This document shows, in pieces, positions 1 to 64,000 of a stretch of DNA of 64,000 nucleotides. The notes beneath the pieces are model-generated. The model saw nothing but the letters and a program-made list of their open reading frames with translations. It searched no databases and had not been told where the DNA came from. The first letter of the stretch is position 1; every line of letters begins with the position of its first letter. The position numbers and the translations under genes are program-made. The stretch lies in contig JBDHWW010000012.1 in the NCBI GenBank assembly GCA_039810425.1, forward strand, positions 1 through 64,000, given 5' to 3'. Origin of the DNA: Pseudobdellovibrionaceae bacterium. Its GTDB lineage: Bacteria > Bdellovibrionota > Bdellovibrionia > Bdellovibrionales > Bdellovibrionaceae.

Positions 1-174
1 AGAAGCCTGAGAGGCTTGATCTGCACATTGCACTTTATGTGCTTTATCATAACTTGGTTTTAATCAAGCAGACATAGGTTAGCGCCTAAGCCCGAGCGCC
101 CGCCCATCGCATGGAGGCAGATCCGCCGTGCTTGGGGCTTCATATCAACAGCGTAAGGGATCAGTTTTTTATCT

Positions 175-885
175 TTAAGCGAGCGTCCCTCGCGAAAACA
201 TTTCTTTGAGATAGTCGGCGGCGGAATCCTGGGTGCGCAGATAATAGAGCGCTTTCAAGATGTCTTGCTCTTTCGGAGTGAGGTCCGCGTTGCTGCCCGT
301 ACGGCGAATGCGATCCTGCATGATGTGGTACAAACACAAAGCCCCTGCCACAGAAATATTAAAACTTTGCACAAAACCCGGCATTGGGATGATCATGCGC
401 TCATCAGCAGCCTCAATCATTTCACGGGATACGCCGTCGCGCTCGTTGCCGAGCACGAGCGCCGTCTTGCCTGAGAAGTCGATATCGGCAATCGGCTTGC
501 TTGCTTCCAGCGTTGTGACGCAAATACGGTAACCTTGGTCTTTCAGAGCCTCAATGCAGCCTTTGGATTGCTTCCACTTCTGCACTTCGACCCATTTGTC
601 AGCCCCTTGAGTGACCCGGTTGGCTTCTTTAAATTTTTCCTGAGTTTCAATCACGTGGAAGTTGGCATAGCCCAAGCCTTCCGCGGTTCTCATCACAGCA
701 CTGATATTGCCGCGATCATAGATCCCTTCAAGCACGACCGCCGTTTCAAAATTACGGGCGGCCACCACCCTGTCGATTTTTTGACGGCGCTCCGCTGTCA
801 GCAAAGGGCCGATGTGTTGCAAGATAAGTTCGTAATGAACATTCAAGCCCGTATCGACAGAAATACGCTCAGAATGAGGGAACAT
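175..885 (-). CDS. TrmH/SpoU-family RNA methyltransferase
   Basis: SPOUT motifs GNISAVMRTAEGLG, LVLGNERDG and IPMPGFVQSFNIS. Confidence 0.9.
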   Translation of the reverse strand: MFPHSERISVDTGLNVHYELILQHIGPLLTAERRQKIDRVVAARNFETAVVLEGIYDRGNISAVMRTAEGLGYANFHVIETQEKFKEANRVTQGADKWVEVQKWKQSKGCIEALKDQGYRICVTTLEASKPIADIDFSGKTALVLGNERDGVSREMIEAADERMIIPMPGFVQSFNISVAGALCLYHIMQDRIRRTGSNADLTPKEQDILKALYYLRTQDSAADYLKEMFSRGTLA

Positions 886-893
886 AGTGATCC

Positions 894-2114
894 TTACTTG
901 TAGAGAGACTCGGGGCTCTTAGACAAATCACGAGTGATGTTCTTTTGGTGTGCTTCCAAAGTACCGCCGCCGATCTCAAGTAACTTTGCGTCTCTCCACA
1001 AGCGCTCAACAACGTACTCGCCCACATAACCGTAACCACCCAAAACTTGGATCGCACGGTCTGCAACATTTTTACCCATGGTTGTTGCCACAAGCTTAAC
1101 ACCGTCTGAATCCAAACGGTTGCCTTCTTTGTGAAGGTCCATACGACGAGCGGTTTCGTAAACATAAGTGCGAGCCGCTTTGAACTCTGCATAGCTGTCA
1201 GCAATGTAACGTTGCATTTGACCGAAGAAGTTCAAAGATTTACCGAAAGCTTCACGCTCGGTAGCGTAGCGATTCATGATCTCGACAGAACGACGAGCAA
1301 TACCTAAACTCATTGCAGCCAACGTCAAACGCTCGAGCTCGAGATTTTTCATCATGTGGATCATCGAGTCGCCCTCAGCGCCGATCAAGTTTTCAACTGG
1401 CACTTCACAGTCTTGGAATACAAGCTCTGCCGTGTTTGAACCACGCATACCGAGTTTATCTTGGATTTTTTGACCCACTTGGAAACCTTTGAAAGTAGAC
1501 TCAACCAAGAAAGAAGAAATCAACGCACGGCCATTTTTTTCGCCAGTCTTTGCGTAAACCAATGTCAAATCGCAAGGAGTTTTATTTTCATCCACAGTTC
1601 CATTTGTGATCCACATTTTACGACCATTGATGATGTATTTGTCGCCCTTACGAACTGCTGTAGTTTGCATTCCCAAAACGTCTGTACCCACAGCAGGCTC
1701 TGACATCGACATAGAACCGATCCACTCGCCTGAACACAATCTTGGCAAGTATTTCATACGTTGCTCATCACTTGCATTCATCGCAATGTTGTTCACACAA
1801 AGCATCGAGTGAGCAAGATACGCCAAAGCAAATCCAGGGTCCGATGCTGACATTTCTTCGTGCACGATCGCTGCCGCCGTGGCGTCCATCCCCGCACCGC
1901 CGAATTGTTCTGGAACCGTCAAACCTAAAAGTCCCAGCTCGCCCACTTTACGGAATAATTCCAAGTTAAAACGTTCTTTACGGTCGTACTCGTGAGCCTG
2001 AGGTTCGATTTCCTCTTTAGTGAAATTAGCGACGGTTTCGCGAAGCATTGTGTGCTCAGGAGTCGGATTATAGAGATCAAATTCTTTCCAGTTAAATTCA
2101 GACATTGGGACCAT
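894..2114 (-). CDS. Acyl-CoA dehydrogenase (isovaleryl-CoA dehydrogenase-like)
   Basis: MSEPAVGTD, GRKMWITNG, KLGMRGSNT, LGGYGY and LLEIGGGT motifs. Confidence 0.92.
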   Translation of the reverse strand: MVPMSEFNWKEFDLYNPTPEHTMLRETVANFTKEEIEPQAHEYDRKERFNLELFRKVGELGLLGLTVPEQFGGAGMDATAAAIVHEEMSASDPGFALAYLAHSMLCVNNIAMNASDEQRMKYLPRLCSGEWIGSMSMSEPAVGTDVLGMQTTAVRKGDKYIINGRKMWITNGTVDENKTPCDLTLVYAKTGEKNGRALISSFLVESTFKGFQVGQKIQDKLGMRGSNTAELVFQDCEVPVENLIGAEGDSMIHMMKNLELERLTLAAMSLGIARRSVEIMNRYATEREAFGKSLNFFGQMQRYIADSYAEFKAARTYVYETARRMDLHKEGNRLDSDGVKLVATTMGKNVADRAIQVLGGYGYVGEYVVERLWRDAKLLEIGGGTLEAHQKNITRDLSKSPESLYK

Positions 2115-2209
2115 CCTGTTACGATTTTGTAACCTTATTTTTTGCGAGTTATTCCCTTATAACGCAAGTCTAAAGCCATTTCGCTGCGATAAGTTATGGG
2201 ATATATCTA

Positions 2210-3331
2210 GTGTCTATGCAAGTCGCAGTCATCGGAGTCGGAACAGAGCTTACTAGTGGCCAGATTATAAATAAAAATTCGGCCTGGATCTCCAAAAATC
2301 TGAAAGATCTTGGAGTTCCCACCAATTGCCATTTAGTGGTGCCCGATGACCGAAAACTGATCTTAGATGCGCTCCATTTTTGCGCTGAACGCTGCGACAC
2401 TTTGTTTGTCACCGGTGGCTTGGGCCCTACCACCGACGACTTCACTCGTGAACTCATCGCCGAATGGGCCAAGCTCCCCCTAGAGTTTGATGAGGCCTCG
2501 TGGGAACACATCAACAACCGGCTTAGATCTCGCTCGATTGAGGTTCGCGAAAGCCAACGCCAACAAGCTATGTTCCCTCAAGGTGCCAAAGTTCTGACAA
2601 ACCCCGAAGGCACCGCCAATGCTTTTCATCTGAAAGTTTTCAACAAAGATGTCTTTGTTTTACCGGGGCCGCCGATGGAAATCGCCGCGATTTGGAAAAG
2701 CAGTATCGATGGCTCTGTTCGCGAAAAAACCAAGGACCTTGATCGTTACATCACTTACTCGTGGGACACCATGGGCCTGGGTGAATCCGATGTCGCTCAC
2801 CATACCGAACTTTGTCTGGATGGAATTGTGATCGAAAAGGGTTACCGCGTGCATTTGCCTTACGTCGAAGTGAAAGTGACCTTTTTAGAGTCAAGACTGG
2901 AGCAACTTCGCTCCGCAATTGAACGTGTGGACGAAGCCCTGCGCCCGATCACTGTTACTCGCAACGGAGAAGACATCGCCGAGCTGATCGCCAAAAAATT
3001 GACGACAGTTGCAAAGATCCAGGTAATGGATTCGCTCTCAGGTCAAACGATCATGAATCGCCTGACTCCGGCACTAAATACTTATATGAAAACGAGTGCG
3101 TGGAGTTTTACCAATCACAATGGTTTTAGCTCAGACCCACAAACTCTGCGCATGATTCTGCGTCCCTGGGATACCACCACGGCCGTTGCCGAGATTCACT
3201 ATCACGGAGCCAGCTTTAAAACTTTTTTTGAAGCGCCCTTTATGATTTCAAAAATGAGCGAACGCCGCGCTCTGTACTTTGCTGAACGAGCCCTGATCTT
3301 TTGGTTGCAAAAACTCGACGACCTTATCTAA
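2210..3331 (+). CDS. cinA: CinA-like competence/damage-inducible protein (molybdopterin-binding domain; degenerate C-terminus)
   Basis: VGTELTSGQIINKN, GGLGPTTDDFT and LPGPPME motifs. Confidence 0.85.
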   Translation: MSMQVAVIGVGTELTSGQIINKNSAWISKNLKDLGVPTNCHLVVPDDRKLILDALHFCAERCDTLFVTGGLGPTTDDFTRELIAEWAKLPLEFDEASWEHINNRLRSRSIEVRESQRQQAMFPQGAKVLTNPEGTANAFHLKVFNKDVFVLPGPPMEIAAIWKSSIDGSVREKTKDLDRYITYSWDTMGLGESDVAHHTELCLDGIVIEKGYRVHLPYVEVKVTFLESRLEQLRSAIERVDEALRPITVTRNGEDIAELIAKKLTTVAKIQVMDSLSGQTIMNRLTPALNTYMKTSAWSFTNHNGFSSDPQTLRMILRPWDTTTAVAEIHYHGASFKTFFEAPFMISKMSERRALYFAERALIFWLQKLDDLI

Positions 3332-3340
3332 CAACCGGAG

Positions 3341-3363
3341 CTTTTACCGACAGATGGCGGCGG
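3341..3363. repeat. Palindromic repeat copy A (core CCGACA-GA-TGGCGG)
   Basis: Reverse complement CCGCCGCCATCTGTCGGTAAAAG matches 6349-6370 CCGCCGCCATCTGGCAGTAAAG. Confidence 0.7.
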
Positions 3364-3420
3364 AGGCTGGGATTATAAGTCAGTGCAAATGTTTTTGCAT
3401 CTCGGCTCTAAAATATTTGA

Positions 3421-4254
3421 TTAAGATACAATATCGGCCGCATTAATGACCTTAGCGTAGAAGGCATTAATATTTGCAAGGGTTAGCCGATGAATCCGAT
3501 CGGCTTTTAATAGTTTTCCGTCTGGGCTTCGTACATCAAACATCGCAGTGGCATCGCCTACCACGTAAGAATCAAACCCCAAAGACGAAGCGTCTCTGGC
3601 AGTGGCGTCAATGCATTCATTGGCGGTAAAACCAACTAAAACTAAATTTTCAGGTTCTAATTCCGCTAACCGGGCTTCTAATTCAGTTTCTGCAAATGCA
3701 CTCGACTTTGTTTTCTCTATAATCACTTCACCTTCAACGGCTTGCAAGCCAGGTAAAAGCTCGCAACCGTTAGAGCCCTTATAAAAAATAGAACCCGCAT
3801 TTTCAGAAACATGCTTCACGTGCATGACGGGTCTTTTTTGAGCGCGCCAGTAGCTTAATAACTTCGAAATATTTTTTTCCGCCTCGGTGTTGTTTCTACC
3901 AGGCTGGGTTGCATCCAACAAACCGACTTGGGCATTAATAATGATCAAAAGGGATCTATCTGAAAGCGATTTTTTATTCGACTTATTTTGGGCTTCCTTA
4001 GCCAACAATTTTTTATAGCTCGTAATAGCTTCTTTGGTGGAAGCGTTGACTTGAAAACCAAGTGGTGTCAATTCCCATCGCCCCCTTATTTTAACAAGAA
4101 CCGGATAGTTCTCGGCAATTTTTTGCAGTCCGCGAGAGATCACTGAGGGGTCTCTACCCATGCTTTCAGCAAGTACTGCTAAGCCCGTGCTTTCACCGAA
4201 GGCCAGCAAAAGTTCAAGTTGTTCTGAGGATAGAGGAAATGCCTGTCGTCCCAT
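3421..4254 (-). CDS. LysR-like winged HTH fused to an isochorismatase/cysteine-hydrolase domain
   Basis: N-terminal AESMGRDPSVISRGLQKI...WELTPLG (HTH-like); C-terminal EKTKSSAF and GFTANECIDATAR. Start moved to MGRQAF (4254); 4266 is also possible. Confidence 0.8.
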   Translation of the reverse strand: MGRQAFPLSSEQLELLLAFGESTGLAVLAESMGRDPSVISRGLQKIAENYPVLVKIRGRWELTPLGFQVNASTKEAITSYKKLLAKEAQNKSNKKSLSDRSLLIIINAQVGLLDATQPGRNNTEAEKNISKLLSYWRAQKRPVMHVKHVSENAGSIFYKGSNGCELLPGLQAVEGEVIIEKTKSSAFAETELEARLAELEPENLVLVGFTANECIDATARDASSLGFDSYVVGDATAMFDVRSPDGKLLKADRIHRLTLANINAFYAKVINAADIVS

Positions 4255-4310
4255 GCTTCGAAACATATGTTCATTTCCATATGAATTCAAGAAAAAGACC
4301 GACCTAAGGA

Positions 4311-4327
4311 CATGCATTTTCTGCATG
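4311..4327. promoter_or_regulatory. LysR-type T-N11-A palindromic operator
   Basis: CATGCA-TTTTC-TGCATG lies between the HTH gene and the divergent gene. Confidence 0.6.
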
Positions 4328-4424
4328 AACCAACCTGCAACCTTTGCTGTGGTGGTTCTATATGACTTTCGATAAGTTCTGAATTCAACAAGGAGTATTA
4401 AATGTATCACAAAGGAGATGAACA

Positions 4425-4982
4425 ATGAAAATCATAGCTCTTATCATAGCACTATTTGGATTGGCGTCGCAGTCCAATGCCCAACATGCGAACCATCCAA
4501 TGTCCCACGAAATGCAGCATGGATTTGTATTATCGGCAGACGATCACTTTGCCAGTCACTTGGTGGCAAATGGCCATCACAGTCGCCAAACAGAAATCAC
4601 TGGCCAACTTTTAATTGAAGACCCACAAGAAATGGAAATTTACCAACAGCGAAAATCTCAAAATGCAGGTAGTTCTTACTTTCTATTTCAAGCCCAGAGT
4701 TTAGACCTTCCAACTTTATCGGCTGGTCAAGTTTTAAGAGGTCATATAGTTGAATCAAAAATGGGCGACTATGAACCGAAAAATAAAATTGTTAGTTTAG
4801 CCACCTTCGAAGTGAAAAAAGTCCTTTTGAATATTCCAAACCCATTTTTTACCGAAGCCGTACAAAACAACTCGCTTAGTCAATCGATGCATTTATTGTG
4901 GCAGACGAAAAAGAATTCGAATGATCGTGAGAAAAAACACTGTTGTGAAACAGGTACAAAACCTTGCAACTGGAAGTGCTAG
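4425..4982 (+). CDS. Secreted hypothetical protein with His-rich N-terminus and Cys-rich tail
   Basis: AAGGAG SD, Sec signal peptide, C-terminus KHCCETGTKPCNWKC. Confidence 0.8.
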   Translation: MKIIALIIALFGLASQSNAQHANHPMSHEMQHGFVLSADDHFASHLVANGHHSRQTEITGQLLIEDPQEMEIYQQRKSQNAGSSYFLFQAQSLDLPTLSAGQVLRGHIVESKMGDYEPKNKIVSLATFEVKKVLLNIPNPFFTEAVQNNSLSQSMHLLWQTKKNSNDREKKHCCETGTKPCNWKC

Positions 4983-5015
4983 AACCACTGAAATCCGATA
5001 AAGACTCTAATCATC

Positions 5016-5051
5016 AAAGCCCTGACTTAAAAATCAGGGCTTTTTCTTTTT
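5016..5051 (+). terminator. Rho-independent terminator
   Basis: AAAGCCCTGA-cttaaaaa-TCAGGGCTTT followed by a T-rich tract. Confidence 0.8.
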
Positions 5052-5069
5052 CAACGGGTTGCACTTGTC

Positions 5070-5088
5070 TACTGCCATCTGGCGGTAA
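5070..5088. repeat. Palindromic repeat copy B (TACTGCCA-TC-TGGCGGTA)
   Basis: Shares GCCATCTGGC(R)GTAA with copy C; lies immediately after the HNH stop codon. Confidence 0.7.
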
Positions 5089-5089
5089 T

Positions 5090-6007
5090 TCACACGCGCC
5101 GAATACCCGCCTGCTGCCGGTAGCGCTCTTGATTATGATTTGCACAAAGTGCTTGCAGATTCTCCAGCGTGTGAGCACCGCCCGCCCAGAGCGGCTGAAT
5201 ATGATCCGGATGCAGTCTCCAGCGCGAAGCGCAGAGTTTACCACTGCGTTTATCTTTGTACTGGCAGCACTGGTCCCTGCGAAGTACGGCTTGCTTGAGC
5301 TTTGCGCTTAGGTATTTCACAGAAGCGATTTGAGTCTGTTTTGTAATCTGATTCTGACCTGATGCTGATCCCACCTCTCTCTTTTGATCTGTCTTTGTTT
5401 TCTGCTCAATAACTCTCGTAGCTAGATATTCCAGCACCTGATCCCATTCCCCGGTGGGAAGAGTGTTAGAGAGTAACTCGCGCATAGTTTTTATCTTTTC
5501 CCATTGGGATTTCGTGAGAGTCACTTCAAGTCTTACAGACTCATCGGCCTGGTGTTTTACCTTAGGGGCTTCTTTGATGGTGATGTTTAAAGCTTGCGCG
5601 ATTTGCACTTGAGTCTGTTCAAGGGACTTATGCTTGATCGATTCTAAGATCTCGGCCTTTGTTTGCGCTGAGATCTTTTGATCTTTTGCTTGGCGCAGGG
5701 ATTTTTGTAAAAATGTTACCTGCGAAAGAGTGATCTCGCCTTGGTTAATATCCTCAATCACCTCGGGCACCACCAGCGAAAGCCTTGCTGCATCCAGTCT
5801 TCGCTGGGCACTGCCGCCATCATAACCCATGCGTTCAGTGAGATAGACATAAAGACTGGAGTAGCCAATAGATAAATACAATCTTCTGCGATCCACTTCA
5901 GCAATATGACTAAGGATTTCTTTTAAGACTTCTTTTTCTTTTTTTACGTAGTTTATTAAACTCTGATCCAACAGTTCGTCAGAAAGGGATTTTAAATTTG
6001 TATGCAT
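5090..6007 (-). CDS. HNH endonuclease with a DUF222-like helical N-terminal region
   Basis: RDQCCQY...C...DHIQP...GG...NLQALCANHN; GGAGG SD before ATG at 6007. Confidence 0.85.
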   Translation of the reverse strand: MHTNLKSLSDELLDQSLINYVKKEKEVLKEILSHIAEVDRRRLYLSIGYSSLYVYLTERMGYDGGSAQRRLDAARLSLVVPEVIEDINQGEITLSQVTFLQKSLRQAKDQKISAQTKAEILESIKHKSLEQTQVQIAQALNITIKEAPKVKHQADESVRLEVTLTKSQWEKIKTMRELLSNTLPTGEWDQVLEYLATRVIEQKTKTDQKREVGSASGQNQITKQTQIASVKYLSAKLKQAVLRRDQCCQYKDKRSGKLCASRWRLHPDHIQPLWAGGAHTLENLQALCANHNQERYRQQAGIRRV

Positions 6008-6348
6008 GGCAACCTCCAAAGAATAAAGAGGTTCTACCACATCTTTTAAAATACGATTTTTCGAGGTTTTTATAAAAAATTTTAAGTTTGAACATGATCA
6101 CAGACGCGACCTAAAAGCTCTTAATAGTCCCATCTGCAAGAGTTAAATGTTATCGCTAGACCCCTCTTGCAGAACGAGTTTCAGTCTCCGAGAATGAGGA
6201 TTAAAAATTAGAAACCAGTGTCAATGTCTTTTTTAAAATTGGCTCTGTAACTGCAATATGTCAGGTAATTTTTTAAAGTTTTGATTCTGCGCTTCTGTAT
6301 TTTTATCATACTGCATTTTCAGAGTTTTCATCAGAAGCACAAGAACGA

Positions 6349-6370
6349 CCGCCGCCATCTGGCAGTAAAG
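6349..6370. repeat. Palindromic repeat copy C (core CCGCCA-TC-TGGCAG)
   Basis: Inverted relative to copy A, direct relative to copy B. Confidence 0.7.
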
Positions 6371-6395
6371 CATGGCACCGTCAGTGCCTGCCAGC

Positions 6396-6620
6396 TTAAA
6401 GGCAATAACAAGTCACCAAATCAGTCTCATAGGGATTGGTCTGTTGTCGGCAAAAACCGGCTTGGCCTTTTTGCGCCTCAACGAGGCAAATAGAATTAAC
6501 TTCCTTACCAAAACACTGGGCATCGCTGAATTGATCACAGATCAACTCCCGCTTTTCCTCACCGAAATTTGATAAAGCCGGAAGCGTGAAACTCATGACA
6601 ATGAGGAATATGGTCTTCAT
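6396..6620 (-). CDS. Small secreted protein with six Cys (74 aa)
   Basis: MKTIFLIV signal peptide; ATGA overlap with the nrdJ stop codon. Confidence 0.7.
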
Positions 6621-8941
6621 GCGCACCCCACAGTACTGCCGCAGTTTGGACAGCGATAACATCCGCTAGTCAAAACTGTATCACTGCCGCATTCGGGACA
6701 CTTCATCGTCCATGTCGTATTTTCGTCTTTTACGACATCCTTCTTCTGATTCAGTGGCTGACTGCGTTTACTGCCATCGCGATAAATCGCCACGGCTTTA
6801 AGGCCAAGCTTCCAAGATTGTCGATAGATTTCACTGATATCTTTTTCAGTAGCCGAGTTTGGCATGTTCACAGTCTTAGAAATGGCACCACTGATAAACG
6901 GCTGCACCGCTGCCATCATCAAGATATGACTTTCCGGGGGCAGGGTCCGTTTCCCCGCCTGCGCCGAAGCACAATCAAAGATCGCCAAGTGTTCAGCCTT
7001 CAAGTCTGGCGCCCCTTCGATACTGCGATGTTTTTCGATGTACTCTAAGATATTTTCAATCGCGTGATCGGGATATTTTAAAACTCGCAAAGCCACCGGC
7101 ACAGATTGGTTGACGATTTCAACCTCCCCACCACCGACCATTTTTTTATACTTCACTAACGAGAAATCTGGCTCAATACCAGTGGTATCACAATCCATCA
7201 AAAGACCAATGGTCCCTGTGGGCGCAATCACCGTTGCTTGAGCATTGCGGAATCCATGTTTTTCACCGAGACTCAGAACATCTTCCCACAAATCTTCGCA
7301 CGTTTCTTTAAACTCACTTGGTAGAAGTGTCCAAGAAATCTGCTTACGAGCTTTGGCGTGTTTGCCGACGACTTTCAGCATCGACTTTTTATTTTTCGCA
7401 TAGCCCGCAAAAGCCCCACGGGTTTCTGCAAGCTGAGCACTGGCCCAATAAGCCACCCCCTGCATGAGGCTCGCAATCGCTCCGGCCCAAGCTCGGCCCT
7501 CGTCCCCATGATACGGCAATGCTTTTCGCATCAAGAAGCTTCCAAGATTCGCAAACCCCAATCCCAGCGGACGGAAGTTGTGGCTGTTCTCAGCAATTTT
7601 TGCTGTTGGGTAACTTGAGTAATCCACCAAAATTTCTTGCGCCGTGAACATGATTCGCGCCACGTGCATAAAGCTCACAAGGTCAAAATCCCCCTCCGGA
7701 GTCAGGAACGTCACAAGATTGAGCGACGCTAAATTACAAGCACTGTCATCCAAGAACATGTATTCAGAGCACGGATTGCTGGCGTGAATCTCACCCGCTT
7801 CAGGACAGGTGTGCCACTCGTTAATCGTGTCATGAAACTGCACGCCAGGATCAGCACACATCCACGCCGAGTGTACGATCTTATCCCAAACTTCGCGCGC
7901 CGGCAGAGTTCTTAAAACTTTGCCATTCACCCGCGCACGCAACGACCAGTCCTTATGATCAAGTAACGACGTCATAAAGTTTTTTGGAATACGGACCGAG
8001 TTATTAGCATTTTGTCCGGCCACTGTGCGATAAGCCTCGCCTTCAAAGTCAGCCTCATAACCTGCAGCAATCAATGCGTGCGCTTTTTTCTCTTCACGCA
8101 TTTTCCATTCGATAAAATCTAAAACTTCGGGATGATCCAAATCAACACAGACCATTTTTGCCGCACGACGAGTGGTGCCGCCAGATTTAATGGCGCCAGC
8201 CCCACGATCTAAAACTTCGAGAAACGAAATCAAACCCGAGCTCGTACCACTGCCACTCAAGAGAGGCTCGTACTTACTACGCAGGTTAGAAAAGTTCGTG
8301 CCTGAGCCTGAACCATACTTAAAAAGTTTGGCTTCAGTTTTAGCTAGATCAAAAATACTTTCTAAAGAGTCCTCGACACTTTGAATGAAACACGCAGAAC
8401 ACTGCGGGCGCTCATAGGCGTTGCTGATTTTGCACACGGATTTTGATTTTTCATCCCAAGCAAAATGCTCGCTATCCGAAATAATCCCGTAAGCATCATA
8501 AAGGCCCACGTTAAACCACACTGGGCTATTAAAAGCGGCCCGCTGCGAGTACAAAATGTATTTAAGTTCTTTGGCAAAAATATCGGCTTGAGCTTTATTG
8601 GCAAAAACGCCGCCTTGACGAGTGCCGGCCTTAACAACCGCATCCACCACTCTTTGCGCCATTTGTTTGACAGAGTGTTCACCTTTGAAGCTTCCGGTCT
8701 TTTTTCGGAAATACTTACTCGCAGCAATGTCGACTGCCAATTGCGACCAGCCCTCGGGCGCTTCGGCACTCTTCATCTCAAAAAAGATCCCACCACGGCG
8801 GTCTTTGATCAGACAGTCCCGACGTCCCCAAGAGAACATCTTTTCGACGTCTTTGACTCCCGTAGTAAAGTGCTCTGAGAATACCAAGGCCGCGCCAGAC
8901 GGCCGCCCCTGAACTGTGCTTTGTGTTTTCTTTTTTGCCAT
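6617..8941 (-). CDS. nrdJ: Vitamin B12-dependent (class II) ribonucleotide reductase
   Basis: [40 protein letters not shown] and a C-terminal Zn ribbon. Confidence 0.95.
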
Positions 8942-8959
8942 GGTATCTATTCTAGGCAG

Positions 8960-10117
8960 ATGGACAGTATAAGCAAACCCATTTATTTGGATTACAACTC
9001 AACAACCCCCGTGGACCCGCAAGTTTTTGCCGCGATGGAACCTTACTTTAAGACTCACTTCGGCAATCCTTCGAGCTTCGCCCATCAATGGGGCTGGGCC
9101 GCGCAAAAGGCGGTCGACAAGGCCCGCGTGCAATTGTCGGATCTTATGGGGGCAAAACCTCTGGAGCTGACTTTTACCGGCGGCGCCACGGAGAGCAATA
9201 ACTGGGTGATCTTTGGCCTCATCGAAAAATTCCGCACGGAAAGCCGCAATGAGCCCATTCACATTATCGCAAGCAACATTGAGCACAGTTCCGTGATGAA
9301 CTCACTCAAAGAAGCTCAACGCCGTGGAGTGGAGGTCGATTTTGTAAAGACCAACAAATACGGCCAAGTCGAAGTCGAAACCGTTGCAAAAGCGATCAAG
9401 CCGCACACAAAGCTCATGAGCTTCCTATGGGTGAATAACGAAATCGGCAGCATCAACCCCATCCGTGAACTTGCCCAACTTGCGAAGGAAAAACAGATCT
9501 ACATCCACACCGATGCCACTCAGGCCGTTGGTAAGATTCCGGTCAACGTGCAAGAAGCGCCGGTGGATTTGCTCTCAGCATCCGCGCATAAATTTTATGG
9601 CCCCAAAGGCATTGGCTTTTTGTATGTGCGAAGCGCTCATCCAAAAGTGAGCCTGCCGCCGTTTATCTTCGGCGGCGGCCAAGAGCACGGAAATCGCTCG
9701 GGCACCCACAACGTGCCTGCGATCGTGGGCCTCGGGGCGGCGGCAGAAATCTGTCATAAGCAGCTCACTGAAGAATACGAGCGCACGACCGAATTACGCA
9801 ACTATTTGTGGATGGGAATCCAGCAACGCCTTCCTTCGGCGCGCCTCAACGGACATCCGACGGAACGCTCACCAATCAATCTGAACATCACTTTCCCCGG
9901 TAAAAATATTGAGCAGCTTTTGCCAAAGCTCGGCCGTTTGGGCTTCAGCCAGGGCTCGGCCTGCCATACCGGAACCCTCGAAGTCAGCCCGATGCTGGTG
10001 GCTTTAGGACTGACTCCCGAGGAGGCCCAGGGCACCCTCAGACTCAGCCTGGGACGCTGGACCACGAAAGAGGACCTCGAGACCGCGATTGAAGTTCTCG
10101 CGAAGGCACTAAATTAG
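8960..10117 (+). CDS. iscS: Cysteine desulfurase (IscS/NifS family)
   Basis: [19 protein letters not shown] (PLP lysine) and QGSAC. Confidence 0.92.
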
Positions 10118-10222
10118 CGTAATATTTTCAATTACTTACAACGGAACGCCAAATCCCATCCAAGCCTTCTCAGAAAAGGGCTCCTGTGGTATCATGGAAG
10201 CTTCTTGTGAAGGAGAATTATC

Positions 10223-10549
10223 GTGATCGCAATCTCTGAATCCGCCGCAAAAAGGTTAGCCAATTTGAAATCAGAAGAAGGTCAAGTTGAGGGGGCTTTC
10301 TTGCGTGTTGAAGTTAAAAAAGGCGGATGCTCAGGCTTGTCTTACAAGATGAATTTCGACACCGTTTCTCGCGATGGCGATAAAGTGTTTGAAAGTAACG
10401 GCCAGAAAATCGCCGTCGACCCACAAAGCTTGCTCTATATTTTGGGAATGACTCTGGAGTATTCCGGAGGTCTCAACGGTAAGGGCTTTGTTTTCAACAA
10501 TCCCAATGCCAGCAAGAGCTGTGGCTGCGGGTCTTCTTTCAACGTCTAA
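10223..10549 (+). CDS. iscA: A-type Fe-S carrier (IscA/HesB)
   Basis: GGCSG and CGCGSSF motifs; AAGGAG SD. Confidence 0.93.
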   Translation: MIAISESAAKRLANLKSEEGQVEGAFLRVEVKKGGCSGLSYKMNFDTVSRDGDKVFESNGQKIAVDPQSLLYILGMTLEYSGGLNGKGFVFNNPNASKSCGCGSSFNV

Positions 10550-10610
10550 AAACTGGCCCCTGTAAATGTTGATAAGGAAGAGCGGGCTCCACCGTCCGGC
10601 TTTTAAAATA

Positions 10611-11426
10611 CTAGGCGGCTTTTTCGGCAACTGCGGAAAGATACTGATGGATCGCACGAGAAATGAGCTCAGGGCGTGACTTGATCGCCAAGTGGCCGGC
10701 GCCATTCAGCTCAACAACCCTCTCGGCGCGGGAATCTTGGGCAAACTTCAGATAGACCTCTTTCGAGAACAACAGGTCCTCACTGTCGTAAATCAGTAAT
10801 GTCGGGAAATCGGTCTTAGAGACCTTTTCTTGCCACCAATGCCAATCTTCACGGCGGAGCATCCACGCGAAGTTATAAATCAAGTGTGATACAAAGAGCA
10901 GCCGACGCCCCTTCAAGGAATCTAAACGACCCACGCCACCACTGCGCTCATCCCGGAAAATCATCGCCGCGCGCTTGAGGAAGGCTTTGCCGATCGGAGT
11001 GGACAGCAAGACATAAATCGAACGCGAGTTCATCGGCATCACAAAGAAGTAACGAAGTTCCGGCAATGAAAATTTCGGAATTGGATCCGGTATTAGCGGA
11101 TTAATTAAAATCATTTTCGAAACCAGCTCTGGATGCTGCCGCGACAAAGCCCACGCCAAAGCGCCACCAAAACTAAGCCCCGCCAAATGTACTTTTTCAT
11201 TTGGGAAATTTGTCCGGATAAAATGAGCAATGGCTTCAACTTGCACCGTGAAGAAAACCCGGTCCGTACTCATAAATAGATGCGAAAGGTTTGGAACGAT
11301 CACGCGATAGTTTTTTGAAAGCTCATCCGCACAAGATTCCCAATGGTGAACGCTTCCGCCAAAACCATGCAGAAGAACAAGAATCGGGCCGTGACCGCGT
11401 TCACGATATGTAATCTTATGCGCCAT
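10611..11426 (-). CDS. Alpha/beta hydrolase
   Basis: LLHGFGG, GLSFGG nucleophile elbow and GAGH; start at 11426 or 11432. Confidence 0.9.
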   Translation of the reverse strand: MAHKITYRERGHGPILVLLHGFGGSVHHWESCADELSKNYRVIVPNLSHLFMSTDRVFFTVQVEAIAHFIRTNFPNEKVHLAGLSFGGALAWALSRQHPELVSKMILINPLIPDPIPKFSLPELRYFFVMPMNSRSIYVLLSTPIGKAFLKRAAMIFRDERSGGVGRLDSLKGRRLLFVSHLIYNFAWMLRREDWHWWQEKVSKTDFPTLLIYDSEDLLFSKEVYLKFAQDSRAERVVELNGAGHLAIKSRPELISRAIHQYLSAVAEKAA

Positions 11427-11432
11427 GCTCAC

Positions 11433-11460
11433 TTTTCGGTAGGGCGCGTTTCCATGTTAA
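11433..11460 (-). promoter_or_regulatory. Sigma28 (FliA)-like promoter
   Basis: TAAC-N15-ACCGAAAA versus consensus TAAA-N15-GCCGATAA. Confidence 0.55.
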
Positions 11461-11496
11461 CTGGACCGAGGTCCGTGAGGCCTTCTCAGATCAAAA

Positions 11497-12030
11497 CTAC
11501 AAGCTGCCACCGCCGGATAGAACAACAAAATACTGTGTTTCATCCTTCGGCAGGACGACATTGTTCTGCTCTTCACGAGTTTTAAAATAAGACAGGTACT
11601 TAGCACCGCCACCGACTTTGATGCCACCGAGGGTGAAAATCACGCCGGCCTCCGCCGTGGCGGCATTGTTATCCGCCGATGCCAACCGGACACCGGGACC
11701 TGCAAAAACCTGAAAGCCGAGCGTACGGCTCTCGTTGCTGACATCATAAGCGGCAAGAAGCGCCGAATCCAAACCACTCACGGATTGAATGTTGGAACCA
11801 AAGCGACTGAAAACACCGTTTCTCCAGTTGAGCCAATCCGCCAGGTACCAGTTTAAATTCAGTTTGAGTTCCGAATACGCATTGCCGTTTTCCGTTCCTG
11901 AGGAAGCACTGATGTCGTAAGTAAACGTCGGATGAGAGTCTGGAATCGATCTCATCGCAGGCATCGAGCGGGCCTGCGCGAAAGAAGTCATAAGAATTAA
12001 AACACCTGTCGCCAGAAGAATCCTTCTCAT
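11497..12030 (-). CDS. Secreted protein, probably a small outer-membrane beta-barrel
   Basis: Signal peptide followed by alternating amphipathic beta-strand pattern. Confidence 0.7.
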   Translation of the reverse strand: MRRILLATGVLILMTSFAQARSMPAMRSIPDSHPTFTYDISASSGTENGNAYSELKLNLNWYLADWLNWRNGVFSRFGSNIQSVSGLDSALLAAYDVSNESRTLGFQVFAGPGVRLASADNNAATAEAGVIFTLGGIKVGGGAKYLSYFKTREEQNNVVLPKDETQYFVVLSGGGSL

Positions 12031-12042
12031 AGCCACCCTCAC

Positions 12043-12699
12043 TTAGTTTTTAGGCTGTTGTGGTTTTTGCTGACCGTCTTGCTTCTGCTTGTTTTTATTT
12101 TGCTGCTTATTCTGGTTCTGATTTCTATTTTGATTCTGGTTTTGCGGCTTGCTCTGCTGTTGCTTACCTTGTTGTTGCTTCTGACCGTGCTGTCTGTTTT
12201 GCTGCTGTTGCTTTTTGTGTTGCTGATGCTGCTTCGGCTGTTGAGGGCGTGGCTCCCCTTCAGCGCGCTCGCCTTGTTGGGAGTCCGGCCTTTGATTCTC
12301 TGGCTTATCTTCAGGTTTTTCAGTGAGCAACATCGTATCTTGAACCGCGCGCGATTCGACATGTTTCTGAGTGCGGAAACCCCGGACTTTTTTGCTTTGA
12401 TTTTCCTGGCGCTCAATTTGCTCGGTCAAATCCACAGTGATGTTGCCGAAGCAACGAACTTGGCAAGAAAGACGCCGGCTATCAATACGCCAATTCGTAC
12501 CAATCAGGCCAAGTTCCGTCTTATTAGGCGGAAGTACGTTGTTTTCGCCTTCAACGATGCGTACGCGGCACTCCGCGCAGCTCGGAACCCCCTTACAGAT
12601 GGATTTGATCTCGATCTGGTTTTCCGTCGCGATCTGCAACAAACTCTTCTCGGGAGTCACATCCACTTCAATATTTTGCGGGACAAATTTAACTTTCAT
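12043..12699 (-). CDS. 2Fe-2S ferredoxin-domain protein with a Q/N/K-rich low-complexity tail
   Basis: CKGVPSCAEC...RLSCQ; C-terminal poly-Q and QN repeats. Confidence 0.88.
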   Translation of the reverse strand: MKVKFVPQNIEVDVTPEKSLLQIATENQIEIKSICKGVPSCAECRVRIVEGENNVLPPNKTELGLIGTNWRIDSRRLSCQVRCFGNITVDLTEQIERQENQSKKVRGFRTQKHVESRAVQDTMLLTEKPEDKPENQRPDSQQGERAEGEPRPQQPKQHQQHKKQQQQNRQHGQKQQQGKQQQSKPQNQNQNRNQNQNKQQNKNKQKQDGQQKPQQPKN

Positions 12700-12757
12700 T
12701 ACTTCACCATACTACTTCAGTTCCGAGCCGGAGGCATTCCACCCGGCGGTCTCTGAC

Positions 12758-13981
12758 CTACTTCACCACAAACTTAATGAATTTCTTTTTACCGGCTTTC
12801 AAAACAAAGCTCTCGCCGGTCTTCAAGTCCCAGCGCGCTTTCGCGTCGGCCAGTTTCACGCCATCACGTTGAACACCGCCTCCCGAGATCAATCTTCCGG
12901 CCTCGCCATTGCTGGCCGCCATCCCCGCCTTCACCATCAGCGCGGCAATGCCCACTTGGTTTTCAGCAAAGACTTCAAATACCGGAACCTCATCCGGCAA
13001 ACCTTTATCGACAAAAATACGATTGAACTCCTCTTCCGCTTGCTCCGCGGCTGTCTCTGAGTGGAAACGCTTGATCAAAAATTTCGCCAAAGCCACTTTC
13101 ACATCACGAGGGTGCTTGCGTTTTTCAGCAACATCCGTACGCAGCTGCGACAGTGCCGGAGCGGTAATATCCGTCAGCAATTGATACCAACGGTACATCA
13201 AATCGTCCGAGATTCTCATCGTCTTCCCGAACATGTCTTTCGGCGTATCGATCACCGAAATATAATTATCCAAGCTCTTCGACATTTTGTTCACGCCGTC
13301 AATCCCTTCAAGAATCGGCATCGTGAGGACACACTGTGGTTCCTGGCCATAAGCACTTTGCAAGTCGCGACCCACAAGCAGATTGAACTTCTGATCCGTC
13401 CCGCCGAGCTCCACGTCTGTTTTCAAAGCCACGGAGTCGTAGCCTTGCGTCAGTGGATACAAGAACTCGTGCAAAGCAATCGGGCTGCCTGATTTATAAC
13501 GGTTCGTGAAATCATCACGCTCCAGCATGCGAGCCACGGTATACTTTGAAGCCAGCCGAATCAAGTCGGCGAAGTTCAGCTGACTGCACCAATGAGAGTT
13601 AAAAACAATCTCAGTTTTCTCAGGATCGAGAATCTTAAAAATCTGTTTTTTGTAAGTGACCGCGTTGGCTTCAATCTCTTGCGGGGTCAACATCGGACGA
13701 GTCGTATTCTTTCCGGACGGATCCCCGATCAACGCCGTGAAATCCCCGATCAGAAATTGAATGTGATGGCCCAAATCTTGGAAAGTCTTCAGTTTATTAA
13801 TCACAACCGTGTGACCGATATGAATATCAGGACGTGTCGGATCCGCCCCGAGTTTGATTCTCAGAGGTTGATTCTTTTCTTTACTGCGCTTGAGTTTTTT
13901 CAGCATGTCTTCATCGCTGATGAATTCAGCCACGCCGAATTTGATTCTCTCAAGCTGTTCCCGAGGATCCATGAAAGACAT
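12758..13981 (-). CDS. tyrS: Tyrosyl-tRNA synthetase
   Basis: HIGH and KMSKS motifs, C-terminal S4 domain. Confidence 0.97.
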
Positions 13982-13986
13982 GCTAT

Positions 13987-15552
13987 CTACCTCGCGTGTT
14001 CAACAGTGCGGCTCTCGCGAACCACGGTGACTTTAACTTGCCCAGCTTGTGGCATTTCACGCTCGATCTTACGAGCGATATCCCGTGCCAGCATTGTTGA
14101 CTGATCGTCGGTCACTTTACCGCTCTCAACCATCACACGCACCTCACGGCCGGCTTGCAATGCGAACGTTTTTAAAACGCCGTCAAAGCTGTTGCCGATG
14201 CTCTCAAGATCTTCCAAGCGATGGATGTAAGCATCCATGTGCGGACGACGCGCGCCCGGACGAGAAGCGGACAGGATATTTGCCGCATGGATGATCCACG
14301 CCAAAGCGGATGTTGGTTTTTCATCGTCTTGGTGGGCACGGATGGCGTGGCAGATCTCTTCGGATTCGCCATATTTTTTTGCCCACTCGGCGCCAACCAA
14401 GGCATAGCTGCCTTCAGCGGTGTGCTCAATCGCGCGGCCGATTTCATGCAAGATCCCCGCCCGGCGGGCTTGCTTTACGTTCATACCCATTTCGCCAGCC
14501 AAGAGGCCCGCGATGTAAGCCACTTCCAAAGAATGATTCAATACATTCTGCGCGTGGGTTGAACGGTACTTCAGGCTACCGATGAGTTTTACCAACTCAG
14601 GGTGGATGTTCGGAATACCGAGCTCCACAACGACACGTTCGCCTTCTTCCTTAATAGATTTAGTGATTTCGTTCTTTTGTTTTTCGACGACTTCCTCAAT
14701 ACGAGCTGGATGAACACGACCATCCTCCATGAGCTTTTCAATCGTGCGCTTCGCCAGTTCACGGCGAACCGGGTCGAAGCCGGAAATAACCACGGCCTCT
14801 GGAGTGTCATCCACGATCAAATCCACGCCGCACATTGCTTCCAACGTACGGATATTACGGCCTTCACGGCCTATGATTTTACCTTTCATCTCATCGCTTG
14901 GCAGAGCTAACACACTGACCGTTCTTTCAGACGTATACTCGGAAGCAAATCGAGACAATGCCGTGCTGATAATGCGACGAGCTTTTTTGTCGGCCTCTTT
15001 TTGCGCTTCTTCTTCGATCGCGGAAATTTTCTTGGAAGCTTCCACTTTCGCCTCATCTTCAAGGGCCGTGACCAATTGGCGGCGAGCCTCTTCCGCTGTC
15101 ATTGCCGCGATAGACTCCAATTTCAACTTCATTTCACCAATGTGGGTTTCCGCTTTTTTCTCGAGGTCTTTAATGCGTGTTTCAGTGATCGCGACTTTTT
15201 CTTCGCGGTCTTTCAACTGACCGACAAAACGGTCGTTCTCTTCCAGCTTCACTTTGAACTGATCGTCGACCTCTTTAAGACGACGCTCCAACTGAGCCTC
15301 TTTATTCTTCATCTGCGCTTTTTGCTTGTGAATATCAGCCTCGACGTTTTTACGCGCTCGGGCTTCGAAATCCTTCGCCTTATTTTCAGAATCTTTCTTC
15401 ACTTTCGCCGCTTCAGACTTCGCCTTGTTGATGATGCGGTCTGATTCAGCACGCGCTGACTTCTTTTGGGATTCATCTTGAATTCGTTTTACAACGAAGA
15501 CAAGAACGCCCCCGATAGCCAACCCAAGAATCGATGCGATAACAACTTCCAT
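13987..15552 (-). CDS. rny: Ribonuclease Y homologue with a degenerate HD domain
   Basis: N-terminal TM helix, coiled coil, KH motif [17 protein letters not shown] and QAGREVRV. Confidence 0.93.
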
Positions 15553-15566
15553 AACCGGACTCCTAC

Positions 15567-16136
15567 CTACTTACACTGAATAATTTCGTTTTCGGTGACA
15601 ACAAAGTCGACGTTAATGTCGTGCTCTTCCACCGGAAAGTTCTCAGCAAGGACCTGGCAGCCAAAACAGATGCCAACCTTGGGACCTTTGTAATCAGCCA
15701 GGGCTTTGTCATAAAACCCACGGCCTCTACCTAAACGATTGCCTTTTTTATTAAATCCTAAACCCGGAACTAAAACTCCGGTGAGCTTCTCGAGATCCAA
15801 CTTACGGGAATCCTCGAAGGGCTCCATCACCCCAAACGGGCCTTTGATGAAATTTTGCGAGACATAAAAGGTCAAGTGACCGGCTTCCATGCGCGGAAAA
15901 GCCCATTCGATTTTTTCGGAATGATGAAACACCGGACTCAAATCCGGTTCCTGGGGAAGGGCATTATAACCCGCCCAAGTGCCCTGTCTTTGACTGATGA
16001 ATTCTGTGAGATTTTCACAGAGCTGCTGCTGGATTTGCACGGACGAATGCGGGGACTCTTTTTGCAAAAGAGCCTTCAGGTGGTCACGCCATTGACGTTT
16101 ACCCCACGCTTGCATTTTATCTATACGCAAACTCAT
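15567..16136 (-). CDS. ygfA: 5-formyltetrahydrofolate cyclo-ligase
   Basis: VPGLGF..GNRLGRGRGFYD and EEHDI motifs. Confidence 0.92.
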   Translation of the reverse strand: MSLRIDKMQAWGKRQWRDHLKALLQKESPHSSVQIQQQLCENLTEFISQRQGTWAGYNALPQEPDLSPVFHHSEKIEWAFPRMEAGHLTFYVSQNFIKGPFGVMEPFEDSRKLDLEKLTGVLVPGLGFNKKGNRLGRGRGFYDKALADYKGPKVGICFGCQVLAENFPVEEHDINVDFVVTENEIIQCK

Positions 16137-16172
16137 CCCAGCCTCAAAACGAAAACAGAAATTTAAAGTTAA

Positions 16173-16475
16173 CTAAACTGTTCTGTTGAGCTTGGAATTT
16201 TCTAGATCGATAGAGAGTTTAAGTGCCTTTTCTTCTATTTTCTCAAGCTCGCGGTGAGCTTTTCTTTTGAGAAGAATTAGTTCCTCAGCCACATTAAGAG
16301 CTGTTAGAACCGCTGCATTTTGAAAAGAACCGTACTTCGTCACCGACAAAGCTTGGTCCATTTTATTGTTCACAAATTCGACGAGTTCCTGAACAGTCGC
16401 ATCATCATGGGAAGTTTTTAACTTATATGGGACTCCCGCAATAAGGAAGTCGTAGGTTTTTTTCTCAGATGCCAC
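16173..16475 (-). CDS. zapA: Cell division protein ZapA
   Basis: IAGVPYKL...AVLTALNVAEEL; usual zapA-ygfA-rny context. Confidence 0.88.
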   Translation of the reverse strand: MASEKKTYDFLIAGVPYKLKTSHDDATVQELVEFVNNKMDQALSVTKYGSFQNAAVLTALNVAEELILLKRKAHRELEKIEEKALKLSIDLENSKLNRTV

Positions 16476-16648
16476 TCGGACCTCGTGGGCCGTTCTTGGC
16501 CCTCACAAATCTTAAACTAAATCTTTAAACCGTCTGTCTTAATACTTTGTAAGTATCCTCAAGGGTTCTAGAAAATCCTTTTCAACAGTACTTAAAAATT
16601 ATAACTGACTTCACAGACTTAGCAACTTTTGTTTGTCAGATAGCTGCG

Positions 16649-17245
16649 TTATTTTTGAAAACAGGTGCAAACCGTGCCCAAGCCATTCTTCTCTTCGCAG
16701 AAAAGACGCTGATGGGCCTTTTCATCATTAAACTCCAGCTCGAAAATCTTTTGAAAAGCGCGTTTAAAACTCAATGTCTGTCCATTAAGCTTGGTGTCAT
16801 AGTAGGAGCGCTCATCCTCGACCACGTCTTGATTGAGAAAATACTGATCGAGGTCCTTCTGACTCGGATCCATGCGCTGAGCGGCAGGGATGATGATGGG
16901 CGTCCCCACTCCCTTGGCATCGAGGCTTTCAATGCTCAGGAGATAGCTGGCCTTGCCATTTTTCACCGGTTTTGCTGAAAGTTTGAGCCGCTTCTGCTGT
17001 CCCGTGGAATCTTTGAGCAGCACTTGGCGGTAGCGAAGGAGTGACTGCGACGTGACATAGCTCTTATCAACATCGTCCTTCAAAACGTTCAAGTCGACTT
17101 TGAGGGATTGAGCTTCATTTTTTAAACCGGGAAAGCATTTAATCACGTTGGTATAGGAAACAGAAATAGGTTTTTCCTTGGCTTCAGCCTCTGAAAAAAC
17201 ACCTAAAGTGATTACACACGCCGTAGATAAAAATGCCTTTAGCAA
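16649..17245 (-). CDS. Secreted hypothetical protein
   Basis: Long ORF with a signal-like segment; start uncertain (TTG at 17245, or 17311). Confidence 0.7.
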   Translation of the reverse strand: MLKAFLSTACVITLGVFSEAEAKEKPISVSYTNVIKCFPGLKNEAQSLKVDLNVLKDDVDKSYVTSQSLLRYRQVLLKDSTGQQKRLKLSAKPVKNGKASYLLSIESLDAKGVGTPIIIPAAQRMDPSQKDLDQYFLNQDVVEDERSYYDTKLNGQTLSFKRAFQKIFELEFNDEKAHQRLFCEEKNGLGTVCTCFQK

Positions 17246-17288
17246 ATAGCCCCCAAGAGGCCCAATCAAAGGCCCCTTCAGAATGCTA

Positions 17289-19037
17289 TTAATATTTACT
17301 GAGGAATGCAATCACGTCCAAATCTTGGCCGTTCGCCACCCCGGCCCCCCCCGGCATTGGCCCAGTCAGTTGATCCAAAGTGTATCCCGTGAAGGCATCG
17401 GTGTTACGGTCATGCTGGAAGCGCAGCCATTTTTCGCGATCATACCATTGCTTCTTGGTATCGTCGTCACGACAAGTTGCAAGCTCATTGCCTTGAGCGC
17501 CCCAACGAAGTTCCGGGCAGTGATACGGATCAAAACTCAATCCATAGATCCTGGCACGCGCTTTTTCCAAGTTGATGGTAACACCTTGGCCGACGCTGTT
17601 TTTGTAAGTGATTTGGCAAGCAGTCGCCGTTTGCTTATATGCATTCAACATATCTGCCGCGATATTTTTGCCATCATATCCAACTTTTCCATCACGAGCT
17701 TTATAGTGACGAATCGCCTCTTGCACATAGGTGCGGAGCTCTTGGAAGGCCACTTTTAAACGTGCGTCACGAGCTGGGGTTGCGTAAGTTTCCCACTCAC
17801 CGTCGGCACCGTAAATATTGTTCGGAAGCGCATAGGGATGTTCTTTTTGATTGATACCGGCTGAAATTGCCACTTGCACTGCATCGGCGCGCTCTTGCAT
17901 TCCGTTACACAACTCGGTTGTCATGACTTTGACATCATCAATGGGGTTTTCTACGAGCGGCCCGTCAGCCAAACGGTTACGAACCCAATCGTAATAATCC
18001 ATCTGCTGACCTTGAAACGCAAAGCCTGCTTGACGCCAATCCTGGCTTGCCGTCGTTCCGAAGTATTGTTCGGTGCTGTACATGGGAAGATCGCGGTCTT
18101 TGGCGCCAACGATTTTACCGCCGACATATCCAACACTCGCATTCCACACCGCGCCTGTCAGACGCAGAGGACGCCAATTTTTAAAACCCGCCCCTTGCCC
18201 CGGGTAAGAACGGATAAAGCGAGAGTTGTACAAACCTGAAGTCAGACTGTTATCCGGATGCGCATCGATATAATAAATGCGCCCGTCCTTTGTCACTTTG
18301 TAGACCGTCACCACGTGACCGTTGGGATCATAGATCACCGTGCCCGGGCGAACGGCGTCGCGCGTGATACGCACGGGATAAAAATCTGAAAAAAGTTTAT
18401 CCGCATCCATCCCCGAATAGCTCACGCGGAAATTCGCCGAAGAGACTTCGTCCGGCAAAGTCCCATTGAAAATCTCTAGGGCGTTTGTCACTCTCGGGCT
18501 GCCGAAGCGGGCCGGCTCGGTGAGCACCGCAAAGCGGGAACGAACTGTATTTCCATATGGAGAGTAGCGAATGTCTTTAACCACATCTCCCGGTCCTTGA
18601 ATCGGACTCACACTGCTGACGAAGCTAAATGGCAGCTGATTTTTCCAAGCATAGTAGGCGCGCAAGAAGTACGGAAAATCCGCGCAGTCTGAATAGAATT
18701 TCAGATAGGCCACATCCGATTGCGCATAGGGATTTACTTGAGGATTACGGAAGCAACTCGACACCGTCGCACAGAGACCGCGGGAAACTCCCTCTCCCAC
18801 CATGGAGATATAGCGGATGTAGTTTTGCTCCTCTGCAACCCCCCACTCGGTCTTGGTCAGGGGCCAGGGTTCTGAGACCGCTAAAAGCTCGGCATCAAAA
18901 GGTCTCACGGCATCGCGTGAATATCCCTCTTGGGCGTAGCCATCGAAGGCGATGAGCAACGTTAATACGATGAATATAAAAAAGAAGCTGAGATTGCGGT
19001 CTTTGCCGCCGCGAATAGTGGTGCCTCGATTTGTCAC
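17289..19037 (-). CDS. Large secreted protein with a putative NlpC/P60 (papain-like) Cys-His catalytic core
   Basis: Signal peptide; SDCADF...PGTVIY...GHV...IDAH; start uncertain (19037 GTG with GGAGG SD, or 19109). Confidence 0.7.
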   Translation of the reverse strand: MTNRGTTIRGGKDRNLSFFFIFIVLTLLIAFDGYAQEGYSRDAVRPFDAELLAVSEPWPLTKTEWGVAEEQNYIRYISMVGEGVSRGLCATVSSCFRNPQVNPYAQSDVAYLKFYSDCADFPYFLRAYYAWKNQLPFSFVSSVSPIQGPGDVVKDIRYSPYGNTVRSRFAVLTEPARFGSPRVTNALEIFNGTLPDEVSSANFRVSYSGMDADKLFSDFYPVRITRDAVRPGTVIYDPNGHVVTVYKVTKDGRIYYIDAHPDNSLTSGLYNSRFIRSYPGQGAGFKNWRPLRLTGAVWNASVGYVGGKIVGAKDRDLPMYSTEQYFGTTASQDWRQAGFAFQGQQMDYYDWVRNRLADGPLVENPIDDVKVMTTELCNGMQERADAVQVAISAGINQKEHPYALPNNIYGADGEWETYATPARDARLKVAFQELRTYVQEAIRHYKARDGKVGYDGKNIAADMLNAYKQTATACQITYKNSVGQGVTINLEKARARIYGLSFDPYHCPELRWGAQGNELATCRDDDTKKQWYDREKWLRFQHDRNTDAFTGYTLDQLTGPMPGGAGVANGQDLDVIAFLSKY

Positions 19038-19184
19038 TGTGCCCTCCAGAGCTATCAATATTTTTGACAGGTCAGAAAGACTTACAGGATGTCTTTTACC
19101 AGGGTTCACTATAATGCGGAAGAAACTGTCACACTTATTGCTTTAAAGGCTGGCAGTTGAATTTTCAAAGTGATTTTTGCCCTG

Positions 19185-19253
19185 TGGTGTTCGACCCCCC
19201 TTGGACCCACGGAGCACCAAAACGGAGCGCCAAAACGCTCCGTTTTCTTTTTT
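19185..19253 (+). ncRNA. Candidate sRNA 3' part: C-rich-loop hairpin followed by a terminator
   Basis: TGGTGTTC/GAGCACCA stem, then AAAACGGAGCG/CGCTCCGTTTT and a T tract; no credible + strand gene upstream. Confidence 0.45.
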
Positions 19254-19366
19254 GTCCCGTCCGCATCTTCGGAGTGAGCCCTGCAATTGAATTTATCCGA
19301 CCGGCCATTGACTCATCCGGACGCCACTGTCGCTTCAATCTCTTTTAAAAAATCATAGCTTGCAAA

Positions 19367-19453
19367 CAGAAAAAGCGGCCCTAGAAGCCGCTTTTAAGGA
19401 TGAGAGACTCCCTTTTCGCGAAGGAGACTCTTATGAATCGAAATACCAAGCAT
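19367..19453 (-). ncRNA. Candidate ~87-nt sigma28-dependent antisense sRNA (could instead encode the leaderless 19-aa MLGISIHKSLLREKGVSHP)
   Basis: Bounded by the promoter at 19459-19485 and the terminator at 19370-19395; contains an internal hairpin. Confidence 0.55.
19370..19395. terminator. Bidirectional Rho-independent terminator
   Basis: AAAAAGCGGC-cctagaa-GCCGCTTTT. Confidence 0.8.
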
Positions 19454-19531
19454 ATTTCTTTTCGGCTATTTAATAAAAAACTGCAGGTCCTGCTCTTAAT
19501 TTTGTTATTGCTGTTGAGCTGCTGCAGTTAG
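19433..19531 (+). CDS. Candidate 32-aa hydrophobic peptide MNRNTKHISFRLFNKKLQVLLLILLLLLSCCS
   Basis: AAGGAG SD 6 nt upstream of ATG; basic N-terminus and Leu-rich stretch; below the ORF-track size cutoff. Confidence 0.45.
   Translation: MNRNTKHISFRLFNKKLQVLLLILLLLLSCCS
19459..19485 (-). promoter_or_regulatory. Sigma28 (FliA)-type promoter
   Basis: TGCAGTTT-N11-GCCGAAAA versus consensus TAAAGTTT-N11-GCCGATAA. Confidence 0.7.
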
Positions 19532-19639
19532 ATTTTAGATGGATCCTAAACGGGCTTAGTTTAGAACTATAGTCCTGGTAAGTGGGCAACCAGGCTTTAA
19601 ACTTGGAGTGCGATGCAATGACGAAGCTTCTGGGGCCAC

Positions 19640-19981
19640 CTATATTTGCACAGGTAGCAAAAAGGTTCCATCGTTCTGAACAGGAAAATCTACGACCCCA
19701 ACAACTGCATCTAAATTTAACGGTCCATAGATATGCGGATAGTCTTCATTGAGATTGTAGAGGTCTTCGTATTTCACAAGGTGATCTAATTTACTTTCAT
19801 CAATTACTAAAAGAACGAGACCCTGCTTGCCTTTAAAATTGTAGTTAGCCACTTCCACGACCTGCTCGCCTAGTGAACAATGAATAAAGCCGTCTTTTTT
19901 CAAAGAAGGAGCCGTATAGACTCCTTCCGCCTGCGCCTTCTTCCAATCACTAACCGATGTTATGTGAAGAATCTTTCCCAC
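19640..19981 (-). CDS. DUF952 family protein
   Basis: SLKKDGFIHCS and YPHIYGPL motifs; GTG start after GAGGA. Confidence 0.85.
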   Translation of the reverse strand: MGKILHITSVSDWKKAQAEGVYTAPSLKKDGFIHCSLGEQVVEVANYNFKGKQGLVLLVIDESKLDHLVKYEDLYNLNEDYPHIYGPLNLDAVVGVVDFPVQNDGTFLLPVQI

Positions 19982-19994
19982 GACATTCCTCAAA

Positions 19995-21173
19995 CTAGTT
20001 GGCGAAAATGCTTTCAACAAATTCATGTGGGCTGAAGTGGCGGAGATCTTGGATGCGCTCGCCGACGCCGATGAACTTGATTGGGATTTGCAATTCGTTC
20101 GCGAGGCCCACGGCTACGCCGCCTTTTGCAGTGCCATCCATTTTAGTCAAGATCGCGCCCGTCAAAGTCAGAGCTTTGTGGTATTCCTTCGCTTGAATCA
20201 AAGCGTTTTGGCCGGAGTTTGCATCGAGTACGATAATCACTTCGTGAGGTGCATCAGGAATAACCTTCGTCATCACGCGCTTCATTTTCTTGAGCTCTTC
20301 CATCAGGTTTTCTTGCGTGTGCAAGCGGCCTGCGGTGTCGATGATGACGATGTCATAGTTTTGACCCTTGGCTTTTGAAACCGCATCGAAAGCGACAGCA
20401 CTTGGATCTTTCACCCCATCTGGAGAGAAGATTTCAACCTGCGCACGCTCCGTCCACACTTTCAACTGCCCACCAGCCGCTGCACGGAAGGTATCACCCG
20501 CTGCCACGAGGACGCGTTTGCCTTGGCTCGCGAACTGCGCTGACAACTTACCGATACTTGTGGTTTTACCAGCACCGTTCACGCCAACGACCATCAAAAC
20601 TGTTGGACCGTCTTTAGAGAACTGCAAATCATTGCTCGGAAGATTTGAGAACACACCTTCCATTTCGGTTTTCAAAGTGTCGCGCACTTTACCGAGATCG
20701 GCTTTTTCTTTGCGATTCATGTCCTCGAGAGCACCCATCAAGCGCTGAACTGTTTCAGGGCCCAAGTCGCTCGTGTAGAGAACTTCTTCGATGTCTTCTA
20801 AGTGCGATGAGGCTTCGTTGGCTTTAAAGAGATTCTTGATACGACCGAAGATGTTTTCTTCTGTCGCTCGAAGGGCCTTCTTAAGATCGACTTCTTTTTC
20901 TTCAGCAACGGGAGCTGGCGCCGGCGCTGGAGCCGCGGCTTTAACCGGAACGGCTTCGGGCTCTGGCTTTGCGGCTTCTTTCAGTTGTTCTGAAAGTGGC
21001 TTTTCTTGAGTTTGGGCGATTTGCTCCGCCGCTTTTCTGGCAGCAGTATCACGTGGGTTTTCGCCTTTGTTTCTTAGGAGGAAGTACCAAAGCGCGATAA
21101 AGATCAGAGTAAAAACAACGCCGAGGAGTCCAAAGATGGCGATCACATGGTCTTCATTCACATTTTGAAACAT
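19995..21173 (-). CDS. ftsY: SRP receptor FtsY with an N-terminal TM anchor
   Basis: GVNGAGKTT, DTFRAAA, DTAGR and TKMDGTAKGG motifs. Confidence 0.96.
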   Translation of the reverse strand: MFQNVNEDHVIAIFGLLGVVFTLIFIALWYFLLRNKGENPRDTAARKAAEQIAQTQEKPLSEQLKEAAKPEPEAVPVKAAAPAPAPAPVAEEKEVDLKKALRATEENIFGRIKNLFKANEASSHLEDIEEVLYTSDLGPETVQRLMGALEDMNRKEKADLGKVRDTLKTEMEGVFSNLPSNDLQFSKDGPTVLMVVGVNGAGKTTSIGKLSAQFASQGKRVLVAAGDTFRAAAGGQLKVWTERAQVEIFSPDGVKDPSAVAFDAVSKAKGQNYDIVIIDTAGRLHTQENLMEELKKMKRVMTKVIPDAPHEVIIVLDANSGQNALIQAKEYHKALTLTGAILTKMDGTAKGGVAVGLANELQIPIKFIGVGERIQDLRHFSPHEFVESIFAN

Positions 21174-21175
21174 GG

Positions 21176-25014
<3,839 letters not shown>

Positions 25015-25311
25015 TTTACTGTCCCCTCAAAATATCCCCGGCCTGTATGCCGAAATAGTAACAAGTCCGCCCAGCAAAAGACGGCAAGTCTTTGGTCGAG
25101 TTCTTCCAAAGACCCAATAACTGTCGCTAGGGATTGAGACCGTGTCAATCAAAGCCTACTAAACAGCCTTCGCAAGCTGAAAAGTTCAGCAGAGTTAGTG
25201 GCCGATTGCGCAATGCGTTTACTGCGCCGCCATGTGTACCTCTTACTTACCAACACTCTGCCCGCGAAGAAAGGGCGCCAGGACAAGCCGCAGCCCATCC
25301 CCAGGGCTCTG

Positions 25312-28300
25312 TCAATGCGTGATCTCTTTTTCAGAAAGCGGCATCGGCTTCACGTCTTCGCCGAGAATTTTGAGAGCTTCCTGTAAATCCTTTTCGTGGC
25401 GATGACCCTCCAGACGATGAGTCAAGCTATAGGCACAAGGGACCACCAACAAAGTTAAGAAGGTCGATACAGTCACACCTCCCACTACCGCAATACCCAT
25501 TGGACGAATGACCTCAGAGCCCGAGCCTGTTGCAAAGGCTTCAGGAATGGCGCCCGCAATTGTTGCAATCGACGTCATCAAAATCGGGCGCAGACGTAAG
25601 GGACAGGCCTCGAGCAAGGCCTCGGTGACTTCTAAACCTTCTTTGCGTTTACGATTGGTAAAGTCCACAAGCAGAATCGAGTTCTTTTTTACGATCCCCA
25701 TCAGCAGCAACATGCCGATCAAGCTGTAGATGTTGATAGACGTATCCGTCAACCACATCCCGAACAAAGCGCCTGTGATCGAAAAAGGTAAGGCCAGCAA
25801 AATCACCACCGGATGCAAGAAACTATTGAATTGGCTCGCAAGAACCATGTAGGCGACAAAAATCCCCAGCACCAATGCCACCATCAAACTGCGGAAGGAT
25901 TCGGTGAAAGCCTGCGAACTTCCCGACAGCAGCAGGTGATAACCCGGCGGCAACACTTCTTTTCCGAGTTTTTCAACGTAGGCCATCACCTCGGCCTGAG
26001 ACTTTCCTGGGACAAAGTTCCCGAAAACACCGATGGCCCGTTCCCGGTTGTAGCGAGTGATGGTTAAGAGCGTGCTGCTATCTTTGATTTTTATCACCGC
26101 CGCCAAAGGCACGATTTCCCCTTGGGCATTGCGCACCCAGATTTTTTTAATATCGTCGGCGGTCAGATTTTCCCCGGGATCGAGCTTGATCTGGATGTCA
26201 TCGCGGTGACCGGCAGCATCGGTGTATTTATTCGGCAGAAGCTTCACCCCGCCCACCATGGCGGCCACCGCATTTGAAATGGTTGTAACACTCACTCCCC
26301 GCGTCGCGGCCGCATCGCGATCCGGAATGATTTCGGACTGAGGCATATTCGGATTGTAATCACTATCCACATCCGCCATGTATCCAGAAGCTACAAGACG
26401 CTTACGCATTTCTAAAGAAAGCTCCGCAAGTTTATTCCAATCCGGGCCTTGCAGCTCAAACTCGACCGGATAGCCGCGCTGGGCGCTAAAACCAGTGAGT
26501 GACAAATCGAGAATCGCCACCCGCTGAACGCCTTGGATTTTTGCAAGCTCTGCGCGCAGATACCCCATAAACTCTTGCTGCGTAGGACGCTTCTTAAACG
26601 GCGCCGCCACGGGCCGATCGCCGGGATCCTTCATTGTGATAAATGAAATCCCCTGATTTACCAAGCCACCGCCAAAGCCCCCCACCGCCACGTAGTAAGC
26701 ATCGATTTCCGGGCGGGATTTATACAGAACTTCGGCCCGGCGAAAGACCGCGTCAGTGTAAGAAATCGACGAACCCATTTCAGTGTAAAGTGTTACCAGG
26801 AAACGGCTTTGATCTTGTGGCGGCAAAAATTCTTTTCTTAGGCCGCCGACCGTGAGCAGCGACACGATAAAAAACCCGGTCGCAATAGCCAACACCGTCC
26901 ATCGCCAATTCAAACAAAGACGCAAGATTTTTTTATAAAAGCCCGAGAGGAATACCGTCCCCTGACTGACTTTATGGGTGACCACGTTCTCACGCCCGAC
27001 CTGCAGAAACTGCGAACAGCGCATGGGCGCTAAGGTCAGGGCCTCGAGCAGCGATAGTGAAACGGCGGTCGCCATCGCAATACCGAATTGAAAGAAGAAC
27101 TTACCAATTATCCCCTGCATGAAGACTACAGGTACGAAAATCGCAAGAATCGCCAAAGAAGCCGCCACTGCGGCGCCAGTGATTTCGCGGGCCCCGACAA
27201 GGGCCGCCAACACACGGTTTTTACCTTCTTCAAAGTGGCGCGTGATATTCTCTAGCACCATGATGGCATCATCCACCACGATTCCCACCGAAAGCGACAG
27301 CGCCATCAAAGTGAAGGTGTTGATCGTAAAACCGAGAAAATGCAAAATTAAAAACGAACCGACCAATGAGACCGGGATCGCCAAGATCACGTTAAAGGCC
27401 GAACTGAGGTTTCCAAGGAACAGATAACACACAAGCGCTGTCAGCAATACGGCCATTCCCAGAGTGCGCAACAGCTCCGCAATGGCGTCTTGGATAAACA
27501 CCGTCGTATCGGCAACGACCGCCATCTCGGTCCCCTTAGGCAAGGACGGAGCCAGCTGTTTCAGTTTCTTTTTCACGTTGTCGCCGATTTCAACCGCGTT
27601 GGTCCCATGCTGTTTGATAACCCCCACCCCGATCGTCGGCTGAATCCCGTCATAGCGGGAAATTCTGCGGACTTCATCAGTGGCCTCTTCGCAGGTCGCG
27701 ACCTGTTTAATGCGGATTTGCCGCCAAACGGGCAAACCCAAGCGAGTCGGAATCGTGAGGTTGTTACATTGCTCAGCGTTTGTAAACTCAGACTGCAGCC
27801 GGATGAAGTTTTCTTTCTCGCCTAAGTCCTGATAACCCGTTGGAACGAGCTGATGCTCATTGTTAATCGCCGCGATAACATCATCGGAAGTGATTTCCAG
27901 ATCATACATTTTTTTTGAATGCAGCCAGATTCTCATCTGCGGATCGACATAGCCTCCGATTGCCACGTCCCCCACTCCGGTGATGGTTGTGATGGTGTCT
28001 TTCAAATGATCGCGCACAAACAACGCCAGTTCGCGCAATGTGCCCGTGTGGCTATAAACCGCCGTCCACATAATCGGCTGATCGTTAGGATTGGTTTTCG
28101 TGATGATCGGTGGATCAATGGTTTGTGGTAAGTTCTTTTGTGCCTGCGAGATCTTGGTTTGAACTTGTTGAAGGGCTACATTGATATCCTGATCCAAATG
28201 GAATTGAATCACAATCTGTGTCGAGCCCAACTGCGAGGCCGACTGCACGTGATCAACCCCGTCGACACTCATCACGGCATCTTCGATCACGTCGGCTACG

Positions 28301-28485
28301 GAGGACTCCATCACATCGGGCGAAGCGCCAGCCCAAGTAACCGTCACGGTCACCACTGGAAAATCCACATCTGGCAATTGGCTGATCCCCATTAAAAAAT
28401 ACGAGATCGTACCAAAGACTAAAAGCCCCACCATCAGCATCCACGCAAAGACAGGCCTTTTAATCGAGATGTCTGAAAGAGTCAT
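25312..28485 (-). CDS. RND efflux permease 1 (AcrB family)
   Basis: GIVVDDAI, GIVKKNSIL and RLRPILMTS motifs; 1057 aa. Confidence 0.95.
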   Translation of the reverse strand: MTLSDISIKRPVFAWMLMVGLLVFGTISYFLMGISQLPDVDFPVVTVTVTWAGASPDVMESSVADVIEDAVMSVDGVDHVQSASQLGSTQIVIQFHLDQDINVALQQVQTKISQAQKNLPQTIDPPIITKTNPNDQPIMWTAVYSHTGTLRELALFVRDHLKDTITTITGVGDVAIGGYVDPQMRIWLHSKKMYDLEITSDDVIAAINNEHQLVPTGYQDLGEKENFIRLQSEFTNAEQCNNLTIPTRLGLPVWRQIRIKQVATCEEATDEVRRISRYDGIQPTIGVGVIKQHGTNAVEIGDNVKKKLKQLAPSLPKGTEMAVVADTTVFIQDAIAELLRTLGMAVLLTALVCYLFLGNLSSAFNVILAIPVSLVGSFLILHFLGFTINTFTLMALSLSVGIVVDDAIMVLENITRHFEEGKNRVLAALVGAREITGAAVAASLAILAIFVPVVFMQGIIGKFFFQFGIAMATAVSLSLLEALTLAPMRCSQFLQVGRENVVTHKVSQGTVFLSGFYKKILRLCLNWRWTVLAIATGFFIVSLLTVGGLRKEFLPPQDQSRFLVTLYTEMGSSISYTDAVFRRAEVLYKSRPEIDAYYVAVGGFGGGLVNQGISFITMKDPGDRPVAAPFKKRPTQQEFMGYLRAELAKIQGVQRVAILDLSLTGFSAQRGYPVEFELQGPDWNKLAELSLEMRKRLVASGYMADVDSDYNPNMPQSEIIPDRDAAATRGVSVTTISNAVAAMVGGVKLLPNKYTDAAGHRDDIQIKLDPGENLTADDIKKIWVRNAQGEIVPLAAVIKIKDSSTLLTITRYNRERAIGVFGNFVPGKSQAEVMAYVEKLGKEVLPPGYHLLLSGSSQAFTESFRSLMVALVLGIFVAYMVLASQFNSFLHPVVILLALPFSITGALFGMWLTDTSINIYSLIGMLLLMGIVKKNSILLVDFTNRKRKEGLEVTEALLEACPLRLRPILMTSIATIAGAIPEAFATGSGSEVIRPMGIAVVGGVTVSTFLTLLVVPCAYSLTHRLEGHRHEKDLQEALKILGEDVKPMPLSEKEITH

Positions 28486-28491
28486 AGGTTT

Positions 28492-29850
28492 CTACTTTGC
28501 TCGGCAAAGCTCCATCAAAGGAACAAGTTTATTGGGATGAACTATACGACGGATCACCCCACCGCCGCCGATTTGTGAAACTTTACACGCGCGAATACCG
28601 GCGAACTTGTCTAAAATCAAAGAACGATTCAGTGTCACACGCTGCGAGTCCAGATCGATCTGCGCCTGTAAGCGCGTCACGGATGCCTGGGCCAGTGAGT
28701 TCGCCGCAGTCAGAACATGCAGAAGGTCCGTGGTTCCTAAAGTATACTGAGTCAAGTACGCGTTATAGGCCCTCTTGAAATTGTTTTCGGCGTCCGTGGC
28801 TGACGCCAGTTGCAGTTTCGTCGAACGCACCGAGGCCAGTGCGGATTCAAGAATCTGCGCTTGCTCTTGCACCACCGCCTGACGGCGCAAGTACATGTCT
28901 TGAATGTTGAGATTGCTCAAGGTGATGTTAGGAAAGTAACCAAAGCCAAAATTAAACGACCCTTCCCCGGCAACTCTTCCGAAGGAAACTCCTCCGCCTT
29001 GGCCACTGCTTTGGGCGCTGACCGTGGCACCGTTAAAGAAACTAAAAACTTTGCTCCACTTATCTGCCTTGGCTGCTAAAATGAGCGCATCAATTTGCGC
29101 CATTTCCGGCGCTTTCTTTAAAACTTCCGGCAACAAGCTCTCGGCGTCGGCGTTCTCATATCGGTCAACCTGGTCCGGATGAAGGAGATCAAAACGGATG
29201 TCAACACTCAAATCAAGCCCCAGCATTTGTCGAATGGAAGCCCGTTCTTGCGCGATCAACTCTTCAAACTGCCCCACTTGGGTTTTCATCATTGAGGTCT
29301 GCGCTTGAGCCGAATAGAGGTCCGTGATCGGGCGAAGCCCCAGCTTCACCGCCAAATCGACGTTATTTTGAATGTCTAAAAGATTTTTATACTGAGAGTA
29401 CAAAACGTCTTGCAAAGCAAAATCACCAACAATGGTCATGTAAACCGAATAGGCCGAAGCATATTCGTTGAGTTGCAAAATATAGTAGGACTTCACTTCA
29501 GCATTCAGCAAGTACTGGCTTTCGCGCAGATTGATCCAATTGCTAGGTAGAAGGAATGGCAACAAAAACACCGCAGAGGCGAGATAAAAACCGCCGCCAC
29601 TGATTCCCGCGCCAAGATTCAACGAAGGCAATAACTGTGCCCTGGCAAGGTCGACATTCACTTTTGCCTTGTAAACATTATTGAGCTCTTGAAGCAGATT
29701 GTTGTTCTGCGCCAGAAGTAAAGTTTGTAAGGATTGTGGATTAACCCGCACGGTTTTCACCGCTGCCGGCGTCATCTCGTCAACTGCAAAAACGGGTTGC
29801 ACTCCCAAACCCAAAGCCAATACACACGGAATGATTCTTCTCTTAAACAT
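28492..29850 (-). CDS. TolC-like outer-membrane factor (divergent)
   Basis: Signal peptide, ARAQLLPSLN, Y..G..DLLHVL; two helical-hairpin repeats. Confidence 0.8.
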   Translation of the reverse strand: MFKRRIIPCVLALGLGVQPVFAVDEMTPAAVKTVRVNPQSLQTLLLAQNNNLLQELNNVYKAKVNVDLARAQLLPSLNLGAGISGGGFYLASAVFLLPFLLPSNWINLRESQYLLNAEVKSYYILQLNEYASAYSVYMTIVGDFALQDVLYSQYKNLLDIQNNVDLAVKLGLRPITDLYSAQAQTSMMKTQVGQFEELIAQERASIRQMLGLDLSVDIRFDLLHPDQVDRYENADAESLLPEVLKKAPEMAQIDALILAAKADKWSKVFSFFNGATVSAQSSGQGGGVSFGRVAGEGSFNFGFGYFPNITLSNLNIQDMYLRRQAVVQEQAQILESALASVRSTKLQLASATDAENNFKRAYNAYLTQYTLGTTDLLHVLTAANSLAQASVTRLQAQIDLDSQRVTLNRSLILDKFAGIRACKVSQIGGGGVIRRIVHPNKLVPLMELCRAK

Positions 29851-29981
29851 ATCGCCCCCGCGTTGGAGATTGGGACGATTTTCCATCACTGTCAAATCCG
29901 GCTTATATCCTGAAAACGCGAAGAAATAGTGACGTCTTGCAATTACAAAGTTGTGCTAGCGTGAACCCACAAGGACATTAC

Positions 29982-31295
29982 ATGAAGAGCTTTTTCGTCT
30001 TAAGCATGCTTTTTCTATCGGTGGCCCGAGCCCAAGCACCGGTACAGGACCTGAGCATTCACGATGCGGTTCAGCTTGCTATACAAAACAATCCTGCTTT
30101 CCGTGAGTCTGTCGAGAAAATCACACAGGCTGAGACGGAAGTTCCTCTGGCCAGAGCCCTGATTTTTCCCACTCTCGCAGCGGTTGGGGATGCACAGCGG
30201 GTTAAAGACTCCAATCTCGGTCAGAATCCGCGCTTTGACGGCAAACCTTTCAATCAATATGACGCGTCCTTAAAGTTGACACAAATTATTTTTCAAATGG
30301 GAACTTTGTCGGGCATCAGTGCGGCACAAAAAGATGCGAGCATTAGCAAACTCAATGCGCAAATATCAGCCCGCAACCTGATGAACTTAACAATTCAAGC
30401 TTACTACCAGGTGGTGCTGAGCTCACGCAATATTGAAACTCTTCTCCGTCAACAACGGATCGTAAGGGAATCCCTGGATGTTGCCCAACACAGGGAGCGT
30501 AACGGTCGTGGTCAGGTCCTAGATGTCCTGCAAGTAAAAACGCAGCTGGCACTCCTTGACGGCCAGATCGCCACGGCCCGCAATCAACTGGCAATTGCGG
30601 TTGCGAGCCTCGCTAATACCATCGGAGGAGCCACGCAAAACATGATTCGCGTCAAAGATCATCTTGAGGCTCCGGATATTCCTGATGTCGATCAGGATGT
30701 GGATCTAAAGAACTACACAATTCCTGAAATTGAATCGGATCTTCTTTCAATCCAACGTCTTGATGACCAACGGCAGGTGATGTGGGGGCAAAACCTGCCT
30801 AATATAAGTCTTTTCGGTAACTATAATTTTACCAACTACAAGCAATCCGATCTCTTCGATGACAGCGCGAACTCTTGGAGCTTTGGCTTGCAGCTGACGA
30901 TTCCCCTTTTCTCGGGCCTCTCGACGATTTATCAAAACCGCTCTTTACTGTCACAGCGCCTGCAATTGGAGTTCGATAAGAAAAATGTCGAAAACCAAGT
31001 GGCCTATCAACAGATCACCAGCCGCAAAAACCTTGAAACCGCCAAAGATTCCATTTCCACCGGCATCGACGCTCTTAAGTTGGCGGAGGCTTCCTCGAAT
31101 GAGGCCCGCCGTAACTACCGTAATGCAACGATCGACTTCGTTCAGCTTTTAACGGTGGAACAATCCTTTGTTCAAGCAGAGCAAACTCTCAACTCCTCTC
31201 GCTATAATTACATTACGGCATTGGCAAATTACTATGCGGCCTCAGGGCAGGACATGGCCAAGCTTGTGGCGCTGTTAGAAAGGACCAACAAATGA
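29982..31295 (+). CDS. TolC-like outer-membrane factor
   Basis: LSIHDAVQLAIQNNP, LQLTIPLFSG and YRNATIDFVQLL. Confidence 0.9.
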   Translation: MKSFFVLSMLFLSVARAQAPVQDLSIHDAVQLAIQNNPAFRESVEKITQAETEVPLARALIFPTLAAVGDAQRVKDSNLGQNPRFDGKPFNQYDASLKLTQIIFQMGTLSGISAAQKDASISKLNAQISARNLMNLTIQAYYQVVLSSRNIETLLRQQRIVRESLDVAQHRERNGRGQVLDVLQVKTQLALLDGQIATARNQLAIAVASLANTIGGATQNMIRVKDHLEAPDIPDVDQDVDLKNYTIPEIESDLLSIQRLDDQRQVMWGQNLPNISLFGNYNFTNYKQSDLFDDSANSWSFGLQLTIPLFSGLSTIYQNRSLLSQRLQLEFDKKNVENQVAYQQITSRKNLETAKDSISTGIDALKLAEASSNEARRNYRNATIDFVQLLTVEQSFVQAEQTLNSSRYNYITALANYYAASGQDMAKLVALLERTNK

Positions 31296-32008
31296 CGGGC
31301 ATGAAGTCCTTACTGATATTCTCGTTATGGATCGTGGGATCAAGGACGCTGGCAGCGACTAAAACACCCACAAACATCGTCGTGCCCATTCCGCAAAGCG
31401 AGATCGTCTATCCGGAAAGTTTGGCGACTCCACCGCCGCCGATCACAAACTATTTTTTTCAGCTTCAAGTCTCGTCATGGGCTCCGAACCAGATCCTCCA
31501 GCCCAGTTACCTGCCAAACACAACGGACTTCAAAAGCATTTCACCGCAGTTTTCCCTGCTGATGGGAAGCCCCCTGAGCGAAGGTGAGTCCGTTCGCTGG
31601 ACCACGCTCATGGGTGTTTCCTATGTTGAAATGCAACGCTCAGGAACTCTCGGTTATGACGTGAATGCGTTTACGGTGTCGCAAAATCTAAATCTGTATC
31701 AGATACAACTCGGAGTGGAAGCGACTTTTAAAAAAATATTTAAAGATCAACTGCATCCTCTATTCGGCCTGACTTTAAATCCGGCTTGGAGCCAAGCCCC
31801 CGCCTCGGAGTTTAACGATGGCATTAGTCAAGTGGATTGGCTCGTGCGTGTGATGGCCGGTGTTTCCTGGAGCTTTCCTAAATTTGCGGCTTCCATCGGC
31901 CTTACAGACACGTCTCTTTTATTTGGGGCGGAAGCCACTAAAAGTATCAGTGCCGAGGACTACTCCGGATCGGGATTGTGGATCGCGACCCGGATGAATT
32001 GGCACTAA
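31292..32008 (+). CDS. Putative small outer-membrane beta-barrel protein
   Basis: Signal peptide, Pro-rich linker, amphipathic strands, aromatic C-terminus (WIATRMNWH). Confidence 0.65.
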   Translation: MTGMKSLLIFSLWIVGSRTLAATKTPTNIVVPIPQSEIVYPESLATPPPPITNYFFQLQVSSWAPNQILQPSYLPNTTDFKSISPQFSLLMGSPLSEGESVRWTTLMGVSYVEMQRSGTLGYDVNAFTVSQNLNLYQIQLGVEATFKKIFKDQLHPLFGLTLNPAWSQAPASEFNDGISQVDWLVRVMAGVSWSFPKFAASIGLTDTSLLFGAEATKSISAEDYSGSGLWIATRMNWH

Positions 32009-32032
32009 AGAACTAATTATAAGGAGTCTTTT

Positions 32033-33403
32033 ATGAAAACCCTTCTCTTCATTCTCCTCGCCTCGGCCCTAGGGCTGCAGGCTTGCAGCAAAGATCAATC
32101 TTTGGATGATTACAAACAAACCCGCCTCGATCAGAATTTAGCTCAGCTCCAAGCCGTTCAGGGACGTTATTCAGGCATCATGACTTCCAAGCGAACTGGA
32201 AAAACTCTGGGGGCTTTGCAGTTAACTTTGAAAGCCACCACGCAAGTTCAACCGAGCCCCGATGAGTCGAAAGCCACCGCCCAGCCGATACTCGTTGCCA
32301 ATGTCGACTTTCAAGGTGCCTCCCGCATTTCAGTCGTCGCACAGAATAGTTATTTTGATCCCAATAGCGGTAAGTTCCAGGCCAATATCCCCGTTCAAGA
32401 AACGGATGCCTCTGGACAAACGCAAACTGAAAACATCAGTATCACGGGTGCTATACAAAACGGCGCCCTCTCAGGAACTCTGGAGGCCGCCGGCTATTCA
32501 GATTATGGCAGCACCTTTCTGTTAGCAAGAGACGGCCGGGACATTGGATCGCTTGCCGGCGAATCCGATATCGACCCGAGCACGGTGTTTACGCAAAAAA
32601 ACTATGTGGGCACGACCGACTTTGCCAATGGGACATCAAAGGCAGTGGTGATGATTTTACTAAAGCCGCCGACGACTTCGGAAATTGACTTTTTAAGTCT
32701 GCTGACACCTGAACGCGCACTTCAGATCAATCTCAACTACGGAAATGGTGCCCATGTTATTTTTAACAACGGCACCTGGGATCAGCGCACAGGAAGCCTC
32801 ACTGGCCAAACGCCCCTGTCGCGCACTCTGATTCCTGGTGACAACACGAGCACCCAAACGGTCACCTTGTACTTGAATCCTTGTCAGATGTCCCAAGACA
32901 CGACTCGCGTTGATTGCACGATCTCGACCAGTAGCTCACAAGGCCCTGTCGCGCATTTACAGCTGCAAGCAAGCTCCACTTCGAACTCAGAACCGCCCGC
33001 AGATAAAAATGGCCAAATCGATGCGATCATTCGCGTCTATAACGGCACCGCCCAGTTAACTCCGGGAGCTTCCTGGATTCCAGCGACGATGAATGTCGTC
33101 GATCCGGCGCAAACACGCATGCAAGAGATCACGGATCTGCTCTTTCCTCCGTCAGAGAAAATCTTGCAGGTGTCTATTTCGTTTCCGGGAGCTCAAGTCG
33201 GCATCAGCTTTCCGGCAACAAAGTGGGATGTGAACCGGCAAACGTTGGATGGGAACCAGACCATGGTTGTCGATAATCAGTCCAACAACCTTTCGCTGTC
33301 CTGTCAGAACTTTGGCTTCTCGGCCAGTCAATACTCTTTTACTTGTACGTACATAAGCAGTCTCAGGAGCACTTATGTCCAATTTAAGTTTGCCTCCAAT
33401 TGA
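32033..33403 (+). CDS. Lipoprotein with three tandem beta-rich repeats
   Basis: Lipobox LQAC, AAGGAG SD, and a Y.G...(F/W)D..(S/T/R)..(F/L) motif three times. Confidence 0.8.
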   Translation: MKTLLFILLASALGLQACSKDQSLDDYKQTRLDQNLAQLQAVQGRYSGIMTSKRTGKTLGALQLTLKATTQVQPSPDESKATAQPILVANVDFQGASRISVVAQNSYFDPNSGKFQANIPVQETDASGQTQTENISITGAIQNGALSGTLEAAGYSDYGSTFLLARDGRDIGSLAGESDIDPSTVFTQKNYVGTTDFANGTSKAVVMILLKPPTTSEIDFLSLLTPERALQINLNYGNGAHVIFNNGTWDQRTGSLTGQTPLSRTLIPGDNTSTQTVTLYLNPCQMSQDTTRVDCTISTSSSQGPVAHLQLQASSTSNSEPPADKNGQIDAIIRVYNGTAQLTPGASWIPATMNVVDPAQTRMQEITDLLFPPSEKILQVSISFPGAQVGISFPATKWDVNRQTLDGNQTMVVDNQSNNLSLSCQNFGFSASQYSFTCTYISSLRSTYVQFKFASN

Positions 33404-33466
33404 GGAAGACCGATTTGGCATTTTGACATTGATGATCAGGATCATCCTGCGCACGATACGCGGCAT

Positions 33467-36400
33467 ATGAATATCTCAGAAATTTCCATCAATCGGCCCG
33501 TCTTTGCCTGGATGCTTATGTTCGGGATGATCATCTTTGGGGCGATCTCTTTTAGCCGCATGGGGATCAGCCAGATGCCGGATATCAACTTTCCGGTGGT
33601 GAACATCTCGCTTCGTTTAGACAATGCGGCCCCCGAAATGATGGAGACCAATGTCGTTGATGTCATCGAAGATGCCGTTATGGGAATCGAAGGGCTGACG
33701 CGAGTCACCTCGAGTGTCAGCCAAGGGGTTGCCAACATCACTTGTGAGTTCAAGCTTGATCACGATATCGATGTCGCCCAGCAGGAAGTGCAAAACCGCA
33801 TCACCCAAGTTCAAAATCTTTTGCCTTCCGCTTTGTATCCTCCGGTGATTACTAAAACGAACCCTGAGGACCAGCCTATCTTGTGGGTGATGGTGACGGC
33901 CGATGACCAGATTCCCCTTTATCAAGAGATGATCTATGCCAGAAACGACCTCAAGGATCAGCTTTCGACTCTTGCTGGCGTCGGCAACATTGTTCTGCAA
34001 GGTTATGTTGATCCGAATCTTCGTGTCTGGCTGGATCCTAAGAAGCTGCGTGCCCAAGATCTGACTGCCAGTGACATCGTCAATGCCATTCAGAATGAGC
34101 AGATCGAGCAACCGGCTGGACGCCTTGAGGCCGCCGCCACTGAAACCAATATCCGTGTCCTCGGTGAAGCGGCCAGTCCCGAAGACTTCGGTAAGATTCG
34201 CATCAACACCCGCTCGGGTGCGCCTAATTATAAACCGCAAATCATTGCCGATGTCGCAAGAATTGAAGAGGGTCTTTCCGATATACGGGCGACCTCGCGC
34301 TTTGACGGCAAACGCACCGTGGGCCTTGGCATCGTCAAACAGCGTGGCGCCAATGCGGTGGCGGTTCAGAAACTGGTTCGCGACCGCGTGGAGCTGATGA
34401 GGAAAGGACTTCTACCTGGGTATCACCTCGATATCAATCTCGATACGACGACCTTCATCCGAGAGTCGGTCAACGAACTCAATACGACGCTGCTGCTTTC
34501 AGCTTTGCTGACATCAGTGGTTTGTTTTTTCTTTCTCGGCTCTTGGTCCTCGACAATCAATGTTCTTTTGGCGATTCCAACGTCGATTGTCGGCGCCTTT
34601 ATCTTTTTGTACTTCTTTGGTTTTACCCTGAATTCGTTTACGCTGCTGGGACTGAGTCTTGCGATCGGCATTGTCGTTGATGACGCCATCATGATGCTTG
34701 AGAACATCGTCCGTCATTTTGAAATGGGCAAAGACCGGCGCCAGGCCGCTTTAGATGGCTCAAAGGAAATCACCTTTGCCGCGATTGCCACAACGATTGC
34801 GATCGCGGCGATTTTCATTCCGGTGGTGTTCATGCAAGGTGTTGTCGGCCGGTTTTTCTACCAGTACGGCATCACCGCCACCGTGGCGGTTTTTTTGTCT
34901 TTGCTTGAAGCTTTGACACTAACACCCATGCGCTGCTCGCGCTTTTTGCATTCTTCTAAAATAGAAAAACCCGGTTGGATCACTCATCACATGGATCGCT
35001 TCATGAGCTGGCTTACGGCCATTTACCGCCACGCTCTTGAGTGGGCTCTGCGCCAGCGCGCGATTGTCGTGGGCGCCACTGTCCTCATCTTTAGCCTGTC
35101 GATGGGATCGCTTTATTTTCTAAAAAAAGAGCTCATTCCCCCGCAAGATCAGGCGTTGTTCTTGTTAAACCTGAAAACTCCGGTCGGCACCTCTCTTGAA
35201 GCCACGGACAAAGTCTTTCGGCAAGCCGAAGAGTATCTGAAAAAACAGTCCGAGGTTTCAGACAACTACGCCACCGTTGGCAACTACGAAAACAACAACG
35301 TCGTGAACGCCGGAACGATCTATGTCATCCTGAAAGACAAAAAACATCGCGACCTCAGCCAGCGCGAAATGATGGATAAGGTCCGTCAAGATCTCGGCCA
35401 AATCCTGCCACGGGATACAGAGATCTTTACTCAAGACTTGTCGCTGACGGGATTTAGCGCTTCCCGCGGGTACCCCATCGAGTTTGTGCTGGTCGGACCT
35501 GACTGGAATAAACTGGCATCGCTTTCAAAAGAGTTTGTCGAAAAATTCCGTGCGACCGGACTCATCGAGGACTTAAACTCGGACTTTCAGGAGGGAATGC
35601 CGACTGTTTGGCTGACTCCTGACAGAGATCGCGCCGCCACTCACGGCGTAAGCACTTCTGAGATCGGGCAAGAAATCAGCACGATGATCGGTGGTTACCT
35701 TTTCAGTGCCAACACTGAATATCCTAAGAGCGGTCATCGCTACAATATCCGTGTCCGTGCCGAACCGGACTACACGCAGAACGTGCAGGATTTTAATTAC
35801 GTTCTTTTGCGGAATAACCGCGCGAACTCGGAGCTTGTTCCGGTGCCGAACACGGTGGACATCACCCCTGTCGAGGGACCACAGCTGATCTCGCGGGTGA
35901 ATCGCTTTAGGGCCGTGCCGTTCTATGGGAATATCAAAGGCGATGAGTCCCAAAAAGACGTGCTTGAAGCCGCCATGAAAATCGCCAAAGACATACTACC
36001 GCCGGGCTACCATTTGGATATCACCGGGAACGCAGCCGCTTTTCAAGAGGCCTTCAGCAGTTTGATCTTTGCCCTTATTCTTGGCGTGATTGTCGCCTAT
36101 ATGGTTCTGGCCTCGCAGTTTAATAGCTTTATTCACCCTGTGACCGTCTTAATGGCGCTGCCTTTTAGTTTGTCGGGGGCCTTGCTCGCACTTTACATCA
36201 GTCATCAATCACTGAGTCTTTTTAGTATGATCGGGTTGGTTCTGCTGATGGGGATTGTAAAGAAGAACTCGATCCTGCTTGTGGACTTTACCAATCGGCA
36301 GCGCCACGAGGGACTTTCACCCCATGATGCTCTTCTGAAAGCCTGCCCGATCCGCCTGCGACCGATTCTCATGACCTCCGTGGCAACGGTCGCCGGCGCT

Positions 36401-36583
36401 TTGCCGGCCGCCCTGAACTTCGGGGCTGGTGCCGAAACCCGCGTGCCCATGGCGATCTCGGTCATTGGCGGCGTTTCCGTGTCGACGCTGCTGACTTTAT
36501 TTGTCGTGCCGTGCGTATACAGTTACTTTACCCGCCTGGAGCGTCCCGAGATAACCGAAGCTCCTGAAGGAGGCCACTCGTGA
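33467..36583 (+). CDS. RND efflux permease 2
   Basis: Same RND motifs; paralogue of permeases 1 and 3. Confidence 0.95.
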   Translation: MNISEISINRPVFAWMLMFGMIIFGAISFSRMGISQMPDINFPVVNISLRLDNAAPEMMETNVVDVIEDAVMGIEGLTRVTSSVSQGVANITCEFKLDHDIDVAQQEVQNRITQVQNLLPSALYPPVITKTNPEDQPILWVMVTADDQIPLYQEMIYARNDLKDQLSTLAGVGNIVLQGYVDPNLRVWLDPKKLRAQDLTASDIVNAIQNEQIEQPAGRLEAAATETNIRVLGEAASPEDFGKIRINTRSGAPNYKPQIIADVARIEEGLSDIRATSRFDGKRTVGLGIVKQRGANAVAVQKLVRDRVELMRKGLLPGYHLDINLDTTTFIRESVNELNTTLLLSALLTSVVCFFFLGSWSSTINVLLAIPTSIVGAFIFLYFFGFTLNSFTLLGLSLAIGIVVDDAIMMLENIVRHFEMGKDRRQAALDGSKEITFAAIATTIAIAAIFIPVVFMQGVVGRFFYQYGITATVAVFLSLLEALTLTPMRCSRFLHSSKIEKPGWITHHMDRFMSWLTAIYRHALEWALRQRAIVVGATVLIFSLSMGSLYFLKKELIPPQDQALFLLNLKTPVGTSLEATDKVFRQAEEYLKKQSEVSDNYATVGNYENNNVVNAGTIYVILKDKKHRDLSQREMMDKVRQDLGQILPRDTEIFTQDLSLTGFSASRGYPIEFVLVGPDWNKLASLSKEFVEKFRATGLIEDLNSDFQEGMPTVWLTPDRDRAATHGVSTSEIGQEISTMIGGYLFSANTEYPKSGHRYNIRVRAEPDYTQNVQDFNYVLLRNNRANSELVPVPNTVDITPVEGPQLISRVNRFRAVPFYGNIKGDESQKDVLEAAMKIAKDILPPGYHLDITGNAAAFQEAFSSLIFALILGVIVAYMVLASQFNSFIHPVTVLMALPFSLSGALLALYISHQSLSLFSMIGLVLLMGIVKKNSILLVDFTNRQRHEGLSPHDALLKACPIRLRPILMTSVATVAGALPAALNFGAGAETRVPMAISVIGGVSVSTLLTLFVVPCVYSYFTRLERPEITEAPEGGHS

Positions 36584-39500
36584 GCCTCTCAGAAATTTCC
36601 ATTCGACGGCCGGTTTTTGCCTGGATGTTGATGGCGGCCATCATTCTCTTCGGCGTTCTCTCATTTAAAAAGCTCGGCATCAGTCAGTTTCCTGACGTCA
36701 ACTTTCCGGTGGTCAGTGTTTCGCTCAGTTTAAATGGCGCGGCCCCCGAAGTGATGGAAAGCCAGGTGCTGGATCCGCTGGAAGACTCCATCATGCAAAT
36801 CGACGGCATTCGCAGCGTGACCTCAGCGGCCCAACAGAGCTCCGCTTCGATCGCCGTTGAGTTTGAGCTCAATCAAGATATCGATAAAGCGATGCAGGAT
36901 GTGGAAAATCACATCAATCAGGTTTTGAATCTTTTGCCGAAAGACCTGCAGCCGCCGCTGGTTCGTAAAACCAACCCCGAAGATCAACCAATTCTCTGGG
37001 TGGCCCTGACCAGCGACGATCCAAAAACCAAGCCGATTGATATGATGATCTATGCGCGGAACTATCTCTATGACCAGTTGGGGGTTTTACCGGGGGTTGG
37101 TGATATTGCTCTCGGCGGCTATGTGGCACCGGCGCTGCGGGTGTGGGTCAATAATAATAAACTTCGTAAATTCAATCTTACTTCAGATGATCTGATTCAA
37201 GCGATTGAAACTGAGCACATCGAAGTCCCCGTGGGCACGATTCAAGATTCGCAGGAAGAATACGGCATTCGCTTTTTGGGCGAAGCAAAGACGCCGCAAG
37301 AGTTCGGCGAAATCCGTATCCAGAACCGCGCGTCTCAAGGACCAAACTATCGCCCGACACCGCTGAAAGAGGTCGGTGAAATCGAAGAAGGTCTTGCCGA
37401 TGTTCGCAAAATTTCGCGCTTCAACGGGCTTCGCGCGATTGGGCTTGGCATTATTAAGCAACATGGAGCCAATGCCGTTGAGGTCGCTGACGCCGTGAAG
37501 GCAAAAGTAGCCGCTCTTCAATCAGAACTCCCGGCCCACTTTCAAGTTTCAGTCCGTTCAGACAATACCCGCTTTATCAAGCAGTCCGTGAATGAGCTGA
37601 TGTTCGCACTTTCCCTGTCCGCGATTCTGACGTCCATCGTCTGCTATCTGTTTTTAGGCTCATGGACTTCGACGATGAATATTCTTATGGCAATTCCGAC
37701 GTCTATTATCGGAGCCTTCACAGCTTTGTACTTTTTTGGTTTTACTCTGAATACATTTACCTTGCTAGGACTCAGCCTGGCGATCGGCATTGTGGTTGAT
37801 GATGCAATTATGATGCTTGAGAATATCGTCCGGCACCGCCAAATGGGCCAAGGAAAAATCACAGCCGCCATCAATGGCTCACGCGAAATCACCTTTGCTT
37901 CGCTGGCTGCGACTCTGGCGATTGCCGCGATTTTTTTGCCCGTGGTCTTTATGAAAGGAATTGTCGGGCGGTATTTTCTTCAGTACGGAATCACCGTGAC
38001 AGTCGCCGTGTTTTTATCACTGCTTGAAGCCCTGACCCTGACGCCGATGCGATGCTCAAGGTATCTGCGAGTCACCGATCACGAAACCGGCCTTGCGGGC
38101 TTTGTCGACAGGATCTTCCAACGGCTCGCTTCACTCTATGAAAAACTCTTACGCGTTCTTCTACACCACCGCTGGAAAACCGTGACGATCGCGACCTTGG
38201 TGTTTTTCGCAAGCATTCTGCTGGCAAAAATACTCCCGTGGGAAATGATGCCGGCCCAAGATCAATCGATGTTCCTCCTGCGCTTTAAACTCCCGGTAGG
38301 AACCGCTTTAGAAGTCACCAACGATAAAATCAAGCAGGTGGAAAGTTATCTTCTGAAATTCCCCGAAATCAACGGCGTGTATAGCGCCGTGGGCGGCTTC
38401 GGTGGCGACGCCGTCAATCAGGCGAATGCTTTTGCCACGATGGTGGATCAAAAAAAAAGACATGTTTCACAACAGCAGATGATCAACAGGGTTCGCCGTG
38501 ATCTTAAAAAGCTGTTCCCTGAAATGCAGACGATTGTGCAGGATTTGTCTTTGCGTGGTTTTGCTTCGACTCGTGGTTTTCCCGTGGAGTTTATTATTCA
38601 AGGACCCGACTGGAACCGGCTGACACAAATCACGAACGACTTGATGGAAAAAATCCGTGATTCCGGCAAAGCCACCGATGTGAACACCGATGTCCAAGGC
38701 GGTATGCCCGAATTGCAGATCACGCCCGACCGGCAAAAGCTCGCTGAACATGGCATCAGTGTGAACACGGTCACAAAAGTTCTGAACGCCCTTATCGGCG
38801 GCCAGGTATTCACCCGCACGGCCGAATACACCAAAGCCAATCATCGTTATGAAGTCGAACTGAGGCTCGTTGCGGATGAACGTACGAAAATGCCGGACCT
38901 CAACCTCATCGAACTTCGCAACAGCTTCGGCCAAACCGTGGCTCTTCCGAAGTTAGTCAAGCAAGATGTCCAACCGAGCCTGATGCTCATTTCGCGCCTC
39001 AACCGGGCTCGAGCTATTACGGTTTACGCAAACCCCACGCAAGGACATTCACAAGAAGAGGTGCTTAAATACATCGAGGACCTTGCCCGCAAAACTTTAC
39101 CTCCGGGATATACCATCAAGATGGTGGGAAGCTCGCAAAGTTTTCGTGAATCGTTTGTCAGTCTTGTCTACGCGATGATCCTCGGAATTATCGTCTCGTA
39201 CATGGTGCTTGCAAGTCAGTTCAACAGCTTTCTACATCCCTTCACGGTGTTGCTGGCCCTGCCATTTAGTATCTCGGGAGCCTTTTTAGGTCTTTTAGTT
39301 TTTCACCAGTCCATTAACATTTACAGCTTGATCGGCTTTATCCTGCTTATGGGGATTGTGAAGAAGAACTCGATTCTGCTTGTGGATTTTACCAATCAAG
39401 TCCGCCGTGAAGGAGCTTCGGTGAATGAGGCCCTGTTAAAGGCCTGCCCGATTCGTTTAAGACCCATCCTGATGACATCCATTGCGACCGTCGCCGCAGC

Positions 39501-39657
39501 CGTCCCCGAAGCCTTCGCTGTTGGGCCCGGATCTGAAACCACGATTCCGATGGCCGTGGCCATTATCGGCGGCGTTGTCGTTTCCACGACACTAACCCTG
39601 TTTGTGGTGCCTTGCTTTTACAGCCTCGCAAGCAGGCTCGAAAGACCACATAAATAA
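36580..39657 (+). CDS. RND efflux permease 3
   Basis: Same RND motifs; GTGA overlap with permease 2. Confidence 0.95.
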   Translation: MSLSEISIRRPVFAWMLMAAIILFGVLSFKKLGISQFPDVNFPVVSVSLSLNGAAPEVMESQVLDPLEDSIMQIDGIRSVTSAAQQSSASIAVEFELNQDIDKAMQDVENHINQVLNLLPKDLQPPLVRKTNPEDQPILWVALTSDDPKTKPIDMMIYARNYLYDQLGVLPGVGDIALGGYVAPALRVWVNNNKLRKFNLTSDDLIQAIETEHIEVPVGTIQDSQEEYGIRFLGEAKTPQEFGEIRIQNRASQGPNYRPTPLKEVGEIEEGLADVRKISRFNGLRAIGLGIIKQHGANAVEVADAVKAKVAALQSELPAHFQVSVRSDNTRFIKQSVNELMFALSLSAILTSIVCYLFLGSWTSTMNILMAIPTSIIGAFTALYFFGFTLNTFTLLGLSLAIGIVVDDAIMMLENIVRHRQMGQGKITAAINGSREITFASLAATLAIAAIFLPVVFMKGIVGRYFLQYGITVTVAVFLSLLEALTLTPMRCSRYLRVTDHETGLAGFVDRIFQRLASLYEKLLRVLLHHRWKTVTIATLVFFASILLAKILPWEMMPAQDQSMFLLRFKLPVGTALEVTNDKIKQVESYLLKFPEINGVYSAVGGFGGDAVNQANAFATMVDQKKRHVSQQQMINRVRRDLKKLFPEMQTIVQDLSLRGFASTRGFPVEFIIQGPDWNRLTQITNDLMEKIRDSGKATDVNTDVQGGMPELQITPDRQKLAEHGISVNTVTKVLNALIGGQVFTRTAEYTKANHRYEVELRLVADERTKMPDLNLIELRNSFGQTVALPKLVKQDVQPSLMLISRLNRARAITVYANPTQGHSQEEVLKYIEDLARKTLPPGYTIKMVGSSQSFRESFVSLVYAMILGIIVSYMVLASQFNSFLHPFTVLLALPFSISGAFLGLLVFHQSINIYSLIGFILLMGIVKKNSILLVDFTNQVRREGASVNEALLKACPIRLRPILMTSIATVAAAVPEAFAVGPGSETTIPMAVAIIGGVVVSTTLTLFVVPCFYSLASRLERPHK

Positions 39658-39705
39658 AAAACAGGATTTACCTCTTGGCTGTGCTTCCCACAAATTCCGC
39701 CGGCT

Positions 39706-42417
39706 CTAGTGCAACTTCTTGTTCATCAATGTCGCACGCGCCGCCGCCAACCGGGCAATCGGCACGCGGAACGGAGAGCAAGAAACGTAGTCCAAACCGA
39801 CAGAGTTGAAGAACTCGATAGAATCCGGATCACCACCGTGTTCACCACACACGCCCACCTTTAAATGAGGCTTTGAGCGGCGGCCCAACTCCGTGGCTGT
39901 GCGAACCAACGAACCCACGCCGACCTTATCGATCGTCACGAAGGGATCTTTTGCGAAGATGCCCGCGCTCACGTAAGAGCCCAAGAATCTGCCGGCATCG
40001 TCACGAGACAAGCCGAGCGCTGTTTGCGTCAGGTCATTCGTACCAAAGCTGAAGAAGTCGGCGTAGTCCGCAATAGCATCCGCCGTCACCGCCGCACGTG
40101 GAAGCTCGATCATTGTACCGACGAGGTAATCGAACTTAACACCTTTCTCTTTCATCACTTTTTCGACTTCTACCACGGTCAAACCGCGAAGCATTTCGAG
40201 TTCTTTGTCTGTTGCAATCAGTGGAATCATGATTTCCGGAACAAGCTTCTTACCAGCCTTCACCATTTCAGCCGCAGCTTCGGCAATCGCGCGCACCTGC
40301 ATTTGATAGATTTCCGGGTAAGTGATCGCCAAACGGCAGCCACGATGACCCAACATTGGATTGAACTCGTGCAAAGATTTCACTTTCGCGCGGAGTTTAT
40401 CAACGTCATAACCGATACGGCCCGCGAGCTCGATCATTTCTTTATCCGTGTGAGGCACGAACTCGTGCAATGGCGGATCCAGGAGACGGATGGTCACTGG
40501 CAAGCCATCCATGATTTTGAAAAGTTCCTGGAAGTCTGAACGCTGCATCGGCAAAAGTTTCACCAACGCTTTTTCCCGTTCCTGTTTGCTTTCAGCCAAG
40601 ATCATTTCACGAACCGAGTCGATGCGGTCCGCGCCGAAGAACATGTGCTCCGTGCGGCAAAGACCGATACCTTCAGCTCCGAAAGCCCGTGCTGTTTGCG
40701 CATCTTTCGGAGTGTCCGCGTTCGTGCGAACTTTCAAGCGACGGGTTTTATCAGCAATCTTCATGATGCGTTCAAAGTCTGCATCCAGCTTTGGCTCGAT
40801 TGTTTTTACTTCACCCAAGAACACTTCGCCCGTAGAACCATCCAAAGTGATCACTTCGCCCTTTTTCAGAACATAGCCTTTCACTTTCATGGTTTCAGAG
40901 TTGTAATCCACTTCGACTTCACCGCAACCCGCAACGCAGCACTTACCCATACCGCGAGCCACCACCGCCGCGTGTGATGTCATACCACCGCGAGTAGTAA
41001 AGATCCCTTGAGCGGCCACCATACCGGCGATATCCTCCGGAGAGGTCTCGATACGCACGAGGATGACTTTCTTACCTTGCTCTTTCCACTCGACGGCATC
41101 TTCCGGCGTAAACACGATTTGACCGTGAACACCGCCCGGGCTTGCCGGAAGACCTTTAGCCAAAATCGTTTTTTGCGCTTTCGGATCGAGTGTCGGGTGA
41201 AGCAACTGATCCAAAGAAGCGGGGTCCAAACGCAAAATGGCGTCTTCTTCGCTGATCAGTTTTTCATCAATCATGTCACAGGCAATTTTCAATGCCGCTT
41301 TCGCCGTACGTTTGCCATTACGGGTTTGCAACATCCAGAGTTTGTCCTTTTCGATCGTGAACTCAATGTCCTGCATATCACGGTAGTGTGATTCGAGTTT
41401 TTTGTAGATCGCGACCAGTTGGGCGTAAGCCTCCGGCATCGCCTCTTCGAGAGATTTCGCGCCCGACTTTGCCGCTGCCGCAATCGTGATGGGCTGCGGA
41501 GTGCGGATGCCGGCCACGACGTCTTCACCTTGGGCATTAATCAAAAATTCGCCGTAGAACGCCCTCTCGCCCGTGCTCGGATCGCGAGTGAATGCCACAC
41601 CCGTTGCGGAGTCATCGCCCATGTTGCCGAAAACCATCGACTGGATGTTGACAGCCGTGCCCCAAGCCGCCGGAATATCATGAAGTTCACGGTAAGTGAT
41701 CGCCCGCGGAGTATTCCAAGAGTGGAAAACGGCAGAGATCGAACCCCAGAGCTGCTCGTATGGATCCGCCGGGAATGTGCGACCCGTCATTTGGTGGACG
41801 AGGTCTTTGAATTTTTTAACCAGGCGCTTAAGGTCCTCTACTTGAAGTTCGGTGTCGAGTTTATAACCTTTTTCGTCTTTCAGGTCCTCGAGAGTCACCT
41901 CAAGCAATGAAGAGTTCATACCCATCACGACATCAGAGTACATCTGAATGAAACGACGGTAAGAGTCCCACGCAAAACGTGGATTGTTAGAAGATTTCGC
42001 CAGGCCCTCAACCGTTTGATCGTTCAGGCCGAGATTTAAAATTGTATCCATCATGCCCGGCATGGAAGCGCGCGCGCCCGAGCGAACTGAAACCAACAAT
42101 GGATTGGCAACGTCGCCGAATTTTTTGCCGATTTTAACTTCGACTTTTTTCATCGCTTCCAAAACTGCGGGACGAACCCACTCAGGAAGTTTTCCACCGG
42201 CTTCGTAGAAGTGGGCGCAGATTTCAGTTGAAATCGTGAAGCCCGGAGGAACGGGAATTCCCAATGAGGTCATCTCTGCGAGGTTCGCACCCTTGCCGCC
42301 AAGGATGTTCTTCATACCAGCGTTTCCTTCGGAATCGCCAGCCGCAAAAAAATAAACAAACTTTTGTGGAATGGCTGTTTTCATGCCAGAGCCAGTAGTT
42401 GTTGTTTGTGTGTGCAT
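39706..42417 (-). CDS. ppdK: Pyruvate, phosphate dikinase
   Basis: LGGKGANL, SVRSGARASMPGMMDT, GGMTSHAAV and GVCGEHGGDP. Confidence 0.97.
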   Translation of the reverse strand: MHTQTTTTGSGMKTAIPQKFVYFFAAGDSEGNAGMKNILGGKGANLAEMTSLGIPVPPGFTISTEICAHFYEAGGKLPEWVRPAVLEAMKKVEVKIGKKFGDVANPLLVSVRSGARASMPGMMDTILNLGLNDQTVEGLAKSSNNPRFAWDSYRRFIQMYSDVVMGMNSSLLEVTLEDLKDEKGYKLDTELQVEDLKRLVKKFKDLVHQMTGRTFPADPYEQLWGSISAVFHSWNTPRAITYRELHDIPAAWGTAVNIQSMVFGNMGDDSATGVAFTRDPSTGERAFYGEFLINAQGEDVVAGIRTPQPITIAAAAKSGAKSLEEAMPEAYAQLVAIYKKLESHYRDMQDIEFTIEKDKLWMLQTRNGKRTAKAALKIACDMIDEKLISEEDAILRLDPASLDQLLHPTLDPKAQKTILAKGLPASPGGVHGQIVFTPEDAVEWKEQGKKVILVRIETSPEDIAGMVAAQGIFTTRGGMTSHAAVVARGMGKCCVAGCGEVEVDYNSETMKVKGYVLKKGEVITLDGSTGEVFLGEVKTIEPKLDADFERIMKIADKTRRLKVRTNADTPKDAQTARAFGAEGIGLCRTEHMFFGADRIDSVREMILAESKQEREKALVKLLPMQRSDFQELFKIMDGLPVTIRLLDPPLHEFVPHTDKEMIELAGRIGYDVDKLRAKVKSLHEFNPMLGHRGCRLAITYPEIYQMQVRAIAEAAAEMVKAGKKLVPEIMIPLIATDKELEMLRGLTVVEVEKVMKEKGVKFDYLVGTMIELPRAAVTADAIADYADFFSFGTNDLTQTALGLSRDDAGRFLGSYVSAGIFAKDPFVTIDKVGVGSLVRTATELGRRSKPHLKVGVCGEHGGDPDSIEFFNSVGLDYVSCSPFRVPIARLAAARATLMNKKLH

Positions 42418-42601
42418 TTTTGTCTCCTGTTATGCGCCCCCCACAAGACCATAGGAGATGCTGCGACATCAAGGATTTTCGTGAACACTTCCGGCAATTT
42501 AGCGCCTTGTTCCCTAGAGCATTTGCTAAAATGCCTGCTTGAAGTCAAAAAAACTGCCAGCACAAAATTTCAAGGCAAGAATCTCAAACACAGAGCTTCT
42601 A

Positions 42602-43945
42602 TTAATTCGCGTAGAAGTTCTTAAGTCTCTTCATGATGTATTCGTTGAGACCTTCCATGGGAACGCGCTCTTGCAACATGGTATCGCGATGACGAACCGT
42701 CACGGCTTTGTCGTTCAAGGTATCAAAGTCGACCGTCACGCAGAACGGCGTCCCGATCTCATCCTGGCGACGATAGCGCTTACCGATAGAGGCCGCTTCA
42801 TCGTAGGTCACATCGAAGTCCGCGGCGAGCTGATCACGCAATTGATTTGCCGGCACGGCGAGCTCCTCTTTTTTGGAAAGCGGCAGCACTGCGACTTTCA
42901 TTGGTGCGATGTCTGGATGGAAACCCATTACCACACGAACGTCTTCACTGCCCTTTTCGTCAGACGTGATTTCTTCGCGGTATGCATCGCACATGAACGC
43001 CAAGATCAAACGGTCGCAACCAACCGCGGTCTCGATGACGTAGGGGATGTATTTTTCCTTGCTCACTTCATCGAAGTACTCCAATGACTTACCTGAGAAT
43101 TTTATGTGTTGTGACAGATCGAAATCGGAGCGATTGTGGATGCCTTCCAACTCACTAAAGCCCATTGGGAACTTGTACTCCACGTCGACCGCCGCCTTCG
43201 CGTAGTGAGCCAGCTTCTCGTGCGGCTTAAAGTTCAAATTTTCTTTTTTAATGCCGTACTTCAAATAAAACGCCATGCGTGTTTCTTTCCACTGATCAAA
43301 GAAACCTGAGTCCGTGCCTGGCTTCACGAAATATTGCATTTCCATTTGTTCGAACTCGCGCGTACGGAAAATAAAATTTCCCGGCGTGATTTCGTTACGG
43401 AATGACTTGCCAATCGCCGCAATACCAAACGGCACTTTGTAACGAGAGCTCTGTTGGCAGTTCAAGAAATTCACGAAGTGGCCTTGGGCGGTCTCGGGGC
43501 GGAGATAAATCACACTGCCGGAATCTTCCACCGGACCCATGTGCGTTTTAAACATCAAGTTGAAGCTGCGCTCTTCAGACAAGTTCTTGCTGCCGCAATT
43601 CGGGCATTTCTTTTCATTGATGTACGACTCTGTGTTGTCAGCACGGAAACGTGTCTTACACTCTTTGCAGTCGACCAAAGGATCCGAGAAGCCATCGACG
43701 TGCCCCGAGGCTTTCCACACCATGGGGTGCATCAGGATCGCGGCATCAAGACCGACAATGTCGTTTCTGCGGGTCATCGCATTCCACCAAACACGTTTTA
43801 CATTTTGCTTCAGAATTGAACCCAAAGGTCCATAGTCCCAGCACGAAGCCAAGCCTCCGTAGATCTCACTACTTGGAAATACAAAACCACGACGTTTGGA
43901 TAGTGAAACGAGAGTACTTAAGTCCTCGAGATGTTTGATTTTCAT
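42602..43945 (-). CDS. glyQS: Glycyl-tRNA synthetase, homodimeric (alpha2) type
   Basis: [26 protein letters not shown] and [12 protein letters not shown]. Confidence 0.95.
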
Positions 43946-44072
43946 GAAATCCCCTATGGCGGAAAAAAAGCTCTCTCTTTGGGTAACATTGCCCCCTAGA
44001 CCAGTCAAGAAATCAGACTTGTGTGACGGGAGGGGTTCACGGAAAATAGAAGAAGTAATTCCAGGATGGAAA

Positions 44073-44441
44073 ATGAAGAATAACGCAACATATTACAAGT
44101 CTCTCGTCGTCTTCGGTGCGGCGATTTTCATCATCATGATGATTCTCTCTCCAAAGGGCTACACTGAATCCGCGAGCAAAATCAAAACCAGCGAAGACAA
44201 AATCCGCCAAGACATGATCGTGATCTCTCGGCAACTGGGGGTGACTTGTTCAGAGTGCCACAACATTCAGAATTTCACGTCGAACGAAAAGAAAAGTTTT
44301 AAGGTCGCTAAAGATCATATGCGCATCGTAGAAACCCTGCGCAGCAACGGCTTTGATGGCAAAAAAGGTCCCGAAGCCAGCTGCTACATGTGTCACCAGG
44401 GTGATCTTCGCCCGGACTATAAAGAAACTGCCGAGAAATAA
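44073..44441 (+). CDS. Small di-haem c-type cytochrome (resembles half of a reaction-centre cytochrome c subunit)
   Basis: CSECH and CYMCH motifs, each with an upstream Met; N-terminal TM or signal helix. Confidence 0.82.
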
Positions 44442-45422
44442 TTAATAACTTGTCGGTTTGACCACGAACTCATAGGTCGTGGCTTCAGACTTCTTAAGGC
44501 CCGCGGACTCGGCCCACGCAGTGATGCGATAACGTCCTGGCTTCATGGCTTTGTCTAAAATCACTTCCTTGGCATTTTTCGAAGTGAATTTATCAACCGG
44601 AATCCATTCGTCACCAAAAAAGTACCGATACTCGAGGGTCCCGACGGTGTCGGCAACGGTAGAAGTCGCTTTCCAGCGAAGAGTCGGCACTCCTTTGGTT
44701 TGCGGCAAACGGTGAGTTTTTAGTTTCGGATCCGTCACGTCCGGCACTTCTTCAAAGGCGAACACCGGTTTTTCAAGCTGCACAGTTTCGATCACGGCTT
44801 GCCCAGGCAAGGTCACGGGCTCCGACTCAATGCCATCGGCCCCCACGGAAGTCAGTGTTGCCGTATAGGTGCCGGCTTTCAGGTGGGTCTTATAGGCAAA
44901 GCCTTTAATAAGTTCTTCACAAACACTCTGGCCGTTTTGATCAGTCACCTTCACGCGAAACTGCGTTGCCCCTGGAGCTTCGCCCCAATGCCACATCACC
45001 TCGCCGGTCAAAGTTTTCGGATCAATCACGCCCTTCGTAGCAACTGCTTTTTCGGGGAGCTTCGCCGGCTTTGGCTGTACAGTGAACTCGGTTAAGACCG
45101 ACCACTCCCCATAGACTTTCCGGTCATCCGCCACGCGGCTACGGACTTTGTATCTTCCGACTTTGAATTTAAATTTGAAGACATTGTTCGGAGATTTAAA
45201 CACCGCAAGGGTTTTTCCCTCGTAGTTTTGAAATTCCGTCTCATAGAACTTCGCTCCCGCGATTCTTTCCCATTCAAGTTCTACCGGAACTTTCTCGCTT
45301 TCAACCGCCAAGTGATGGGCCGTCGGCGCCGGTGCCGGTGCCGGGACCGGGGCTTTCTCTTCGGCCATCGCCGCCCAAGCCAGCAAGAGCGGAAAAAGAA
45401 CGCTACTTCTTAGGAGCTTCAT
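44442..45422 (-). CDS. Secreted protein with fibronectin-III-like beta-sandwich domains
   Basis: W..Y...GRYKVRSR...GEWS-type FN3 patterns about three times; PA-rich linker. Confidence 0.7.
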   Translation of the reverse strand: MKLLRSSVLFPLLLAWAAMAEEKAPVPAPAPAPTAHHLAVESEKVPVELEWERIAGAKFYETEFQNYEGKTLAVFKSPNNVFKFKFKVGRYKVRSRVADDRKVYGEWSVLTEFTVQPKPAKLPEKAVATKGVIDPKTLTGEVMWHWGEAPGATQFRVKVTDQNGQSVCEELIKGFAYKTHLKAGTYTATLTSVGADGIESEPVTLPGQAVIETVQLEKPVFAFEEVPDVTDPKLKTHRLPQTKGVPTLRWKATSTVADTVGTLEYRYFFGDEWIPVDKFTSKNAKEVILDKAMKPGRYRITAWAESAGLKKSEATTYEFVVKPTSY

Positions 45423-46314
45423 CGAGATCCTCTTTACCTTGGGGAGGCAAAGACTGCTTCGCCAGGCGGAGCGCCAAGTTCATCGCGTTGGTATGATCGA
45501 TGGTAATCTTATTTGAGCCCAGCGCATACTCCATCGCGGCCTGGAAATTCTCAGGGGCTTTCGGGCCATAGGCGAAAACCTTCGGCACGAGATTCAAAGA
45601 ATCAATCACTGAAAGGCCCATGCGTTTATCCGCGCGCAAAAAAGTATAGAACTTCTCGAAAGAATCATAAAGGCCGCCGGGAAACTTCGGCGTGTGGTCC
45701 ACGATCTTTAACGCCAATTCCGCGCACTGGCGCAGTGGCAACGCCGCCTTGTCATTATGGGTGCAAAACTTCACAAGCTTGATAAAGTCCTCGCGCACAT
45801 CTTTTGCTTTTCCTTCGTAATCACGCGAGAGCTGAAAGCTGACTTTATAGGCCGTGGCGAAGTCAAAATCGAGAACACTTTCAAGATACATCTTCGCGAA
45901 CACTTCGTTGAAGTTGTTCAAGCGCTCATCATCTAAAACCGCAAAATCCAAACCGACTTCAACGGCTTTGGTGAGAGCCACGCCGGTTTTCTTCATCATC
46001 TCATAGGCCTTAAAGAAACGATTTGCCGAACCATTGCAGCCTTTGCTGATTTGCAATGAGAGGCGTGCGCCTTTTTCTTCACCAAGCGCAAGATCGCGGT
46101 CTTGCATCAATCCTTCGTAGGCTGTTTGAAACTCCTTGAAGCTCTCGCACGCTTTGCTTTTGTTACTAAAAGCCGCCGACAGATCCACGCCGCCGCTATG
46201 CGGACCGACCGTGTAGGTGTTCTCGCGCTCTTGCGGGGATTTTACCTCCACCGCCGGAGCACGCATAACACAGAGAAGACTGATGAGGTAAATTGCCGTC
46301 TGCAGGGCCTTCAT
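45403..46314 (-). CDS. Secreted helical-repeat hypothetical protein
   Basis: Signal peptide and six ~38-aa repeats. Confidence 0.75.
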   Translation of the reverse strand: MKALQTAIYLISLLCVMRAPAVEVKSPQERENTYTVGPHSGGVDLSAAFSNKSKACESFKEFQTAYEGLMQDRDLALGEEKGARLSLQISKGCNGSANRFFKAYEMMKKTGVALTKAVEVGLDFAVLDDERLNNFNEVFAKMYLESVLDFDFATAYKVSFQLSRDYEGKAKDVREDFIKLVKFCTHNDKAALPLRQCAELALKIVDHTPKFPGGLYDSFEKFYTFLRADKRMGLSVIDSLNLVPKVFAYGPKAPENFQAAMEYALGSNKITIDHTNAMNLALRLAKQSLPPQGKEDLDEAPKK

Positions 46315-47138
46315 CAGAAGCTCCAGTTGGCGCTCAACTGCGGAGTGAACTCTTTAGTGTCTTTGTGATACTGCCAGTCAAAACCAACGAACGGAGTGTA
46401 GATTTTGCGCTTATACTCAAGTTGCTTGTTCCAGTTATCGACATAGCGGTTGCTGAACATCCAAGGCAGGAACGAAGCCACTAAACCAACTGCGGCATAA
46501 GTACGCACATCGCCATTGGCTTGTGACGCCACGGCGATATTCGCAAGACCATTCAGAGTGACAGAGACCGTGGTCAGCATGTTAATCAAATGCGCCGGCT
46601 TTTCAAGGGCCTCTTCCGCCATGCGCTCGCGCAAAAGTTCGCTGCGTTTATCCGTCGTTTTCATTGGCCTAATGCGTTTGTAGGCATCGCCATACAGGTC
46701 ACTTTTAATGAGGTAAACCGAAAGCCCCAAACCTCCGATTCCGACCGCCATCGCGGCCATCGCCAGGTTATCGCTGTCTTTTTTTTCTTGATCTAAAATG
46801 ACGTTGTCTTTGTAATTTCCGCGCAAACGATTCCCGGCCAAAACAGTTGCAATTGATGAAACTTGGTAGGGCCAAAACGCCACCCAGCCGTAGTCTTTTT
46901 CATTTTGAGTTTCCATGGCCAGGCGATCCGACGCGCGGGGAACCACTTGCAACTCCGGATAATCGAGGCCTTTTAAGATATCATCGTCCTTGCTTTCACG
47001 CGGTGGAATCACCACGCTCTTGGAAGCTTCTTTTGCGGATTCTTTGACGGTAGCCGCTTCTTTTTTCTCTTGTGCCCAAGCCAACTGGGCAGAAAGGACC
47101 AACGACAGGACAACACCGAAAGACACAGCTCTTTTCAT
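46314..47138 (-). CDS. Exported or membrane hypothetical protein
   Basis: Signal peptide, hydrophobic helices, C-terminal LSANWSF. Confidence 0.75.
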   Translation of the reverse strand: MKRAVSFGVVLSLVLSAQLAWAQEKKEAATVKESAKEASKSVVIPPRESKDDDILKGLDYPELQVVPRASDRLAMETQNEKDYGWVAFWPYQVSSIATVLAGNRLRGNYKDNVILDQEKKDSDNLAMAAMAVGIGGLGLSVYLIKSDLYGDAYKRIRPMKTTDKRSELLRERMAEEALEKPAHLINMLTTVSVTLNGLANIAVASQANGDVRTYAAVGLVASFLPWMFSNRYVDNWNKQLEYKRKIYTPFVGFDWQYHKDTKEFTPQLSANWSF

Positions 47139-47239
47139 ACACTTCCCTTACGTGTTTGAGTATTTTTCCTTTCTAGCATAGACGAGGAAGGCGGGAGTGG
47201 GTACTGGACCGGAGACCAAACGTGGCTTTGGTAAGAGTT

Positions 47240-47668
47240 TTATTTTCTCGAGAGAATTGTTTTGAACGCCGTCTCTAAAAACTCATGTGAATCGGGCTCA
47301 GAAGCTTTCAGCATGCCCTGATAGGCTTTGGTAACATCGACGAGGCTGGCGCCCGCCGGCAGGCCGAGCACCTCATATGCGTCCCAAGTGTGGCCATTAT
47401 AATTAAATAAAATATTAAGATCTTTGCTTTCACCGCTCGGAAGTGGTGTTTCTTCGAGGTACTTCTGATAGCGCGGGTGACTGTAGCGGCCACTCTGGGT
47501 TCTTACCCCATTCCGGTTTTTTTGCAATACACCGCCCGGGTTTTGATTCCCCTCCTTCATTTTAAGCCGAGTGGTCTTTTTAGACGATCCTCGCCGCCCA
47601 GCGAGAAACCAGATGATAAAGAACGATAAAATAGCGATGTTGATAAGCAAAAACTGTTGGCTATTCAC
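47240..47668 (-). CDS. Membrane-anchored protein with a truncated J-domain-like C-terminus
   Basis: N-terminal TM helix; DAYEVLGL..GAS...V.KAY. Confidence 0.7.
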   Translation of the reverse strand: MNSQQFLLINIAILSFFIIWFLAGRRGSSKKTTRLKMKEGNQNPGGVLQKNRNGVRTQSGRYSHPRYQKYLEETPLPSGESKDLNILFNYNGHTWDAYEVLGLPAGASLVDVTKAYQGMLKASEPDSHEFLETAFKTILSRK

Positions 47669-47719
47669 TTAATTTTTATTATTGGTGTTGAGCGCTTATT
47701 TAGCAAGTAGGAGTTCTCA

Positions 47720-48514
47720 ATGGCCACCCCTAATCCTTTCGACCAACAAGTCGCTATTCCTGGAGTTAAACACATTATTGCTGTGAGTTCGGGCAAGGGA
47801 GGCGTCGGCAAAAGCACGGTTGCTGCAAATCTAGCCACGGCCCTTGGGCAGAAGAATAAGGTTGGACTGCTGGACGCTGATATCTACGGCCCGAGTATTC
47901 CGCGCATGTTAGGTTCTTTGAATCAAAAACCGGGCATCAATTCCGCCCAACGCCTCGAGCCGGTTCAAAGATACGGTATCAAATTGATGAGTATTGGCTT
48001 CTTGATCGATGAAAATGCCGCCGTCGTTTGGCGTGGTCCTATGCTCTTTAAAGCCATGGACCAATTCCTGCGTGACGTGGAATGGGGTGAACTGGATTAC
48101 CTCGTGGTCGATCTTCCTCCCGGCACGGGCGACGTTCAACTGTCGTTAGCACAAAAAGTACCGGTCGCCGGGGCCGTGATGGTCTGCACTCCGCAGAACG
48201 TAGCCCTCACCGATGTCAAACGTGGCGTGGATATGTTCCAACGCGTGGGCATTCGCATGCTCGGGCTGGTTGAAAACATGTCTTACATGATCAACCCTGC
48301 AAATGGCGAAAAGATTCAGATGTTTCCTAAGGGAGAGCTCGAATCTTTCATGGCTTCAAAAGAAATTCCGAAATTGGGCGAGATTCCGTTCAACCCGTCT
48401 GTGGGGCTTTCTTGCGAAGCCGGTATTCCGATTGTTGAAAGCAACAAAAACGGCGTCGAAGCCCAGGAGTTCCTGCGCATTGCCGATCGCATTCGCGAAT
48501 TGCTGCCAGTCTAG
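47720..48514 (+). CDS. mrp: Mrp/ApbC/NBP35-family ATPase
   Basis: GKGGVGKS, DADIYGPSIP, WRGPM, DLPPGTGD and ENMS motifs. Confidence 0.93.
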   Translation: MATPNPFDQQVAIPGVKHIIAVSSGKGGVGKSTVAANLATALGQKNKVGLLDADIYGPSIPRMLGSLNQKPGINSAQRLEPVQRYGIKLMSIGFLIDENAAVVWRGPMLFKAMDQFLRDVEWGELDYLVVDLPPGTGDVQLSLAQKVPVAGAVMVCTPQNVALTDVKRGVDMFQRVGIRMLGLVENMSYMINPANGEKIQMFPKGELESFMASKEIPKLGEIPFNPSVGLSCEAGIPIVESNKNGVEAQEFLRIADRIRELLPV

Positions 48515-48862
48515 CTAGCCCATTTCCCCGCTCTCGCTACTCCTGCGCCCAGTCCGAGGATGAATCTCACTCTGAGACTCAAGCACCTGAACTTATTTGA
48601 GAATCTTCAGCAAGAAACTTTCAAAAAGACTTAGGTCTAGGTATTCTGGATTTGTTAGCGACAAGGCCCGGTTTACTTCCGCTCTGAGGGCCGGCATAAG
48701 GGGGGTTCAGAATGTTGATTCGCCATCGCGATCACAATGACAAGTCACCGAAGTGACGATGCAGTAAAAAAAGTTAGACTCTAGTTTTCGAGAAATACTC
48801 AACCCAGGATATCTTAATAGGAGGTTCCTAGCGGTCATTCTCTAAGGATTTAGATCCTTCTT

Positions 48863-48960
48863 TTGCCTCAAGGTAAACCATCGGAAACGGTGGGGCACAA
48901 AGCTACAGGGACTACAGCTCGTACACTTAAGAGCCAAGTCAGCCAGTCTGCCAAAGGTAA
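48863..48960 (+). ncRNA. c-di-GMP-I (GEMM) riboswitch aptamer
   Basis: GGTAAACCATCG-GAAA-CGGTGG-GGCACAAAGC...GGGACTAC...GTCAGCCAGTCTGCC; P1 TTGCCT/AGGTAA; G at the Vc2 G20-equivalent position. Confidence 0.9.
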
Positions 48961-49039
48961 TGAGTCACCCGAGGAGTAGGTGAGCAAATGGAAGGTCAAG
49001 TTTCTAAAAATTCTATCACGGATTGGTTTCATTCCCCTA

Positions 49040-49082
49040 GCCTATGAGTTATTAGGATTATTTCTCATAGGCACTTTTTTTT
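49040..49082 (+). terminator. Rho-independent terminator downstream of the riboswitch
   Basis: GCCTATGAG...CTCATAGGC followed by AC and T8. Confidence 0.75.
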
Positions 49083-49095
49083 GCCTATCCAGACA

Positions 49096-49650
49096 CTACG
49101 GTTCAGCCAAAGTCTTCTTCAGCAATGCCAGAAACTCCTCTGCCGAGCTATCGTAACCTTCGACTGTTTTCAAAATTTCGCCCTCTTTATTCAGCAAAAT
49201 AATATTATTCGAATGAACATAGGCGCCACCCGCTAAGCGTTTGTATTGGACGCCCAAAAGGCCCGCAAGCTCCGCCACGGTCGTTTTATCGCCACGATAG
49301 ATATTCCACTGCGCCGAAGTGATTTTGTATTTTTTCGTAAAGGCCTTTAAAGCCTCTGGAGTATCCCGCTCATGATCAAAAGAAAACAAATCCACCCCAA
49401 CCTTTTCAGCCTCTTTCGCTGACAGCTTCGACAAGAAATGCTTCACATCCCCCACCAGCATGGGGCAGGCGGAAGTGCACTGGGTGAAAACCATCGAGAC
49501 GATCCGCACCCGGCCCTTGAGATTGGCAAAGGGCTCCGTTTTGCCGTCTTGATTGGTCCACTTTCCCTGCAGGTGATACACCGAATTCGGACTCAGCGCC
49601 TGGGCACTGAAAGAAATAAGTAACAAGATGGCTACGCCAAATGATTTCAT
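49096..49650 (-). CDS. SCO1/SenC copper chaperone
   Basis: FTQCTSACP and YVHS motifs; ATGA overlap with the upstream gene. Confidence 0.9.
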   Translation of the reverse strand: MKSFGVAILLLISFSAQALSPNSVYHLQGKWTNQDGKTEPFANLKGRVRIVSMVFTQCTSACPMLVGDVKHFLSKLSAKEAEKVGVDLFSFDHERDTPEALKAFTKKYKITSAQWNIYRGDKTTVAELAGLLGVQYKRLAGGAYVHSNNIILLNKEGEILKTVEGYDSSAEEFLALLKKTLAEP

Positions 49651-50396
49651 GGCTGAATATCCTTTCCACAACGAAAACCTAAATTCTCGGTGACGTAATT
49701 TCCTTTAAGACTGCTCCGAAACGCAAACCGCATGAAGGTCGCATACTCCTCCGTCGAGGCCGCGCCGAGGGAACCACTGCCGCAAAAAAGGTTTTTTTCG
49801 CGGCTATTGTCCGAGCGTGAGTCCCCTTTGATCATCACCGAGGCATAATCCTCAACCCACTCCCAAATCAGCCCGTGCATATCATACACGCCGAATTTAT
49901 TAGCTTTGCCGGTCTTGACCGCGCCGAGTTGCGAGTTCGGACGCCCGTACCATTCCAGGATTTTTTCCGCATGGGCGGGATTTTCACTGTCGCTCGCATA
50001 CTCCCACTCGTTCACCGTCAATAAACGCTTGCCCTTGGACTCGCAGTACTTTCTTGCGGCAAACCAGGAGACCGAAACCACCGGATAGCTTTCCTTACCG
50101 GCAGGGATCGTCTCCGCATTCGGCCAGCCCTGCAGATAATTCGTGGTCGCAAAAACTGTCGGTACCGCCGCCTTTTTCCATTCAGGATTTTTCTTTACAA
50201 ACTCCAAATAGTCTTTGTTAGTGACTGGGAATTTATCAATAAAAAAGGAACTCACCGGGGCGAATTCCTTTTGGTCTTTTTCTTTATAGAACAATTTATA
50301 AGCGCCGGCCTTTACTTCGACCATGCCCGCCGGGAGTGGCTCCGCCGCCACCTTGCCCGCAAGTAGGAGAGTAAAAATCAGCGCCGGGAGCTTCAT
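49647..50396 (-). CDS. FGE-sulfatase (SUMF1)-domain protein, NirV-like
   Basis: PVTNKDY, PVVSVSW, EWEYA, DMHGLIWEW and LGFRC; directly downstream of nirK. Confidence 0.88.
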   Translation of the reverse strand: MKLPALIFTLLLAGKVAAEPLPAGMVEVKAGAYKLFYKEKDQKEFAPVSSFFIDKFPVTNKDYLEFVKKNPEWKKAAVPTVFATTNYLQGWPNAETIPAGKESYPVVSVSWFAARKYCESKGKRLLTVNEWEYASDSENPAHAEKILEWYGRPNSQLGAVKTGKANKFGVYDMHGLIWEWVEDYASVMIKGDSRSDNSREKNLFCGSGSLGAASTEEYATFMRFAFRSSLKGNYVTENLGFRCGKDIQP

Positions 50397-50399
50397 AAC

Positions 50400-51818
50400 C
50401 TATTTCCCGCGAAGGGCTTTGACTTCTTTCATATTTACAAGGTCCCCTTTGTTGCCCCATGAGTTGCGCACATAAGTCAGAACATTGGCAACATCGTCGT
50501 CACTCAAGCCCAACGCCGGCATCACCCCATTGTAAACTTGACCATTCACTTTCACGTCGCCAGTCAAGCCGTTGAGCACGACACCGATGGCTCTCTTCTT
50601 ATCTTTCATCAAGAAATCAGATTTTGCCAGTGGTGGGAACGCATTTGGGATCCCCTCTCCTTGCAATTGGTGGCAGGCCGCGCAATTTTGTGCGTAGACA
50701 GTTTTGCCGACTTCCATGCGCTGAGCAAAAGTTTTCTCAGTGATTTCTTCTTTTTTCTCAGCCACTGGGATTTCCTGGATCGCCCCGCCTTCTGGCAGAT
50801 AGATTCCGTCCTCAGTTTTTCCACTGTAGATGGTTGCATCTTTGTCCCCTTCGACTTTCAACATTCCCAAGGCGCCTTTGTTAAACGCACGGAAGATCGA
50901 GTGGTCGACCAGAATGTAAGTCGCAGGAATCTCAGTTTTGAATTCAACAATCGCAGAACCGCCCGCCGGGATTAAAGTCGTTTGCACGTTTTTCTGGTTC
51001 GGGATGATGCCGCCCTCAGTGTAAACCTGATCAAAAATCTCACCGATGACATGGAATGAAGAAACCAAACTCGGTCCACCGTTGCCGACGAACATACGAA
51101 TGGTGTCTCCCGCCTTTGCTTTCAGGGCGTTGTCATTGGTAATAGCGCCGACGGAACCGTTGAAGACCACATAATCCGGCTGCTCTTTCACCGCTTTAGT
51201 CATGTCAAACGGCTGCAGGCCACGGGCGCCGTATTTGCCTTTGGTATAGAACTCGCTCTGAAGAACATAGAATTCCTTGCTCACTGGTGGCAGACCTTTT
51301 TCAGGCTCCACCAAAATCAGGCCATACATTCCGTTTGCAATATGCATCCCGACGGGAGCCGTCGCGCAATGGTAAATATAAAGACCCGCATTGAGTGCAC
51401 GGAAAGAAAAGGTTGAGCTGTGACCTGGGGCTGTGAAGGAGCCTTCCGCCCCTCCCCCTTGGCCAGTCACCGCATGAAGGTCAATATTGTGCGGCATTTT
51501 GCTGCTAGGATGGTTGGCTAAAGTAAAATCGACATAGTCCCCTTCACGAATACGAATGAAAGGTCCCGGAACCGAGCCTCCGAAAGTCCAAAAAGTGTAG
51601 TCAACTCCGTCGGCCAGTCTTTTAACAACTTCCTTTGTTTCAAGATGGATTTTCACACGTGCTGGTTTTTTCCTGGTGATTGGTGGTGGAACGTCCGGGG
51701 CATGTGTTAAGACAGCCTTTTCCACAGGTAAAGAGTTAATATCGATTTTTTCAGCACTCCAAGCAGTTTCCAACGCTAGAATGACAGCAACCGACGAGAC
51801 AAGTTTCAGGGTTTTCAT
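50400..51818 (-). CDS. nirK: Copper nitrite reductase with a C-terminal cytochrome c domain
   Basis: PHNIDLH, YHCA, MHIANGM, SFHVIG and VDH Cu-site motifs; CAACH haem motif. Confidence 0.96.
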
Positions 51819-51865
51819 TTGAGCCTCCGATATCTATAGATTAATATAGTATGTGTAAGTGCAAA

Positions 51866-51879
51866 TTGATTTGAATCAA
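51866..51879. promoter_or_regulatory. FNR/DNR box
   Basis: Perfect TTGAT-TTGA-ATCAA between nirK and the Crp/Fnr gene. Confidence 0.88.
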
Positions 51880-51924
51880 ATTGTTTAGATTTCGTTCCAT
51901 CTGGACCACCTCAGGAGAGAGCTT

Positions 51925-52599
51925 GTGACAAAAAGTCCCAACCCCGCCCTTTTTAAAACCCGCCCCACGGATCATTGTCCCATCTGCTCGACCCAAGAAG
52001 AGACAGTGACCAACCAGATTCTGAAGACCCTTCAGCATAAGACCTACCCTAAAGGAACAATTGTTTTTAGCCAAGAGCAAGCCAGCAGCGGACTTTTCCT
52101 GGTCTACAAAGGTACCATCAAAGTGTCGCGCATTTCTCCTGCGGGAAAAGAAATTATTATCGAGATTTTGGGTTCTAGAAAGACTCTGGGCGAAAGCAGT
52201 CTCTTTGGCCAAGGCCAGCACTCCGATACGGCCGTCACCGCCGAGACTGCGGAACTGTTTCTCATCCCTAAAGATGATTTCAAAAAACTTCTGGCAGATC
52301 ATCCTCAACTTTATCAAAATGTTCTCCACAGCCTGGTTCAATGGATGGATAAGCTCAATGCAGTGATCGAGAATATCAATATTTCGTCCGCTAAGGATAG
52401 AATTTATGCCTATCTGATGAAAATGCAAAAAGAACAACAGCGAACCCTGATCCATCTCACTGGCAAAAAACACGAAGTCGCGTTGATGTTAGGACTTCGT
52501 CCCGAGACCTTTTCACGCACGCTGGCGGAACTCGAAACCGAGGGGTTGATTAAAATGAATCACAAACAGATTCAGATTTTGGTCAGCAAAGAAACTTAG
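51925..52599 (+). CDS. Crp/Fnr-family regulator
   Basis: cNMP-binding fold, HTH RPETFSR, N-terminal CPIC. Confidence 0.9.
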   Translation: MTKSPNPALFKTRPTDHCPICSTQEETVTNQILKTLQHKTYPKGTIVFSQEQASSGLFLVYKGTIKVSRISPAGKEIIIEILGSRKTLGESSLFGQGQHSDTAVTAETAELFLIPKDDFKKLLADHPQLYQNVLHSLVQWMDKLNAVIENINISSAKDRIYAYLMKMQKEQQRTLIHLTGKKHEVALMLGLRPETFSRTLAELETEGLIKMNHKQIQILVSKET

Positions 52600-52622
52600 A
52601 TCTAACAATCAATTGCTAGGCG

Positions 52623-53762
52623 TTATGCCACCGACTTCAGACGCAAAATCTTGGGCAGAAACACGCCTCCCCAGACGAGCAGCCCTAGAATCCAGGCATA
52701 CGATGCATAGACAAGATGCGACTGGTAAATATGGGGAGCAAATCCCGCCGACAAACGCGTAAGCCCCGCAAGAATCACCAGAAGCGCGCCAAAGAGCAAT
52801 GCCTTGGAGTTCTTTTCGAGGCTCATGTCATGCTTGCCATGGGACAAACACACTCGAGTCGCGATCATCAAAGTCATGAGCGCAAGGCCGGAAACAAAGA
52901 CCACGTGCAGAAGATGAATACGATAGTCCGGAAACAAAGCGACGCCCCATTGTCCCAGAACAAGAAACCAAGCCGAGCCCCACAGCCAGAAGGCTTGACG
53001 GTCCTTACGTTTCGGCCGCTTGTGCAAATGCCAGAAATTAAACCCAATCACCGAGAACACGACCGCCCGCAAAACATTCGCCGTTTGAAAGTGATAAAAT
53101 ACTTCCAAGATGTAGGTCATAAAAAAGATCACGGCTAGCGCCACAAACACTCTTAGCTTCGGCGGCAGACGTCCCTCCAAGGGCATCGGCGCCCATCCCA
53201 GCAAAGCCGGAATCAGCCGGCTGCCGACCCCCATCACCAACGAAAGAATATACGCCTGAAGAAAAAACAACCGTCCGAGATTAAAAATATTCCCGGGAAC
53301 ATCCATGACTTCAGCGCACAACAAGACTCCATTTCCGACGAGGCCCGAAATCAAACCGAATCCCACGAACACGAAGGCATCCGGAGGATTGATCTTGCGG
53401 GCCAAAAAGCGACGGCCCAAGAACTGGATCAAAAATAAAAACAGAAGAAGATCAACGACATAGAAAAAGGTCTTTTCCGCAATCACCGCACCGACAAGAA
53501 GCAAGGCTATCAAGCCCTGGGCGGCGATGTGTTCCCACTTTTGCGGCCCAAACGACTCCGTAAACCGCGGGGCCGCCGTCATTAAAAATCCGCACACAAA
53601 ACAGAGAAAGAAGCCTCCCATCATGATTTCCGGGTGAAACAGGCCCGGATACACGCTCCACTGGTGGGGGAACAAAATCCAGAGCAAAACGCCCCAAATC
53701 CCCAAAATCCAGCCAGCCGGAAAAAAGTACCTGTAACCGTCAAGTTGCACTGATGCACCCAT
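52623..53762 (-). CDS. nnrS: NnrS family membrane protein
   Basis: YRYFFPAG, HPEIMMGGF, GFLMTAAPRF and MIATRVCLSHG. Confidence 0.85.
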   Translation of the reverse strand: MGASVQLDGYRYFFPAGWILGIWGVLLWILFPHQWSVYPGLFHPEIMMGGFFLCFVCGFLMTAAPRFTESFGPQKWEHIAAQGLIALLLVGAVIAEKTFFYVVDLLLFLFLIQFLGRRFLARKINPPDAFVFVGFGLISGLVGNGVLLCAEVMDVPGNIFNLGRLFFLQAYILSLVMGVGSRLIPALLGWAPMPLEGRLPPKLRVFVALAVIFFMTYILEVFYHFQTANVLRAVVFSVIGFNFWHLHKRPKRKDRQAFWLWGSAWFLVLGQWGVALFPDYRIHLLHVVFVSGLALMTLMIATRVCLSHGKHDMSLEKNSKALLFGALLVILAGLTRLSAGFAPHIYQSHLVYASYAWILGLLVWGGVFLPKILRLKSVA

Positions 53763-53811
53763 AAAAACCTCATTTCAAAACCAATGTATCAGATCGGTTC
53801 ACAGGTCGTAC

Positions 53812-53825
53812 ATGATCGAGGTCAA
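53812..53825. promoter_or_regulatory. FNR-like box upstream of nnrS
   Basis: ATGAT-CGAG-GTCAA. Confidence 0.65.
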
Positions 53826-53857
53826 AAAAAGATCAAATGATAAAAGAATGGAAAAAT

Positions 53858-53871
53858 ATGACCTGGATCAT
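53858..53871. promoter_or_regulatory. FNR-like box upstream of the second Crp/Fnr gene
   Basis: ATGAC-CTGG-ATCAT inside a longer inverted repeat GGAAAAATATGA..TCATATTTTCC. Confidence 0.6.
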
Positions 53872-53918
53872 ATTTTCCCGGTTCAGGTTCAGGCATTCTA
53901 ATAACAAGGAGGCCCAAA

Positions 53919-54665
53919 ATGCCTGACCAATCGATCTTGCGTAAACTACAAAGTTTTGATTATTTTCAGAAGCTTTCAACGCTCGATCTTGCCGCCATTG
54001 CCTCTCATACCGATTTGATTCATGTCAACCACGGCCGGACTTTGTTTAAAGAGGGGGCGGCGATTGAGGCCGTCTATCTTATTTTGTATGGATCTTTTAA
54101 AATTCAGCAAAAGGCCCGCAATGAAGATGCCGCGGTTTTCTATTTTTTGAGCCGTGGAGATTTTCTCGGAATCGCCATGGCCGGCCTCAGCCATCCATTT
54201 TATCCGGCTTCGGCCATCGCCAATGAAGAGAGCGCGGTTCTTAGACTGCCGTTAAAATTTTATAACGACATTTTTTTGCAGCACCCTTCGCTGAGAGAGG
54301 TCATCAATCGGCAGATTTCAGATCGCTTTTTTGAGTTTCAAAATGACCGCTGCATGACCAAGGCGCTGACACCGCAAAAACTGGCGGATCTTCTGCTGCG
54401 CACGTTGGACCGGCAGCCGAAAGAGCACGGCCATCGCATCCATATTCCTCTCACCCGCTATGATATGGCTCGGAAAATCGGCTCACAAGCCGAGACGGTC
54501 ATCCGCTTTATCAGCGAATGGACGAAGCGCGGCTGGATTCGCACGGAAAACAAACATATTGAAATTATCAACCGCGCCAAGCTCGAGGAGGTTCTCAATG
54601 AAAAATGTTCTCGCAGATCTTCGCGAACAACATCAATTTATTCTGCAGCGGCTCGAAGACCCTGA
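53919..54665 (+). CDS. Crp/Fnr-family regulator 2
   Basis: LFKEG...GSFKI, YPASAIA and HTH AETVIR. Confidence 0.88.
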   Translation: MPDQSILRKLQSFDYFQKLSTLDLAAIASHTDLIHVNHGRTLFKEGAAIEAVYLILYGSFKIQQKARNEDAAVFYFLSRGDFLGIAMAGLSHPFYPASAIANEESAVLRLPLKFYNDIFLQHPSLREVINRQISDRFFEFQNDRCMTKALTPQKLADLLLRTLDRQPKEHGHRIHIPLTRYDMARKIGSQAETVIRFISEWTKRGWIRTENKHIEIINRAKLEEVLNEKCSRRSSRTTSIYSAAARRP

Positions 54666-55113
54666 TGGCTTGGTTGAGCTGATCCGGTTTGTTGAGGAGG
54701 TCCATCATCCTCTGGAAGAAACCGCTCTCTTCCCACTGATCAGCCAGGCCCCTTGGATCTGCCGTGGCGGTCCTCGTTGCACATTACACATGGGGATCCG
54801 GCTGGAACAAGATCCGCTAGGTAGAATTGAAAGGCATCTCTTGGACTATTCGCGAAAATCTGGCTGGGTGCCGACACCATTTACAAACCCACCGTGGCTG
54901 ACGCCGCAAAATCCCCTGAGCGTGCCGATGGAAGAGCACGCAGTCAGTCATCGCCTGTCGGAGGCTCTGAAAGAGCTTTGCAAAGATCGTGAGAAACCCC
55001 TCGCGCGCGAATTCTTTCCGATCCTTTATAGCGACTTCTGTGAGTTGATGAAAATGCACATCGACAAAGAGGATCACTGCCTCTTTGTCATGTGCGAAAT
55101 GAATTTGAAATAG
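54598..55113 (+). CDS. Hemerythrin (HHE)-domain protein
   Basis: EQH, HHPLEE..LFP, EEH and HIDKED motifs; GAGGAGG SD before 54598. Confidence 0.82.
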   Translation: MKNVLADLREQHQFILQRLEDPDGLVELIRFVEEVHHPLEETALFPLISQAPWICRGGPRCTLHMGIRLEQDPLGRIERHLLDYSRKSGWVPTPFTNPPWLTPQNPLSVPMEEHAVSHRLSEALKELCKDREKPLAREFFPILYSDFCELMKMHIDKEDHCLFVMCEMNLK

Positions 55114-55120
55114 GCCGGTA

Positions 55121-55381
55121 CTAAGACCCGCAGAAGCCGCAACAGCCTTCTTTAGCTTTTTTGGTTAGGCGCAAACGCCAGGTTTTTGGGCCTTGCTCCA
55201 AATATTCAAAAGCGAACTGCTCCGGACGGACTTCCTGAAACTGCCTTAAAAGTGGAATGGGGTCGTGATTATTAACGATCACAAGACTGTCGCCACTTTC
55301 TAAATTATCAAAGCTTTGGAAAATAAAACTGTGCCGCTCCCGAGGTGGGATTGTTTGTGCTTCGATGACGAATTCTTTCAT
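55121..55381 (-). CDS. DUF2249-domain protein
   Basis: PPRERH..IF..FD.L, NHDPIPL and YLEQGP..W; C-terminal GCCGFC. Confidence 0.85.
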   Translation of the reverse strand: MKEFVIEAQTIPPRERHSFIFQSFDNLESGDSLVIVNNHDPIPLLRQFQEVRPEQFAFEYLEQGPKTWRLRLTKKAKEGCCGFCGS

Positions 55382-55437
55382 TTGAGACTCCTATGATACT
55401 TTTTAAAAAAGCATACAGGGCGCCCAATGCATCTTCC

Positions 55438-55451
55438 TTGATCAGAATCAA
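55438..55451. promoter_or_regulatory. FNR/DNR box
   Basis: Perfect TTGAT-CAGA-ATCAA upstream of the DUF2249 gene. Confidence 0.85.
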
Positions 55452-55508
55452 TTTCTTGAACTTTAGGCTCGAGGAGAGCCTTAGCCCTCCCCGATGCTCC
55501 GTAGAAAA

Positions 55509-55898
55509 CTAAGCCTTCTTATTCCAAGAAGCGCACCAACCGTTTCCAACAACCAATTTGCCGGCAAAAATAGTGCAAGTGCCGACTTCTTTACCATTGC
55601 GATCTTCTTTTTTCGTGTAAAAGCCGCATGTGGAGCACTTATTCCCTTTGGCATCAGCCGCTTTTGTATGGTCCTCAGCGTATTTCACGGCCTTTGCCAC
55701 GGAATCATTGGGATCAACCATTGGCATCGCACCGGCTGCCTGGCCGCCACTTTGTGCAGGACCCGCTTTGCGTCTTTTTTCTTCAGCCGCAGCTTTGGAA
55801 CCGAAAACAGTATTCAAAACAGCCGGTGCCACCAAGGTGACTCCCGCAAGTGAAGCGGCCGCTTTGAAAAACTCACGACGATTTAAACTTTTAGTCAT
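55509..55898 (-). CDS. High-potential iron-sulfur protein (HiPIP), Tat-exported
   Basis: NRREFFK Tat motif; CSTC...CTIF..K.V...GWCASW. Confidence 0.9.
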   Translation of the reverse strand: MTKSLNRREFFKAAASLAGVTLVAPAVLNTVFGSKAAAEEKRRKAGPAQSGGQAAGAMPMVDPNDSVAKAVKYAEDHTKAADAKGNKCSTCGFYTKKEDRNGKEVGTCTIFAGKLVVGNGWCASWNKKA

Positions 55899-55994
55899 TC
55901 TATAGCCTCCATTTAGTCTTTTCCCCTATCCTAGGACTTTTCATTTGGTTTTCAATTATAAATTGCACAAAACCTAACCGCGCTGCGCGCCAAC

Positions 55995-56031
55995 AGAAAT
56001 AAAAAAAGCCCCGCAGGGCCTTTTTATTTCT
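55995..56031. terminator. Rho-independent terminator after mltD
   Basis: AGAAATAAAAAAAGCCC-cgca-GGGCCTTTTTATTTCT. Confidence 0.75.
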
Positions 56032-56055
56032 ATATGCCACTTTTCATATGTGCAC

Positions 56056-57681
56056 TTATTCAGCAGCAACCGCCTGAGGGATAAAAATCTTTGCCCCCAC
56101 GTACAACTTTGAAGGGTTCAACTTTTTATTCGAATTCTGGATTGAAGCCAACGACACTTTGTATTTGCCTGCGATACTGGCGAGGTTATCGCCTTTTCTA
56201 ACAACGTGGTACTTGCTCTTCAAAGCCACGCGGTTTTTCGCAGTCGCCGGCATACGTTTGGCACCATCGTTTAAAGAGTTCTCGGTGTTGCCCGGAATCG
56301 ACAAACGGATACCGACTTTCAACATACGGCCACGGCGGATGTTATTCGCGCGCTTCAACTGATTAATGCTGACGGAGTACTTCTTCGCAATGGAAGACAA
56401 TGTATCACCAGACTGAACCGTATAGAAACGACTATTGCCCACGACCACGTTCTCCGGTGTCACAGAGGACGATGGCTTAGCCTCTGTCTTTTTTCTCGCA
56501 ACAACACTGCGCTTAGGAGCCACCGGAGTCCGGTCAGGGACATAGAGCTTCATGCCGATTTTCAAGCGCTTGCCCTTTGGAATGTCATTGAGGTCACGAA
56601 GATACGCCACGGTCGTCCGGTACTTACGAGCGACCGTGTGGAGAGTATCACCTCGGCGAATACGGTAAACTTCCGTGTCGCCTGCATCGGCAATAAATTC
56701 CGCTTTTTCCACGATACTCTCGTTCGCGGCCACCGTGGCTTGTTCCAACATTCCTGGCGGAATACGAAGCTCTAACTTATTGTCCGCCGCCAAAGGAGCG
56801 ATCTCGCCCTTGAACTTTGGATTCAAATCTTTGAAATCTTCGTAGTTGATCCCCATTTTTTCGGCCATCACACGAAGGTTCACTGGCTTATCCAACTTCG
56901 CATGGTCGAATTCGATGGGAGTCATGTAGTCGATTTCGCCGAAGCCATACTTATTAGGGTCTTTGGCAATCAACTTCGCGGCGATGAATTTGGGAATATA
57001 GTGAATCGTTTCTTTTGGGAAACGCTTTTTCTTTGCAAGCTCCCAGAAGTCACGCGTGTAGTGATTCATCACTTCACGTTTTACACGGTTTTCACCCACG
57101 TTGTACGAAGCCATGGCCAAGTACCAAGAGCCGAAAACGCTGTAGAGACCTTTAAAGTACTCCGCCGCTGCTTGAGTGGCCAAAACCGGGTCTTTACGTT
57201 CGTCCAACATCGTATTGATTTGCAAACCATAGCGTTTTCCAGTTCCGCGGATGAACTGCCAATAACCAACGGCTGCCGCGTGCGACCGCGCCTGGGTATT
57301 GAAACCAGATTCGATCAAGGCAATGTAGAAAAGATCTTCAGGCAGACCATTGTCTTTCAAAACTTTTTTCATGAGCTTTTCATAACGAGTAGAACGAGCC
57401 AAATAGCGTTCCATATGGCGGCGGCCACGGCCTTGGAAATATGAAATCCATTGTTCAACCAATGGGTTTACTTCCGTAGGAATTGATTCCAACTCTTGGT
57501 CGACAACTTGAGGCCCTTCAGCATCTTTCACGCGGAAAGAATCGAGGTCTTTCAACGGTGTGGCATCGCCGTCTTTTGTCGTCGCAGCTGTTGACCCGTT
57601 GGTCGCATCTGGCGCGGTCGGATTGTGAGCACAAGCGCTCAAGAACGCCAGGACCAAGGTCAGGGTAATATACTTCCGCAT
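56056..57681 (-). CDS. mltD: Membrane-bound lytic murein transglycosylase D with three LysM domains
   Basis: Lipobox LSAC, IESGF, GYWQF, ASYNVG and three LysM repeats. Confidence 0.92.
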   Translation of the reverse strand: MRKYITLTLVLAFLSACAHNPTAPDATNGSTAATTKDGDATPLKDLDSFRVKDAEGPQVVDQELESIPTEVNPLVEQWISYFQGRGRRHMERYLARSTRYEKLMKKVLKDNGLPEDLFYIALIESGFNTQARSHAAAVGYWQFIRGTGKRYGLQINTMLDERKDPVLATQAAAEYFKGLYSVFGSWYLAMASYNVGENRVKREVMNHYTRDFWELAKKKRFPKETIHYIPKFIAAKLIAKDPNKYGFGEIDYMTPIEFDHAKLDKPVNLRVMAEKMGINYEDFKDLNPKFKGEIAPLAADNKLELRIPPGMLEQATVAANESIVEKAEFIADAGDTEVYRIRRGDTLHTVARKYRTTVAYLRDLNDIPKGKRLKIGMKLYVPDRTPVAPKRSVVARKKTEAKPSSSVTPENVVVGNSRFYTVQSGDTLSSIAKKYSVSINQLKRANNIRRGRMLKVGIRLSIPGNTENSLNDGAKRMPATAKNRVALKSKYHVVRKGDNLASIAGKYKVSLASIQNSNKKLNPSKLYVGAKIFIPQAVAAE

Positions 57682-57737
57682 GAATCCTCCAAGTAATTTC
57701 CAGGCTACAAAAAGGACTCGGGATTATCAATAAAACA

Positions 57738-60002
57738 TCACTTGATAATTGCTTTTTTGCTATGCAAGTCCTGCCAAAGGACCAGATTCCAATCAACTTT
57801 CATGGAATCCAACAATTTATACAGCAACGTGTTTCGCAGAATGGCTTTGATATAAAAGCTTGTTTCGCTCCACGGAAGCTCGTCAAACCAGATTTCGTCC
57901 ATCGGATTTGAAGAGGGTGTTGTCATTAGATCCTTCACTTCATCGCGCGCTTCCGCGAATATTTTCATCTTCGTAGGTCCCGCGTTGTAGGCTCCCAGCG
58001 CGAAGGGCACGCTACCACCGAATTGATCCAGCATCATCGAAATGTAGGTCGTGCCGAGAGGAATATTGATCTCCGGGCGGAACACATCTTCAGGAATATC
58101 GATTTTTTTAATCCCCATCCGGCGCGCCACTTCTTGCGCTGTCGGTGGAATCAACTGCATGAGACCTTGCGCGTTGGACGTCGATTGCGCGCGGATCCCA
58201 AAAGCGCTCTCTTGACGAATGAGGCTGCGTACCAAAATCGGATTTAAGCTATATTTCTTAGCTTCAGCATCAATCCATGGCCCGAAGGCCTTCGGATAAA
58301 TGAATGATAAGGCCTCAGGACTGCGCAGAGAGTTTTCCAAGTCCATGGCGTCACTCATCCAGCGAATCGCTGCCGGAAACTGATTGCTTCGCGACATGAA
58401 TTTTGCGTAGTGATACTCAATCCATGGATTTTTTACGACGGGTAAAAGCTGGATTTCTGCCTGCGCCTCCAGCAGCCAGCCGGCCTTCGTGAGCCCCTTA
58501 AAACGGCTCCAGGCATTTTTCTGTTCTCCTGAAATCCACATCTCGTCCATGTTCGCAGGGATCGTGGTGCCCGCGTTGGGCCACACGTACTCACCTTTGT
58601 TTCCTTCCGCGGTCAAACGGAGGCCGTAGTAGGAAAATGGATACCGCGCCACCAAAGCTTTTGCTTCGGTTGCCGCACGTTCCTTTTCTTTATCAATACT
58701 TTCTAAGCTGCGAACGAGCCAGTAACGGGCTTGCAAATCATAGCGGTCTTTTTTCTGGGCCAACAGTTTTTCAAATTGGGATTTCGCCGTGCTGAAATTT
58801 TTCAAACGAAGACTGATAAGCCCTGAACGCAGCATGGCCTCCGCCGATTCATCCGTGCCGGCATGAAATTCAATCAACTTTGAAAAATGCATTTGTGCCC
58901 GTTCATACTGCCCGACCATGTGGGCGGAACGGCCCGCGATCCAGTACAACACGGTCGCCTGCTGGCTGTGATGAAGGTCTTTCAATGCACTTTCGGCAAA
59001 GATCAGGGCTTGGTCATAGTCCGCGCGCCGATGCAGGGTTTGCGCCCACTCCGCACGCCGAAGTGGATCGATTTTTTCAAGCTCGGCAAAACCCTTTTCA
59101 TCTTTTTCATCACTCGGACTGCCTTCAAAAACCTGCTGATAGATTTCAAACGGCTTATCACGCAGGCCTCGAGCCACTTTACTGCCCGCATACTCCGTTT
59201 GAATTATAACGGACGTTTTTAACGCCCCCATCAAGTCGCCGGCTTTAAGGCTTTTACTCATTTTCTCTTCGAGCGCCGCCTCAGCGCCTTCATTTTCGAG
59301 CACGCCCTCGATTTGCGGTGACGTTGTATTGAATTTCAAAGACAGCGCGTTTTTCACCGCTTCAAAGCGATCGCGCGTCGGCTTACTTTCACGAAGCTGC
59401 AAGCTTTGCTCATAGTAAAACAGAGCCTTGCGGTTGTCTTTTTTCTTTTCAGCAAACTCCCCAGCGTAGAAAAGCAAAGCCGCACGCGCCTCTTTGGGGA
59501 TTTGCTCGGTGTAGTCTAAAAGCTCATTCACGCGCGCCGGTGTGCGGTTGACTTCTAGCAAAGTCATTGAGGCCGCAATATAGTCCTGCCACAAAGCCAC
59601 ACGCCAGGGGCCGCTCCTCACGAGCTCTTTGTGTTTGTGAACCCACTCTACGGGCTTCGCGAGTGATTTCTTATCTTTCGCGCCCTCGCTGTTCTTGATT
59701 TCACAGCGGATCCAACTGCTCGCGATCCAGCCTTGGAGATCTTTATCGCCACTGATGACTTTCGTCCCCAAAGCGCCACATTCTTTCCAGCGTTTTTTGA
59801 TTTCAAAAAATTTCATGCGTGAAAGAACAGGCAAACTGGATTCTTTCACCTTGGGGTCCACGTCATACAGATTCATCGCCGAGAGCTTCGACAGCTCTTT
59901 TGTTAAATTCACTTTCTGCGCTTCTCGACCGGTCGCAAGGACCATTTGGGACCAAAAGACGACACCCACTACCAAACTAAATTTTAATTCACAAAAAGCC
60001 AT
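57738..60002 (-). CDS. slt: Soluble lytic transglycosylase with TPR repeats
   Basis: RQESAF, GLMQL, AYNAGP and ET.FY motifs; helical TPR-like N-terminus. Confidence 0.9.
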   Translation of the reverse strand: MAFCELKFSLVVGVVFWSQMVLATGREAQKVNLTKELSKLSAMNLYDVDPKVKESSLPVLSRMKFFEIKKRWKECGALGTKVISGDKDLQGWIASSWIRCEIKNSEGAKDKKSLAKPVEWVHKHKELVRSGPWRVALWQDYIAASMTLLEVNRTPARVNELLDYTEQIPKEARAALLFYAGEFAEKKKDNRKALFYYEQSLQLRESKPTRDRFEAVKNALSLKFNTTSPQIEGVLENEGAEAALEEKMSKSLKAGDLMGALKTSVIIQTEYAGSKVARGLRDKPFEIYQQVFEGSPSDEKDEKGFAELEKIDPLRRAEWAQTLHRRADYDQALIFAESALKDLHHSQQATVLYWIAGRSAHMVGQYERAQMHFSKLIEFHAGTDESAEAMLRSGLISLRLKNFSTAKSQFEKLLAQKKDRYDLQARYWLVRSLESIDKEKERAATEAKALVARYPFSYYGLRLTAEGNKGEYVWPNAGTTIPANMDEMWISGEQKNAWSRFKGLTKAGWLLEAQAEIQLLPVVKNPWIEYHYAKFMSRSNQFPAAIRWMSDAMDLENSLRSPEALSFIYPKAFGPWIDAEAKKYSLNPILVRSLIRQESAFGIRAQSTSNAQGLMQLIPPTAQEVARRMGIKKIDIPEDVFRPEINIPLGTTYISMMLDQFGGSVPFALGAYNAGPTKMKIFAEARDEVKDLMTTPSSNPMDEIWFDELPWSETSFYIKAILRNTLLYKLLDSMKVDWNLVLWQDLHSKKAIIK

Positions 60003-60008
60003 ACCCGC

Positions 60009-61691
60009 CTACTTCTGTTCAAAAGTGTACAGTTCATGATCCAAAGCTTCGCCCACTTTTAACAGATTATCAGGCGGAAAAGGCAGCTTTTCTCGACGCT
60101 TTTCCAGGGGCCCGCTGTAAACCCACTTCACCTGGTCTTTCGGCAGGCTGTCAACGGCTTCCGATTCTCCGTCATAAACGCGGTTCACCAAGGATTCTCG
60201 CGCCGTATAGTTGTAACCGTGCGACCAAACGTGCCCCGGGTAACCCAGGAATAATTTGTGTCCCAGAAGCATCACAGGATGATCGTAGGCCGGCGTTATC
60301 ATCACCGCTTCATTTACATCGCGGTCCTTCAAAAGGACACCGGCCTTGTTGACCTCGCGCTCTGATCCCCATTGAATGCCGCGAGAATAAATCGGTAGCG
60401 AGCGCATGAACACGATGAAGCCCGGAATTAAGCAGAAACAAACCAGCGCTTTAAACCAGCGCTGGCGTTCGTACCACAGAAAGTCCGTGAGTCCCATAAG
60501 CGCAAAAATATAACACCACACCAGAAGCTTGATGTTGTCCCAGTTCCACGGCGCCAGAATCAGATGCGAAAAAAGCATGAATAACACAAAAGACATCGCC
60601 GTCGGCACAAAAAGATTCCATTTCTTTTGACGCGCAAAAGCCACCAGTGCCGCGACCACCGCCACGATCCAGAAACCTAAGTTAAGGCTCCAGTAGGTGA
60701 AATAGTTCACTTCTGCCGGGCGGTTCCAACCGCGCCAGTTCCAGTGGATCAGGGAGTTCATGCCAACCTCTGGAATCAGGGCGTTCATCACAAACGGCAG
60801 GCCCAAAAGGCCGGCAATCACGGCCGGCAAAATCCAGACACGCAACGCACGCCGCGATAAGATCCAAAGGCCTAAGAACAAACTGACAAAGAAGAAAGTG
60901 TGCAGATGGAAAAAGCCAAGAGCCCCCCAGATAATACCGATGATGATTTTCTCGGCTAACGACGGCGCCCATTCTCCGGCAAACGACTTTTGAGCCGCGC
61001 GATAAAGTAAAACGCCCGCAGGCATTGCATACAAAAACCCACGCTGGGTCAGAAGGATCGTCAAAAAGATATTCTTAAAATCCAGCGGCTGTTGCAGCTG
61101 AAAATAGTCCGTGCTGGGGATTCCGCCGATAAAGTTGAAGTAGCCGCAGCTAAAGAACACGGCAAAAACCACCAACGGACCACCCGCGCCGTGCAAAGTA
61201 AAAAACACCACAAGCAGCGCCAGCAAAGTCACCAGCGGCAAGTGTCTCATGATATCAAAGCCGAGATTTTCCAAGAACGAATTAAAGAAATCCATTCCAA
61301 ACGGATAGCGGAAGCGATAGCCGCCATAAATCGGATTCTCTGGCCAAAAGTGCAAGCCTTTAGCGATCGAACGGATCGCGCTCCAGTGGAATGACATATC
61401 ACCGAGATTAAAATTATTCTGAATCCAATAGTTGCCGTCTTTAAAATACACGAGAAAAATGGAGTGGAAATAAATCCCAACAATAATCAGCGCATAAAGA
61501 AAAAATACCGGCAGACTGACCGGCGGAACCCGCAAACGCAGTTTCCAGCGTCGCGAAAGGCAAAGCGCGATGGCCGCGCCGCCCACAAGACTCACAGCAC
61601 TCACGGCCGGCACTAGGTGACCAACAAGCAAAGCCCCCAAACCGCCGATAAATGCACTCAGAGATAGAAATAGCAACGAGAAGACTATCAT
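60009..61691 (-). CDS. Polytopic membrane protein, probable GT-C glycosyltransferase
   Basis: GDMSFH...PENPIYGG..FRYPF loop; more than 10 TM segments; ATGA overlap with the upstream gene. Confidence 0.65.
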   Translation of the reverse strand: MIVFSLLFLSLSAFIGGLGALLVGHLVPAVSAVSLVGGAAIALCLSRRWKLRLRVPPVSLPVFFLYALIIVGIYFHSIFLVYFKDGNYWIQNNFNLGDMSFHWSAIRSIAKGLHFWPENPIYGGYRFRYPFGMDFFNSFLENLGFDIMRHLPLVTLLALLVVFFTLHGAGGPLVVFAVFFSCGYFNFIGGIPSTDYFQLQQPLDFKNIFLTILLTQRGFLYAMPAGVLLYRAAQKSFAGEWAPSLAEKIIIGIIWGALGFFHLHTFFFVSLFLGLWILSRRALRVWILPAVIAGLLGLPFVMNALIPEVGMNSLIHWNWRGWNRPAEVNYFTYWSLNLGFWIVAVVAALVAFARQKKWNLFVPTAMSFVLFMLFSHLILAPWNWDNIKLLVWCYIFALMGLTDFLWYERQRWFKALVCFCLIPGFIVFMRSLPIYSRGIQWGSEREVNKAGVLLKDRDVNEAVMITPAYDHPVMLLGHKLFLGYPGHVWSHGYNYTARESLVNRVYDGESEAVDSLPKDQVKWVYSGPLEKRREKLPFPPDNLLKVGEALDHELYTFEQK

Positions 61692-63229
61692 AGAGGAGCT
61701 CCCAGGTCCTTGAGCTCCCACGAGAATCGGTTTTGGAATAAATCACGTTTCACATAAACATAAATCGGCGCATGGCTTTGGCGTACGTCCAATGTGAACA
61801 CCCCATACTCGCCGGCTTTACCGGTTTCTTTGAGTTTATCTTCGACGATCTTTTGGTCTTTTGTTTCCACCATGTAGATCAACGCGCCGTCTTCAATTTT
61901 CTGACCCGCTTTGAAGTAGCTCAGATTATAAAACTTCGCAAACACGATTGGAACCGGCCAGGACTCCTCGGTGCCAACCTGCACGGTCTGTTCACGCAAG
62001 AGCGGTTGCTCCCGCACCAATTCCTGTGTTCTCGCGATGAACTCTTTCATCTGATACGTCGAATTGACGTAGACATATGGATGGGTCATATCAATCGGAT
62101 TATTATAGACGATCTGATACTGAATCTTTGCTTCCCATGCACACATCCCGAAAACGACGATGCCGACCAGCGCGCGCCGCCCACCCGACCAACATGCCGT
62201 GAGGTCCTCAATCACCAGACCGCTGACAATCGCAAATGGCCAAATGATTGAGATAATGCACCAAGGGGTTTTGTAGGGAATCGCCGAGTAGATTAGCCAC
62301 AAGAAAAACGTCATGACCAGATAAAAGCGGATCCATTTATTTTTAAAAACAAAGGGAATGGCCACTATGAAACCCACCAGGACCGCGAACTCGTTCACCC
62401 CCATCAGCTTTGTCCAATGCAGGAATTCTTTTTCGTGACCGCTGCCGCCGACACCGGTTTTTAACCAGGGCATCAACGCGACAAAGAAATCACGCAAACC
62501 TTTTGGATTGCCACCGAAGCCCGAATAGACGCCGATAAACAGCAGCAACATCGCAAACAGTGGTATATATACTTCACGTTTTTTGAAATTCAATTTTAAA
62601 TCCGCCCACCACACCGAGTACTTCAGCGCCTTGCGCTCCGTGACCATCACCACCAGCAATGCCGGCAGCAGCGCCAGAAATAAAACGATGAAAGTTTCTT
62701 TTAAGGCCATCATGCCAAAAAGGCTTCCACCGAAAGTCCACCAGAATTTTCTAAAATCCTTTCCCACCAGGTAGTGAAACGACATAAAACCCAAGACTTG
62801 GAAAAACACAAAAGAAGACTCGTGAATCCCCGAGCGTCCGTAAAAAGACATCGCAGGGCTCGCGAGCAACAGCAAACTGGCCCAGCGGAAAGCCACGCGG
62901 TGTTTCAGCGGCCCCATCCACAGCATAAAAATCGTCAAAAAAGAAAATATCGAAGCGACAATACGCGTGCTGAGGAAATCAAAACCGGTAAAAAATTGCA
63001 CAAAGTGAACCATGTAAAACATCAACGGACCGTGATAGTTGGTTGGATCGTAAGTGAAATACCCGTCCTGCCAAATTCTTTGCACGAACCACATGTTGAT
63101 GCTCTCGTCGAAATGAATGGGCTTGTTATCCAGAAGAGCAAAACGCAAGATCGCCGCAAACAGCAAAAAGATGATACTAAAAATGCACGTCCGTGGTTTT
63201 TCTTTGAATTTTGCCATAATGTTTGTCAT
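61688..63229 (-). CDS. GT-C/PMT-like glycosyltransferase (TIGR03663/Agl23-like)
   Basis: HFDES...YDPTNYHGP, ALKET and YKTPW motifs; multiple TM segments. Confidence 0.8.
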   Translation of the reverse strand: MTNIMAKFKEKPRTCIFSIIFLLFAAILRFALLDNKPIHFDESINMWFVQRIWQDGYFTYDPTNYHGPLMFYMVHFVQFFTGFDFLSTRIVASIFSFLTIFMLWMGPLKHRVAFRWASLLLLASPAMSFYGRSGIHESSFVFFQVLGFMSFHYLVGKDFRKFWWTFGGSLFGMMALKETFIVLFLALLPALLVVMVTERKALKYSVWWADLKLNFKKREVYIPLFAMLLLFIGVYSGFGGNPKGLRDFFVALMPWLKTGVGGSGHEKEFLHWTKLMGVNEFAVLVGFIVAIPFVFKNKWIRFYLVMTFFLWLIYSAIPYKTPWCIISIIWPFAIVSGLVIEDLTACWSGGRRALVGIVVFGMCAWEAKIQYQIVYNNPIDMTHPYVYVNSTYQMKEFIARTQELVREQPLLREQTVQVGTEESWPVPIVFAKFYNLSYFKAGQKIEDGALIYMVETKDQKIVEDKLKETGKAGEYGVFTLDVRQSHAPIYVYVKRDLFQNRFSWELKDLGAPL

Positions 63230-63271
63230 GAAATTATTCTAAGTTTTGCCAGTTAGAAGGAAAAGTGAAAA

Positions 63272-63976
63272 ATGATTCCACGCCCACAACTCTCTCTCTG
63301 CATTCCGGTCACAAGCGACACGGAACTGATTCAAGAGTTTGTGGAAAACGTCAGTCAATTCTTTCAAAAGTTCCCCTTGCCGTATGAAATTCTTTTCGCT
63401 GTGAATCCGCATCAGGATCAAAGTCTGTCTTTACTTCAATACTTAGCCGAACGAAATCCCCATTACCGTATCGTGGAGAACAAATCCAAGCGCAGCCGCG
63501 CTCAAAATATATGCAATTTATTCTCCCAGGCGTATGGTGATGTGCTGATCGCGACGGACCTTGGTCTGGCAGCTCCGCTCAGTGAAGTGTTCAAGATGCT
63601 CGAAGTTTTCTATTCCGATAAGGAAACAGAGGTGGTCTTCGGCAACCGTTTCAAATCGAAGAAGAATCTGGAAACACTTGTCGCCGAAACAGACCCGATG
63701 GAGGACTTCTTTCGTGATGTTTTGAAGGATAAAACTCGCTGGCCGTTTGCGGACCCCTTCTGCCCGATCGCGGGCGTTCGCCGCACAAGCCTTGAAAAGA
63801 TCAAAAACGATTTGAAACCCCGCGGCTGGCACTGCACGCAAGAACTTCAACGTGCCGCCCTCACGCGACAGTTGAAATACCAGGAAATTCCTATTTACCT
63901 TGGTTCCCGAAAGGGAACCAAGCCCCCGAAATCGGAGCCTTTGTATTTACTCAACTTCATTTTGTTCCGGATTTGA
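63272..63976 (+). CDS. GT2 polyprenol-phosphate glycosyltransferase-like protein (degenerate)
   Basis: LSLCIP, YEILF, GDVL..D, VVFGNR and EIPI; DxD motif absent. Confidence 0.7.
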   Translation: MIPRPQLSLCIPVTSDTELIQEFVENVSQFFQKFPLPYEILFAVNPHQDQSLSLLQYLAERNPHYRIVENKSKRSRAQNICNLFSQAYGDVLIATDLGLAAPLSEVFKMLEVFYSDKETEVVFGNRFKSKKNLETLVAETDPMEDFFRDVLKDKTRWPFADPFCPIAGVRRTSLEKIKNDLKPRGWHCTQELQRAALTRQLKYQEIPIYLGSRKGTKPPKSEPLYLLNFILFRI

Positions 63977-64000
63977 GTTGATTATTTTTTGCAACAGCTC

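Follow-up and report, generated by a model that had tools for sequence, protein, structure and literature searches.

Type I toxin-antitoxin (TA) loci are described as a class (PMC8594479) by their sizes, by occlusion of the Shine-Dalgarno (SD) motif, and by the overlap of their two RNAs: an mRNA of 150–400 nt encodes a hydrophobic peptide of 20–60 aa, a cis-antisense RNA of 60–200 nt with its own promoter and terminator covers the translation start, and the SD is hidden by an anti-SD, by pairing of the 5' and 3' ends, or by both. Repeated, tandem, and patchily distributed loci with inactivated copies are a further mark of the class. Among described families, aapA/IsoA of Helicobacter and Campylobacter is the closest to the locus reported here. 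As set out in PMC5416894, PMC6733600, and PMC8594479, a peptide of ~30 aa is encoded there by an mRNA within which an ~80-nt antisense RNA lies wholly, overlapping the start of the open reading frame (ORF) and arising from a promoter in the coding sequence; an upstream anti-SD hairpin, a 5'–3' long-distance interaction, and several chromosomal copies, some of them dead, are likewise shared with our locus. Both hok/sok and ldr/rdl also have a long silent mRNA with end-to-end pairing and (in ldr) tandem repeats. Their antisense RNA, as described in PMC8594479, lies 5' of the ORF and is accompanied by a leader ORF, whereas in our locus the antisense RNA would overlap codons 1–7 and there is no conserved leader ORF. 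HokB uses a periplasmic Cys for DsbA-made dimers, according to PMC8309996, and a conserved Cys is also present in the peptide described below.

The locus lies in a window of 64,000 nt (contig JBDHWW010000012.1 of the Pseudobdellovibrionaceae bacterium assembly GCA_039810425.1, positions 1 to 64,000), in a 530-nt gap between a DUF952 gene (19640–20026, minus strand) and a gene for a 606-aa protein (17289–19109, minus strand). A contig from a possible source run covers the region with zero differences. An earlier note had proposed a type I TA-like pair at 19367–19531; the SD, ORF, occluding hairpin, FliA promoter, terminator, and 19-aa minus-strand ORF that it listed were all verified in position. 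Its architecture is strongly supported by multiple and tandem copies, decayed copies, purifying selection, and a covarying helix, but its extent is not: the unit is ~345 nt long (19296–19641), and the proposed span omits the 3' third (19532–19641) and the upstream motifs (19296–19365). The features of the unit are as follows.

19296–19304, plus strand: TCCG-type motif ~64 nt 5' of TTGC, marking the unit's 5' edge; candidate site for a regulator
19360–19365, plus strand: TTGC(A), candidate sense-promoter core (sigma54 -12-like), invariant in 10/10 aligned copies
19375–19641, plus strand: predicted full-length peptide mRNA, ~265 nt, both ends placed by the terminal helix
19375–19388, plus strand: 5' arm of the long-distance helix, doubling as the antisense terminator's left arm and loop
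19400–19434, plus strand: anti-SD/SD hairpin occluding the ribosome-binding site, -12.2 kcal/mol
19421–19426, plus strand: Shine-Dalgarno sequence AAGGAG, conserved among copies
19433–19531, plus strand: 32-aa ORF, candidate toxin, with a basic N-region, a 10–12-residue hydrophobic stretch, a lipobox-like end, and a penultimate Cys
19574–19594, plus strand: conserved 3' UTR hairpin, lost in some shortened copies (e.g. L084)
19603–19610, plus strand: 3' UTR GGAG/GGGA motif that could pair with the anti-SD
19626–19639, plus strand: 3' arm of the long-distance helix, 13/14 positions of which pair with 19375–19388 in the window
19459–19485, minus strand: FliA (sigma28)-type promoter inside the ORF (-35 at 19485–19478, -10 at 19466–19459)
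19368–19452, minus strand: predicted antisense RNA, candidate antitoxin, ~80–85 nt, spanning codons 1–7, the SD, and the entire leader
19370–19395, minus strand: intrinsic terminator of the antisense RNA (stem 19395–19371)

We consider that this element is probably a chromosomal type I TA module of a new family with aapA/IsoA architecture. Set against the class description, the predicted mRNA measures 218–296 nt in copies with a true 3' arm (its ends placed by the terminal helix) and the peptide 31–34 aa; the signals for a predicted cis-antisense RNA over the translation start, promoter and terminator included, are found in 28/28 copies; the SD is occluded in predicted folds; and the loci are repeated, tandem, and patchy, with inactivated copies. 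The reading draws on the multi-copy, tandem, and patchy loci, selection on the ORF, decayed copies, the FliA site in every parsed copy, and the covarying helix. Two features appear unlike the type I families in the accounts cited here, namely a sigma28-type antitoxin promoter and a peptide with the shape of a lipoprotein signal peptide plus one residue. The IsoA1 promoter, for example, has a TATAAT -10 (PMC5416894) rather than a FliA-type one, and AapA1 needs a cationic C-terminus in the cytosol (as reported in PMC8309996), whereas the present peptide has an uncharged, lipobox-like end with Cys-Ser/Gly in 25/25 intact copies. It is also the extreme 5' end that enters the long-distance helix here, the SD being left in its local hairpin. 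No match to the element was found in Rfam (nothing at E<=10; sub-threshold matches only for five homologous loci), and no family was found for the peptide in Pfam, NCBIfam, PDB, or the ESM Atlas; homology to aapA/IsoA was judged from the Rfam, Pfam, NCBIfam, and PDB libraries, which may or may not hold AapA and IsoA models. With the cationic C-terminus absent and no homology detected, we regard the element as working like aapA/IsoA but do not file it as a member.

In a DNA search of 41 genomes, four relatives from the same genus proved to hold the part at ~19360–19640 in separate copies, with four copies in G003 (three in tandem, ~380 nt apart), two each in G004 and G005, and seven in G006, whole or partial; G001 matched in the flank only, and G002 gave nothing. 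The window's own genome has a single copy. With a peptide profile, the module extends to a second genus (g10) and is found in 13 of 182 genomes of the family Bdellovibrionaceae, in these two genera only and at one to six copies per genome: 5/7 genomes of the window's genus, 8/44 of g10, and none in the other 39 genera. It was not found in 36 of the 44 genomes of the neighbouring genus or in two of the six other genomes of the window's genus. A fourteenth profile match (G067) was dropped as the start of a 2731-aa frame, as were the false matches G118 and the repetitive P0001 and a stretch of the window (47649–47693) that lies outside any module context. A scan of 401 genomes drawn from the phylum gave four peptide-profile matches outside the family, which were weak, came without the module, and were also dropped. 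The range outside the phylum rests on a DNA-pattern scan of one genome per prokaryote species rather than on a protein search: of 21 loci, 17 are in records titled Bdellovibrio or (Pseudo)bdellovibrionaceae, and the other four (non-Bdellovibrio) were discarded as they came without ORF or terminator. Among the carriers are completely sequenced cultured strains under the record titles Bdellovibrio sp. HCB-110, HCB-162, HCB117, and B. bacteriovorus s4, the last three of which have a single copy, and one metagenome contig carries another copy; phage and plasmid collections and two pattern scans of viral contigs gave no copy of the module.

The copies occupy unrelated chromosomal sites, and their flanking genes are ordinary and vary (fliW/rmuC, nadE, rpoH, clpB, murF, hemB, and others). 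At the fliW site, the unit is present in 3/30 loci fetched from 43 genomes with fliW, where it begins at the TCCG-type motif directly after the fliW terminator. In the window, the DUF952 gene lies downstream of ftsY, between ftsY and the module; at the orthologous site of G005 (L002), the DUF952 gene is missing and the module directly follows ftsY. In a tree of 27 copies, the two genera fall into separate groups (support 91/80), and 11/24 inner branches are unresolved.

The ORF of the earlier note is kept in most homologous copies. Among 28 distinct parsed copies, the ORF is intact in 25 (31–34 aa, ending in Cys-Ser or Cys-Gly), with the SD conserved; the other three are a copy truncated at a contig end, a copy with a nonsense codon (L083), and a copy with a frameshift (L067). 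Three further copies, read separately, comprise two intact ORFs and one broken by a premature stop (L066), so that three decayed ORFs are seen (L083, L067, and L066); one more match in G053 and two fragments in G006 stand outside these counts. A leader ORF from an in-frame upstream ATG at 19400 was rejected, its frame not being kept across copies. The ORF is under purifying selection: pN/pS, taken as uncorrected pairwise proportions over 19 distinct 32-codon sequences that are kin and not independent, is 0.81 for codons 2–8, 0.70 for codons 9–18, 0.33 for codons 19–28, and 0.15 for codons 29–32. Cys31 is invariant in the 19 distinct coding sequences, and both Cys codons are used. The N-region is basic (net charge +2 to +5 in 24/25 intact copies), and the best 11-residue Kyte-Doolittle mean is 3.0–3.65 across the peptides.

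In its basic N-region, short hydrophobic core, and lipobox followed by Ser or Gly, the peptide resembles signal peptides of signal peptidase II (described in PMC11769378); the gene, however, stops one residue after the Cys with no mature domain, its N-region is long, and many copies, the window's included, have Cys at -1. The strict lipobox [LVI][ASTVI][GAS]C (a rule given in PMC11769378) is found at the penultimate Cys in 14/25 intact copies, seven more (the window's included) have a looser lipobox at the preceding Cys, and 4/25 match neither rule. The residue after Cys, Ser or Gly, is one of two among the three commonest +2 residues in the window's genome, whereas Cys31 falls beyond the 12–29 range sampled for that genome's predicted lipoproteins. 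The same RNA logic could serve a non-toxic regulator or precursor that tunes the envelope or acts as a signal at the attack-to-growth switch, Lgt and LspA yielding a tiny lipidated Cys-Ser/Cys-Gly or releasing the signal peptide. The lipobox counts speak for this reading, as do the weak matches to LptM/LPAM_1 profiles (all below curated cut-offs), the profile matches outside the family, 5/5 of which are lipobox-ending stretches ahead of long reading frames, and the presence of Lgt and LspA families. We nevertheless think it unlikely: toxin loci typically show what is seen here, with silencing in three layers, antisense loops that differ by copy, duplication in tandem, and repeated decay, a needed function would hardly be missing from most relatives, and the four copies that fit neither lipobox rule, together with the position of Cys31, sit poorly with a lipoprotein precursor.

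Lgt and LspA are usually single-copy. In the genome G000, three Lgt-family and two LspA-family matches were observed, on contigs C27, C21, C3, and C49.

On the minus strand, the earlier note had predicted an RNA antisense to the SD, start codon, and leader, and the signals for it are found in all 28 copies: a FliA-type site stands at the same ORF register in each (frequency <=3.1e-4), facing a terminator ~80 nt away. With its start placed by the -10-to-start distance of mapped HD100 promoters, the predicted RNA is 75–88 nt in most copies, with a 5' part that varies, then a hairpin complementary to the SD-containing stretch, and last the terminator, whose hairpin closes the antisense-strand fold in every copy folded. 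The case for the element lies in such joint conservation in homologous copies, no single piece being far beyond chance: terminator-like sites in 3 kb, for instance, number 4 against 3.0 expected from shuffles, which is no excess.

The promoter had been called near-consensus. This is apt for the -10, which is identical to that before a flagellin gene of the same genome (promoter TAAAGTTT-N11-GCCGAAAA), and generous for the -35, which reads TGCAG against a TTAAG/TAAAG consensus; the window's clade has TGCAG, and most g10 copies have TTAAG or TTTAG. A matrix was built from 13 other N15 sites upstream of genes in the window's genome; on it, the site scores 16.7, within the top 3.3e-6 of genome positions and at the low end of the training sites. 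The window's genome has fliA, and upstream of genes it shows an excess of the FliA motif at just two spacings, 15 (13 sites) and 16 (28 sites), with densities of 4.0 (N15) and 8.6 (N16) per 100 kb against 0.6–0.7 in coding sequence, i.e. 6-fold and 14-fold. In HD100, the FliA consensus is given as TTAAG-N16-CCGATA (PMC3627812), and CCGAAAAG -10 variants occur among the mapped promoters (PMC3627812, Table S2). The codons beneath the promoter are constrained: Arg11 is CGG in 18/19 sequences (11% in the genome), Phe10 is TTT in 17/17 (51%), and Leu17 is CTN in 19/19 (63%), and pS is 0.37 there versus 0.74 in the next ten codons. Two copies (L058 and L065) keep the -10 in a shifted reading frame. 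On this comparative evidence, the antisense promoter is a feature conserved at the level of DNA. Its attack-phase specificity in the window's organism would be as in HD100, from which it is carried over by analogy.

These signals, the best-defined transcription signals of the locus, could be taken to mean that the locus functions through the FliA-driven ~80-nt RNA, which would act in trans during the attack phase, with the sense ORF a relic or by-product. HD100 indeed has small intergenic attack-phase RNAs (APsRNA1–7 and merRNA), three with FliA promoters (PMC3627812). The element, however, matches none of these eight by eye (Fig. S1 of that paper), and none is described as antisense to a peptide gene; identity with APsRNA1, which has a similar genome position near fliW, was rejected on sequence. 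Moreover, the ORF is under amino-acid selection and its SD conserved, the covarying helix joins the RNA's region to far-off sequence on the other strand, and variability in the RNA is highest in its 5' part and loops, as specificity in cis predicts. We therefore regard a trans-acting RNA as highly unlikely. Still less can be said for a leaderless mRNA on the minus strand encoding a 19-aa peptide (19394–19453), the alternative offered in the earlier note: the frame exists in the window, but only 1/13 other copies has an ATG at that place, and with a different peptide, the rest having no start or unrelated frames. On this lack of conservation we reject it, giving it almost no credence.

By-eye inspection of Fig. 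S1 of PMC3627812 also showed an SD-like motif and a short reading frame in each of APsRNA2, APsRNA5, and APsRNA7, which may be small-protein mRNAs.

The predicted mRNA appears to be silenced at two places. Locally, the SD hairpin has z -2.45 (4/200 shuffles are as good), and the unpaired probability of the SD is 0.05 in the window and 0–0.35 in 24/24 folded copies. At long range, the window's mRNA folds with paired ends (probability 1.0), and RNAalifold on ten copies pairs the first 11 leader bases with a segment ~250 nt downstream, a distance of ~190–250 nt over the copies. The arms of 26 copies form 20 distinct pairs, in which positions 3–11 are paired in 176/180 cells, with two-sided compensatory changes at seven positions and 13 G-U against one A-C; the comparison was ungapped, so that some changes may be shifts, and it left out four copies (one cut by a contig end, three without a 3' arm). 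Cognate arms average -22.3 kcal/mol versus -15.0 for non-cognate ones (0/10000 permutations, a test that overstates because the copies are kin). The helix has a probability of at least 0.9 in 19/24 folds, a set that took in the spurious arm of L081 and left out L061. The covariation falls mostly in the loop of the antisense terminator and so is not accounted for by that terminator, and the excess of G-U over A-C points to RNA. Covariation thus supports a 5'–3' long-distance helix as an RNA structure. Deletions of 25–60 nt in the 3' UTR (L084/L088, L058, and L067) retain the terminal helix, which shows the inner 3' UTR hairpins, unlike the end pairing, to be dispensable.

A short multi-copy unit with complementary ends at unrelated sites, among them 3/30 fliW loci, could also be a miniature inverted-repeat transposable element whose terminal inverted repeats mimic an RNA helix. 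The 'repeats', however, co-vary from copy to copy and tolerate G-U and not A-C (13 versus 1), conserved motifs reach ~80 nt beyond the left arm, no target-site duplication was seen by eye, the window's genome has a single copy, and a scan of 18 flanking proteins gave no transposase-family match at 1e-10. This reading is largely refuted, and we hold it to be extremely improbable.

Upstream of the predicted mRNA, the TCCG-type motif, often half of an imperfect TCCG-N-CGGA palindrome, is found at -67 to -57 in 27/28 copies versus 16/168 background windows. TTGC lies 70–78 nt upstream of the ATG; its distance count over 28 copies is anchored on TTGC itself, and its invariance refers to the ten aligned copies. 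A G stands ten bases 5' of TTGC in 22/28 copies, and the sigma54 form GG-N10-GC is exact in 8/28 and within one base in 13/28. The window copy has no GG; in the window's genome, the GG form shows enrichment upstream of genes, and the non-GG variants show none. Transcription from a sigma54 promoter would begin at ~19375, which fits, as the long-distance helix has its first base there. We name sigma54 as a weak candidate for the sense promoter, conceivable but on balance doubtful; the window copy may be weakly expressed. A sigma70 -35 reading of TTGCAA was rejected by eye (no -10 at 15–17 nt), as was a FliA reading of the upstream TCCGA (no conserved -35). A composite sense-promoter matrix had its best genome matches mostly within ORFs and pointed to no regulon.

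For a type I TA module of this build, we infer transcription, processing, antisense action, toxicity, and timing as follows. A sense promoter near 19360 would give an mRNA of ~265 nt from ~19375, translation being blocked by the anti-SD hairpin while the RNA is made. In the finished mRNA, the ends would lock in a 12–17-bp helix to a presumably stable silent form, and trimming of the 3' arm would, by analogy only, yield a translatable mRNA, a step that folding did not reproduce. From its start on the opposite strand within the ORF, FliA-RNA polymerase would make the ~80-nt RNA over leader, SD, and first codons, which would remove active mRNA, probably via RNase III. When FliA output falls (as growth phase begins, when phage or stress shuts off transcription, or once the locus is lost), peptide would be made, insert N-in/C-out in the inner membrane, and harm the cell. 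Lipidation of the conserved Cys by Lgt has, in our estimate, a little under an even chance; a disulfide link, by analogy with HokB, is a lesser possibility.

Several points stand against a type I TA module. No 3' truncation freed the SD in 21/21 copies, although these are equilibrium folds that may miss kinetic states. The sigma54-like G is missing in the window copy. Unlike most type I toxins described in PMC8309996, the peptide has a short hydrophobic stretch and a C-terminus that is not cationic. L091 keeps its ORF and TTGC after losing the 3' arm, and L081 keeps its ORF without one; a strictly lethal peptide might not tolerate such copies. The 3' UTR GGAG/GGGA motif may, as no more than a weak lead, be an activating element: it covaries weakly with the anti-SD, and its pairing there is modelled at -8.1 kcal/mol for cognate versus -6.7 for crossed partners (19/21 copies; 9/10000 permutations among kin that are not independent), and no equilibrium fold uses it.

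The membrane-active peptide switched by life-cycle stage that the earlier note envisaged is possible. The module is patchily distributed and was not found in most relatives, including many with complete genomes. This speaks against a core life-cycle switch and makes an accessory module, selfish or defensive and merely hitched to FliA, more likely. These predators have a filamentous growth phase. A more elaborate form of the TA reading, which we think rather unlikely, is an addiction module gated by the life cycle, whose toxin is a 'signal-peptide-only lipoprotein' and whose silent mRNA, deposited in the common cytoplasm of the filament during growth, passes to every one of the progeny. Each of these cells would then have to start its own FliA-driven antidote on becoming a swimmer, a parent-toxin/offspring-antidote logic of the Medea-like kind. 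The peptide would poison as a dead-end substrate of the Lgt-LspA-Lnt-Lol pathway or, alternatively, as a ribosomally made lipo-dipeptide (diacylglyceryl-Cys-Ser/Gly); our searches found no description of such a target or chemistry for any type I toxin.

In titles and abstract openings, we found no type I TA system of Bdellovibrio and no type I toxin with a lipobox, a lipoprotein signal peptide, or a link to FliA/sigma28; 'Bdellovibrio' is absent from the main texts of PMC8594479 and PMC2887945, whose supplements, like T1TAdb, could hold a candidate. If our reading is true, predatory Bdellovibrionaceae have a type I TA family with an antitoxin tied to the attack-phase sigma factor. Toxin release would then be coupled to a developmental switch open to synchronisation in the laboratory, making the debated timing of chromosomal type I toxins testable, and a lipobox-terminated toxin, if real, would point to lipoprotein maturation as a target.

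Neighbouring sequence holds features of its own. Left of the module, a second conserved element (19110–19256, plus strand) has a hairpin at 19179–19215 with compensatory changes and a terminator at 19219–19253 (z -4.5), preceded by a sigma54-like TGTCAC-N5-TTGC (19127–19141) and a TATAAT. It occurs in 3/61 genomes searched, all of the window's genus and including G001 (without the module), matches no Rfam family, and is a candidate ~100-nt sRNA divergent from the 606-aa gene. The 606-aa protein, which has a signal-peptide-like stretch and no Pfam match, is conserved in G005 and G001, and its true start is probably downstream of the listed GTG. A 6S RNA gene often lies between zapA and the gene for 5-formyltetrahydrofolate cyclo-ligase. 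Rfam gave no 6S RNA match in 15000–22000, and in the window these two genes (15567–16475, minus strand) are 36 nt apart, with no room for a 6S RNA gene.
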